A stretch of 64,000 nucleotides of DNA from Tubulanus polymorphus (lineage: Eukaryota > Animalia > Nemertea): assembly GCF_964204645.1 (NCBI RefSeq), contig NC_134030.1, forward strand, positions 21,164,210 through 21,228,209. The letters run 5' to 3'. A program made the translations under genes and the position numbers. How positions within the stretch are numbered: position 1 is the stretch's first letter; the number at the start of each line of letters is the position of its first letter. The notes under the pieces are model-generated. The model searched no databases. It had not been told where the DNA came from and saw nothing but the letters and a program-made list of their open reading frames with translations. Below are positions 1-64,000 of this stretch, piece after piece.

Positions 1-621
1 AGTTTCATTTACTCTTTTTCCCTCCCGTCACTTGAAAGACGAATGATTCTAATATTCATCGCTCAGTGTTTTATCGACGTCGCGTCGAAAAGAAACGAAT
101 CAAATTCCAATTCGGTGGCAATCGATAATTCATCATCGCCGCGAAGACGAAACGAAACCGCGTTTTAGTGCGAACCGAGCGAGCGCGCAGTTTATTACGA
201 CGCGTTACGATCGTCGGCAATCGCGCGTTCGTAATTGAGAACGAAATAACTAAATGGTCAACGGGAAGTGAGCGCACCTGCTTCCTGTTCGCGAGAGCAG
301 TAGCAGACGCGGTTCGCGGTATCTCGTTAACGCTGGATACCGCTCTCGTCCGGTCGCCATTGGCAACCGCCCGCCGGATTCGATGATAAGCGCGATATTA
401 ATAGTAATAAGAAGCGGGTTCGATTTCAGGATAAGACTTTAAGATAAGTCTTTAGTCGTAGTTTTGATCGTATTGAAGAAGTTTGTGATGAAATATTCGC
501 GGGGTTAGTGCTAGTACTCTAACCGACCGCCAGATGGCGCTGTGAATGAATGACATGTAGGTTTTATGTCAACGTCAAAATCAGATTGTTGCAGTTTTTG
601 AAATAGAGGATTTCACTTGTG

Positions 622-960
622 CATTAGTTGATGTCCTACTGCACACTAGCGACACCTGGTGGATCCTCACTTGTTACAAGTGGAATTTCTATTGCCGGAG
701 TAGTTGATGTCCTACTACGCACTAGCGACACCTGGTGGATTCTCACTTGCCACAAGTGGAATCTTTAATTGCCGCAGTAGTTGATGTCTTACTACGCACT
801 AGCGACACCTGGTGGATCCTCACTTGCCACAAGTGGAATCCTCTATTGCCGCAGTAGTTGATGTCTTACTACACACTAGCGACACCTGGTGGATTCTCAC
901 TTGCCACAAGTGGAATCCTTTATTGCTGCAGTAGTTGATGTCCTACTGCACACTGCACAC
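622..960 (+). repeat. 77-bp satellite array (CTAGCGACACCTGGTGGATCCTCACTTGCCACAAGTGG...)
   Basis: Unit starts at 646, 722, 799 and 876. Confidence 0.92.
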
Positions 961-1623
961 TAGTGTCACAAAACTTTTTTCAAAATTTGGCCTGACTATA
1001 AAAATCTTTACCAAATTTTAACGTAGGCCAAATCATCCCTGAACACACTCTCATCAGGCATGGGCCTAAATCTTTTCGGGAGGCCCGGTCCGGTACAGTT
1101 CGACCCCGTATTAATAGGCTCCCTGTAGTCGTCGGTTTAATACATGCAAGTAGGAACAAGTTCCGATCAGATATAGACGAGAACAATCAACAACAGCTTA
1201 CGAATTAGATCAACTTCTTATCAGTTGATCCCGTTATTAGATATATTATAGTTGCTATGTATGTGCGAACGTATTTCAAGTATTTGACCTTTGAGCCTCC
1301 CTTCTTGTTCTCTCTCTTTCTCTCTCTCTCTCTCTTTCTTCTTCCTGCGCGTGTATATATATGTATGTATATATATAGTATGTATGGAAAGTTGAGATAA
1401 GTCTTTGAAGGGTCATCAGATCTGATATCATTCCGCGTATGGCACATGAACAGCTTTAGTTTTATTACGCAGCTAGGAAATGATAAACAGTTCATGGATA
1501 CAATCACCCATTATTACTACTTCGTTAAGATCGTAGAGTAATTAGTTAATTGAATTAGATACGAATTGGCTGTTTAGACTTGGGTAAGTTTGATTTGCGA
1601 AATCATTTTTTTTTATCAACTTG

Positions 1624-2233
1624 CGGTTGCATCGTCATGGCTTAAATGATTTAAGACCGGTCTTAGCTTATTTAGGTTCCGCGGCCAGTCCATCAACTTC
1701 GCAGATCTGCCTAAGCAGATTTAAGATCGTTAGCCCTTCTTAACAACTTAAGACCAGTCTAAGCTCATTCTGGTTCTATAATCAATCTAACAACTTAAGA
1801 CCAGTCTAAGCTCATTTTGGTTCTATGACGAATCTAACAACTTAAGACCAGTCTAAGCTCATTTTGGTTCTATAACCAATCTAACAACTTAAGACCAGTC
1901 TAAGCTCATTTTGGTTCTATAACCAATCTAACAACTTAAGACCAGTCTAAGCTCATTTTGGTTCTATGACCAATCTAACAGCTTAAGACCAGTCTTGGCT
2001 CATTTTGGTTCTAACAAATCTAACAACTTAAGCTCAGTCTAAGCTCATCCTGGTTCTATAATCAATCTAACAACTTCAAACCAGTCTAAGCTCATTTTGG
2101 TAATCGATCTAACAATTGGAAGACCAGTCTAAGCTCATTTTGGTTCTATAACCAATCTAATAACTAAAGACCAGTCTCAGTCTAAACTTATATTGGTTCT
2201 AACCAATTCAACATAAGCCTTGACTGTGCAACC
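1624..2233 (+). repeat. 47-bp satellite array bounded by family A MITE TIRs
   Basis: Unit AACAACTTAAGACCAGTCTAAGCTCATTTTGGTTCTATAACCAATCT. Left CGGTTGCATCGTCATGGCTT and right AAGCCTTGACTGTGCAACC. Confidence 0.88.
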
Positions 2234-2559
2234 TGAATAAGCTCATTCTTAAGAATTGAGGGTTCATTGTTAAGTGCTGGAGGTCTCAATCTTAGCCTAC
2301 ATATTTGCAAGGCCGATTACCGCAGACATATTTCATACATATATGTGTGTATATAATCCAAGCAGACTCTCTTTTTAAATGCGGATACATAATTCATTAT
2401 GCTATGTTTCCATAAACAATATCTATTTTCTGGAACAACTGTCTTTGAGATTTCTATGCAATGTATTGCTTGTATATACAGGCATTTGCAAATTTTCTAG
2501 CTATGATGGAATGCAGTTTTGTGTCGGTCACCCCTTGCATAGCAAGCTAACTTAGGTTG

Positions 2560-3550
2560 TTTTTTGAAAATGCGCTGATAAAATGTCTAATATCTGGTGT
2601 TTGTAGTTCATTTTCAATTAAACATGTCTCAGGTGAAGCACTGAACACAAAATATGTGAAGTGTGGACGATCAGTTTTTGAAAGTGAGCTGATAAAATAT
2701 CTAATGTCTGGTGTTTGTAGTTCATTTTCAATTAGAAATGTCTCAGGTGAAGCACTGAACACATGTGAAGTGTGGACGATCAGTTTTTGAAAGTGAGCTG
2801 ATAAAATATCTAATGTCTGGTGTTTGTAGTTCATTTTCAATTAGAAATGTCTCAGGTGAAGTCCTGAACACATGTGAAGTGTGGACGATCAGTTTTTGAA
2901 AGTGTGCTGATAAAATGTCTAATGTCTGGTGTTTGTAGTTCATTTTCAACTAGAAATGTCTCAGGTGAAGCACTGAACACATGTGAAGTGTGGACGATCA
3001 GTTTTTGAAAATGCGCTGATAAAATGTCTAATATCTGGTGTTTGTAGTTCATTTTCAATTAGAAATGTCTCAGGTGAAGTTCTGAACACACGTGAAGTGT
3101 GGACGATCAGTTTTTGAAAGTGAGCTGATAAAATATCTAATGTCTGGTGTTTGTAGTTCATTTTCAATTAGAAATGTCTCAGGTGAAGCACTGAACACAT
3201 GTGAAGTGTGGACGATCAGTTTTTGAAAGTGAGCTGATAAAATATCTAATGTCTGGTGTTTGTAGTTCATTTTCAATTAGAAATGTCTCAGGTGAAGTCC
3301 TGAACACATGTGAAGTGTGGACGATCAGTTTTTGAAAGTGTGCTGATAAAATGTCTAATGTCTGGTGTTTGTAGTTCATTTTCAATTAGAAATGTCTCAG
3401 GTGAAGCACTGAACACATGTGAAGTGTGGACGATCAGTTTTTGAAAGTGTGCTGATAAAATGTCTAATATCTGGTGTTTGTAGTTCATTTTCAATAAGAA
3501 ATGTCCCAGGCGAAGTCCTGAACACATGTGAAGTGTGGACGATCGGTTTT
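2560..3550 (+). repeat. 109-bp satellite, ~9 units
   Basis: Period 109 (repeated 68-aa ORFs offset by 109 bp). Confidence 0.95.
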
Positions 3551-3857
3551 AAAGTTTACTACCAACATTTCTTTTCCCTTGAAAGAAGTTGCTGCTTCCT
3601 CTTTATAACATGTGTTATCTATTTGAAGTTCTAGGCCAACGACTGTTGTTCTAAGCCAATGTTGACTTATAAAACAAAAATTAATATCTGAAGACATTCT
3701 GTGTAATGCGAGGATATGTTATTCAATTTATTTAGGTGTCTTCTACGTAGATCAGACCAGTAAAGAGTCCGAGTAACCTGATGATTTTTATTGCGTTAGC
3801 TAGGAGTAAACTTATCCCAGCTTTGATCTTAATCTGCTAGTAGTGTTAAGTGTCATA

Positions 3858-3990
3858 TCCACAGTCTGCTGGTATGAGCTCAAGGCCACCTAGCCCCACA
3901 GTCTGCTGGTATGAGTTCAAGGGCACCTAGCCCCACATTCTGCTGGTATGTACTCAAGCCCAGCTCACCCCACAGTCCGCTGGTATGTAC
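3858..3990 (+). repeat. 37-bp minisatellite, ~3.5 units
   Basis: CCACAGTCTGCTGGTATG repeated four times. Confidence 0.8.
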
Positions 3991-4435
3991 GTGCTATCCG
4001 GTCGAGTGTGGTAGGGTTTCGTGCTGTGGCTGAGTCTAAGGATGCCATCAGGTTCAAATCCCTGCTGGGGGACAATGTCTCTTAATAGGCATGGGCCAAA
4101 CTTGAATCGGGCCTGATTCGGACCAGTTTTACGCGAGCCCTAATCATCTCTGCGTCATCTTTAAATGCTATTTGCCGGTGTCGGTTCAAGATTAGAGGGG
4201 TTTTTTACGTAACTATTTCGAAGGTAATTCTTCACTGATGTTTTCAAAAAGTCCGATCAGTGGATTTTGATGTTTTTGAGGGATCGTTTAAATAGCGTTG
4301 AATTGTCGAAATCGTAAAACAGCCATTATATCATTCGCAATGCGCGTCGTTCTGCCGTCATTTCAAAACAATCCGACTTAACTTTTATCTCCTCCGTAAT
4401 CAGTTTCAAACGTCTGCCCAACTATTTTTCTGTCG

Positions 4436-4942
4436 TCTGTCTGCCAGCCTGTCGTGTCCGCCAGCCTGTCAGTCTTCTATCTGTCTGTTTATCTTTTGTC
4501 GCAGCCTGTCTGCCTGTCCAACTGTCAGTCTTCTATCTGTCTGTTTATCTCTTGTCGCAGCCTGTCTGCCTGTCCACCTGTCAGTCTTCTATCTGTCTGT
4601 TTATCTCTTGTCGCAGCCTGTCTGCCTGTCCACCTGTCAGTTTTCTATCTGTCTGTTTATCTCTTGTCGCAGCCTGTCTGCCTGTCCACCTGTCAGTCTT
4701 CTATCTGTCTGTTTATCTTTTGTCGCAGCCTGTCTGCCTGTCCAACTGTCAGTCTTCTATCTGTCTGTTTATCTCTTGTCGCAGCCTGTCTGCCTGTCCA
4801 CCTGTCAGTCTTCTATCTGTCTGTTTATCTCTTGTCGCAGCCTGTCTGCCTGTCCACCTGTCAGTTTTCTATCTGTCTGTTTATCTCTTGTCGCAGCCTG
4901 TCTGCCTGTCCACCTGTCAGTCTTCTATCTGTCTGTTTATCT
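4436..4942 (+). repeat. 56-bp CTGT-rich minisatellite, ~8.5 units
   Basis: Period 56. Source of the C/S/L-rich ORFs. Confidence 0.92.
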
Positions 4943-5309
4943 CGATTTGGCCCGGATCTGGCCCGAGCCAAATTTGGCGCGTGTCTTATAAGAGAGCCAC
5001 TCACTCGATACAATGAAACAATGCTTAAACAACGTGAAGTGGTTCACTTCTGTTTGGCCCCTACTAGTTGCAATTCAAACGCAATCATGTCTCGTGCTAA
5101 AATTTGGCTCAGGCCTCATCTGACTTTTCCGTAGTGCCAAATTGTTACACGTGTGAACAGTTGTTTTCAGGCCAAATTTAGCCGGAAATTTGGCCCGGGC
5201 CAAACTTGCTCGTGTGACCGTTGCTGTAGATATCGCACAGTTTAGTGATGTTATATCCGTCTCCCGTTCAACTGACTGTCTATCTCCCTTCTGTCTCTGT
5301 CTGTCCGGC

Positions 5310-5622
5310 CGTCCGTCTATCTGTCTACCCGTCTGCATGTCACTGTCATTCTCCTCTCCTCGGCGCCAGTCATTCTGCTCCTTGTCTGCCCGTCTGTCCG
5401 TCTATCCGTCTGCATGTCACTGTCATTCTCCTCTCATCCGTGCCAGTCATTCTGCTCCTTGTCAGCCCGTCTGTCTGTCTATCCGTCTGCATGTCACTGT
5501 CATTCTCCTCTCCTCCGCGCCAGTCATTCTGCTCCTTGTCTGCCCGTCTGTCTATCTATCCGTCTGCATGTCACTGTCATTCCCCTCTCCTCGGCGCCAG
5601 TCATTCTGCTCCTTGTCTGTCT
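5310..5622 (+). repeat. 77-bp pyrimidine-rich minisatellite, 4 units (unrelated to the family D unit)
   Basis: GTCTGCATGTCACTG at 5331, 5408, 5485 and 5562. Confidence 0.9.
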
Positions 5623-5854
5623 GTTTGCCAGCAGAAATGAAAAACATGTAATCAAGTTTCTCTATGAACACGTGATTTTAAGATTATACGTATTTTAACG
5701 TTGATGGTGTCAGTTATTTTTGAAATGCGCGTCGCTCCCCTCCGTAATTACTGTGTCATTTTCACTTCGAAGGTTTGTTTTTTGTTTTTGATCCGCGCGA
5801 AAGACAACTTATATTTAGCGGGTTTCAGGTTTGAAGGTTTTCTTCAAATTCGAT

Positions 5855-6500
5855 TTAAACCCACACAACTGTCGAACTGGGTTCAGTCACGAATTCACAC
5901 AACTGCGTAAAACTGGTTTCACGATGAAATTAAACCTACACAACTGTGGAACTGAGTCCAGAATCTGGTTAAACCTCCACCACTGTGGATCTGGGTTCAG
6001 AGTCAAATTAAACCGACACAACTGTGGAACTGGTTTAAGAGGCAAATTTAACTGACACAACTGTGGAACTGGATCCAGAGTCTTATCAAACCGACACAAC
6101 TATGGAACTGGTTAAAGAGGCAAATTAAACCCATACAACTGTGGAACTGGCTTCAGAGTCAAATTAAATCCACACAACTGTGGAACTGGTTTAGAGGCAA
6201 ATTTAACTGACACAACTGTGGAACTGGTTTAGAGGCAAATTAAACTTGACACAACTGTGGAACTGGATCCAGAGTCTTATCAAACCGACACAACTATGGA
6301 ACAGGTTTAAGAGTCAAATTAAATCCACACAACTGTGGAACTAGTTTAGAGGCAAATTAAACTTGACACAACTGTGGAACTGTATCCAGAGTTTTATCAA
6401 ACCGACACAACTGTGGAACTGGTTTAAGAGGCAAATTAAACTTGACACAACTGTGGAACTGTATCCAGAGTCTTATCGAACCGACGTAATTGTGGAACTG
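5855..6500 (-). repeat. ~39-bp CCAGTTCCACAG-family array
   Basis: ACACAACTGTGGAACTGG recurs every 38-40 bp. Confidence 0.88.
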
Positions 6501-7059
6501 GGATGAATCGAACCGATTTGAATGGAATTGTGAGGTTTTTCATTTAAATTACCGCAAACCACGAGACGCGATTGAAATCGAACAGAAAAAAACAATTTCC
6601 TTCGAAAACGATTTCAATAGACGGCAATAAACGAAGTTATCGTAACGTCAGGTTTTATGAATAGAGATTGAGAGAGGCGGCGCGCGCGGGAGTCGGTAAT
6701 TTTCCGACCGAGCGACCACGCGTGCCGACTACCGATACATCGTCTGCGGCTGATAACCGCGTCATTCCGCGCCGCGCGATTAACAAATTAATTTAACAAT
6801 CGAAATTCCGTGATTCCGTAGAAAAGTCCGCGACCGCGATTTCGAGAATAATCGTCGGGATTAATTCCGACCGACCGGTTGTTATTGATGGCTCGCGTTC
6901 GTGCTCGGCGTTCGTTTGCGATTAGTTAATTAATTCGAGTTGATCGTAATTAGTTATGGATGGAATTTATTGGAAATCACGCGTTTGAAATGGGAAAAAT
7001 AATTTCCGGTATTCAAAAAGTTATTTTCCGCGAACTGAGATCGTCGGTCACGGGTTGTG

Positions 7060-8380
7060 GATACAGTTCCACAGTTGTGGATTCAGGATCCACTTCCAGA
7101 GTTGTAGATTAAGGACCTAGTTCCACGTATGTGGATTCAGGGACTCGGTCGCGCGTGTGGATATGTTAAACTGTTCCACAGTTGGTCACTCTGGACTCGG
7201 CTCTACATACAGATGCAACAACCGGTTCCACAGTTGTGGACTTAGTTCTACAGTTGTGGATGCAAGAATCAGTTCCACAGTTCTAGATGTAAGCACCACT
7301 TCCACAGTTACGGACCCACTTACACAATTGTGGATTTAAGAACCAGCTCCACAGTTATGAACCCAGTTCCACAGTTGTGGATTTAAGAACCAGTTCCACA
7401 GTTTTGAACCCAGTTCCACAGGTATATGTATAAGAACCAGTTCCACAGTTTTGAACCCAGTTCCACAGGTATATGTATAAGAACCAGTTCCACAGTTTTG
7501 AACCCAGTTCCACAGTTGTGGAATCAAGAACCAGTCCCACAGTTTTGGAACCAGTTCCACAGTTCTGGACCCAGTTCCACAGTTATAAAGTGAGGATCGA
7601 GTTTAGGTCCACATCCAATTAAGCTCATTAAGAACATTGACGTGTGGATCTGGCTCTAAAAATGGATGCTGGGAACAGTGGAAAACTAGAAGAAACAGCA
7701 GATTATCAGCCGTAGGGATCTCGGGTAGTGACTACCAGGCATTTTCAAGTGATTAAAAACAAAAAACAATTAAAACTCGTAGATCTGTCTAGTAACGAGG
7801 CAATTAACGCTTGTAATTAGTATTAACAAGCAGCTGCGGCAATAGAGCCATTTTGTATTAGAAAAAAAAACAACAAAAGATTATTTTCGAAAAAAAGATG
7901 AGATTTTCATTCACAGGAATTTGATGAACCGATAGAATGTGTGTATCAGAAAATTAGCCTTGTCCAGATTCGCTTTAAACCGGTCTTAACTGATTTTAGT
8001 TCAGTTTGGCGGTTCTGTTTTCAGATTTGGCAGATGATCAGGTATCCAAAAACAACCCCGACACAAATCCACATGTATCGATTCAGGTACTCAATTCCAC
8101 ATTCATAGATTCAGAACCCAGTTCCACAGTTGTAGATTCAGGACCCAGTTCCACAGTTGTAGATTCAGGACCCAGCTCCACGTGGTCTCTAGAGCCAGTT
8201 CCACCGTTATGTTAGAGACAGTTCCACAGTTCTCTGAACCTATTTCCAAAGCTTTGTTTTCTGGATCCAGTTCCACAGTTGAGGAGCCAGTTCCACAGTT
8301 GAGGACCCAGTTCCACAGTCGTGTTCTCTGAAGCCAATTCCGAAACGTTGTTTGTTTTCTGGACCCAGTTCCACAGCTAT
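7060..8380 (+). repeat. Two degenerate CCAGTTCCACAG-family clusters (7060-7585 and 8090-8380)
   Basis: CCAGTTCCACAGTT repeated at 18-30-bp spacing. Confidence 0.8.
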
Positions 8381-9099
8381 GGATTCCGTAATCAGTTTCC
8401 CAATTTTTCTCCTCTGCATCTGTGGAACTGTGTTATCAATTCTATAAGTTCAAGACCCAGTTGTATAAGTTTTATCAGTCTTATCAGTTCTATCAGTTGT
8501 ATCCGGTGTTTGAAGTATTTATCAATCGATTTAATCCGTTTTTAATCCCGGCTTTCATCGGACTAAATTCGTTGCGTTCATTTTCATTTTTCGAGAAATC
8601 AATCATTTCAATTTTTCGTCGACAATTCGGTGTTTAATTCGACTTCGAACGACGCGGCGGAGGTAATTAAATCAACTCGCGGAAGAAGAAAAGAGGATCT
8701 CGTGCGCGAGGGGTAGGGGGGGTAGGGACGCGGGTCGATAGCTGAGCCGTGTTTATCCTTATTATCGAGAGAGGATGAAATTTCATATTGTGTTTCCGAG
8801 ATCAAAGAGTAAAACGGATATAATCGCAACGACAGACTTTTTAATCGGATTAGTTTCATTTGTGGATTTGTATCAGGTCAATATTGCGCTCGCGCGCGTG
8901 TGCGTCTGCTGAGGGGTAGGGCAGATGAGGAGGGGGCGTTTGAAGCGAGCAGCGCAGACACTTACCTGGAAACAAGGGAATAGTTGTTAGACGACGAGTA
9001 TAAATCCAACATTTGATAGTGTAATCGACTGGGGGCTATTTCCATTAGTCGAGACTTAAGTCCATTTTAAATGTTAATACTGGTGTTAAGTCGTTGGTA

Positions 9100-9820
9100 C
9101 TAAGATGGATTTAGACTGGTCTTAAGTTGTAAGATCAGTTATAAAACCAAAATGAGCTTAGACCGGTCTCGAGTTGTTAGATTGGTTATATAACCAAAAT
9201 GAGCTTAGACTGGTCTTAAGTTGTAAGATCAGTTATAAAACCAAAATGAGCTTAGACCAGTCTCAAGTTGTTAGATTGGTTATAAAACCAAAATAAGCTT
9301 AGACTAGTCTTAAGTTGTTAGATTGGTTATAGAACCGAAATGAGCTTAGACTGATCTTAAGTTGTGAGATAGGTTATAAAACTAAGATAAGCTTAGACTG
9401 GTCTTAAGTTTAAGATCGGTTATAGAATCAAATAAGCTTAGACTGGTCTAAATTGTTAGATTGGTTATAAAACTGAAATGAGCTTAGACTGGTCTAAATT
9501 GTTAGATTGGTTATAGAACTGAAATGAGCTTAGACTGGTCTTAAGTTGTTAGATCGGTTATAGAATCAAATAAGCTTAGACTGGTCTTAAGTTTAAGATC
9601 GGTTATAGAATCAAATAAGCTTAGACTGGTCTAAATTGTTAGATTGGTTATAAAACTGAAATGAGCTTAGACTGGTCTAAATTGTTAGATTGGTTATAGA
9701 ACTGAAATGAGCTTAGACTGGTCTTAAGTTGTTACATCGGTTATAGAATCAAATAAGCTTAGACTGGTCTTAAGTTTATATATCACTCTTCAATTGTTAG
9801 GTAGGCTATAGAACTAAGAT
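9100..9820 (-). repeat. 47-bp satellite array
   Basis: Tandem GAGCTTAGACTGGTCTTAAGTTGTTAGATTGG units. Confidence 0.9.
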
Positions 9821-10321
9821 TGTCTGGAGGCTGGTTTTAATGTCTTATGTCACGTGTAATTATTTTTAAAGCCGGGTATCTTAGAAGTATTTTGAGTGGC
9901 CTAAGTTTAAAGGTGGCACTTTTTCTCGAGATTAGTACATTCTATGTATAGAAAGGCCGTTTTGATCTAAACCGGAGACACAATTTTGGCGGAATTATGA
10001 ACTGAAATGTATGCGAAAAGCGTCGGCTGTCGAGCCGGTTTTTTAATCAGGCAAAAGCAGCCGGCGATTAATTGTCGAGATATTTACGAGAAATTAATTC
10101 GATGCTATGACGGTCGGACAGCGTTTTATTTCTTTTTGTTGCGTTGTTTTTCATCAAGTTCCGGCGGAATTATTATCGAGTCGGCGATCGAAGAGTTGGC
10201 GTCTCTGGCGGTAAGCAGCCGTAAGCAGCCGTAAGCCTACGTACGATAATCCGGAATCGTGAAATCGAAATTAGGCCGGTTACTTCAGTTCGATGGGACG
10301 CGTCATTTCGGTACCGGCAAA

Positions 10322-10985
10322 CGCCACCAGACGGCGTGGATAACGGTCAGTTATACATCGAAGTCGAAATTAGTTTCTTTTTCAATTTTTCGACCGTGAA
10401 GTCTGGATTTTAGAAATCGCAAATACAAATCCGATCATCAAACGATCCCGGAAAAATATTCACACTTTTCTTCTGTTAGTGTTTGGTATAGTTTTCATTG
10501 ATAATTGATTTACTCAAAGAGAAGAAAATTTGATTCGATTTTAATTGAAATCTAGAAGAAATTGAAGAGTAACTAGGCTAGTGACACCTGGTGGATCCTC
10601 ACTTGCCACAAGTGTAATTGTTAATTGCCGCAGTAGTTGATGTCCTACTGCACACTAGCGACACCTGGTGGATCCTCAATTGTCACAAGTGGAATTCTCT
10701 TTTGCTGCAATAGTTGATGTCCTACTGCACACTAGCGACACCTGGTGGATCCTCAATTGTCACAAGTGGAATTCTCTTTTGCTGCAATAGTTGATGTCCT
10801 ACTGCACACTAGCGACACCTGGTGGATCCTCAATTGTCACAAGTGGAATTCTCTTTTGCTGCAATAGTTGATGTCCTACTGCACACTAGCGACACCTGGT
10901 GGATCCTCAATTGTCACAAGTGGAATTCTCTTTTGCTGCAGTAATTAATGTCCTACTGCACACTAGCGACCCCTGGTGGATCCTT
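10322..10985 (+). mobile_element. Composite element family D: CCACCAG inverted motif, ~250-bp core, then a 77-bp tandem array
   Basis: Core GTGTTTGGTATAGTTTTCATTGATAATTGATTTACTC...TCTAGAAGAAATTG shared with 38253-38686, 50929-51838 and 61874-62354, each followed by the 77-bp satellite. Confidence 0.78.
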
Positions 10986-11254
10986 AACACAGTAATAGAA
11001 TACTAAAACCTGAAGAAAAGACTTCAAATGTCTGATATTCGATTAAACATCTGCAACATTAAACATTTTGATCGTCTCATAAATGTCTAAGATATCTTTA
11101 CAAATTCGAAAAAATATATGTCGGGGATATATATAATGATTATAAGTCTGGGGGTCGGTCTGGCAATAACAAGGATTACGCCTATTGAATATCACAATGT
11201 ATTTATATGACAATGTCTAAGACGCATGCCAGGCAGCTGTTTCCATAAAGGAGC

Positions 11255-11417
<163 letters not shown>

Positions 11418-12214
11418 TAGGCTTAACTATGCACACCAAGACAACAGCTTGACTTTTAATCCTTAGATGAATTAACCCTTTAACATTCTGAATCTTAATG
11501 AAAAATTAGCGAATAACTTTGAAGATAGTGGTACAACATGTCAATAGGACTTCCACGAGTTTGCGTAGTGTAAATTTCCAATTGCCTGTACACATGCCCC
11601 AAGAGCGGACCAATAGTATTCACACTTTCCATGGACCAGTGGTGGACCCAGTAATATCAATGGGGTGAATGTTTATGCAGAAAGGGCCCATGTGCGAGCG
11701 CGTATGAAGCCGTACAAAACCGATTTAATTTTTCTTCAAATTAGCCGAATGTAGTTCCCTGACTAAGATGGACCCTCTCAAATCAGTCTTCGATTTAGGA
11801 TAAACGAGCGGCTGATTTTACGAAACAAAATTAGGTAAAAGTAGTTCCGTGACTAAGACGGCCCCTCCTCAATCTGAGTTTAGTATAAATACAATAGCGA
11901 GTGGCTGACAATAAGTTAACTCTTTCACGCCTAAATGGTCAATATAAATAAGTCAATCAATAATTCTCAGTCACAACAGTTGCCCATTTATTTTTCCGAG
12001 TGCAAATGTGGCGCCAGGTTGCCAGGTTCGACAAGGCTCTGATGATTCCTTTTAAGTGGCGCCAGGTTGGGTAGACACTGAGCGTCCATCCCCTAGTGTG
12101 ACATGTGGTCAAAGACATGAGTTGCAATCACAACCGTGGAACTGGGTCCAAAATGAAAATACGATGTTTTTTTAATGGGACAGGCATATTTTGGCATGGA
12201 GTTTTCAACTCATG

Positions 12215-12475
12215 GCAAGTGAGGATCCACCAGGTGTCGCTAGCGTGAAGTAGGACATCGACTACTGCGGCAATAGAGGATTCCACTTGTAGCGAGTGAC
12301 CATCCACCAGGTGACGCTACTGTTAAGTAGGACATCGACTACTGCCGCAATAGAGGATTCCACTTGTGGCAAGTGAGCATCCACTAGGTGACTCTAGTGT
12401 GCAGTAGGACATCAACTACTGCGGCAATAGAGGATTCCGCTTGTGGCAAGTGAGCATCTACTAGGTTACGCAAGT
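12215..12475 (-). repeat. 77-bp satellite array, inverted
   Basis: Reverse complement of the 77-bp unit, ~3.4 copies. Confidence 0.88.
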
Positions 12476-12904
12476 AGTTAAACGGTTTCTTGCCAAAATT
12501 CGATACCCGCTTCAGGATTCATTCGTCACATGTTCTAGAGTTAAAACAAACTTATCGCGATACAACGATATTATGTAGTTCTTAAGTCTTAGCAACTTAA
12601 CAGGACTGAACTTAGACCTAGGGACCTACGGATTAACTGATGTATCTTCTCTCAGTTACTTACGCAATCTATCAGCTATATTTCCGGATGAAGATTTGTC
12701 GTTGGATGTAAACAGACTGACTTCGATAAGAGACCGACAGCTACGGATTTATTGCACATTATTTCTGATTATGAAACGACATAAAACATAGTTTTATCAG
12801 TAGGATACACATTAGAAATCCCCGCAGGTATCAATCAGCCGCCCGGACCGACCGCGCACCCCTCTGACATATTCACTACTTTATCACCATCATTCATTAC
12901 AATT

Positions 12905-13350
12905 TTTGATCGTCCACACTTCACATGTGTTCAGTGCTTCACCTGAGACATTTCTAATTGAAAATGAACTACAAACACCAGATATTAGACATCTTATCAG
13001 CACACTTTCAAAAACTGATCGTCCACACTTCACATGTGTTCAGTGCTTCACCTGAGACATTTCTAATTGAAAATGAACTACAAACACCAGATATTAGACA
13101 TTTTATCAGAACACTTTCAAAAACGGATCATCCACACTTCACATGTGTTCAGTGCTTCATCTGAGACATTTCTAATTGAAAATGAACTACAAACACCAAA
13201 CTTTAGACATTTTATCAGCACATTTTCAAAAACTAATCGTCCACACTTCACATGTGTTCAGAACTTCACCTGAGACATTTTCTTTTGAAAATGAACTACA
13301 AACACCAAACTTTAGATATTTTATCAGCACATTTTCAAAAACTAATCGTC
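12905..13350 (-). repeat. 109-bp satellite, ~4 units, inverted
   Basis: Reverse complement of the 2560-3550 unit. Confidence 0.93.
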
Positions 13351-13611
13351 GACACTACTCTCTACTACAATGATGTATTTCATCAAAAGAAATGTATGAG
13401 TGAGTTAGTTTTAGTGGAAGTGTTTAGTAGTGATGTTTGTTTTAAAAGAGATTTTTCTTAAACCTATGTCAGTCGGGGTTTCTGAGTTGATTCAGTGCAA
13501 GGATTCCCGTGTAGAGTAGTGAAACGCTTAACACAGAGAAATATTCATCATATGTTAGATATTTTAAAATCCCCCACCAGGGGGTGTGACTAACAGGCAG
13601 TTTCTTTGGTT

Positions 13612-14510
13612 GTTAGATTTGTTGTAGGACCAGAAAATGAGCTTGGACTGGTCTTAAGTTGTTAGATTAGTTTTAGCACTTGAATGAGTTTCGACTGGCG
13701 TGTCTTAAGCAGTTAGATTGGTTTTCGAACCATACAATAAGCTTAAACTGGTCTTAAGTTGCTAAATTAGATATAGAACGAAAATGAACTTAGCCCGGTC
13801 TCAAGTTGTTAGCTTAGTTTTAGGACTTATGAGCTTAGACTGGACTTAAGTTGTTAGATTGGTTTTAGAACAATACAATAAGCTTATAGACTGGTTGATC
13901 AATAGAATGAAAAACTGAAGTGAGCTTAGACTGGTCATAAGTTGTTAGAATGAGGAACTGAAGTGAGCTTAGAACTAAAATGAGCTTAGACTGGTCATTA
14001 GTTCTTAGATTGAGGAACTGAAGTGAGCTTAGACTGGTCTTGTCAGTTAGATTGGTTATAGAACTAGAATGAGCTTAGACTGGTCATAAGTTGTTAGATT
14101 GAGGAACTGAAGTGAGCTTAGAACTAAAATGAGCTTAGACTGGTCATAAGTTGTTAGAATGAGGAACTGAAGTGAGCTTAGAACTAAAATGAGCTTAGAC
14201 TGGTCATTAGTTCTTAGATTGAGGAACTGAAGTGAGCTTAGACTGGTCTTGTCAGTTAGATTGGTTATAGAACTAGAATGAGCTTAGACTGGTCATAAAT
14301 TGTTAGATTGAGGAACTGAAGTGAGCTTAGAACTAAAATGAGCTTAGACTGGTCATAAGTTGTTAGATTGAGGAACTGAAGTGAGCTTAGACTGGTCTTG
14401 TCAGTTAGATTGGTTATAGAACCAAAATGAGCTTAGACTGGTCATAAGTTGTTAGATTGAGGAACTGAAGTGAGCTTAGACTGGTCTCAAGTAGTCAGAT
14501 TGGAACCAAA
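13612..14510 (-). repeat. 47-bp satellite variant array with higher-order (~209-bp) periodicity
   Basis: Variant CTGGTCATTAGTTCTTAGAT recurs at 13991 and 14200. Confidence 0.85.
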
Positions 14511-14977
14511 ATTCCCTCAGAATGTCTTGAATCAATCTATGATATTCGAGTAACCGCTATATGGTATCGGGTAAGATGCTGTTACAGTAATCGCCCCGCG
14601 GGAGCCTCTCTCTCCCTGTGAGCAGGTATGACTCGCGCTAGCTGCTGTAACTGTGCTATTATTACCCATCGCGAGCCTCGTCGCTGGTGATTCCCAGTTT
14701 TCACCAGGTGAGCACGTTTATGATTACCTCAGATCAGCTGTGGAGACTGTGTTAGCAGGAACTGAGCAGCGTACAGACCAGCTCTTTAACAAAGGACAAA
14801 CAATATCGCTCTTAATTAACTCACCGCTGTTTAGTGATAACCGCGATCGATAATTACAGGATTTTAATATTTTCGGTTTTTTCGCTCGTTAAACTGAAGG
14901 TGAGTTGTTTAACTACAGAACTAGGATCATCGCGGGATTCATGTTTGGTAGCTCATTTTGTTTATTACGTTTGTGGC

Positions 14978-15725
14978 AACTTCAGACCAGTCTAAACTCA
15001 TTTTGCTTCTATAACCAAACAAACAACTTGAAACCAGTCTAAGCTCATTATGGTTCTTTAGTTGATATTAAGACGTAGCTTATAAGACCAGTGTAAGTTC
15101 ATTTTGGTTCTTACAACTTAAGATCAAGCCATTTCGGTTTTAGTTTTATAAACAATCCAGCTGCCTTAAGACTAATTTAAGCTCATTTTAGTTCTATAAC
15201 AAATCTAACAACTTAAAACCAGTTTAAAAACTCATTTTGGTTCTATAACAAATCTCACAACTTAAGACCAGTTTAAAAACTCATTTTGGTTCTATAACAA
15301 ATCTAACAACTTAAAACCAGTTTAAAAACTCATTTTGGTTCTATAACAAATCTAACAACTTAAGACCATTTTAAAAACTCATTTTGGTTCTATAACAAAT
15401 CTAACAACTTAAGACCATTTTAAAAACTCATTTTGGTTCTATAACAAATCTAACAACTCAAGACCAGTTTAAAAACTCATTTTGGTTCTATAACAAATCT
15501 AACAACTTAAGACCAGTTTAAAAACTCATTTTGGTTCTATAACAAATCTAACATCTTAAGACCATTTTAAAAACTCATTTTGGTTCTATAACAAATCTAA
15601 CAACTTAAGACCAGTTTAAAAACTCATTTTGGTTCCATAACAAATCTAACATCTTAAGACCAGTCTTAAGTTGATTTTTGTTCTAGTTATATAACCAAAT
15701 TAACGACTTACACACCAGTCTGATC
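14978..15725 (+). repeat. 47/48-bp satellite array
   Basis: Tandem units, opposite orientation to 13612-14510. Confidence 0.88.
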
Positions 15726-16363
15726 ATTTAAGCAAAGTTTCAGACTGAAAGGTTCTTGAACGTGAAACATTTAATATTTTCTGAGATGCTTTCGACCCTA
15801 AATGATGAATCATGTGGTAATGCAAGTAGTTCGCACAACGTTTATCATGGCGAGCGTCAGTTCAACCTGCAGTCTCAACAATGACTTCAGAAATGCCCCT
15901 CGCGCGCTGCCTTTGTCGGCTATTGATTATGATAATTTCGTTAATTTCAATTTCATATCCCCGGCCGTGCCGCGCGGAGGTGCTATTCATACGGGTAATA
16001 AGTTAACATGTATCACTAGCCGCTACTCAAGGTTGTGCTGCTATATTTAAATTAGATTTCAAGTACGGCTACGGCGTGTGCCATTCAATTTTATGGTAAT
16101 TCTCCTGGACGGCAAAATTGCATAATAACGACTTGCTTTCAGTTTCACGGATGAGTTTGATTTGAATCTGAATCCAGTTCCACAGTTGTGTGGATTTAAT
16201 TTGACTCCGAACTAAGTTCCACAGTTGTGTGGGTTTGATTTGACTCTGGACCCAGTTCCACAGTTGTGTGGATTTAATTTGACTCAGGGCCCGGTTCCAC
16301 AGTTGTGTGGATTTAATTTGACTCAGGGCCCGGTTCTTATATCTCAGAATAAATAAAAAAATG

Positions 16364-16492
<129 letters not shown>

Positions 16493-16879
16493 ATATAGTG
16501 CTAGCAATTAGCAGGGTTTTAAACAATAGTAGATAGCTGCTAACAGCTTTGCCTACAGCTCATCAGCGTAACAGACCCATCAGGTCTTGTTACTGTAAAC
16601 AAGTGTTGTTGATTATTATTACGCAGGGGTTGAGGGCTGCAGCTAGTAATGTTTGGGTTATCTAACTTCTTCACCTAAGCGTAATATCAACATTTTCGGG
16701 CTAAATGTCTGCATTCTCGGGTGAATGCGAATTTTGAGGATTATGACGCACTCGAACAAAGGTTGCAGACATCGACAATTTGTTTGTATTTGCTGTCAAC
16801 ATTTTATGGGCTACTTATGATGGATTTGTATTTAAAGGAGAATTTTTTCGGCCAGTTTTTAAGTTTATGGATATTTGAA

Positions 16880-17250
16880 CAGAACTGAAATGAGCTCGAG
16901 ACTGGTCATTAATTTGTTAGAATGGTTATAGAACCAAGAGCTAAGACTGGTCTTAAGTTGTTTGAATGGTTATAGAACCAAAATGAGCTTAGACTGGTGT
17001 TAAGTTGTTGCATTTGTTATAGAACCAAAATGAGCTTAGACTGGTCTTAAGTTGTTAGATTTGTTATAGAACCAAAATGAGCTTAGACTGGTCTTAAGTT
17101 GTTAGATTGGTTATAGAACCAAAATGAGCTTAGAATGGTCTTAATTTGTTGCATTTGTTATAGAACCAAAATGAGCTCAGACTGGTCTTAATTTGTTAGA
17201 TTATTTATAGAATTAAAATGAGCCTAGACTGTTAGATTGACTATCGAACC
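16880..17250 (-). repeat. 47-bp satellite array
   Basis: Tandem units. Confidence 0.88.
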
Positions 17251-17497
17251 TATCGGTCATTAGTTACTAGGTAAAGAACCTATCGGTCATTAGTTACTAA
17301 CATTTTTTTGTTTAAGAACATGAGCTTAGACCGGGTCTTACAACCCAAAGATATGACGTAAGTTTATCCCTGACAATACTGTACTGCTTATCAGTTGAAG
17401 CACTGAAAAACAATATCTGCGTATCGTAATTGAGCTGTCTCATCGTGAGGACTCTACATCAAATAGCGCTTAACTTAAAAAACAGATTGTCGTGTAA

Positions 17498-17553
17498 ATG
17501 TGGGTTTTGAACCAGCGACCTCACGAGCGCCAGGCTAATACTCTACTGAGCCA
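17498..17553 (-). mobile_element. tRNA-like SINE head remnant
   Basis: Minus strand A-box-like TGGCTCAGTAGAG and B-box GGTTCAAAACCC. No complete cloverleaf. Confidence 0.4.
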
Positions 17554-17589
17554 TGAAGATTGGTCTGTAGGAATAGCATTAGTTCAATC

Positions 17590-17853
17590 ATTACTAAATA
17601 CTAGCACTTACTAAATACTAGCACTTGCTAAATACTAGCACTAACTAACTACTAGCACTTACTAAATACTAGCACTTACTAAATACTAGCACTTACTAAA
17701 TACTAGCACTAACTAACTACTAGCACTTACTAAATACTACCACTTACTAAATACTAGCACTTACTAAATACTAGCACTTACTAAATACTACCACTTACTA
17801 AATACTAGCACTTACTAAATACTAGCACTTACTAAATACTAGCACTTACTAAA
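17590..17853 (+). repeat. 17-bp minisatellite (CTTACTAAATACTAGCA)
   Basis: ~15 tandem copies. Confidence 0.92.
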
Positions 17854-18074
17854 TGCCCGATATCCTGATAAACCCGGTTGCACAGTTTTGTAGGTTTAAT
17901 TAGACTCTGAATTCAGTTCCACCGTTGCATGGACCCAGTTCCTATATGTCAGAAACCCACAAGCTGTGAGAACTGTTGGAAGGAACTGATTAACAGATAA
18001 AAGAAGTTTATATACGCAAGATTGAGCCATAAAAAGTTGATACAGATGAGAGAAAATATCTGATATTCTATACA

Positions 18075-18179
18075 CCCTTTCTCCCTCTCTCCCCCTATTT
18101 CTCCCTCTCTCCTTCCCTCCCTCTCCCATCTCCCCCTCTATCTCTCTCTCCCTCCCACCTTCCCCCCGTCTTTCCCTCT

Positions 18180-18249
<70 letters not shown>

Positions 18250-18410
18250 CCTATTTCTCCCTCTCTCCTTCTCTCCCATCTCCCCCTCTATCTCTCTCTC
18301 CCTCCCACCTTCCCCCCGTCTCTCCCTCTCCCCTCTCTCTCTCTCTCTCTCTCTCCCTCTCCCTCCCTCTCCCTCTCTCTCTCCCCCTCCCTCTCTCCCA
18401 CTCTCTCCCT
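18075..18410 (+). repeat. C/T-rich (CT)n tract (others at 30475-30695, 37665-37945, 40800-41280)
   Basis: Direct observation. Confidence 0.95.
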
Positions 18411-18754
18411 CGCACGCCGATAAGCTATGATCTAATGCACTGATCTCAACTTATCCGACGTTTCTTTTTAAATCCCCGCTTGAAATAAGGTAATTTCTAC
18501 TCATGAGAAAATTCTCCTCCCTTCGCGAGGTTCCGATTCGCTTCAGAAGATTTCTTCTTCCGTGCGTTTTTTTTCCCAAGGATTATCGCGGCGTCGTGGT
18601 TTTTTTCCTCCTCTAAACGGCCTCGTTAACGGCGGGGAATCCCCGTCGAAAATCTTATCCCGTCTCTCGACACCGAAAACAAGGCTGAAAGCTACGCGTA
18701 AAAAATTGTAAATACGTTTGCAGCGCTTCGTGAGCGCACCTGACTTCAACTGAT

Positions 18755-19084
18755 CATGGTTCCCACAGAACAGGGAAATTGAGAAAAACTTGGGAATTTG
18801 GAAATGATAATTCCCGGTTTGGAAATATTTGGGAATTTGAAAAATTTTCCTCAAATCAGGGAAATATTTGGGAAATTCATTACATTTCACGTATTGCATT
18901 TGCCGAGGGCAAATTTCTTCAGCGATTTCCCTCGGAAATCACCTTTATCAACCAGTCACCGCTAAAATGTTGACTGTAGCATGATGATATGTGTTCATTT
19001 GCATTTGGGAAAATTGAAAAATCACCCATGAAATATTTGGGAAAAACTTTGGAATTTTGAATTCATATAACTGTGGGAACCATG
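18755..19084. mobile_element. 330-bp non-autonomous DNA transposon with 14-bp TIRs and 6-bp TSD
   Basis: ACTGAT|CATGGTTCCCACAG...CTGTGGGAACCATG|ACTGAT. Internal GGGAAAT/GGGAATTT subterminal repeats. Superfamily unresolved. Confidence 0.82.
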
Positions 19085-19164
19085 ACTGATACTTTACAGT
19101 TCTTTCTAGAGAATTGGACTTCAGAAGTGGAAGTTCCGGAGACCTGTTGGGGACGTTAGGTTTA

Positions 19165-19378
19165 GAATGTTTACGATTCATTCATCGTTCATTGGATCAA
19201 GTACCGATAAAGAAACACATGGTCAATAATTTGATCAGAATTCCCTGAGTTTTCCAGCTTTTTTTTGGTAAAATTCCCGAATTTTTCTGATTCTTGCAGT
19301 TTTCCAGGTTTTCGGGTAAAATTTGTCGAATTTTCCCTTTTTTTTCGATTTTTCCGATTCCCTGAGTGGCCACCCTGG
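19165..19378 (-). mobile_element. Fragment of a related dispersed DNA transposon (copies at ~23930-24150 and ~61725-61860)
   Basis: Shared segment AAACTCAGGGA...GACCACGTGTTTCTTTATC...AATGAATGAATC at three loci. Terminus CAGGGTGGCCAC on the minus strand. Confidence 0.6.
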
Positions 19379-20997
19379 CATAGCTCGGACAGCGGGTATC
19401 CCCACACGGGAAAACCTGGTTACTATATAATTAACAGTGAAAATAACGAAATTCGGCGAAACAGCGGCATAGCTGCGACTTTCACGTTTTGATTTTTATT
19501 GATATTGAAAAACTCTTCGAAATATGCGTAAACCAGTGCAATATCCTTCCTAACCAAAACTATGATAACCAGTAAGGAAAGCATTTGCCATGGACCTTTG
19601 AGTCCCTGAAATCAGAATACGTTTTCGGATTCATTCCAGGCGGCCGAGAGTAATCGCTTTCAACTAACGCCAGAATAGCAGTTTCATTAGTTGAACCTGA
19701 TCTTTGTGAAAAAAAATCATGAACATATATGGATTTTATGATTTCGTTTTTGAAATAGTCGGGATCATTTGTAACCGATTGAATTCATCCTGTTCGTCTG
19801 AAATCCGAAGTCCGATTTAGGAGCAAAGATCGATACCAAATGTTGCCGTTTATTTCAATTAATTCCATTACACAAAAATGAACTCGCGATTGAAAAGGTT
19901 TTCATTTGAATTCGCGCCGTTCTAAACAAGCAATTAGCGATGTAAATTAACGAATTCGCTGACGAACGATTCAATTTGAATATCTGCAAAAAACCGACTT
20001 GATTTAGGGCGGAATTAAAGCGAGTGAATTGTAACGTTGTTTTAAGCGTAGATATTTCTCCGGATTCACTCGCGGAATTGTGCGTTATCGCGTGGAAAAA
20101 ATGAACGAACGAATGATCGCTTTATTTTCGAATATAGTTTACTGCATAGCCTACGAAAGCTTCATATAAAATAAAGTAAATTAGACTTGGAGGAGTCTGT
20201 AGAAACTAAGAAATCGTTTATATAAAACAGGTCCCTCAAAAGAGAAAAGTGAACATCAGAGAGGTTTTGTAAATGGTCGGAAAGTGGGCACTCGTTGAAG
20301 ACAATTGTTATAAGGGGTTCGAGCCGGTCAAAAGGCTGATAGTGTTGTATTCACAATGATCATGACTTCGCTAGTCAAGCTATTGAATTTGGAATAATGG
20401 ACCGCCTCGCCGGTGGTGGGGGGCCACTCTCGGCGTTAGGGGCGGGCGAATACTTCATCGACAAAGATGTTTATACAGCGAGAAAAGAAACCATCATCGA
20501 AAGATGACACTCGCCGTATATAGAAGTGTTAGTGGCATGTTTATATGACAAACCGCGTTCGGTGCTCCAAGCTGTGGCCAGAGTTTCTTGTCAAAGCTAC
20601 GCGGGTCACAGCTGCGTGGCTATTGTTATCGACGCTTCAGGCACCGCGTACACGCGAATGGCCCAACACGGCGCGCTCTCGTGGAGTCGGTCGTTTTCGT
20701 AATGTAACATGACTCCTGACGATGATGACTCTTTTCATGTAAGTCGTACAGTCATTAACACCTTAGATAGCGGGTAAGGTGATAATAGCAGCTTACATAC
20801 ACACACGCATAGGCACGCGCGTACTGGATACTTTGTCACAGGTAGGCGGCCATTTACCAAATTCAAGTTTTTGACGTACAAGTTCTACCTGTCAGTTGGA
20901 GAAAAAGAAAGATAATTTTGATGAAAAAACCAAAAGTTTTCGACTGAACTCATGTGAGACATTTTCTTGATAATTTTCTGCCTCTAACACAAGTATT

Positions 20998-21565
20998 TGA
21001 CGTTTAGACTCAATTTTATGAGACATTTTCAAAACTAAGAGAGTAGTGACGTTTAGACTCAATTTTATGAGACATTTTCAAAACTAAGAGAGTAGTGACG
21101 TTTAGACTCAATTTTATGAGACATTTTCAAAAACTAAGAGAGTAGTGACGTTTAGACTCAATTCTATGAGACATTTTCAAAAACTAAGAGAGTAGTGACG
21201 TTTAGACTCAATTCTATGAGACATTTTCAAAAACTAAGAGAGTAGTAGTGACGTTTAGACTCAATTCTATGAGACATTTTCAAAAACTAAGAGAGTAGTG
21301 ACGTTTAGACTCAATTCTATGAGACATTTTCAGAAACTAAGAGAGTAGTGACGTTTAGACTCAATTCTATGAGACATTTTCAAAAACTAAGAGAGTAGTG
21401 ACGTTTAGACTCAATTCTATGAGACATTTTCAAAAACTAAGAGAGTAGTGACATTTAGACTCACTTATATGAGACATTTTCAATAACTAAGAGAGTAGTG
21501 ACATTTTCAAAAACGAATATGAAACCTGAATATGAAGTTTTCATAGAATTAAGTCTAAACATCAC
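20998..21565 (+). repeat. 49/50-bp minisatellite, ~10 units, followed by one inverted partial unit
   Basis: TGACGTTTAGACTCAATTCTATGAGACATTTTC... units. TCATAGAATTAAGTCTAAACATCA at 21541 is the reverse complement. Confidence 0.9.
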
Positions 21566-21959
21566 GATTTTCTTCATAATAATTTTGACTGCAGAGTTAA
21601 AGTAATTGAAATGAACCTATTGATCTGACCAAGTGCATTCCAGGGATGAAATCACAAAATATTTGGAATAAAATTTGGCAACATTTCAACGGTTTCTAAT
21701 TAAAAGCTATACATGTGTGAAAAGGCTTATGACATGTAATAGATGGTATCATACACTGCAGTAGTTAGTCTCAGCTCCCTATTGCGAGCCTTTGTTCTCT
21801 AACCAGGGGACTTAATTAACATCATAATAAGCCTTACATAGTCACAGGTCAGATTTCAACATCCGTTCACCGCACACACGCAGTGGGGGAACATAAACGC
21901 ATTATATGAATAGGCTTAAATTGGATTTAAGATCACACTTCTGAATCCACTTCGATGGT

Positions 21960-22660
21960 TGTGTGGTTTGACTCTGAACCCAGTTCCACAGTAGTGTGGG
22001 TTTAATTTGGCTTTGGACCCGGTTCCAGTTGTGTGGGTTTAATTTGGCTTTGGACCCGGTTCCAGTTGTGTGGGTTTAATTTGACTCTGAACTCAGTTCC
22101 ACAGTTGTGTGGATTTAATTTGACCCTGGACCCAGTTCCACAGTTGTGTGGGTTTAATTTGACTCTTGATCCAGTTCCACAGTTGTGTGGGTTTAATCTA
22201 ACACTGAACCCAGTTCCACAGTTGTGTGGGTTTAATTTGACTCTGAACTCAGGTCCTCAGTTGTGTGGATTTAATTTGACCCTGGACCCAGTTCCACAGT
22301 TGTGTGGGTTTAATTTGGCTTTGGACCCAGTTCCACAGTTGTGTGGGTTTAATTTTACTGTTGATCCAGTTCCACAGTTGTGTGGGTTTAATTTTACTCT
22401 TGATCCAGTTCCACAGTTGTGTGGGTTTAATCTAACACTGAATCCAGTTCCACAGTTGTGTGGGTTTAATTTTACTCTGGACCCAGTTCCACAGTTGTGT
22501 GGGTTTAATTAGACTCTTGATCCAGTTCCACAGTTGTGTGGGTTTAATCCAACACTGAACCCAGTTCCACAGTTGTGTGGGTTTAATTTGACTCTGAACT
22601 CAGTTCCACAGTTGTGTGGGTTCAATTTGTCTCTGGATCCAGTTCGACAGTTGTGTGTGT
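21960..22660 (+). repeat. 39-bp satellite (CTGGACCCAGTTCCACAGTTGTGTGGGTTTAATTTGACT)
   Basis: ~17 tandem units. A short array also lies at 16165-16335. Confidence 0.92.
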
Positions 22661-24947
22661 TTAACTTTTAACTTTTATAGATGTTATTCCAGGTGTAACT
22701 AGTAATTACACCTAGCTAATCCCAGGAGTAGATTACATAATGACTGAGCCAATGATGTGGAGAGTCTGTATATTTAGTACACAGGGATCTGTATTTAATT
22801 TATTTATCTGATAACATGCTGGCAATGATTGCAGGAACTGGTCAGGGACTAATATCTTTAAGAGATTATATCTTTTAGTAAAGGTCAGTGCAGCGGAGTC
22901 TGAGGGTTTGCATATGTTAAGTCTACAGTTACCTGTGAGATACTTCATTACTGAATAATTTCAAATTTAGACGCAAAATATCGTTACTGATTTCAGCAAA
23001 GATTTTCAATTTAGACGCAAATTTTAAAGTAGATTTTGATATATTTCCTAAGTTTAGCTGGTCTATAGTTCAACAGAATCGGCCTAATTCGTAGTTTGTC
23101 CGCGGGCGGACCCAGCAGCAAGACCTGAAGATAATTTCTAAAGTCAAACATTAGTCTAAATAGGTATTGACTGGCTGAGGAAAATGATTTTATTAGAAAG
23201 CGCCTTAAGATGATTATGCAACGAAAATTTAGAAAATAAAATTTTTCGTCCCATTTGTGAGGACGTTTTCTGTTGTGTTAGCAAGGTCGTATTTTTATCT
23301 TGTTGGCTTCGACATTTTTGTCCTATTTGCCTGGATATTTTGCGTGGACATTTTAATCTCGCATTCACACACGCACACGCCTATTCTAGCCCGCTTTTAG
23401 GAACCACCATCTTGAACTGCAGATGATTTCTGAGTCTCGGCGCGCAAACCGACAAGATTTTAGGCTGGACGCGCATCTGTGGCCTGAGCAGACGCCACAA
23501 TCTGCTGCGGTCGTATTTTCATAAAGGCTTTGTAATGTTCTCTGTAGAAGAAACACTGCTGCACGGCGTAGAGATGATGTTGTGTATGGTTAGATATAGA
23601 GGTTTAGTGTGCACACCTGTCGCGGCTTAAAGAAAACCTCCTTTATATCCTATATGTCATTATTCTATCATCGCATGTATGAATAATCATTGCATTGCAT
23701 TTGATAACGCTCGGGATCGTGACTGACTAATTTGTACCTTATGGAAATATTGCTGCAGTCTCAGCCTATATCTATGAGTCCACCACGGTTGTAAGGGGGC
23801 TCGTACCCATTAGGTTCTTTCAGACCCTCTCTCGTGCGATGGGCACCGGTGACGACGAAATTACGCGCACTTACCGGGGCTCGAACTCGGGTCTCGTATT
23901 CGTAGAAAGCGCGGGGAAAGTGAACGTTTACAATTTGACAAATCTTACCAAAAATCTGGCAAACTCAGGGAGTGTAGATAACGCTATCGACCACGTGTGT
24001 TTCTTTATCAATACGCGATTCAATGAAAAATGAATGAATCTTAATATTCTAAGCCTAGAAAGTTTCTCAGATTCACTCGGGGAATTTTGCGTTTTCACAT
24101 GGAAAAATCACGAACAAAAATTAGGGAATTTGTAAATGGGTGGAAAGTTGCCTCCTTAAAAGTTCCCCAATTCCGGCGAAAAACATCGCGCCCTGTGTGT
24201 TGTCCGTATTTGCGTGAAATTCTTCGCTCGAGCAAGAGGCCGCTCACAGCATCAACCCTACTCTCACATGCTCGCTGATAATTATTATCACAAATTCGGA
24301 TTATTGCGATTATCAAGCAGCTCCTTACGATATCTAAAAGTGCTCAACGTATGAAAGCTATTTACTACTACTACGCTATGTATTTGTGTATAGATGTGGA
24401 GTGTATATCGCTGTAATCGGGGTCTCGTCGGTCCGCGATTCATCTCCGAGATTCATCAATACCAATTATAGGCTTCATCGATTCATTAATTGGTCGCGGT
24501 TAATAGTCGATTGATTCGGCTAATCGGTCGACGACTTGTACACCTCTTCGATCGACCGCCAGTCGACGACTGGTTGGCTTCATATACGCGCGCTGATTGA
24601 CTTCGTCGTGAGGTGGGGGGAATGACTCATCAGTCTCTTTGGAGAGTCGTTCAAGGTTTTGATTGTAATAAACCTATGAATCCTACATTATAAGAATCAA
24701 GATGGGAAAATAAATATAGCTGCAAAGCGGCGATATTGGGTTTTCAGCGGCAGGGTCAGGTTCAACTCAAAATTTTGGTATGGTTACTTTTGATAACTTC
24801 ACGCTTTTGACAATTCAAATCTAACCATTTCTAGCCTAAATCATTTCATGTAGTTGCGCCCTATGTTTTAGTTATAGTCAACAACCATATTTTAATGCTG
24901 TTAACTGAATAATTACCTGATTTAATTTGATGCCGTGGTTCATTAAG

Positions 24948-25196
24948 CAATGGTTTATGCTTACAGCATATCGTACCATGGTATGTGAAACAATGGTTTA
25001 TGCTTACAGCATATCTTACCATGGTATGTGAAACAATGGTTTATGCTTACAGCATATCCTACCATGGTATGTGAAACAATCGTTTATGCTTACAGCATAT
25101 CATACCATGGTATGTGAAACAATGGTTTATGCTTACAGCATATCATACCATGGTATGTGAAACAATGGTTTATACATACGGCGTATCGTACCATGG
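24948..25196 (+). repeat. 43-bp minisatellite with CATACCATGGTATG palindrome
   Basis: Period 43, ~5.8 units. Confidence 0.9.
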
Positions 25197-26308
25197 TAAT
25201 TTAAAGTCATTGAATGCTTTAAAAATCGGTACTGATTTCGTTTCTTGTGAATTTCTTCGCCGCACGCGTCAAATCGACTCTAAGAGTCGTCAGTCAATCG
25301 CTTTTAACGCTGTGTTGCCGATGGCGATATTTCGATTCACTCTAAAACTCTCTCCCGCGCTCGCTGTCGGCTTAGAATAACGTGTGACATTTAGTCGCGT
25401 CAGTTAAATTCCCGCGAGTCGTTTTGACGTGTTTCGCTCGCGTTCGAACGAATTACGTATCGATGGTTATGAGTTTTAACCGGCTCGGACGATCGCTGAG
25501 ATCTCCGACTTCATTCGTCGTCATAAATATACAATAGCGGCCATCTTGAATATCATTAATTCTCTGGTCAAATACGATGTATTTGTTTAAATTTTCAGTC
25601 TTACATGTTAAGTGTAATGATTATCTTTTTATAAAATTGCTCTATATAAAATATATTATTCCTATTATTATTAACTTTATCATTAAAAATATTATTATTA
25701 TCATTATTATTAATTAATCATTATGATGTATATGATAGCAGCCATCTTGAATATTAAGTTTTGGCTGGTTTAAACTAAATGATGTTAGCCATTTTGAATA
25801 CGATAGGTTTTATGGTCAAAATACACGATAGCAGCCATCTTGAATATAGGTATTTTTTAAGACTGAAATAAATGATGGTAGCCATTTTGAATACGATAAA
25901 TTTTTTTTCGATAGCAATCATCTTGACTAGTAGTATTTTTCGGATTGAAATAAATGATGGTAGCCATCTTGAATAATATCTTTTTTCTTGGCGAAATTTA
26001 TGATATTTTCGGTTTTTCGGTCGAATTCGGTTTTTCGGGTCAAATTCAGTTCGCGTGACTACTTTCGTAAGAAATGACTAACGGACTAGCGGACTAGAAA
26101 GCGAGTTTAATTCGATCATAAAACGATCGCGCGTCGCGGCGAAATTTAATTTCTGTCGTTATGACGACTTCAAACGCCGAGCGTCGCCTCGCGAGATTTA
26201 CGAAAAATCAGGTATTTCCGTTTTCGCGCGATGGAGACTTCGCCCCGCCCTGAGATATAATTTACTGGCTTGTTAATTTTCTCTTTTCATCTACGAAATA
26301 AATAACGC

Positions 26309-26612
26309 GTGGGGGGAGGAGGCACGGGGAGGTGGGGAGGAGGCACGGGGAGGTGGGGAGGATGCACGGGGAGAGGGGAGGATGCACGGGGAGAGGGGAG
26401 GAGGTGGGGAGGACATACGGGGAGAGGGGAGGATGCACGGGGAGGTGGGGAGGACGCACGGGGAGAGGGGAGGACACACGGGGAGGTGGGGAGGAGGCAC
26501 GGGGAGAGGGGAGGACGCACGGGGAGAGGGAGGATATACGGGGAGGTGGGGAGGAGGCACGGGGAGAGGGGAGGATGCACGGGGAGAGGGGAGGATGCAC
26601 GGGGAGAGGGGA
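26309..26612 (+). repeat. G-rich 20/21-bp minisatellite (GGGGAGAGGGGAGGATGCAC)
   Basis: ~15 units, each with two G4 runs. Confidence 0.92.
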
Positions 26613-26746
26613 GTCTGTGCTAGCGCTAGTTTTAACCGCGTTTGAAAATTTTGATTTCGTTAAAAGTTAACGAAGTAACAAAGACTGACTTGGACTTGGA
26701 CTCGGTTCCGCTGTCACAATTTGAATATCTGAACTCAGTTCATCAG

Positions 26747-26884
26747 GGGCCGGTTGCTTAGTCATGGCTTAGACTTAAGACCAATCTAAGACCAACTAAG
26801 TTCTTTAGCCAATCTAACAACTTAAGACCAGTCTTAAGATTTAAGACTACTTTTTGACTTAGGTCATGACTGTGCAACTGGCCC
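26747..26884. mobile_element. Harbinger-like MITE family A, second copy
   Basis: Near-identical to 27706-27844. Flanks CAG/CGG. Confidence 0.82.
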
Positions 26885-27333
26885 CGGGGCTTTGTTCGAT
26901 TTAAGACCAATCTTAGGTTCTACCATCTTGGTTCTATAGTCAATCTAACAACTTAAAACCAGTCTGTTGCTGATATATCGGCTTTAGAACTAAGCTGGTC
27001 CTAGACTAGTCGGTCTAAGCCCTGACTATGGAACCGGTCCTAGTTACAGTTCGACATTTAGAGTCAGACCCTACCTGTGGAGCTAAGTCCAGATATCTGT
27101 AATGTTGAAATTGGACTAATTTTTTCGGGGAAAAATTTCACTTGAATCTTACTCAGAACTGGACGGTTAACTTTTCAAAAGGATAGAAATAGAATTGAAA
27201 GTGTATATTATTATGGACAAGCTTGATATGCAGAATATTGAAATTGTCGATGATATGCGATAATCAGTTTAATTGTTGACAATTATGTGTTAATGTGTTG
27301 TTCCTGTAAGCTAGTGTAAAAGTGCGTCTATTT

Positions 27334-28070
27334 GAGCTGTCAACCAACTCTGATTATCAGGAATAGTCTGAAAATACTTGATTGTCCCCCCTGACGCACA
27401 CAGAGCTGTCAACCATCCCTGATTGTCAGGAACAGTCTCTGAAAATACTGTACTGTCCCCCCTGACGCACACAGAACTGTCAACAATCCCTGATTGTCAG
27501 GAACCGTCTCTGAAAATACTGTACTGTCCCCCCTGACGCACACAGAGCTGTCAACAATCCCCGATTGTCAGGAACAGTCTCTGAAAATACTTTGCTGTCC
27601 CCCCTGATGTACACAGAGCTGTCAACAATCCCTGATTGTCAGGAACAGTCTCTGAAAATACTTTGCTGTCCCCCCTGCCGCACACAGAGCTGTCAACAAT
27701 CCCTGGGGCCGGTTGCATAGTCATGGCTTTGACTTAAGACCAGTCTAAGACCAACTTAGTTCTATAGCCAATCTAACAACTTAAGACCAGTCTTAAGATT
27801 AAAGACCACTTTTTGACTTAAGTCACGACTGCGCAACCGGGCCCCTGGTTATCAAGATCAGTCTTTGAAAATACTTTGCTGTCCCCCCTGACGCACACAG
27901 AGCTGTCAACCATCCCTGATTGTCAGGAACAGTTTCTGGAAATACTTCACTGTCCTCCCTGATGCACACAGAGCTGTCAACAAACCCTGATTGTCAGGAA
28001 CAGTTTCTGAAAATACTTTGCTGTCCCCCCTGACGCACGCAGAGCTGTCAACCATCCCTGATTGTCAGCA
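27334..28070 (+). repeat. 71-bp satellite (GAGCTGTCAACCATCCCTGATTGTCAGGAACAG...) interrupted by a MITE
   Basis: Tandem units ending ~75 bp before the ATG-exon acceptor. Confidence 0.9.
27706..27844. mobile_element. ~140-bp PIF/Harbinger-like MITE (family A) inserted into the 71-bp satellite
   Basis: TIRs GGGCCGGTTGCATAGTCATGGCTT...AAGTCACGACTGCGCAACCGGGCCC. 3-bp TSD CTG (27703-27705 and 27845-27847) interrupts a satellite unit. Confidence 0.85.
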
Positions 28071-28215
28071 AAAGTCTCTAATTGCCGCCGAATCAATTTT
28101 TCAGGCTTAATTCCTCAAAACCGATTGCGTTTTTCTATTTAGCAGGATTGACACCGAGCCGGTAGTGAGATATCGTTTAGAAGTGAACAACACATTGTGA
28201 AAGTCTCGTTGGTAA

Positions 28216-28252
<37 letters not shown>

Positions 28253-28256
28253 AACG

Positions 28257-28337
28257 ATGGAACCCGAACAGAAGCAGACGAATGGCGGAACGCCGGTTTC
28301 ATCTACTCTTACTATACGTATGATAATGCAGGGAAAG
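28257..28337 (+). CDS. PCBP3: PCBP/mub-family KH protein, first coding exon (MEPEQKQTNGGTPVSSTLTIRMIMQGK)
   Basis: TLTIRMIMQGK matches the PCBP KH1 start (TLTIRLLMHGK). In-frame TAA at 28251 precedes the ATG. Donor AAG|gtaggt. Upstream acceptor ttttctatttag/cag at 28140-28145. The symbol denotes the family; the exact paralogue cannot be assigned. Confidence 0.93.
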
Positions 28338-29075
28338 GTAGGTAGAGCGCGCTACTGTCTTTTATTGTTATTTTTATTTTTTATATTATTATTTTTTTTT
28401 TATCTGAAAATAGGGATTGTCCCCATTATTTATTTATTTGGCTGGTAAATTTCGTTTGATTTTTCGACTGAGTGCCCCTTACAGCCCGCCACACCTGCCG
28501 GGAGCGAAACAGGGGGTTTGATTTTGAAATCGCAAATCGAAGTACTTGTTATTAGCGTTGATTATTTGAGACCTAACTTCGAAGACGAGCTCGTTCTCAG
28601 AATAGCCAATGCCGTTACTGGTATCCCTATAATAAGGTTGTGGATTATATAGTTTCTATCTTCCTTTCATTGTTTATAGTGTTCACCCTTTTCTGGGTTT
28701 GTTCTCTTTCATTCATAATCATGCACCTCGATTCGTGATGAATAAACGAATTTGAACTCGATTTTCCGATTCGAGTTTACGGCTGATATTCGGATCCGTC
28801 ATGGCAAAAAAAATTCAGTTCTTGGTCGTTCATTTTGCGAGTTTAATTTTTAACTCGAATCTTTGTAACTGTGTCCGGAATCCTACTCTGACGTTTCCTG
28901 TTTTTGTGGCTATTTACAAAACGTAACAGGCATAAGATAGGCCCGGACTTAGCTCCTCCGCGAGGCTCCTTGCGATTTATAAAGTGGATAGTTAACATAT
29001 CGATAATTCAGAGTTAATCGTTCTGTGGTTTATTTACCCGCCGGTTATCTTTAACCAACCTTTCAACAACTCCAG

Positions 29076-29171
29076 GGTCCAGTTCCACAGTTGTGAGTTA
29101 AGTTAACTCATTGAAAATGAACTAGCTTTAACTCACGAGTTAACTCTAACTCACGACTGTGGAACTGGGTC
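29076..29171. mobile_element. ~96-bp Harbinger-like MITE (family B)
   Basis: TIRs GGTCCAGTTCCACAGTTGTGAGTTA...TAACTCACGACTGTGGAACTGGGTC, flanked by CAG/CAG. Further copy at 61543-61639; degenerate copies at ~35320-35425 and ~63775-63910. Confidence 0.8.
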
Positions 29172-29639
29172 CAGAAGTCGAAGACCAAAAATAGTCTATA
29201 ATTTAGACTTCGGCGTAGAGCTAGATTTTAGTCACGGCGCCATCTGGTGATCGGGTACGTAGCCTTAATTTGAATTGGACGATCATTACTCAACTCTGTC
29301 CTGTCGTTTTGAAATAGGATCGTAAATGAAAATACGAAGTCGTTAAATATCGACTGAATGATGTTTATCGTTGACGGATATTTTCTGATGTAAGATTGAT
29401 AAGCGTCGGTACGAGGGGGAGGGTTCGGTCTGTGTGTGTGTGTGGTTGCAATCTGTTCTCTCAGTCTCCGCTGCTCAGCCGGAAAATTGCTATCCCTACA
29501 ACCATAAAATCATTCTGTCGTTACCGCTTCACGGCGAGCCGGTCTAATCCGGTCTAATCGGCCGTTTATACCTCGAGCGCACGACCCCCCCAGCCGTCGC
29601 GCTGTGCACCAGCTGACATATTCAATCATCAACCGCGAG

Positions 29640-30200
29640 AGATCCACCAGGTGTCGCTAGTGTGCACTAGGACATCAACTACTGCAGCAATAGAGGATCC
29701 ACTAGGTGTCACTAGTGTGCAGTAGGACATCAACTACTGCGGCAATAGAGGATTCCACTTGTGGCAAGTGAGGATCCACAAGGTGTCGCTAGTGAAACTA
29801 ACACCAGCTACTGCGGCAATGTATGATTCCTCTCGGCAAATGAGGATCAACCAGGTGTCGCTAGTGTGCACTAGGACATCAACTACTGCAGCATTAGAGG
29901 ATTCCACTTGTGACAAGTGAGGATCCACCAGGTGTTGCTAGTGTGCAGTAGGACATCAACTACTGCAGTAATAGAGGATTCCACTTGTGGCAAGTTAGGA
30001 TCCACAAGGTGTCGCTAGTGAAACTAACACCAGCTACTGCAGTAATAGAGGATTCCACTTGTGGCAAGTGAGGATCCACCAGGTGTCGCTAGTGCGCAGT
30101 AGGACATCAACTAGCGTGACAATACAAGATTCCACTTGCTGCAAGTGAGGATCTATCAGGTGGCGCTAGTGCATAGTAAGACTTCAACTCCTCTGGCAAT
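29640..30200 (-). repeat. 77-bp satellite array, inverted
   Basis: GATCCACCAGGTGTCGCTAGTG units with variants. Confidence 0.88.
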
Positions 30201-30526
30201 ACAGGATATTGTCACTGCCGTCAAGTCTGTTTTCAATCCAGTTTATTAATGATTTTAAGCGTATTGAAATTGAGTCGGGAGTTTACGAATGAATCCTAAC
30301 TTTTTTTAACGGATTTCGTGAGATATTATATTCCTTTCATCGCTCAAAGTGCATTAAAGGTGAGAAGATGAGAGACAACCAACACTTTGTGGTTGTCGCT
30401 GTAACCATTCTTGCATCATCAAAGTCAACATATTGTATTAAAGCAATGTTACACTCCCACTCATTAGAAATGGAACTCTCCCTCCCTCCCTCCCTTTCTC
30501 TCCCTCCCTCCCTTTCTCTCCCTCCC

Positions 30527-30568
<42 letters not shown>

Positions 30569-31240
30569 CCCTCCCCCCTCCCTCCCTCTCTCTCTCTCTC
30601 CCTTCCTCCCTTTCTCCCTCTCACTCCCCTCTATCTCTTTCTCCTCCCTCTATCTCTCTCTCTCTCTCTCCCCCTCTCTCCCCCGCCTCCCCCTCATGCG
30701 GAACACTACCCTCGCCGCTCATCTAACAATGATCACCGCGGCGTTGCGTCGTAACTTTCATCTCATCACCGTGGTTACGATTATTGCTCAGGTGTGCCGT
30801 CGTCGTCGGCGACGACAATGCGCGGCGAATTTCGGCTACAAGACGAAATTGAATTTATAATCTCATAGCGGTGTTTATGATGAAATCTGGCTGCGGGAAA
30901 ATGATGACGATGACGATGATGATGATGATGATGATGATGATGATAGATTTTTGCAAAGGTAATAAATAAACCGGGCGCCTTGTTTCGTAAGTTCAAGGGT
31001 CTTTTATTTCCATTTCATTAGGATTATACGTCACCGCGTTCGTTCCTCTCCGTTCCCCGTCGGCTTACCGAAGCGTTATTGATAGTTCTGTTGGGTAATC
31101 GGCAAATCGGTATTTCGCGCTTCCTACGTGCACGCACGCGTGCGTGTAAAGGAATCAACGATCGTCGGAGAATTGAATGTTTTTCAACCCTCTCATCGTT
31201 CACTGATTCGTACCCTGCCTGTGGAGACAATTTGAAAGTT

Positions 31241-31545
31241 TGTATAATGGCTGCACTACTAGCTTGCGTCTACCCCACAGTGCGCGGTGTATAATGGCTG
31301 CATTACTAGATTGCGTCTACCCCATAGTGCGGTGTATAATGTCTGCACTAGTAGATTGCGTCTACCCCACAGTGCAGTGTATAATGTCTGCACTACTAGA
31401 TTGTGTCCACCCCACAGCGCGGTGTATAATGGCTGCACCACTAGATTGCATCTACCCCACAGTGTGGTGTATAATGGTTGCACTAGTAGATTGCGTCCAC
31501 CCCACAGTGCGGTGTACATAGTGCGGTGTATAATGGGTGTATTAC
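31241..31545 (+). repeat. 45-bp minisatellite related to the piggyBac-like MITE end
   Basis: Unit TGCGTCTACCCCACAGTGCGGTGTATAATGGCTGCACTACTAGAT. Confidence 0.88.
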
Positions 31546-32436
31546 TGTATTGTGTATGTCCCTAAGTTGTTTCGATGCAGTGTACTCGCAGAGTCCATCA
31601 CCGATTAAGCGAACACCGCATTGCGAGGTAGACACCAAACGGGTTCAATAGAAGATAAACATGTGATCGGTATTTCAATCGTGTGGCGAGCACTTGTTTC
31701 GATTCCGAGCAATGTTTTAAGTGTGAAACTAACTAACTAAGAGTGTTTGAAAATTGTCACTCGAGTTCGAGTATAGATGTGAATATTCTTCGGACTGACT
31801 TCATCGGAGTTACGTTTTAAACAAACTTAGAATCAATTACAACATGAAGCCGCTTAAGGAATATCAAAATCATGACGTATGGAGCCATCCCTTTTCTGGA
31901 AGGTGGCGCCACGAATCGCCAGTTCAGAGCCTGCCTTCCCGATAGCGGCTGGCTCCGGGAATATTCAAACCATGATGTTTCGTGGTTCGTCTGATAGGTG
32001 TTACGATGAAGTCGCTCATTAAATGAATAATCCCGCAGGGTTTGAATCAGCAATCATTACGAGCGAGAGCGCGGTTTGCGAGCGCGTCGTCTGCCGGGTT
32101 TGGCTTTGATTTAGACGAGTCTTCGTACGATTCTTACACAATACCTCATACAGAGTTAATTAATGAAGATGAATGGAGCTGGCCCTGCGTGTTGAAACGG
32201 CTCTGAGGTCAGTCATAGGTTCTCATTATGTCAGAAATTCGAAACTTTTCAGAAATTGAATAGAAACCGCGGCCAGTCGGGGATTCCCTACTGAGACAAT
32301 TATTGCACCTGCTATCTCACTAGATGACGTGCACATCATTACGAAAACTCTAGAAATTCGGCTCATATTCAATGATCTTTCATATAGCTTTTAAGCCTCC
32401 CAAATGGAGCTTATCTCTTGAGAAAACTCCTGCAAT

Positions 32437-33134
32437 CTAGTTGATGTCATATTGCACACTAGCGACACCTGGTGGATCCTTAGTTGCCACAAATGGAATC
32501 CTCTATAGCTGCAGTAGTTGCTGTCCTACTTCACACTAGCGACACCTGGTGGATCCTCAGTTGCCACAAGTGGAATCCTCTATTGCTGAGTAGTTGATGT
32601 CCTACTTCACACTAGTGACACATGGTGGATCCTTAGTTGCCACAAATGGAATCCTCTATAGCTGCAGTATTTGCTGTCCTACTTCACACTAGCGACACCT
32701 GGTGGATCCTCAGTTGCCACAAGTGGAATCCTCTATTGCTGAGTAGTTGATGTCCTACTTCACACTAGCGACACCTGGTGGATCCTCAGTTGCCACAAGT
32801 GGAATCTTTTATTGCTGAGTAGTTGATGTCCTACTTCACACTAGTGACACCTGGTGGATCCTTAGTTGCCACAAATGGAATCCTCTATAGCTGCAGTAGT
32901 TGCTGTCCTACTTCACACTAGCGACACCTGGTGGATCCGCAGTTGCCACAAGTGGAATCCTCTATTGCCGCAGTAGTTGATGTCCTACTGCACACTAGCG
33001 ACACCCGGTGGATCCTCACTTGCCACTAGTGGAATCCTCTATTGCCGCAGTAGTTGATGTCCTACTGCACACTAGCGACACCCGGTGGATCCTCACTTGC
33101 CACTAGTGGAATCCTTTATTGCCGCAGTAGTTGG
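32437..33134 (+). repeat. 77-bp satellite array (~9 units)
   Basis: Direct tandem copies. Confidence 0.92.
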
Positions 33135-33642
33135 TTGATTCCTCATTTTCCCCTTGAAGTGAGAAGTCTATAGTTTACCCAATCAATTGCTAATATCAAC
33201 CTCTAGTTTGCTGAGTTGAGTAGTTTCTTTCTAGTCAAATCCCTGATGATTTATCATTTGCAGAAGAAGTTATTTATCAATCAAGCTGTGTTGACAGCTC
33301 GGTCTATCAGGGGGTCAGTGACCTGCACTTGTAGCGATTGTGTTTGAATTGATGTTTTAAACGCTGAGCGAACATATTTTGATTGATGGACCAGTGATAG
33401 TTATTTCAAACATGATTGGCTGATATAGGAAAAATCCCGTTCCCTTCGCGCTGCCTAACCCTCACCTACTCATCCCGTCAGACTGTCGGAGTTAAACGCT
33501 GAATCATAGTTGGAAAAAAAAAATCTCGGAAGGATGCTCGGAAAGATTTCTAGCAACTGGGCTCAAACTGACATATAGATTATTGAAACTGGTTTAAGTT
33601 AACCAGTGGTTAACATAGCGGTTGACATTTAGAACTGGTTAA

Positions 33643-33914
33643 CCCTTTCAGTGCTGGCTAATTAATACCCTATAGTGCTGAAGATAATTTGAAAATTCTG
33701 AAAAATTCCACCCTAGTGTGTTTAATAACGGGAATACCACTATAGTGCGTCTACACCGCGACGCGGTGTACCGTTAGTTGCTAATAGTTCACTATGTTTG
33801 ACAGGTGCTGCCATCTTTCAAGAGAGATAATTAGTAATTACTAATTAAATCAATACACCGCAGTGCGGTGTACTAGAAAAATCCATCACTGATTCGTACA
33901 CCGCACTGAAAGGG
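33643..33914. mobile_element. piggyBac-like MITE (family C)
   Basis: TTAA|CCCTTTCAGTGC...GCACTGAAAGGG|TTAA with internal TACACCGCnnnGCGGTGTA palindromes. Confidence 0.88.
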
Positions 33915-34421
33915 TTAAACGACCGAGAAATTGGGAAAACTCGGGGGGAATTTCTGGAAATATTTGCGAATTTAGTCAGTTTTCCTCTATAATGCGGTAA
34001 ATATGTGGGAAATTCATTTTAAACTTCACCTAGCAGAGTTGTTGGATGTCGATTGTTTGCCGTAGGGCGACTTTCTTCATCAATTTTTCTCTGAAAATCA
34101 TAATTATCGAAAACAATCACTGCTGAAAACGTTGACTAGAGATCCCGTAGTAAAATGAAAAAATCAAACGTACGAAACATTTGCGAAAATCTCTGAAATC
34201 TCGAATTCACGTATAATTGTGCGAACAATGGAAAAGTTTAACTGATCGATATCGAACTGATTGAAGAATTTTTTACGGCGGGTTTGATGAGGGACTACAA
34301 ATCAACACTAGTCAGACTAAATCTATACTGAAATCACGGTCAGCGGACTCGGCGGTACTGAAATCACGGTCAACGGACTCGGTGACTGAAATCACAAGCA
34401 ATGCCCTGTGAAGTAGCTTAA

Positions 34422-34669
34422 CCCTTTCAGTGCTGATTAATTGAATAACGGGAATACCACTATAGTGCGTCTACACCGCGGCGCGGTGTATCATTAGCTT
34501 TGAATATTTCCCTATTTGACAGATGCTACCATCTTTCCATAGAGATAAAAACTTATTACTAATAACATCAATACACCTCAATGCGGTGTACTAGCTAAGT
34601 CCGTTGCCCATTTTTACGAATTCCATTGCTGATCATACACCGCAGTTCGGTGTAGACGCACTGAAAGGG
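34422..34669. mobile_element. piggyBac-like MITE family C
   Basis: TTAA TSD and CCCTTTCAGTGC TIRs; internal deletion relative to other copies. Confidence 0.86.
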
Positions 34670-35529
34670 TTAAGTCATCTGCGGTTATAGCGAATGGAGG
34701 GTTAATTCTACTCATGCGAGCGCACGTCCGCGTTCTAGAGGGTTAATCGACGTTATCTCAATACGAACAATGTCATTAGCGAATGCCATCAAATTTTCTG
34801 ATAGAATTTTTCATATTTTCCGACGACGACGACGACGGCGACCGACGCTACGGTACGAGACGTTTATTAACGCGGGTACGTTCTTCTAAAGATTCAGTGA
34901 TTTCCGGCATTCCCTCTCTCGCGCTCTCCGGTCTAGATAATAGATAAAAAACGTATTCGTTCGTTCCTTTCATATATCGATACGCCTTATTAATAACCGA
35001 AAAAAAAGGAAGAAAAAGGTCGGAATTAGGATTATCTCGTTGTCCCCGAGAAACGATAGCAACGACGCAACGACGTACGTACGAGCGCGACTTCATCATG
35101 ACTTCCGTAGTGGTTCCGGAGTCATTAGCGTACGGGGCTAATCTCTCGACGAGTAATTGACGTGTCTAATGATTGAAGTCGTTCGCCGGTCGTTGATGTT
35201 TGCGTCTTGCCCGGTTTTTCGACTTCGTAGTAGCTCTTCGAAGAATTTCACGCGAGGACGGTTTCGTTTTTGGATTCGGTCGCAATCGAACCGGGTTTTC
35301 TGGTCCGTTTCGGCATGCAACCAGTTCGGCAGTTTATGAGTTAAGATTTGACTCGTCAGTTAACTCGTTGAAAATGAACTTATTTAGCTAAGAGTCTCTA
35401 ACTCACAACTGTGGAACTGGATCCTGGGTTTAATTGTGGACAACTTGAACTTGAACTTCACTACAGTAAAATAGTCCTGTAGTTTATGATTTCCCAGCCT
35501 TATTTTCCTTGTCCAGTAAGGACTATATG

Positions 35530-36170
35530 AGTCTAAGCTTATTTTGGTTCTATCACCAATCTAACAACTTAAGACCAGTCAAAGCTCATTTTGGTTCTAT
35601 AACCGATCTAACAACTTAAGACCAGTCTAAGCTCATTTTGGTTCTATAACCGATCTAACAACTTAAGACCAGTCTAAGCTCATTTTGGTTCTATAACCGA
35701 TCTAACAACTTAAGACCAGTCTAAGCTCATTTTGGTTCTATAACCGATCTAACAACTTAAGACCAGTCTAAGCTCATTTTGGTTCTATAACCGATCTAAC
35801 AACTTAAGACCAGTCTAAGCTCATTTTGGTTCTATAACCGATCTAACAACTTAAGACCAGTCTAAGCTAATTTTGGTTCTATAACCGATCTAACAACTTA
35901 AGACCAGTCTAAGCTCATTTTGGTTCTATAACGAATCTAACAACTTAAGACCAGTCTAAGCTCATTTTGGTTCTATAACCGATCTAACAACTTAAGACCA
36001 GTCTAGCTCATTTTGGTTCTATAACCAATCTAACAACTTAAGACCAGTCTGAACTCATTTTGATACTATAATTAATTGATTCTACAATCAATCTAACAAG
36101 TTAAGACTTGTCTAAGTTCATTTGCGTTCTATAGCCAATCTTAGCAACTTGAGACCAGTCTTAAGACTAG
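35530..36170 (+). repeat. 47-bp satellite array, highly homogeneous
   Basis: Period 47 (35583, 35630, ...). Confidence 0.92.
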
Positions 36171-37804
36171 AGGTCACTTTTAAACTGGCCGTGCCCCTTT
36201 GTTCTAGAATCTCCAAATATCCGCTGACGCTTCTATCACACCATTTTAAGTCCCGAAAGTTTGAATTTGTTTTTTTTTTTTACGACAAAGAAGTCTAAAA
36301 TTTTAATACGTTTTTATCTCTATATGATAATCCTTGTTTCATGCAACCTTCCTTGCAAACGGATAGAAACCAAAGCCTGACGATGAGTTATTCCACGGTA
36401 AAACCCTCCCACAACATGTTTCTCGTAATGAATCCCTCGAATTTCAGCCTTTTGATGTATTGTCGAGTCGGTAGTTGCGCGAGATAGACTGAATTTCATT
36501 CATTCACGGATTCCAGATTTCGTACCGGTTCGTCACGATCTCGTGAAGTTATTAGAATTCGACGAGCGGCTGATTGTACGCGGAAAATTGAAAAATCGTT
36601 ATCTAGAATTCGCAAAATTCGCAAAAAAAAAAGAGAAAAATAACCGCTCGAATCCATTGGTCTCGCGAGATAGATTGATGACGAAATAGGGGATTTCCTT
36701 GACCTTTTTTCCTCGGGGAAAAGGTACCGAACACGGTGGGGGATTCCCTTAGATATTTGGCTCGGATGTACTGGCATACCTGTACTGGGATACCCCTCCT
36801 TTCTAAAGGTTTGATTATTTCAAAAGTTAGGTCGGGTATGTGGGGCGAAAACCACTTCAATGCGTAGCTAAGACGCTGGCCTTTGAGTCATAAGCAGGAT
36901 TTCCCCTGAATTTACGCGCTTATATATGAACTAAACTCTTGAATTTCTTGTTTTAACTATAGGATATTGAAGATTTTGAAAATAGTGGTCTGAGCTTTTG
37001 ATATTTTTTTACCTCGGAGCGCGGATATTTTTGTCCCATTCGCCCGTAACATTTTGGCACCTCTTACATCCCTTCGAACCTAAGACCCCCTTCAAGCTTG
37101 CCCCTCAGCACCTTTCAGATTTACATTTATCTTCGACTAACCTTTTTAGCCGTCCCCCCACCCCCTCTCCCGATGATGATGATGATGATGAAAATGATGA
37201 TCTATATTTACATACTGGTATTGCCGGCCAACTTGCGCCCGTTCGTCGGCGTCGCCAATCGCTTTAGGGGCATTTTTCCGTGCCGCGCGTTCGGCCGGCG
37301 ACAATTTTTTAAAAGCTTTTCATTAAGCCGACGGTTGGAAGCTCACGTACGTAAACTCCGGTACGTACGTGAGCACATACGTACACGCACATACGCGGCT
37401 GCGTAAGACAAACCGTCTTAAAAGCGGGCAAACATCGACATCGTACCTGACGCCGTACGTTAAGAGGCTATTTGCTTACAGCCATTGACGGGGAAAATTT
37501 CATAATTGCTGCGTAATGGAATCGCGAGGATTAGCTTCGGGGGGATCTTTTACTATCGTCTTTTTCTTACCATTTGAATATTGGCTGAAATTGTTAACCC
37601 TTTCTTGCCATGCGCGCGGTTGCGGGTGTTGATTATGAAGATTACTGGAAGGAAGGAAGGCTGGCTCTCTCTCACTCTCCCTCCCTCCCTCCCTCTCTCT
37701 CTCCCTCTCCCTCTCTCTCTCCCTCTCTCTCTCTCTTTCTCTCTTTCTCTCTCTCCCTATCTCTCTCCCTCTCACTCTCACTCTCCCTCCTTCCCCTCCC
37801 TCCC

Positions 37805-37897
<93 letters not shown>

Positions 37898-38252
37898 CTC
37901 TCTCTCTTTCCCCTCCCTCCCTCTCTGTTTCTCCCTCTCTTATCCTCTGTCCATTTTTAACTCAGAACATCCAGAATTGATGACTCGCATAGGATGTCAT
38001 AACAACAATATCCATTCACACGGGACCATGTAATCGGATTAACCCAGGATTACACCTGCTAGATTACACTCGCATCACTGCATCTGTGTTTACCAATGGG
38101 GATCTTATCACTTATCAGCTGGCCTGCTTACCTGTGTCTGGCCGGTGATAAAACACAAGTTCTCACTCCTTATTGTTTTCACAGATGTGATCATGTTTTC
38201 TGTAAGAGGATTCCAGTTTACTGAAACGTTGGGCAGCTAGAAAGTGTGTTTT

Positions 38253-38686
38253 CCGACCACCAGATGTCAGTGTAAATAACAGTTGTTTTGATCTCGAAAT
38301 CAAAATCTGTTCTTTTTAAATTATTGACAACTCGGATTTTTGAACTTGTTGATCCAAATATTATAATCAAATAGCCAAGGAAAACATTCACACATTTCTA
38401 CTGTCAGTGTTTGGTATAGTTTTCATTGATAATTGATTTACTCGAAGAGAAGGAAATTTGATTCGATTTTAATTAAAATCTAGAAAAAATTGATGAGTTG
38501 CAACTAGCGACACCTGGTGGATCCTCACTTACCACAAGTGGAATCCTCTATTGCCGCAGTAGTTGATGTCCTACTGCACAATAGCGACACCTGGTGGATC
38601 CTCACTTACCACAAGTGGAATCCTTTATTGACGCAGTAGTTGATGTCCTACTGCACACTAGCGACACCTGGTGGATCCTCACTTGC
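38253..38686 (+). mobile_element. Family D copy (~2.4 satellite units)
   Basis: Same core plus 77-bp units. Confidence 0.75.
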
Positions 38687-39519
38687 AATAGCAACAAGTT
38701 GCCAGAGTTCTTATTTCGATTCTAACGGTCGATGAGTCGAGTCAATCAATCAGTATTCCAACGAACGCCGATTTCAACGGGAGAAATCGAAATTGAGGAT
38801 TTATTTCTAATCCGGAAATAGAGACGGGAGATATCGTATTTGATCGGATGAACCCGTCACCGCTGATGCTGCCGATGCTGCTGATGCTGCCGTCCTGATG
38901 TTAAGAGGATTTCAGGTCCAGTGACAAATTAAAAATCAATAATCTGACAGGCGGACGACATATTTAAACTTCAATATGGAAACAGGGAGCTTGAATAGAT
39001 TCATTATAGACAAAATGAATTTAGACTAGTCTTAAGTTGTTAGATTGGTTATAGAACCAAAATGAGCTTAGACTGGTCTTAAGTTGTTAGATTGGTTATA
39101 GAACCAAAATGAGTTTAGACTGGTCTTTTAAGCTAGTACCTGGTTTCTCAGTTCAGCCTATATGTGAGAATGAGCTTGTGACTCAAATCCATTTTCACTT
39201 AGAAAAAAAGAAGGAATTTCCACCGGGAATTATTCATGTATCTAACATTATGTAACATTAGCATCAACGGTCTGTTCGGTGACTATGATATCATCGAGAT
39301 GGAATATTCTCGACTTTGATCTTCGTAACAACTGAATCCATCTCCTCCGCAGTTATATCAGTGTCTAATAAGTCTTCTCTTTCGGAGAGAGCGTTCATCA
39401 TCATCATCATCTCCTTCAACGCTCCTTAATTCGGCTTGTATTGAATTCGAAAAAGCGTGTTCGCTGGATTTTGTCCTAATTGGTTGTTATCTAACTGTGT
39501 TTGGCTGCTTTGCCATCCC

Positions 39520-40285
39520 CCTGATGAGCGCTGAGCTGTCAACCATCTCTGATTGTCAGGAACAGTTTCTGAAAATACTTCACTGTCCTTCCTGACGCAC
39601 ACAGAGCTGTCAACCATCTGTGATTGTCAGGAAAAGTTTCTGAAAATACTTCACTGTCCTCCCTGACGCACACACAGCTGTCAACCATCTCTGATTGTCA
39701 GGAACAGTTTCTGAAAATACTTTACTGTCCTCCCTGATGCACACAGAGCTGTCAACCATCCCTGATTGTCAGGAACAGTCTCTGAAAATACTTAGCTGTC
39801 CCCCCTGACACACACAGAGCTGTCAACCATCCCTGATTGTCAGGAACAGTTTCTGAAAATACTTCACTGTCCTCCCTGACGCACACAGAGCTGTCAACCA
39901 TCTCTGATTGTCAGGAACAGTTTCTGAAAATACTTCACTGTCCTCCCTGACGCACACAGAGCTGTCAACCATCCCTGATTGTCAGGAACAGTTTCTGAAA
40001 ATACTTCACTGTCCTCCCTGACGCACACAGAGCTGTCAACCATCTCTGATTGTCAGGAACAGTTTCTGAAAATACTTCACTGTCCTCCCTGACGCACACA
40101 GAGCTGTCAACCATCTCTGATTGTCAGGAACAGTTTCTGAAAATACTTTACTGTCCTCCCTGATGCACACACAACTGTCAACCATCCCTGATTGTCAGGA
40201 ACAGTCTCTGAAAATACTTAGCTGTCCCCCCTGATGCACACAGAGCTGTCAACCATCTCTGATTGTCAGGAACAGTCTCTGAAAA
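39520..40285 (+). repeat. 71-bp satellite, ~10.5 units
   Basis: Period 71 (39533, 39604, ...). Confidence 0.93.
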
Positions 40286-41249
40286 TGTCCGCAGTTAATC
40301 TAGACAATATTTTTCTCAATCTGTAAAATCTACTCAAACAGAACTAATCTAGAAGGCTTAGAACGGACTACGGTGCATTTGTATCGCGCTCACGACGAAG
40401 TTCGTTATATTTCCTGCGCAGGTCGCGTTCGCTCTTTCAGCCGGTCGCTGATATTTCCTGTTGTTCAGAAGCCGGCAGAGGCTGTCAAGGTCGCGCGGCG
40501 AATAAATGGACGTCAGCGCTGCGGGAGGATGGGGAGGTTATTTCCACTTCATTATTTATTTAAAACGTTGATGATTCCAGATTATAACGGTTTCGTTGCT
40601 TTTGCGTTATTTACAAAGATGTTAACCCTCTCCCGTTCGGTTGCTATTTTGAAGAGGATTTTTATTGTTGCGAAATTATCTTCGTTCGAATGATCGCGTA
40701 CTTTATGAGGGCTTATTCGAAGAAACTGCTCGCCTTAACCCCCTGTCCCTGCCTACCTCGTGTTTCTTAACAGTTATCTGTTATATCTTTAGCACCCTTA
40801 CCTTTCCCTTCTACCTCTCCTCTCGATATCAGCTCTCTCATATCTCTCCCTCGCCTCTCATTCTCTCTCCCTCTCCCCACCCTCTCTCCCTCCCTCACTC
40901 CCCTATCCCTCACCTCTAAATCTCTCCCCACCCTCCCTATCTCTCTCTCCGCCCTCCTCTCCCCTCTCCCTCTCTCCGCCCTCTCTTTTTCTCCCCCTCC
41001 TCTTTCTCCCTCTCCCTCTCTCCGCCCTCTCCCTCTCCTGGCTCTCCCTCGCATCCTCTCCCTCTGCCTCTCCCCTCCTCTCCCTCTCCCTCGCTCTCTC
41101 CCTCTCCTGGCTCTCCCTCTCTCTCCCTCTCCCCTCTCCCTCACTCTCCTCTCTCCCTCTCCCCTCTCCCTCCCTCTCTCCGCCCTCTCTTTCTCCCTCT
41201 CGCTTTCCTCTCTCTGGTTCTCACTGCTCTTCCTCTCTACATCTTCCCT

Positions 41250-41280
<31 letters not shown>

Positions 41281-41549
41281 GTTCTCAGTATTTATTCAAT
41301 GACACTATCGGTTGTATTCAGTAATAGGTAACTATGCTAATTACCGCATTCTCTCACGAGTTGTGATTAGCCAATACAAACGCGTTACGGCGATATTCGT
41401 GGAAATGATGCGGTCGACGAAACTCTTTTGATTTAACTAATTAAAAAATGACAGCTTTAACGACTTTACGTGACTAGAATTCACCGCTTATTAATTAGAA
41501 AAATTGGAAATTTTTTTTTTTCTTTTTAGCCAGTTTCATTGTTTGGAAT

Positions 41550-41875
41550 TCCACATTTCTGAATCTAGTTCCTCAGTTCTGAGTCCAGTTCCACAGTTCC
41601 GAATCAAGTTCCACATTTCTGGATCTAGTTCCACAGTTCTGAGTCCAGTTCCACATTTCTGAATCTAGTTCCACAGTTCTGAGTCCAGTTCCACAGATCT
41701 GAATCTAGTTCCATAGTTCTGAGTCCAGTTCCACAGTTCTGAATCAAGTTCCACATTTCTGAATCTAGTTCGACAGTTCTGAATCAAGTTCCACATTTCT
41801 GAGTCCAGTTCCACAGTTCCGAATCAAATTCCGCAGTTCCGAATCTAGTTCCACATTTCTGAGTCCAGTTCCTCA
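41550..41875 (-). repeat. Diverged 20-bp minisatellite of the same family, inverted
   Basis: TCCAGTTCCACAGTTCTGA units. Confidence 0.85.
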
Positions 41876-42061
41876 AGTTCTTCACCCAGGTTGCAACGTC
41901 GAACCGGCTTATATAGCTAAATCCAGGCTCTCGTTTCAAAATAACAACGCAGCCTTTTTGAAAGAACTGACTGAATTTTTACCGTGGACAGATTTTATGA
42001 ATCTCGATTTCTATTCTTAAACCGGTTATTAATGTCCTTCTTTTCTTTTGTGTCTTTGCAG

Positions 42062-42085
42062 GAAGTCGGCAGCATAATCGGAAAA
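42062..42085 (+). CDS. PCBP3: PCBP coding exon 2, 24-nt microexon (EVGSIIGK)
   Basis: Long pyrimidine tract ...tgtctttgcag|GAAGTCGGCAGCATAATCGGAAAA|gtaagt. Peptide identical to the PCBP KH1 motif. Phase 0-0. Confidence 0.95.
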
Positions 42086-42896
42086 GTAAGTATAAATACG
42101 ACGATAGAATATTGCCCTGGCGAGTGAGTAATGACTTGGATTCTCCTAATGGATTAACTTATTCTGTTTATGGCTTCGTAGACAGGATATCAAAGTCAAT
42201 TTTTAAGGTCAGGTTAACCCGGTTATCAACCACCTGATTGAAAAACCGTGGTAATGATTCAATATATGATTAGAATCCGAAATGTTTCCGGCTAGGATCA
42301 TTTTGGCCCAGCATTTACGAAATTCAGTTCTCGGGATGAACTCGAGGAGAATCAACTCTTAGCCTATTATAATCCTCAAGCCGGCCAAATCAGCTTTAAC
42401 TCCTCATCAGCAACACAAACACTGTGGGGATTCGTACCCAAAAGCCTATGATAAAGCCACACGAAGAAATACCCTAGTTTCTCATCAGATTTCTTTCTGG
42501 AAAGTGACGAAACCGGGCAAATTTCATGATGATAATTAAGACATCCTAAACTTCAAAATTCTGTACAGATCTTCCTGTTTGAAATTCTCGAGTAGGCCTT
42601 GTAGTGTGACCATTGACGGATCTGAGCGCTCAATTATATCCAAGTAAGTCTGGATGAATACGGGGAGGGAGGCGAAAAAAAGGTCCTGATTTTGGTGGCC
42701 CACCTGAGCAAATCTTATATCGTATGAAAGCGTAGTGTGTTTACAACAATTTAACGAACTTGTTATACCTGGAAATCAACAGGAATTGAGCTGATTCCTG
42801 TATATCATAGTAAATGTTGATTTCCCCTGAATTTTCTGACAGGTAATGGACAACATTACATAGCGAAATTACTAAAACTGAATTAAAGAGTGTTAA

Positions 42897-43184
42897 CCCT
42901 TTCAGTGCGTCTACACCGCAGTGCGGTGTATAAATCAGTGATGGATTTTGCTAGTACACCGCACTGCGGTGTATTGATGTAAGTAGTAATTTGTAATTAT
43001 CTCTATTGAAAAATGGCAGCACGTGTCAAACATAGTGAAATACTAGTAACTAATGATACACCGCACTGCGGTGTAGACGCACTATAGTGGTATTCCCATT
43101 GTTCAACACACTAGGGTGGAATTTTTTAGAATTTTCAAATTATCTCCAGCACTATAGGGTATTAATTAGTCAGCACTGAAAGGG
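42897..43184. mobile_element. piggyBac-like MITE family C (apparently full length, 288 bp)
   Basis: TTAA TSD, perfect TIRs, opposite orientation to the 33643 copy. Confidence 0.88.
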
Positions 43185-43877
43185 TTAAGGAGGTGAAAAA
43201 TTGTGAAAATTCCGCTGAAGTTCATCATTGTGTGCCATAAATAGATGAGATTGGTTTCTTAGCTTTACGCCGAAAACTGGTCGTATAACGTCGGCCCTGG
43301 GGGTGTATTCGGTCGTGTCACGCGCGCGCGTCTCGCCCTGAAGTTAGCCGGGGCAATCTCTTTCATCTTTCATCTAGCAATCGGGCCTCGCAGTGCGCCG
43401 CGCAACGACGACTACTTCATTACGAGCTCGATAAACGCGGAGATACAACGCCGACCGGCCGGCGGGTTATTAGTCGCGGAAAAACAATCACGCGCTAGAC
43501 CGCGTTTCGAAAGTCCGGGCCCGCGGGTGCCCGCGAGGTCCGCGAAAAAGACTTTCGTCGGCTTAATTAGACGATGCTATTGTTAGAATATAACGACCCG
43601 CGGTTACGGAGACCCGGCGGGGCGGGAGAGGAATTCCCGCGCTCTCCTAATTAGGAAGCGCGTACGTAGGCGGCATTCCAGATTTGGTTCGATTCCAGCC
43701 ACCAGGGGGCATTGATATACGGATTTGATGTTTGGATGACAGACAAATATTTGCTCATTAGCAGTTGGGAGTTTGACAAATAGATGAGTTAAACCCTTTC
43801 ATTGCAGACTAATTCATACCAGAATTGCTGGAGATAATTTAAAAAAATTCCACCCCATTGTGCCGCTCAGGAATCAC

Positions 43878-43995
43878 GTACCCATTTACTCCTGGGTGGA
43901 GACGCAATGAGGATAAGTGTCTCGCCCGAGGACACTGCAGTAATGTACAGGGTTTTGAACCCAAGACCTGGCTTTCCGGGCCACAGGCTCGAATG
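43878..43995 (-). mobile_element. tRNA-derived SINE fragment with CORE-like domain
   Basis: Minus strand has B-box GGTTCAAAACC followed by GTGTCCTCGGGCGAGACACTTATCCTC...GTAAATGGGTAC, resembling the CORE-SINE central domain. Confidence 0.6.
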
Positions 43996-44055
43996 CCAGG
44001 TATTTAGTGTACAAACGTGTTAAAAAACAAATTTTGTCGTTTTTGTGCATTTCAG

Positions 44056-44088
44056 AAAGGTGACAATGTAAAGAAATTCCGTGAAGAG
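44056..44088 (+). CDS. PCBP3: PCBP coding exon 3, 33-nt microexon (KGDNVKKFREE)
   Basis: tttcag|AAAGGT...GAAGAG|gtaagt. Homologous to KGETVKKMREE. Phase 0-0. Confidence 0.95.
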
Positions 44089-44328
44089 GTAAGTTTGAAT
44101 ATGCGGGTGGAACTGGGTGAGGGGTGAGGATCGCCCCCTCCCTAAAATAAGCTCTTGGTTTTAACTCCCCCCCCCTTCCAAATAGGTTTTCCAATTGCAC
44201 TAGGGTCTTAAAGATACCAATCTAACAAATTAAGACCATTCTTTAGGTTTAAACTTATTTCTAGACCAAATTCAAAATCTCATAGCCCGGACCAACTCTT
44301 CCAAACTTAGCCCAGAATGTGGTTCGTT

Positions 44329-45075
44329 CTGTGGAACTGGATCCAGAACTGTGGAACTGGATCCAGAACTGTGGAACTGGATCCAGAACTGTGGAACTGG
44401 ATCCAGAACTGTGGAACTGGATCCAGAACTGTGGAACTGGATCCAGAACTGTGGAACTGGATCCAGAACTGTGGAACTGGATCCAGAACTGTGGAACTGG
44501 ATCCGGAACTGTGGAACTGGATCCGGAACTGTGGAACTGGATCCAGTACTGTGGAACTGGATCCAGAACTGTGGAACTGGATCCAGAACTGTGGAACTGG
44601 ATCCAGAACTGTGGAACTGGATCCAGAACTGTGGAACTGGATCCAGAACTGTGGAACTGGATCCAGAACTGTGGAACTGGATCCAGAACTGTGGAACTGG
44701 ATCCAGAACTGTGGAACTGGATCCAGAACTGTGGAACTGGATCCAGAACTGTGGAACTGGATCCAGAACTGTGGAACTGGATCCAGAACTGTGGAACTGG
44801 ATCCAGAACTGTGGAACTGGATCCAGAACTGTGGAACTGGATCCAGAACTGTGGAACTGGATCCAGAACTGTGGAACTGGATCCAGAACTGTGGAACTGG
44901 ATCCAGAACTGTGGAACTGGATCCAGAACTGTGGAACTGGATTCAGAACTGTGGAACTGGATCCAGAACTGTGGAACTGGATCCAGTACTGTGGAACTGG
45001 ATTCAGAACTGTGGAACTGGATTCTGATTGTGGAATTTGGCTCAAAACTGTGGAACTTAGTTCAGAACTTTGGAA
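44329..45075 (+). repeat. 20-bp minisatellite (AACTGTGGAACTGGATCCAG), ~35 copies
   Basis: Near-perfect tandem array. Explains the 236-264-aa ORFs in the track. Confidence 0.97.
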
Positions 45076-45851
45076 CTAGTTCCGAAACAGTGGAATTGAA
45101 TCCAGATCGATGAGACAAGGTCAAAAACTCTGTTCCACTGTGGAACCTAGTTCAGGTCTCAATTCCACCGTGGAATCGGTTCCTGTTCGGTAAGTTACAC
45201 CGAACGGTTTAACCGGGTATCACTATTAACCGGCGCGCAATCGGCGGCTGGTTCATCTCGGCGGAACGTACGCAATTTCACTAAATCGCATTAATTTACG
45301 GTCATTCTCGACGTCGAGCCGTGTATCCGTCATCGTCGTAGTCGGCGATTGTTTCGTAACTAAGGACGCGCTTAGCGACGACGGCGGGCCGCATTGTCGC
45401 AGCTGTCAAACTCGTTACGTTCGGCGGTTAAAAGATTGCCGCGGCGATTTATATTATTCGAATAAACATTGTTGCGGGCGTTTCTTAATTAGCGGCGGCG
45501 GTCGCGCGCGCATGCGCCGCGGGAAGTTGTAACAATGCCGGCTGTCGTCGTCGCGGGCGATGGTTGATTTTTACGGCGTTTGTTTTTTCGCGATATTAAC
45601 GACCCGCACGCACGCGAGCGAGCGAGGCGACGCCCGGTTATTTATGGCCCGAGTAATTTTGCCCAGATTAGAAAATGTTCTTCGGCGGTTCAGTTTTTTT
45701 CGATAATAGATCGCGCTCGACGTCGATTTCATTGTTATATATATATATCCGAATATATATATATATATTTGAGAAAATTGATTTCGAGGGAATAAGAAAA
45801 TAAAGTTCAGGCTTTACTAAAAAAGATGGTCTGAAGTTTACCCTAAATAAG

Positions 45852-46510
45852 CTTACTTAGACTGGTCTTAAGTTAGTAGATATGATATACAATCAAAATG
45901 AGCTTAGACTGGCCTCAAGTTGTTAGATTGGTTAAAGAACCAAAATGAGCTTAGACTGGTCTTAAAATGTTAGATTGGTTAAAGAACCAAAATGAGTTTA
46001 GTCTGGTCTTAAAATGTTAGATTGGTTAAAGAACCAAAATGAGCTTAGACTGGTCTTAAGTTGTTTAATTGGTTATAGAACCAAAATCAGCTAAGACTGG
46101 TCATAAGTTGTTAGATTGGTTATAGAACCAAAATGAGCTTAGACTGGTCTTAAGCTGTTAGATTGGTTAAAGAACCAAAATGAGCTTAGACTGGTCTTAA
46201 GTTGTTTAATTGGTTATAGAACCAAAATCAGCTAAGACTGGTGTTAAGTTGTTAGATTGGTTAAAGAACCAAAATGAGCTTAGACTGGTCTTAAGTTGTT
46301 AGATTGGTTATAGAACCAAAATGAGCTTAGACTGGTCTTAAGCTGTTAGATTGGTTATAGAACCAAAATGAGCTTAGACCGGTCTGAAGTTGTAAGATTG
46401 ATTATAGAACAAAAATCAGCTTAGACTGGTCTGAAGTTGTAAGATTGATTATAGAACAAAAATCAGCTTAGACTGGTCTTCAGCTGCTAGACTGCCTATA
46501 GAACTAAAAG
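45852..46510 (-). repeat. 47-bp satellite array
   Basis: Tandem units. A further short array lies at 39010-39128. Confidence 0.9.
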
Positions 46511-46620
46511 AACTTAGCATGTAGCACCTCTCTTAAGTAGTAGTTAGATTGGTGATAGAAGTCAAATGGGCTAAGACCATTCAGACCAATAATCAGTAAT
46601 GAACAAGTCATGTTTAGCGT

Positions 46621-46718
<98 letters not shown>

Positions 46719-47133
46719 CCTTTTCTTCCATCCAATTTCATCTCGATTTTTTTATACATCGCGGAACAAAGAGTCATTTCTAACGCCTAGCGACTCTTTT
46801 ATCGAGAATCAAATAACGTGCTCAAATCGCTTTGTCATTTGATTGACTTTTTGTGGGCGTGCGCAATCATCTGAAGTGCTTTTCAAGGATGCGAAATATT
46901 GCGTCGCGTATTTTCCCTCGACAAAGTAATTCGTAACGAATTCTAAGAATAGATTTCGAAATTGACGCGTTTTAATGGAAAAAAATGTTTTAATTTTTGT
47001 TTTTTCGATGCCAAATTCGATGAAAGGTTTACGCGATTGATTGAATTCTTTTTTCTAATTTCTTCAAGAAAGATTTTTGGGAGCGAGAAGAAAAAAAGTT
47101 TGTTAATATTTTTTGGCAATTTTTTCGTTTCAG

Positions 47134-47250
47134 AGCGGAGCGAAAATAAACATATCGGACAACTCGTGTCCGGAGCGAATCGTCACGGTGATGGGCGCAA
47201 CCGACGCCATTGTTAGAGCGTTCTCGATGATTTGCAAAAAGTTCGAAGAA
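47134..47250 (+). CDS. PCBP3: PCBP coding exon 4 (SGAKINISDNSCPERIVTVMGATDAIVRAFSMICKKFEE), end of KH1
   Basis: tttcag| ... |gtaaga, 117 nt. Strong similarity to SGARINISEGNCPERIVTITG...KFEE. Confidence 0.97.
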
Positions 47251-47285
47251 GTAAGATATAATTTGTTTGCTGAGAATTTTATTAA

Positions 47286-47557
47286 CCCTTTCAGTGCTGA
47301 CTAATTAATACCGTAGATTGCCGGACAAAATTTCGAAAATTTTTGAAAAACTCTCCCTCGGTGCACTAGAGCGCATCTTCTCCGTGGTGCGGTGTATCAT
47401 TAGTTACTAATAGTTCACAATGTTTGACAGGTGCTGCCATCTTTCAATAGAGATAAAAAACTTATTACTAATAACATCAATACACCCCGATGCGGTGTAC
47501 TAGCTAAGTCCATTGCCCATTTTTACACCGCAGTGCGGTGTAGTCACATTGAAAGGG
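47286..47557. mobile_element. piggyBac-like MITE family C within the 365-bp PCBP intron 4
   Basis: TTAA|CCCTTTCAGTGC ... ATTGAAAGGG|TTGA. Confidence 0.82.
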
Positions 47558-47561
47558 TTGA

Positions 47562-48310
<749 letters not shown>

Positions 48311-49084
48311 TGGGAAGTATAGAGCAGGCCCGTGCCAAGCTTTTTTGAGGGGTAGAAAATGGGCACTTCACTATCAAAAAAGGACAGATCTCTTTTGATC
48401 TTGAAATAGGGATTGGCTTTGATAAAAGAAAAGGGCAGTTATTAAATACGGGAGATGACTTCGAAATGCAAGTTAAGAGTCGAATATTTGAAATGGGAAT
48501 TTGTTTAACGTAGAAATGGAGTGAGTGGGGAAGAGAGAGAAGGGATAAACAGAAGGTAGAGGGAGAGAAGTGATTGAAGAACCACGTCCGGAGAAGAACT
48601 CGAGTCCGAACCAAAAACAAACGGTTTTGATAGAAATTGAAAAAAAAAAACTTTTCAGAACAGAAAGAGAAGCCGTCTTTTTCTCGTCGCGTCAAAATAG
48701 AAAAGAAACCACGCCTCGTGACATTTGCAACCAACGCCCGACACGACGAAAAAAAAAACAAGTGATACTTTTACGTTTTTAGAAGAAGATGAACTTTTAA
48801 ATTCGCGAGTCGTAATTATGGCATTAGCGGGCTTCCGTTTACGGCACGCCGCTTTTACCGCGTCACTAGAAAAAAAGTCGTTTGATATTTTGTCGGAAGT
48901 CGCGCAGACATTTTCTGCGTCTCAAGTCGAATATTCCTTGCAGATTACGTCCAGGCTGAATTTTCTAATTTTCTAAATTTGAGAAATGCATTATGCGTAT
49001 ATCTTGACTTCAGTTATACAGAGGTGTCAATAACATTGTCTCAAATATGCCTAGATTCACAAATGGGTAGGTTTGAACTCAGTG

Positions 49085-49705
49085 ACCCAGTTGCTTTAGA
49101 GTCATGACGTAAATCCAAATGTGGTCTTAGACTGATCTTAAGTTGTGAGATTGGTTATAGAACTAAAATGAGCTTACACTGGTCTTAAGGTGTGAGATTG
49201 GTGATAGAACCTAAATGAATTTAGACTGGTCTTAAGTAGTTAGATTGGGGATAGAACCAAAATGAGCTTAGACTGGTCTTAAGTTGTGAGATTGGTTATA
49301 AAACCAAAATGAATTTAGACTGGTCTAAAGTTGTGAGATTGGTGATAGAACCAAAATGAATTTAGACTGGTCTAAAGTTGTGAGATTGGTGATAGAACCA
49401 AAATGAGCTTGGACTGGTCTTAAGTTGCTAGAATAATCATAAAACCGAAATCAGCATAGATTGGCTTAAGTTGTTAGATTGGTTATGGAACTAAAGCAGG
49501 CTTAGTCTAAGCCTAAAACGGTTAAGTTTGAATTGTTGTCCTTATTGAAACATGAAGTAACCAATCAAAAATTACATCATAAATTACATCAAAAATTTGA
49601 GTTTAAATTTTCTGTGAAACCTAGCCTCGGTCTGGATTGTCTTAAGATTGGTTATAGAAGATGTTCTCGGACCATTCTTAAATCTAAGCCATGACTCTTC
49701 AACCT
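49085..49705 (-). repeat. 47-bp satellite array with degenerate family A TIRs
   Basis: Starts ACCCAGTTGCTTTAGAGTCATGAC and ends AAGCCATGACTCTTCAACC. Confidence 0.8.
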
Positions 49706-50577
49706 GTGGAGTCAATTTCATCAGTTACGTTCGGACTGTGGAGTCCAGTGACATTCTGCGGTTCTACGGCTAGCGAAACTGCTTAACATTAGTCGAAAGT
49801 ATGAAGACCACTTTCCGAATTATAAATCATGACTGTTTGCAACTAGGCCCTCGAGTTAGTCACCGGTAAATCTGAGAGATTAGTCTTAAAGGCAGGTGCA
49901 TTTGGCAGGCAAAAAAATCCGGGCGTCTCAACGCAATCGGTTTAAGCAAACGCGATTTAGTGCGGCAGTATAACAGGGTGTTACACGGTATTACGGGGTA
50001 TATTAATTGTTTTGGGTAACGCGTCATAAAAGACATCTGTTCGTAGCGTTTCAATCTGAAACTTTCCCTCATTTTCACCATTGTTATCATTTTATAATAT
50101 AAAAGTCACGGAATTTAGGTCGGGGAACGTTAGATTTCTGGAGAACTGTTATTTCCCGAAAAAAAACAGCGCGATTTTGTGAATCTCTTCGGTATTTTTT
50201 TTTGCGAGAATCATGAATTCCTCAGCAGCAAAAAATCGATCGGGACAGGGATTGGAACTTCATTCGGTCAAAATTGAAAAGTTTATTGACACGTGGCAAA
50301 TGAGACGGACATTCATTTGCGTAATGTAATGGTTTTGATTACCGTATTTGAGTCGTTACTACTTGAATCCATAATTATTTTCGTAAAGGCAATTCTCATG
50401 CGCGAATTATCCAAAATATGGCCGTGAAATTGTGAATTTCTTCATTTCTTTGCGTGAAAATATAAATAAATGCCCTTTTCTTTACCCCCCTTCAAGGTGT
50501 CAGAAAGAAGTCTCGGAATTTGGTCGATTATCGGGAACACTGAATTTTAATTCATCTTTTTTTTCTATTTGATGTAG

Positions 50578-50715
<138 letters not shown>

Positions 50716-50928
50716 TAAAAAAAATACGAAATTAGGTCGAAAAATGAAAATTCCCACATCAGATATTCGATGGGATTAAGTCTTCGTGAATATATTTGCA
50801 TAAATTTGCATGCGTTGAGAACTTGAAGATGTTTTGAATGTACGCATTTTTAGGAACTTTTCTCAAAAGGTTCGTTGATGTTATCCGGCGTTTGAATACT
50901 AGATTTCGATTATGTGTAATACCGTAAC

Positions 50929-51838
50929 CGACCACCAGGTGTCGTTACTAATAGTCACGTCTTATATGTTAAAGTCGAAATTAGTTCTTTGTCAATTTTC
51001 AACTTAGAAGTCTAGATTTTCTAAGAATCGTGAATCCAAATAATAATCACCATCAAACAAGTCTAAAAAACATTCACACTTTTCTACTGTCAGTGTTTGG
51101 TATAGTTTTCATTGATAATTGATTTACACAAAGAGAAGAAAATTTGATCCGATTTTGATTAAAATCTAGAGAGAATTGATGAGTTGCAACTAGCGACACC
51201 TGGTGGATCCTCACTTGCCAAAAGTGGAATCGTTAATTGCCGCAGTAGTTGATGCCCTACTGCACACTAGTGACACCTGATGGATCCTCACTTGCCACAA
51301 GTGTAATTGTTAATTGCCGCAGTAGTTGATGCCCTACTGCACACTAGCGACACCTGGTGGATCCTCACTTGCCACAAGTGTAATTGTTAATTGCCGCAGT
51401 AGTTGATGCCCTACTGCACACTAGTGACACCTGATGGATCCTCACTTGCCACAAGTGTAATTGTTAATTGCCGCAGTAGTTGATGCCCTACTGCACACTA
51501 GCGACACCTGGTGGATCCTCACTTGCCACAAGTGTAATTGTTAATTGCCGCAGTAGTTGATGCCCTACTGCACACTAGCGACACCTGGTGGATCCTCACT
51601 TGCCACAAGTGTAATTGTTAATTGCCGCAGTAGTTGATGTCCTACTGCACACTAGCGACACCTGGTGGATCCTCACTTGCCACAAGTGTAATCGTTAATT
51701 GCCGCAGTAGTTGATGTCCTACTGCACACTAGCGACACCTGGTGGATCCTCACTTGCCACAAGTGGAATCGTTAATTGCCGCAGTAGTTGATGTCCTACT
51801 GCACACTAGCGACACCTGGTGGATCCTCACTTGCCACA
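50929..51838 (+). mobile_element. Family D copy (~8.5 satellite units)
   Basis: Same core plus 77-bp units. Confidence 0.78.
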
Positions 51839-52274
51839 GCAGCATTGTCAGTTCCCCATTTCCACAGAATTCGCAGTATTCAAACACCGGTTGACGTGAT
51901 ATGAAATGATTTGAGAATGCCAGGCCCCAGAAATAACAATGTCTCCACATTTCACAGCATCAAATTTCTCGCGTCTTTTTCTTCTCGTCCCTCGTCTTTT
52001 TAAGATTTGTTTTTGTCGGGAAAGAATTTCTTCACCTGTAATTGATTCAATCATTTTCTTCCGTGTTGTCATTTCATTTGGCGCCGTCTGGTGACGAGAC
52101 ATAGATCAATAAATGTCGAATTTTACCTCATTAATTAATTAATGGATTGATCGCGGTGTTGACGAGTATTGGCTGAAGTCCAAATTGTTGTCATTGTTTC
52201 ATCCAATATTTTTACCCCGTAGGTCCAAGAGAGCAGTGCACAGATTACACAGTTGTGTGGAACTTATTTTTCTC

Positions 52275-53540
52275 TGAATCCAGTTCCACAGTAGATGTGG
52301 GGGTTTAATTTGACTCTGAACCCAGTTCCACAGTTGTGTGGATTTAATTTGAGTCTGGACCCAGTTCCACAGTTGTGTGGGTTTAATTTGACTCTGAATT
52401 CAGTTCCACAGTTGTGTGGGTTTAATTTGACTCTGAATTCAGTTCCACAGTTGTATGGGTTTAATTTGACTCTGGACTCAGTTCCACAGTTGTGTGGGTT
52501 TAATTTGACTCTGAATTCAGTTCCACAGTTGTGTGGGTTTAATTTGACTCTGGACCCAGTTCCACAGTAGATGTGGGGGTTTAATTTGACTCTGAACCCA
52601 ATTCCGCAGTTGCATGGGTTTAATTTGACTCTGAATTCAGTTCCACAGTTGTGTGGGTTTAATTTGACTCTGGATCCAGTTCCACAGTTGCGTGGGTTTA
52701 ATTTGACTCTGAATTCAGTTCCACAGTTGTATGGGTTTAATTTTACTCTGAACCTAGTTCAGGTTCCATTCAGTATAGTTTTACTCCAAATTTGGGTCAA
52801 CCATATTTGCCTCTGTGAAATGAACTCAGTTTAAACTGTCTGTTCACTGCTCTCTTATTGTCGGGTTCAATGCCTGTTGAAATCACTCATTTTGTTATTC
52901 TCATTATTATTATTATATTAAACCCTTGATTAGATATTTTACCGTTTGAAATTTTTCACATCTCAGTTTCGCCGAACCTGAAAACCTCACAGAAAAAATA
53001 GGAAATACATAAATAATCTTTCAGTTGCAATAATATGATTAATTTGACTGCAGACCTTTTTACCCAGTTCCTCCGCTATTATGTGGCTTTTATTTGAATC
53101 TGGACTCAGTTCCACAGTTTTATGGGTATAATTTTAAACTGAACCCTGTTGTACAGTAGTGTGGGTTTAATTTGAATCTGAACCCAGTTCTACAGTTGTG
53201 GGTTTAATTTGAATATGAACCCAGTTCCACAGTTGTGTGGGTTTAATTTGAATATGAACCCAGTTCCACAGTTGTGTGGGCTTAATTTGAATCTGAATCA
53301 AGTTCTACAGTTATGTGGGCTTAATTTGAATCTGAATCAAGTTCCACAGTTGTGTGGGCTTAATTTGAATCTGAATCAAGTTCTACAGTTATGTGGGCTT
53401 AATTTGAATCTGAATCAAGTTCTACAGTTGTGTTGGCTTAATTTGAATCTGAACCCAGTTCTACAGTTGTGTGGGTTTAATTTGAAACTGAATCCAATTG
53501 TGCAGTTGTGTGGGTTTGTTTCGACTCTGAACCCATAGTT
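52275..53540 (+). repeat. Two 39-bp satellite arrays (52275-52765 and 53060-53540)
   Basis: Same unit as 21960-22660. Confidence 0.88.
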
Positions 53541-54054
53541 CAGGTTCTATCCAGATTAGCGTATGAAGGCATGACTCAGAATTGATGACTCAGCGATGTG
53601 AGAAATTTCTTGTAAACACCTTTCCTTAATAAGCTTGATGATAATTAGTGTCTTCTTTTCCCTGCAGGTGTCCTCTCGAGCTGTGGAATAGCCTGGATCT
53701 GCTAGACCCTGTGTTAATAACTACTCTCTATCTCCCAGACCCCTTTCTACAACAACAACAACAACAACAACAACATAATAAAACACAATAAAAACCGCCG
53801 CAAAACTCCAAAACATAGCATGGTGATGAAAATCAAAACCCTTCTATATCTGGAATGATACAAATCTACCGATTAGCCCGCCACACCCTGCAGGTCTCCT
53901 CAACATACCATACTGGTATCCTGATGAAAATGTCTTAAGATTCCTTTTTGGGAAATTCCGAATTCATTGCTAAGGGACGATTCCGGTTTCTGATGCAGGT
54001 ATTAATCTGCAACCGGGAACCAGACATTCAGCATTTATTGCTTAAAGTGTAGAC

Positions 54055-54742
54055 AATCAGCTTTAAAAATGTGTTGATAAAATGTGTAATTTCTGGTATC
54101 TGTAGTTCATTTTCACATAATTGTCTCAGGTGAAGTTCTGAACACATGTGAAGTGTGGACGATCAGTTTTTGAAAGTGTGCTGATAAAATGTCTAATATC
54201 TGATGTTTTTAGTTCATTTTCAATTAGAAATGTCTCAGGTGAAGCACTGAACACATGTGAAGTGTGGACGATCAGTTTTTGAAAGTGTACTGATAAAATG
54301 TCTGATATCTGGTGTTTGTAGTTCATTTTCAATTAGAAATGTCTCAGGTGAAGCACTGAACACATGTGAAGTGTGGATGATCAGTTTTTGAAAGTGTGCT
54401 GATAAAATGTCTAATATCTGATGTTTTTAGTTCATTTTCAATTAGAAATGTCTCAGGTGAAGCACTGAACACATGTGAAGTGTGGATGATCAGTTTTTGA
54501 AAGTGTGCTGATAAAATGTCTAATATCTGATGTTTTTAGTTCATTTTCAATTAGAAATGTCTCAGGTGAAGCACTGAACACATGTGAAGTGTGGATGATC
54601 AGTTTTTGAAAGTGTGCTGATAAAATGTCTAATATCTGATGTTTTTAGTTCATTTTCAATTAGAAATGTCTCATGTGAAGCACTGAACACATGTGAAGTG
54701 TGGACGATCAGTTTTTGAAAGTGATAAAATGTCTGATATCTG
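54055..54742 (+). repeat. 109-bp satellite, ~6 units
   Basis: Same unit. Confidence 0.93.
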
Positions 54743-54962
54743 TCCTCAGATTAATACCTGCATTAAATTATTCGATATTCTTCTGAATCATCAAAGTCTA
54801 TAAATCAAATGGATATGAATTTGGAATTGAGAGTCCTATCCCCTCGATGCCTGACCCCCACTCACCCCCCTTTTCCCATTGGGTTGATATATAAGTTATA
54901 TATGTTCAATTAAAACCAGCATCCATTGTGTTTTAATTTTTACCGGTTACGAATGATATTGA

Positions 54963-55038
<76 letters not shown>

Positions 55039-55045
55039 GTTATTA
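54963..55045. repeat. (ATT)n microsatellite
   Basis: Direct observation. Confidence 0.95.
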
Positions 55046-55184
55046 TCACGCTGTATACTCCGTTCCAAAACTAAAAACTAATGACCTATGTATAATCACG
55101 TGATAACATAAGATATACCGATTGTTGCAAAAAAAGTAAAGGCAAAAAATTCTTCTTAAAGATCAAGAGAGAGGGAGAGGTTTG

Positions 55185-55770
55185 AATTGATGATGTCATT
55201 AAGGTGAATTATAGGGGCAGCCACATTTTCTGATTATATAGATCAATGCCCTAGTAGTCAATTTGATTTGATGATGTCATACGGTGCTTTTTGTTCCATG
55301 AAAAATCTTTATAGCGGACAGGGAAGCCTTGAATTGATGATGTCATAGGGAGATGCATGGAGGTAGCCATCTTTCCATATGTGTGTGTAAAGCCACGGGT
55401 CATCTTATCGTGTGAATGCTAAATGCTTCCAGAAGTGGTTTATGACATCATAGGGGGATGCATGGAGGCAGCCATCTTTTCCAGAAGTGTCAAAAGATCA
55501 AATCGCGACTAGACAATTTGATATCATAGGGGCATTAATGGAGGCAGCTATCTTTTGTAGAAGTGCCTGTAGATCAAATCACTAGTAGGTAATTGATGTC
55601 ATAGGGGGATTTATGGAGGCAGTTTACTTCATTATCACTAGTAGACAATTTTATAATGTCGTGGGGTGATCTACTGACAACCATCTTTTATTAGAAGCAA
55701 ACATCTTTTCTTAGAAGAGTCTTTAGAAAAAAAATCACTGTTTGGCAATTTGATGATGTCATAGGGGGAT
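55185..55770 (+). repeat. Degenerate ~76-bp repeat (TGATGTCATAGGGGGAT...GGCAGCCATCTTTT); inverted copy at 62620-62915
   Basis: Recurring TGATGTCATAGGGG here and ATCCCCCTATGACATCA at ~62710. Confidence 0.75.
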
Positions 55771-56832
55771 CATCGTTTTGGATATTAATGCCCCTCCTCG
55801 ACCTCCTCCTCTCTCTCTCTCTGTCATGGACGCGGAAAATGAAAATTCTCATCCTACTCCGAATGGCCTGCTTCTATCTCTAACCACATCACAATCCCCT
55901 GCAAGCAACAATTTGACTTTGGAAATATTTACTCGAAAATCGAATCTTTGAATTCGTAGATTATTCTTAATAATGTTTGAATCAAATTTTGATATTTTGA
56001 CTACATAGGCCAGTAGGTGGCGCCATTTTATGGGTTTGGTTAATTTCTCATGTGAGAGGAAAAACCAGTTTAAGGTGAAATCTTTAAGGAAAAAACCAAA
56101 ATGATATTGGAATTAAACTTATGTAATGGTAAAGCACTGTTTAGCTCGATAATATAGGGGAAAACCCGGATAATGTGAAACAGAATAAAATTAAATCATT
56201 GTGAAACCTAGTCCAAAAGTGTGACGCAAGGAAAAGCCTAGTTTGCATTAAACAATGGAGAATTTAAAGGGACAAAAGTGGGATCTAAATTATGGGAAAA
56301 ACTTCTTTTTAAATCGGGGCAAAAAACCATGTTAAAAGCGAAACCAAAAAGTAGGAAAATCCCGATTAAACCTATATATCCCATATCCCTGCTTCTAATC
56401 TGGGGTAAGTAAGTATTGTGGTGTTAATGAGAAAAGAGAATATAGATCATGAGATTTGAGCTACTATACTTAAAAGAAATATTCATCAAAAATTAAAACA
56501 TTACCTGCCACCCCTATTATGTTCAATGCCAATGTCTCGTACCCGTCGCCCCCCGTAAAGATTTTAGTTTCATCCATTTTCCCGCTGGCATACTTTAATT
56601 TTTCTACATTTTGAATATTCGATAAATAGAAGGGTTCATGAAAGGGCCTGTCGTTTTTAGAAAGAGGACCCCTTTGAATGTGTAAAGAACAACCTTTTGA
56701 TGATAGAAAGCTTTCAGCGCAGACCTTGTTCTTACGGAAATTATTTCATTTGATAAGCTGTTGGAGACTTTAGATCAGACCAGTCTATGCTCATTTTGGT
56801 TTGAAGGCTTAGACAGGTCTCGAGAAGTTTCA

Positions 56833-57340
56833 ATCCTCTCAGTGCATCTACACTTCAGTGCAGTGTATTAATCGGTGATGACTTTGTTAGTACAGCGCAT
56901 CGCATCGCGGTGTATTGGTGTTATTAGCAATTTCATCTATTGAAAGCTGACAGCACCTGTCAAACATAGTGAAATATCAGTAACCAATGATACGCCGCAC
57001 CATGGTGTAGACACACTTAACCCTTTCAGTTCGTCTACACCGCAGTGCGGTGTTGAATCGGCGATGGATTTTGCTAGTACACTGCACTATTGATGATATC
57101 AGTAATTAGTAATTATCTCTTGAAAGATGGCAGCACCTGTCAAACATAGTGAAATATAAGTAACTAACGATACACCGCGCCGCGGTGTAGACGCACTATA
57201 GTGGTATTCCTGTTATTCACTAGTCAGCACTGAAAGGATTAAGTGGTATTACCGTTGTACAACACAATGGGATGAATTTTTTTTAGAATTCTAAATTATC
57301 TCCTGCACTTTTGGGTATTAAGCAGTCAGCACTGAAAGGG
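56833..57340. mobile_element. Nested piggyBac-like MITEs (inner copy 57021-57238 inside an older copy)
   Basis: Inner element flanked by TTAA at 57017-57020 and 57239-57242. The outer element resumes after it and ends ACTGAAAGGG|TTAA. Confidence 0.82.
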
Positions 57341-57622
57341 TTAAGCCAATTTTGCGACTTCGCATAAGTATATGCAAAGCCTGAGGTTGAGATTCCGTTA
57401 TAACGAGGTGCGATGAAAGCCTCAATCATCATTCACGTTTTTCATTATTGACCGCGTATTTTCAGTTTCAGACGAGACGCAAGCAGCTTTTTAGAGTATG
57501 TTCGATTTTCATTTTGTGTTTCAGCCGGCGCGTCGCCACCAGAGGTCGCCGCTTGCCACTAGGCCTCTTGTACTTCTATCTTCCTCACATTCATGACCTT
57601 TGACCTTCCTTTATTCCTACAG

Positions 57623-57748
57623 TCCCCTCCTAAGGGTGCGACCATCCCATACCGTCCAAAACCCCCAATGCCGCCGGTCATCTTCGCAGGGGGCCAAGCA
57701 TACGCCGTTCAAAGCCCGTTCGCGACAGTCCCCCATCAAGCGACTGAG
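57623..57748 (+). CDS. PCBP3: PCBP coding exon 7 (SPPKGATIPYRPKPPMPPVIFAGGQAYAVQSPFATVPHQATE)
   Basis: cctacag| ... GAG|gtgagt, 126 nt. SPPKGATIPYRPKP...VIFAGGQAY is the conserved PCBP linker. Confidence 0.96.
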
Positions 57749-57866
57749 GTGAGTGTGAATTTTTTAATCGGTTCTGAAATTAGAATTCGTTGTTTTTTTT
57801 TTTTCGTCACAAAATCCATCGCCGCCGACACTATCCCGAAGTGAATTTCAGTTTTCATCTATACGT

Positions 57867-58154
57867 CCGCGATCACACGATCGTTTTTCACCTAGACTGC
57901 CGCCAAATGGGTCCATGCCTGTTCGACAATAGCCTCATTAGAAACATCGGACCCGGGCCCGTGCAAAATTAAAGCACGGGTCATCTTATCGTGTGAATGC
58001 TAAATGCTTCCAGAAGTGGTTCACCTCACTTGCTACAGGATCATTTTGATAGCATATCAGTACTGAGTGAGTGATTTACCTGTAAATTAAGTACAGGCCA
58101 AATAGACTCGGGTCTGGTTTGGCCCCGGGCCGAATCGTATCCGTGTGATCGCGG
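57867..58154. mobile_element. ~290-bp MITE with CCGCGATCACACG TIRs (related remnant at ~4945-5220)
   Basis: CCGCGATCACACGAT...ATCCGTGTGATCGCGG, with internal GGCCCGGGCC motifs shared with 4945-5220. Confidence 0.65.
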
Positions 58155-58677
58155 TTTATGTCATAGTGGTCAAACTTCGTGTGTAACTTGCTAGGCCACC
58201 AGTCTTAAGATAAGCGCGGCCTAAGCTACTTAAGTCATGACATCGCAATTGGGGCCAGGTCTTAAGATCTAAGCTGAGATTTGAATCTAATTAGTCTCCG
58301 GTCGGGATTTAAACTTGCAGAGCTGATTGTGGTCTCATAAGGCAGTTTTAAGATGACTTATTGGGACTTGACTTCATACTTAACGTGGTCCTAATTTGGA
58401 AACCCATGACCTCTAAGTTATGTCACGCTTATTTCACATTGAACATCATACTACACCTTTTGTGACGAGTCCACCGGAAGAATATTTGTCGTAATTAACA
58501 AATTCTCTGTTAATTGATGTCTTAATTACTAACAGAATGATTCAATGTGCATGCACTGGTAACGAGACGATCCTCAATGGGGGAATTATCAAAAGGGCAT
58601 CGGTTTGTGGTTTTCGATATCCACGACCCAGGGGCACCATAGTTGTCTTATAGATCACCCATAATTTCGACTATTAA

Positions 58678-58898
58678 CCCTTCCAGTGCGGTGTATGAAT
58701 TGGTGTTTGACTTGGCTGATACACCGCATCGTGGTGTATTGATTAGTTGTTTTCTGTAAAAAAATGAAATATTAGTAACTAATGATACACTGCACCGTGG
58801 TGTATAGACACACTTAAGTGGTGCGCCAGTTATTCAACACACTGGAGAATTTTTATCTGCTGCAATTTTGGGTATTTATCAGTCAGCACTGAAAGGGG
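58678..58898. mobile_element. Diverged piggyBac-like MITE family C copy (further fragments ~43793-43860 and ~63060-63290)
   Basis: TTAACCCTTCCAGTGC...CAGCACTGAAAGGGGTAA. Confidence 0.72.
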
Positions 58899-59066
58899 TA
58901 AGGTCTATCAAACCACACAGCTCTCTTACTGGGTCACTACGGAACTTGGTCAACCAGATTTTAAAAGCATGACACAAAACGTGAATTAGATAAACTTGGT
59001 TGTTGAGGATTTTCGCAAATGTTTAATTCATATTCAAGACAGTTTCACACCACTTTTTCACGATAA

Positions 59067-59189
59067 GGGTCAGTTGCTTGGTAGTTATTTCTAAGATAAC
59101 CACCGATAACTAATGATAACTAATTTTCAGATGGCGCTGTTAACATGTCAGTATAGTTATTGGACAAAAAACTTTTCAGCAACTGACCC
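59067..59189. mobile_element. ~123-bp Harbinger-like MITE
   Basis: TIRs GGGTCAGTTGCT...AGCAACTGACCC. Confidence 0.55.
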
Positions 59190-59660
59190 TGGAACTGTTG
59201 TTATATCAGGATTCAGGATTGATGCATTTTCCAGTTCAATGTAGTGCAAATCCTGGGGCTAGGTTTAATTTTGTGACCCTGTGATTTCCGTTAATCAATA
59301 TGAACCCGGCTTTTGATTTTTGAAATGAACGAATATTCATGTTTTACCTCAATGTTATCATGTATATAAGCTAATGTATGTCTACGGTAGTCTGAAATAT
59401 CTTAGAGTTAGCGGGAATTCGAACCTGATGGCATAGTGACACTCTGCCACGTTCCTCCCTTGGAGGGATTCAAACATGGTGGCATCATCACGATTGATGA
59501 AACACGATATCCGTGTTGAAGTGATGTAGAGAGAATCCCACAATGATAACGACAAAAACAGTCCCAAAATATAACTGAAGCTAGTGTAGTTTATTCAACG
59601 TTTTGACTATATCCTAATAGTCATCTTCAGGAATACTGTATTCCTTAAGCTAGTGTAGTT

Positions 59661-59704
59661 TATTCAACGTTTCGACTATATCCTAATAGTCATCTTCAGG
59701 AATT
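59661..59704 (-). ncRNA. Minimal type-I hammerhead ribozyme motif (antisense copy)
   Basis: The minus strand reads ATTC-CTGAAGA-T-GACTAT-taggat-ATAGTC-GAAACGTT-GAAT with an intact core. Confidence 0.68.
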
Positions 59705-59771
59705 TTGCTGAAGATGACTATTAGGATATAGTCGAAACATTGAATAAACTACACTAGCTCAAGGAATACAG

Positions 59772-59815
59772 TATTCCTGAAGATGACTATTAGGATATAG
59801 TCGAAACGTTGAATA
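59772..59815 (+). ncRNA. Minimal type-I hammerhead ribozyme motif
   Basis: Stem I TATTC/GAATA; core CTGAAGA at 59777; stem II GACTAT-taggat-ATAGTC; GAAA; palindromic ACGT stem III; cleavage triplet GUU (cut after 59810). Confidence 0.75.
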
Positions 59816-60140
59816 AACTACTAGCTTCAGTTACATTTTCGGACTGGTTTTTCCTTATCATTGTGGCATTCTCTCTAGATGACATCACGAGACTCTGCCA
59901 CGTTCCTCCCGCGCAGGGATTCGAACCTGATGACATCGCGAGACTCTGCCACTTTCAGAGCTTTGAACATGACGGCATCAGGAGACTGCTCCATTAAGAA
60001 AGAATGGATCCACTGTTTACTCTAGGGTATAGATACTAGTATAGACATACACACTCTCTCCAGTCTATTCTATATAATCTCAATGTTGTCGTTCATATTT
60101 TTAAATGTTTAGTTGAGCCCTGCTTGTTTGTACTATATAG

Positions 60141-60218
60141 GAACCTAATGCATACACTGCTATACCGTCGCCACCTATTGATGCCGGTGCTTCTACTGCC
60201 GCTATTTATGGTTACCAG
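60141..60218 (+). CDS. Candidate PCBP cassette exon (EPNAYTAIPSPPIDAGASTAAIYGYQ)
   Basis: atatag|GAA...CAG|gttagt, 78 nt, open, phase 0-0, compatible with both neighbours. No recognisable homology. Confidence 0.55.
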
Positions 60219-60313
60219 GTTAGTACACGATCTATCCTCGAGTTTAGTCTGTTTTGTTCGCTTCATAGCATAACTACTTAGTTCAGCCATTTTGATTTGC
60301 TTAATTAACTTAT

Positions 60314-60916
60314 GGGGTAGAATTTTACCGGTCTCAACTTTACCGCAGTAAGAGACAGAGTCTACTGTATTTCACAAACTCTTACTCAGTATTTGACTCC
60401 AACTCGGGGTAGAATTTTACCGGTCTCAACTTTACCGCAGTAAGGGACAGAGTCTACTGTATTTCACAAACTCTTATTCAGTATTTGACTCCAACTCGGG
60501 GTAGAATTTTACCGGTCTCAACTTTACCGCAGTAAGAGACAGAGTCTACTGTATTTCACTAACTCTTACTCGGTATTTGACACCAACTCGGGGTAGAATT
60601 TTACCAGTCTCAACTTTACCGCAGTAAGAGACAGATTCTACTGTATTTCACAAACTCTTACTCAGTATTTGACACCAACTCGAGGTAGAAATTTACCGGT
60701 CTCAACTTTACCGCAGTAAGAGACGGAGTCTACTGTATTTCACAAACTCTTACTCAGTATTTGACACCAACTCGGGGTAGAATTTTACCGGTCTCAGCTT
60801 TACCGCAGTAAGAGACAGAGTCTACTGTATTTCACAAACTCTTACTCAGTATTTGACACCAACTCGGGGCAGAATTTTACCGGTCTTAACTTTACCGCAG
60901 TAAGAGACAGAGTCTA
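60314..60916 (+). repeat. 92-bp satellite, ~6.5 units
   Basis: GGGGTAGAATTTTACCGG at 60314, 60406, 60498, ... Confidence 0.93.
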
Positions 60917-61176
60917 TGTTGCATGATTTATTTTCTTCAAAATGTTATTTGCATCTCATCCAAATAATTGTTTCATTCCCTTGTATGTTAATCCATTTAT
61001 TTCAAATAACTGAATTGGAAATTTTGATGACGCTATTTGCATGAATTTCACTAGAAAAAGTTCCTTCTCAATTACTTTAACTCTACAGTCAAAATCAGTT
61101 CATTTTCAATTACTTTAGTCAAAATCAGTTCATTTTCAATTACACTTATCTGAAAGAATGTTTTACTATTTTGTAG

Positions 61177-61261
61177 CAAGTGGCAAAACTACAGCAGTTA
61201 GCTATGAACCATGGCAGTCTACCATATCTTCCAACGGGCCAGGCCATTCTTCCAGGGGCAT
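61177..61261 (+). CDS. PCBP3: PCBP linker exon (QVAKLQQLAMNHGSLPYLPTGQAILPGA + 1 nt)
   Basis: ttttgtag|CAA...GCAT|gtaagt, 85 nt, phase 0-1. Homologous to vertebrate QLTKLHQLAMQQ. Confidence 0.88.
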
Positions 61262-61542
61262 GTAAGTATATGTAGGGACTGACTGCCCGAATTATATATA
61301 TATATAAACATACACGTGAAAATTGACCACCGTTATGATTTTGATGATGATTGACGTTATTGAATTGAATTGCTTTGGTTCGGTATTTCGAGCAATTTTT
61401 CACCGCTCGACGCTTTTTCGCCGGGAGGCGTACGATCTTAAATTTCGATATAATCCTCAGCTTCCTGAACCCAGTTCCACAGTTGTGGAGAAAAGAGTTA
61501 AATTTGAGTTGTAAGATTATCTTATTCGGGCTTTATAGTCTG

Positions 61543-61639
61543 GACTCAGTTCCACAGTTGCGAGTTAGAGTTAAACTTAGTTCATTTTCAATGAGTTAAC
61601 TCGGAGTTTAATCTTAACTCAGAACTGTGGAACTGGACC
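61543..61639. mobile_element. Harbinger-like MITE family B copy
   Basis: Same TIRs and core as 29076-29171, inverted. Flanks CTG/CAG. Confidence 0.78.
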
Positions 61640-61873
61640 CAGACTTCTAATTCTAACCCAAGGAACTGGGAACAGGCTTTGAATACTAATGATAGCGTTT
61701 GTATCTGGAGTTCAGTTTCACTAAAACAGGAAAATCAAGAATTGGACAAATTTTACTAAAAACCTGGAAAACTCAGGGAATTTCGGATAAAGCTATTGAC
61801 CGCGTGTTTCTTTATCAATACGTGATTCAACGAAAAATGATTGAATTGTAACATTTTCAATGCAGTAGCAGTT

Positions 61874-62354
61874 ATTACCACCAGGTGGTGTTGCGATTTT
61901 AAATCAATTTCACGTTGATTGTCAACTTACGATTGTGGATTTCTAAACTCGCATATGATCTCAAATGATCATCAAAAAAGAATTATGCTCTTGGTATTTC
62001 GTATAGTTTTCATTGATAATTGATTTACTCGAAAAAAAAGAAAATTTGATTCGATTTTAATTGAAATCTAGAAGAAATTGAGAAGTTACTACTAGCGACA
62101 CCTAGTGGAGCCTTACTTGCCATAAGTGGAATCCTCTATTGCCGCAGTAGTCGATGTCCTACTGCGCACTAGCGACACCTGGTGGATCCTCACTTGCCAC
62201 AAGGGGAATCCTCTGTTGCCGCAGTAGTTGATGTCCTACTGCACACTAGCAACACCTGGTGGATCCTCACTTGCCTCAAGTGGAATCCTCTATTACCGCA
62301 GTAGTCGATGTCCTACTGCACACTAGCAGCACCTAGTGGATCCTCACTAGCCAC
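61874..62354 (+). mobile_element. Family D copy (~3.4 satellite units)
   Basis: Same core plus 77-bp units. Confidence 0.75.
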
Positions 62355-62478
62355 ATTACTCATTGCTGAAAGTTTAGGTGGAAATCAAATCTTTTTCGTG
62401 AAACTGAATCTTGGATCTGAGATTTTTAATTTTTGATCATCCGCATTTTTTTGGTGAACGGCTTGGCTTTATTTACAG

Positions 62479-62544
62479 ATACAGGATCTCATGGGTTGAC
62501 CTTGAACAAGGCTCCACAGCTCAGCGACGCTGGCACCATACAAT
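62479..62544 (+). CDS. Candidate PCBP linker cassette exon ((Y)TGSHGLTLNKAPQLSDAGTIQ)
   Basis: tttatttacag|AT...CAAT|gtatgc, 66 nt, open in phase 1-1 as required by the preceding exon. Weak donor, no clear homology. Confidence 0.4.
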
Positions 62545-63433
62545 GTATGCATCTATTTCACTACTTAGCACAACATAAATGTTAAAAACAACAACAATGG
62601 TTAATTCAACAAGATGTCTACCTCCGTTGATTCCCCCTATGACGTCATGGTATTACTTATTAGTGATTTGATCTACGAACACTTCCAGAAAAGATGTCAG
62701 CTGCCATAAATCCCCCTATGACATCATCAAACTGTCCACCGCTGATTTGATCAGTAGATGCTTCCAAGAAAAGATTTCTGCCACCATAATTCCCCCTATG
62801 ACATCATCACATTGTCTACTTATGATTTGATCAATAAGCGCTTTTAGTAAAGAAATCTATATCCATAAATCCAATAATGACATCATCCAATTGACCATTA
62901 ATGATTTGATCTAAATTGACACTTCTGAATGATTGAATTGACCCTTGTAAAAAAACTAGATGAAGGTTTAGGCAGATTTATTAAGCATGGTTTGAATGAT
63001 CACACGCAAAGCCAATATCCCTGACCTTCACCTAGTTTAGCTCTTGCTTGTTGTGTTTGAGATAATTTGAAAATTTGTAAAAATTGTGCGTTGAATAATG
63101 GGCATATCAATTGAGTGTCTACACCGCGGTGCGGTGTATTGTTAGTTACTTATATTTCACCATGTTTGACAGGTGCTGCCATGTTAAAAAAAAAAAACAA
63201 AAAACTTATTGCTAAAAACATCAATACATCACGATGCGGTGTACTAGCAGAGTCCATCACTGATTTATACACCGCACTGCAATGTAGATGACAATGAATG
63301 TATTTATATCATGAATGTCGTGTTCTATGTTGTTAGACCGTCAGTCCGTAGGCAGTATTCCAGCTTTGTTGGAATCTGAAGGTATTTTGAATAAACATAT
63401 ACATACAAAAAATGGGCGATCTTTCTCGAAGTA

Positions 63434-63711
63434 CAGTGCTGCCAACCGGTCCTGATTTTCGGTATTCTGTTGCTATTTTATCTCAAGAAATACTGATCTA
63501 ATTATTTGTTCGGAAATATGAAAGATCTTACTGGGGGTCTTAACTCTCTTGATTACTGATTAATTTGAACAGAAATATGGAAGATGTCGCTTAGAGTCTT
63601 AACACCCTTGATTAATGATAAATTTGTAACGTTTTCTTTTATATTTTGGTGAAAGGTTCTTGAAAAATGCTATTTGTTACTGATAGCACTTTTCAGAGGT
63701 TGGCAGCCCTG
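63434..63711. mobile_element. ~280-bp hAT-like MITE
   Basis: TIRs CAGTGCTGCCAACC...GGTTGGCAGCCCTG. TSD not clearly preserved. Confidence 0.6.
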
Positions 63712-64000
63712 TAAATATATAATCAATATCTTTCCGTAGTAACTGCTGTAAAATCTGTTTCAGTAGGTCACAAACCAGTTCAGCAGTTTTAAGTGAAGAT
63801 TTGACTCGGGAGTTTTGACTCAATGAGAATGAACTACTGTCAACTCGATTCACATAGATTTAGTTCATTTTCCATTACTTCAAAGTCGAATGTTAACTCA
63901 GAACAGCTGTATAGACCTACTTGGTCCTTGGACTGGTTAAACGATACGTCACTTAACCTAGTAGTCACGTAGCTATAGGGATAGGCATGATTAGAAGTTA

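Follow-up and report, generated by a model that had tools for sequence, protein, structure and literature searches.

The window, a 64,000-nucleotide stretch of Tubulanus polymorphus DNA (C6:21164210-21228209 in the searched 268-Mb, 77-contig assembly), carries a plus-strand PCBP-like gene, and an insert of 388 bp (59490-59877) sits in the intron 57749-60140 of this gene. The insert is a foldback in which the 5' ends of the two arms meet at the centre and the 3' ends point outward. The features are listed below, with the basis of each in brackets (HHR, hammerhead ribozyme; PLE, Penelope-like element).

57623..57748, plus strand: upstream exon of the PCBP-like gene (1,531-nt spliced contig from run X4; splice sites, open frame)
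59414..59489, plus strand: left flank, units of a dispersed 51-bp satellite (family D1), the insertion target (repeat analysis)
59490..59526, minus strand: 37-nt PLE "tail" extension, present in the left arm only, sense end ...ATCGT (alignment)
59527..59703, minus strand: left arm, PLE pLTR end and two 69-bp HHR units, antisense to the host gene (repeats, PLE-tail alignment)
59592..59635, minus strand: outer minus HHR, GTCAAAAC, which is G12>A (direct reading; missing from the exact-pattern matches)
59661..59704, minus strand: inner minus HHR with intact core, ACGU stem III and 4-bp stem I (pattern and direct reading)
59700..59707, no strand: foldback centre, the head-to-head junction of the arm 5' ends, GAATTTTG (inverted-repeat and fold analysis)
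59703..59746, plus strand: inner sense HHR with intact core, stem I 5' strand lost and stem III ACAU (pattern and direct reading)
59705..59877, plus strand: right arm, two 69-bp HHR units and pLTR end, without the tail extension (PLE-tail alignment)
59772..59815, plus strand: outer sense HHR, complete, with UAUUC/GAAUA, GAAACGUU and U17; predicted scissile bond after 59810 (pattern and direct reading)
59878..59990, plus strand: right flank, 51-bp satellite in the same orientation as the left flank (repeat analysis and genome search)
60141..60218, plus strand: downstream 78-nt exon of the PCBP-like gene, included in the contig (X4 contig; splice sites)
61177..61265, plus strand: third exon of the PCBP-like gene in the contig (X4 contig; splice sites)

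On the plus strand, exon 47622-47759 matches the KH2 region of PCBP2 (PDB 2jzx, E 7e-18) and Pfam KH_1. Four sequence runs were used as contigs; none of them is on record as RNA, and the X4 contig is spliced. It joins 57621-57746, 60139-60216 and 61175-61263 before these limits are shifted by the AG ambiguity, and the shifted exons have AG/GT borders and one open frame. The intron holding the insert is spliced out in this contig. The 78-nt exon is symmetric and begins 263 nt downstream of the insert, in agreement with the original prediction, which placed a sense pair of HHRs in a PCBP intron about 250 nt upstream of the exon at 60141.

The arms are most similar near the centre. Their inner parts (59586-59702 and 59705-59821) are 97% complementary over 117 nt, the outward continuation (59554-59585 and 59820-59851) is 91% complementary, and the outermost symmetric part (59517-59556 and 59848-59887) is 85% complementary. 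RNA folding of 59500-59910 gives one hairpin, closed by an 8-nt loop and at -266.6 kcal/mol, while the mean of shuffled sequences is -82.4 (z = -34.6). Each arm contains two 69-bp direct repeats with identity of 94-96%. A foldback with arms of about 180 bp and an 8-nt loop, with two HHR copies 69 bp apart in each arm, had been described from the sequence, and the inverted-repeat analysis, the fold and the motif positions all bear this out. The limits given for it, 59521-59888, did not hold. Both arms were written in sense orientation and aligned to the tail of an autonomous PLE to set the boundaries. The left arm reads through the complete PLE tail (...CATCACTTCAACACGGATATCGTGTTTCATCAATCGT) and terminates at 59490, while the right arm ends in CTCTCTA, with the last bases ...GGCATTCTCTCTA at 59877, and misses the last 37 nt of the PLE tail; 59878-59888 is flanking satellite. 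The extension of the left arm aligns with exactly these last 37 nt of the autonomous unit (L029 tail ...CAACACGGATATTGTGTTCTACCTATCGT) and has no counterpart in the right arm. No PLE ORF was found inside the 388 bp, and the insert is a non-autonomous, dead-on-arrival PLE copy.

The exact motif CTGAAGA-T-GACTAT-TAGGAT-ATAGTC-GAAAC occurs at 59708 (plus), 59777 (plus) and 59699 (minus), and in none of 100 shuffles. The core (C3 U4 G5 A6 N7 G8 A9 and G12 A13 A14, with U17) is exact in three of the four copies in the window, the fourth having G12>A, and an extra unpaired U stands between A9 and 10.1 in all of them. Stem III is the palindrome ACGU in three copies; in the inner sense copy (59708) it is ACAU, a G>A change at a CpG, and no longer palindromic. 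The same copy has GAAACAUU (it reads GAAACATT), and the loop replaces the 5' strand of its stem I. The G12>A change of the outer minus copy is a C>T change at a CpG on the plus strand, and this copy is predicted to be catalytically dead. Direct reading thus confirmed the state described earlier for each copy, i.e. a complete one at 59772-59815 (stem I, stem II, core and ACGU), a sense copy at 59708 without stem I, and an antisense pair made up of one intact copy and one with GAAA>AAAA, which hits G12.

The motif is shared by three PLE families of this genome with 59-68% identity between their proteins. The helices are GACUAU/AUAGUC with UAUUC/GAAUA in family A, GGCUAA/UUAGCC with CGC/GCG in family B, and GGCUGUU/AACAGCC with CCAC/GUGG in family C, around an invariant CUGAnGA-U ... 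GAAA-CGUU common to all three. Further covariation is found in four PLE relatives on metagenome contigs, where the HHR lies between tandem ORFs; one of them has a U3/A8 core swap, which is a published covariation, and the stem III palindromes in the relatives are ACGU, AGCU or AGCGCU. For the covariation analysis we used alignment A1 (the three PLE families and the four metagenomic relatives); MAFFT misaligned one or two divergent HHRs. In this 8-sequence alignment, 87.5% of the cells are paired (30-40% when the partner columns are slid), a value whose L070 row is partly misaligned, with a lower score as the only effect. Double-sided changes occur in 10 of the 11 pairs of helices I and II. G10.1-C11.1 (column pair 17:35) is G-C in all eight sequences, each of which has U or G between A9 and 10.1, and the observed covariation score was reached by 0 of 500 shuffles. 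Judged by this covariation, the PLE tail includes the HHR as a conserved component, and the HHR is real as a family feature.

Searches against Rfam gave no hammerhead model match even at E <= 10 (2.5 kb and 141 nt, permissive settings), and returned only sub-threshold noise of miRNA hairpins, group I introns and snoRNAs. This miss is expected because the models require a closed stem III, while the PLE motif has no stem III loop; it lowers formal Rfam membership and leaves the assignment by hand descriptor and covariation as it was. Accordingly, the match to hammerhead covariance models that had been proposed as a check was not obtained, while the covariation of stems I and II that had been looked for was. 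The reading of the motifs as minimal type-I hammerheads of the PLE kind that presumably need a partner copy agrees with the descriptor features, the relatives and the published description (PMC4209133).

A 368-bp query from the locus gave 259 scored matches from 1,402 candidates, including long tandem arrays of the 69-bp unit; arrays of at least 20 units exist elsewhere in the genome, e.g. L025. The exact HHR with GAAACGTT is found in 600 + 557 copies (at least 1,157 genome-wide), and the reversed control in none. Full-length PLE copies (L029) are 2,858 bp long and lie in tandem on one strand. The autonomous element encodes an 802-aa ORF with RVT_1 (E 6e-10) and GIY-YIG (E 9e-6) domains, and its single HHR begins about 136 nt before the 3' end. 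The right arm in the window is 88% identical to this tail over 108 nt. Genome-wide copies, a linked Penelope RT/GIY-YIG ORF and a Penelope element with the same terminus, all of which the original prediction had named as things to look for, were therefore found. Dozens of copies of the ORF are 98-100% identical, which indicates that the family is young. The closest named proteins are PLE-type RTs of decapod crustaceans (38-39% identity), and metagenome contigs reach 53%. By its domains and tail, the family is a canonical EN+ PLE.

The insertion target is the 51-bp satellite on both sides of the insert; of its 217 matches in the genome, most belong to tandem arrays that lie apart from PLE tails. 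We considered the 51-bp flanking repeat as a part of the PLE and rejected this, since the repeat forms arrays of its own and is a separate satellite. GATGATGCCACC, in the 51-bp flanking repeat, weakly resembles the PLE 5' start. The satellite units that flank the insert have diverged (GGTGGCATC on the left and GATGACATC on the right), the candidate 9-mer duplication differs at two positions between them, and no clean target-site duplication can be defined. PLEs are reported to favour simple repeats (PMC8557442).

The head-to-head arrangement recurs throughout the family. Among the first 100 HHR matches listed, about 18 neighbour pairs are minus/plus (head-to-head) and 2 are plus/minus. By pattern search, 89 foldback centres with 0-30 nt and 23 with 31-61 nt between the CUGA boxes were identified (controls 0), i.e. 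at least 112 head-to-head foldbacks of the PLE family genome-wide; the centre in the window belongs to the 89 and is listed at C6:21223895-21223930. Another 16 centres with 62-92 nt are mostly recounts of known loci one unit outward (control 0). If truncation within the 69-bp array were random, the 31-61 class would be about three times the 0-30 class, and the reverse was observed.

Arm ends were studied in 20 loci taken from the list regardless of structure. A typical head-to-head pair has one long and one short arm. In all of the clear pairs (9 of 9) one arm ends at unit position 2858 (the tail) and the other at 2819-2826. In the independent foldbacks, the tail block is one-sided in 9 of 13 and two-sided in none. 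The unit numbers of the two arms are often unequal, e.g. 1 vs 7 or 3 vs 2. An inverted, 5'-truncated adjacent copy together with a one-ended tail of 30-40 bp is the published PLE signature (PMC3846280, PMC8557442), and pairs of minimal HHRs on opposite strands, 100-700 bp apart, were noted earlier by Cervera and De la Pena (PMC4209133). In vitro, a PLE protein in purified form both cuts and extends the two target strands; it also begins reverse transcription internally, and this was proposed to generate the tail (PMC11167929). As judged from these copies, the head-to-head layout in the window is the published PLE insertion architecture and the rule for this PLE family.

The 5' ends of the arms are not evenly distributed. 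In the 20-locus sample, 9 of about 22 HHR-containing arms begin at unit position 2712-2717 (CATTATTC), and the remaining 5' ends scatter over more than 700 nt. The CATTATTC site lies between TATATATA, 31 nt before it, and CUGA, which follows 7 nt later. The three PLE families retain a TATA-like box and, at exactly 8 nt ahead of CUGA, a YCA, while the sequence around them differs; a TATA box plus Inr in the pLTR has been described for rotifer PLEs (PMC3846280). From the motif spacing and the copy ends, we infer a putative PLE transcription start at the CATTATTC site. The HHR cleavage position (about unit position 2757) coincides with no arm 5' end in the sample, and HHR-cleaved RNA was rejected as the template on this ground. 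The missing ends fit the 2024 in vitro result that HHR cleavage is dispensable for PLE insertion (PMC11167929). The sharp hotspot of arm 5' ends at a TATA/Inr-like site beside the HHR is the sole observation here that is modestly new.

From the above, 59490-59877 is very probably an ORF-less head-to-head double insertion of the PLE 3' end (pLTR), placed in a 51-bp satellite within the PCBP-like intron. In this process, the templates would be short pLTR RNAs that run to the tail from a TATA/Inr-type promoter, about 7 nt before the HHR. They would be reverse-transcribed from both cleaved target strands (two-sided target-primed reverse transcription), and two full-length cDNAs joined at their ends would form the palindrome centre. 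Of the readings first offered for this DNA, the alternative of a small non-autonomous ribozyme retroelement came nearest to this outcome.

The same element could also have been inverted in another way, with a single cDNA snapping back at the 5' end of its template and priming itself, as in the model of Arkhipova et al. 2013 for palindromic PLE junctions (PMC3846280); only the origin of the inversion would differ. Short palindromes or fillers at the centres, e.g. GGAATAATTCC and GGAATACAGTATTCC, are consistent with such an origin, and self-priming from palindromes at inverted junctions was argued in the same study. However, arms made from one cDNA in this way agree poorly with the frequent inequality of the two arms in unit number (such as 1 vs 7 and 3 vs 2) and length, with a tail on exactly one arm, and with the extension of both strands by the PLE protein in vitro (PMC11167929), and we regard self-priming as rather unlikely.

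For the locus itself, the double insertion leaves ribozyme motifs that are probably passengers. We derived a dimer pairing scheme for the sense pair from the double-hammerhead topology (Forster et al. 1988, as drawn in PMC4209133 Fig. 1A), in which each active site consists of the core of one copy, a shared stem III and an inter-copy stem I. In this scheme, a cut after 59810 would depend on the stem I 5' strand of the 59708 copy, and this strand is lost, while the site for the cut after 59741 still has a stem I (59742-59746 with 59772-59776); the 4-bp stem III common to both sites contains an A·C mismatch. For the right arm, the double-HHR fold is at -0.1 kcal/mol, 20 above the MFE of -20.2, and that of an intact two-unit RNA is at -12.3 kcal/mol, 12.8 above the MFE of -25.1. 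According to these fold estimates, both sense-strand active sites are impaired in the domain-swapped dimer, and a proper double hammerhead is precluded, so that the dimeric cut after 59810 foreseen earlier is not expected. Both disabling substitutions are CpG transitions (CpG-to-TpG/CpA) away from the sequence of more than 1,100 copies, as predicted by neutral decay.

The antisense arm is made first in the pre-mRNA, and any ribozyme fold falls short of the full hairpin in stability by about 250 kcal/mol. By this modelling the whole insert should fold into a dsRNA hairpin of about 180 bp in the pre-mRNA, and the suggestion that the ribozymes would be locked in a long hairpin agrees with the predicted energy of -266.6 kcal/mol. 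The most likely consequence at the RNA level is none, or processing by dsRNA pathways, rather than self-cleavage; metazoan PLE minimal HHRs cleave poorly even as intact dimers (PMC4209133). An A>G difference at 59647 was considered as editing and rejected, as the G is the equivalent base of the right arm (GCTCAAGG) and is also present in a likely DNA run; the G in the contigs is most simply sequence from other repeat copies.

These results also bear on the idea that the PCBP-like gene is regulated in cis by the insert, through cutting of the intron by the sense pair or through control of the inclusion of 60141-60218 by the hairpin. The sense orientation in an intron, 263 nt upstream of a symmetric 78-nt exon, and the presence of one complete HHR motif would suit such a role. 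It is nevertheless highly improbable in view of more than 100 equivalent insertions in the genome, the CpG-decay mutations at G12 and in stem III of two motifs, the impairment of both sense active sites in the dimer topology, the stability of the hairpin over any ribozyme fold by about 250 kcal/mol, the RNA contig with the exon included and the intron removed, and the poor cleavage of metazoan PLE minimal HHRs even as intact dimers (PMC4209133). Likewise, the layout had looked self-silencing in the original prediction, but it recurs at 112 loci or more and nothing suggests a designed regulator of PCBP. The insert, a decaying transposon scar in a spliced-out intron, is probably of little consequence for the host gene.

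It is hardly credible that the locus is a foldback or MITE of DNA-transposon type, or a microRNA-like hairpin gene, with a chance likeness to PLEs: the structure is a long perfect hairpin and Rfam miRNA hairpin families of plants and animals match it below threshold (MIR2863 with 72.7 bits, gathering score 94; MIR5649 and others), but the matches to MIR2863, MIR5649, MIR7994 and mir-4662 (45-73 bits, thresholds 94-100) are equal on both strands, as any long hairpin would produce, the arms align to the tail of an RT and GIY-YIG element, and the termini are asymmetric through the one-sided 37-nt tail, which is a feature of PLEs and not of TIRs.

Returning to the double insertion, a further role of the HHR can be put forward as a speculation, one that we ourselves think is quite unlikely. 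A short pLTR RNA, defined by its promoter, would carry the HHR right at its 5' end, and the main role of the HHR may be to pair two RNAs through the palindromic stem III and not to cleave. A dimeric RT-EN would then copy one RNA per cleaved target strand, and transcribed intronic foldbacks might feed dsRNA against the family. If true, this would explain both the frequent head-to-head PLE insertions and the centres exactly at the 5' edge of the HHR.

PLE integration is still poorly understood, and the family provides clean natural data on it. Hundreds of young copies display one-sided tails, head-to-head junctions and a sharply favoured 5' end where a conserved TATA/Inr-like site adjoins the HHR, and among the sampled copies none ends at the HHR cleavage site.

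The structure and the ribozyme motif are real, and of a kind already described: an ORF-less inverted pLTR pair of a PLE. At the level of sequence, every feature listed for the minimal HHRs of PLE pLTRs (Cervera & De la Pena 2014, PMC4209133) is present in the family, i.e. the type-I order with a CUGANGA...GAAA core, the unpaired nucleotide between A9 and 10.1 with a conserved G10.1-C11.1, a long helix II (6-7 bp) and a short helix I (4-5 bp), the loopless palindromic stem III (ACGU) that implies dimers, and the position of the motif in the PLE terminal repeat. Unlike in those elements, the motif here lies within a 69-bp unit that is tandemly repeated in each arm, and the locus in the window, where the HHR is known by its sequence, has two mutated copies.

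Canonical EN+ PLE insertions are marked by copies in partial tandem, by a 5'-truncated copy in inverted orientation and by a tail at one end only (Arkhipova et al. 2013, PMC3846280; Craig et al. 2021, PMC8557442). The insert shares with them the head-to-head arrangement with 3' ends outward, the one-ended tail (37 nt here, 30-40 bp in the published cases), the TATA box and Inr-like motif in the pLTR, and the insertion into a simple repeat or satellite. It differs in that both arms in the window are truncated to the pLTR alone, giving an ORF-less hairpin of 388 bp, and the family is distinct in having its arm 5' ends concentrated at a single site a short distance before the HHR.

Metazoan non-LTR retrozymes (Cervera & de la Pena 2020, PMC7229834) are similar in being non-autonomous, related to PLE pLTRs and built of tandem repeats that each carry a type-I HHR, and a 2026 preprint derives retrozymes from PLE pLTRs (10.64898/2026.07.22.740005). 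However, retrozyme units are about 170-400 nt long and give abundant circular RNAs, whereas the units here are 69 nt, two per inverted arm, and known from DNA. Inverted Penelope copies in transformed Drosophila melanogaster also form long PLE inverted repeats, a potential source of dsRNA if transcribed, and these copies yield siRNAs (PMC3681739); for the foldback in the window, siRNA production of this kind may be suggested by analogy only.

The Penelope-like element (PLE) foldback, which lies in an intron of the PCBP-like gene, is inserted into a 51-bp satellite that serves as its insertion target. On its minus strand this satellite carries a tRNA T-arm-like GGTTCGAATCC core, and 217 matches are found in the genome, in numerous arrays that cluster on C8, on C12 and between 19 and 22 Mb on contig C6. 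The repeats at and around the insertion are as follows.

Window 59414-59489 and 59878-59990: 51-bp satellite units flanking the foldback insert
Window 60314-60916: 92-bp tandem repeat (6.6 copies, 95% identity) within the following PCBP-like gene intron
Window 52295-53538: long open frames built from repeats of a peptide-like unit (GFNLTLN.VPQLC...), derived from a minisatellite that lies upstream within this gene region

Since the summed contig depth over the 92-bp repeat is very high, it is a member of another abundant repeat family. The minisatellite-derived open frames upstream are probably non-coding.

Within the foldback, the spacer of every 69-bp unit, CT(C/T)AAGGAATAC-A-GTATTCCTGAAG, is a small palindrome (e.g. 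window 59762-59782 and 59625-59650), near-identical to certain foldback centres such as C2:15879401 (CTTCAGGAATACAGTATTCCTGAAG), and it is preceded by a tail segment with terminal TAGCTTCAG. The tandem 69-bp unit may have originated from a foldback junction via CTTCAG microhomology. In the predicted fold, the spacer palindrome competes with stem I of the hammerhead ribozyme.

Head-to-head inverted pairs also occur among full-length or near-full-length PLE ORFs, and in one of them the ORF matches directly abut (C4:13621393-13623048, minus strand; 13623042-13625399, plus strand).

C5:7311500-7321499: inverted PLE ORF pair (L037)
C4:13619500-13627500: inverted PLE ORF pair (L035)
C12:8927725-8936589: inverted PLE ORF pair

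Beyond the ribozyme, two short blocks are kept across the tails of three PLE families (L029, L032 and L033), whose proteins are 59-68% identical.

Block 1, TGTGGGATT(T)CT: end of the pLTR body
Block 2, ACACGGATAT(T)GTGT: within the tail extension, a near-palindrome

Both blocks are candidate sites of RT recognition or initiation.

A PLE relative with 51% protein identity, on a metagenome contig (L065), contains hammerhead ribozymes at 2738 and 5554 with the core variant UUGACAA, in which U3/A8 replaces C3/G8. This compensated U3/A8 core change is common to the metagenome ribozyme and that of Schistosoma, from which it is already known (Cervera and De la Pena 2014, PMC4209133).
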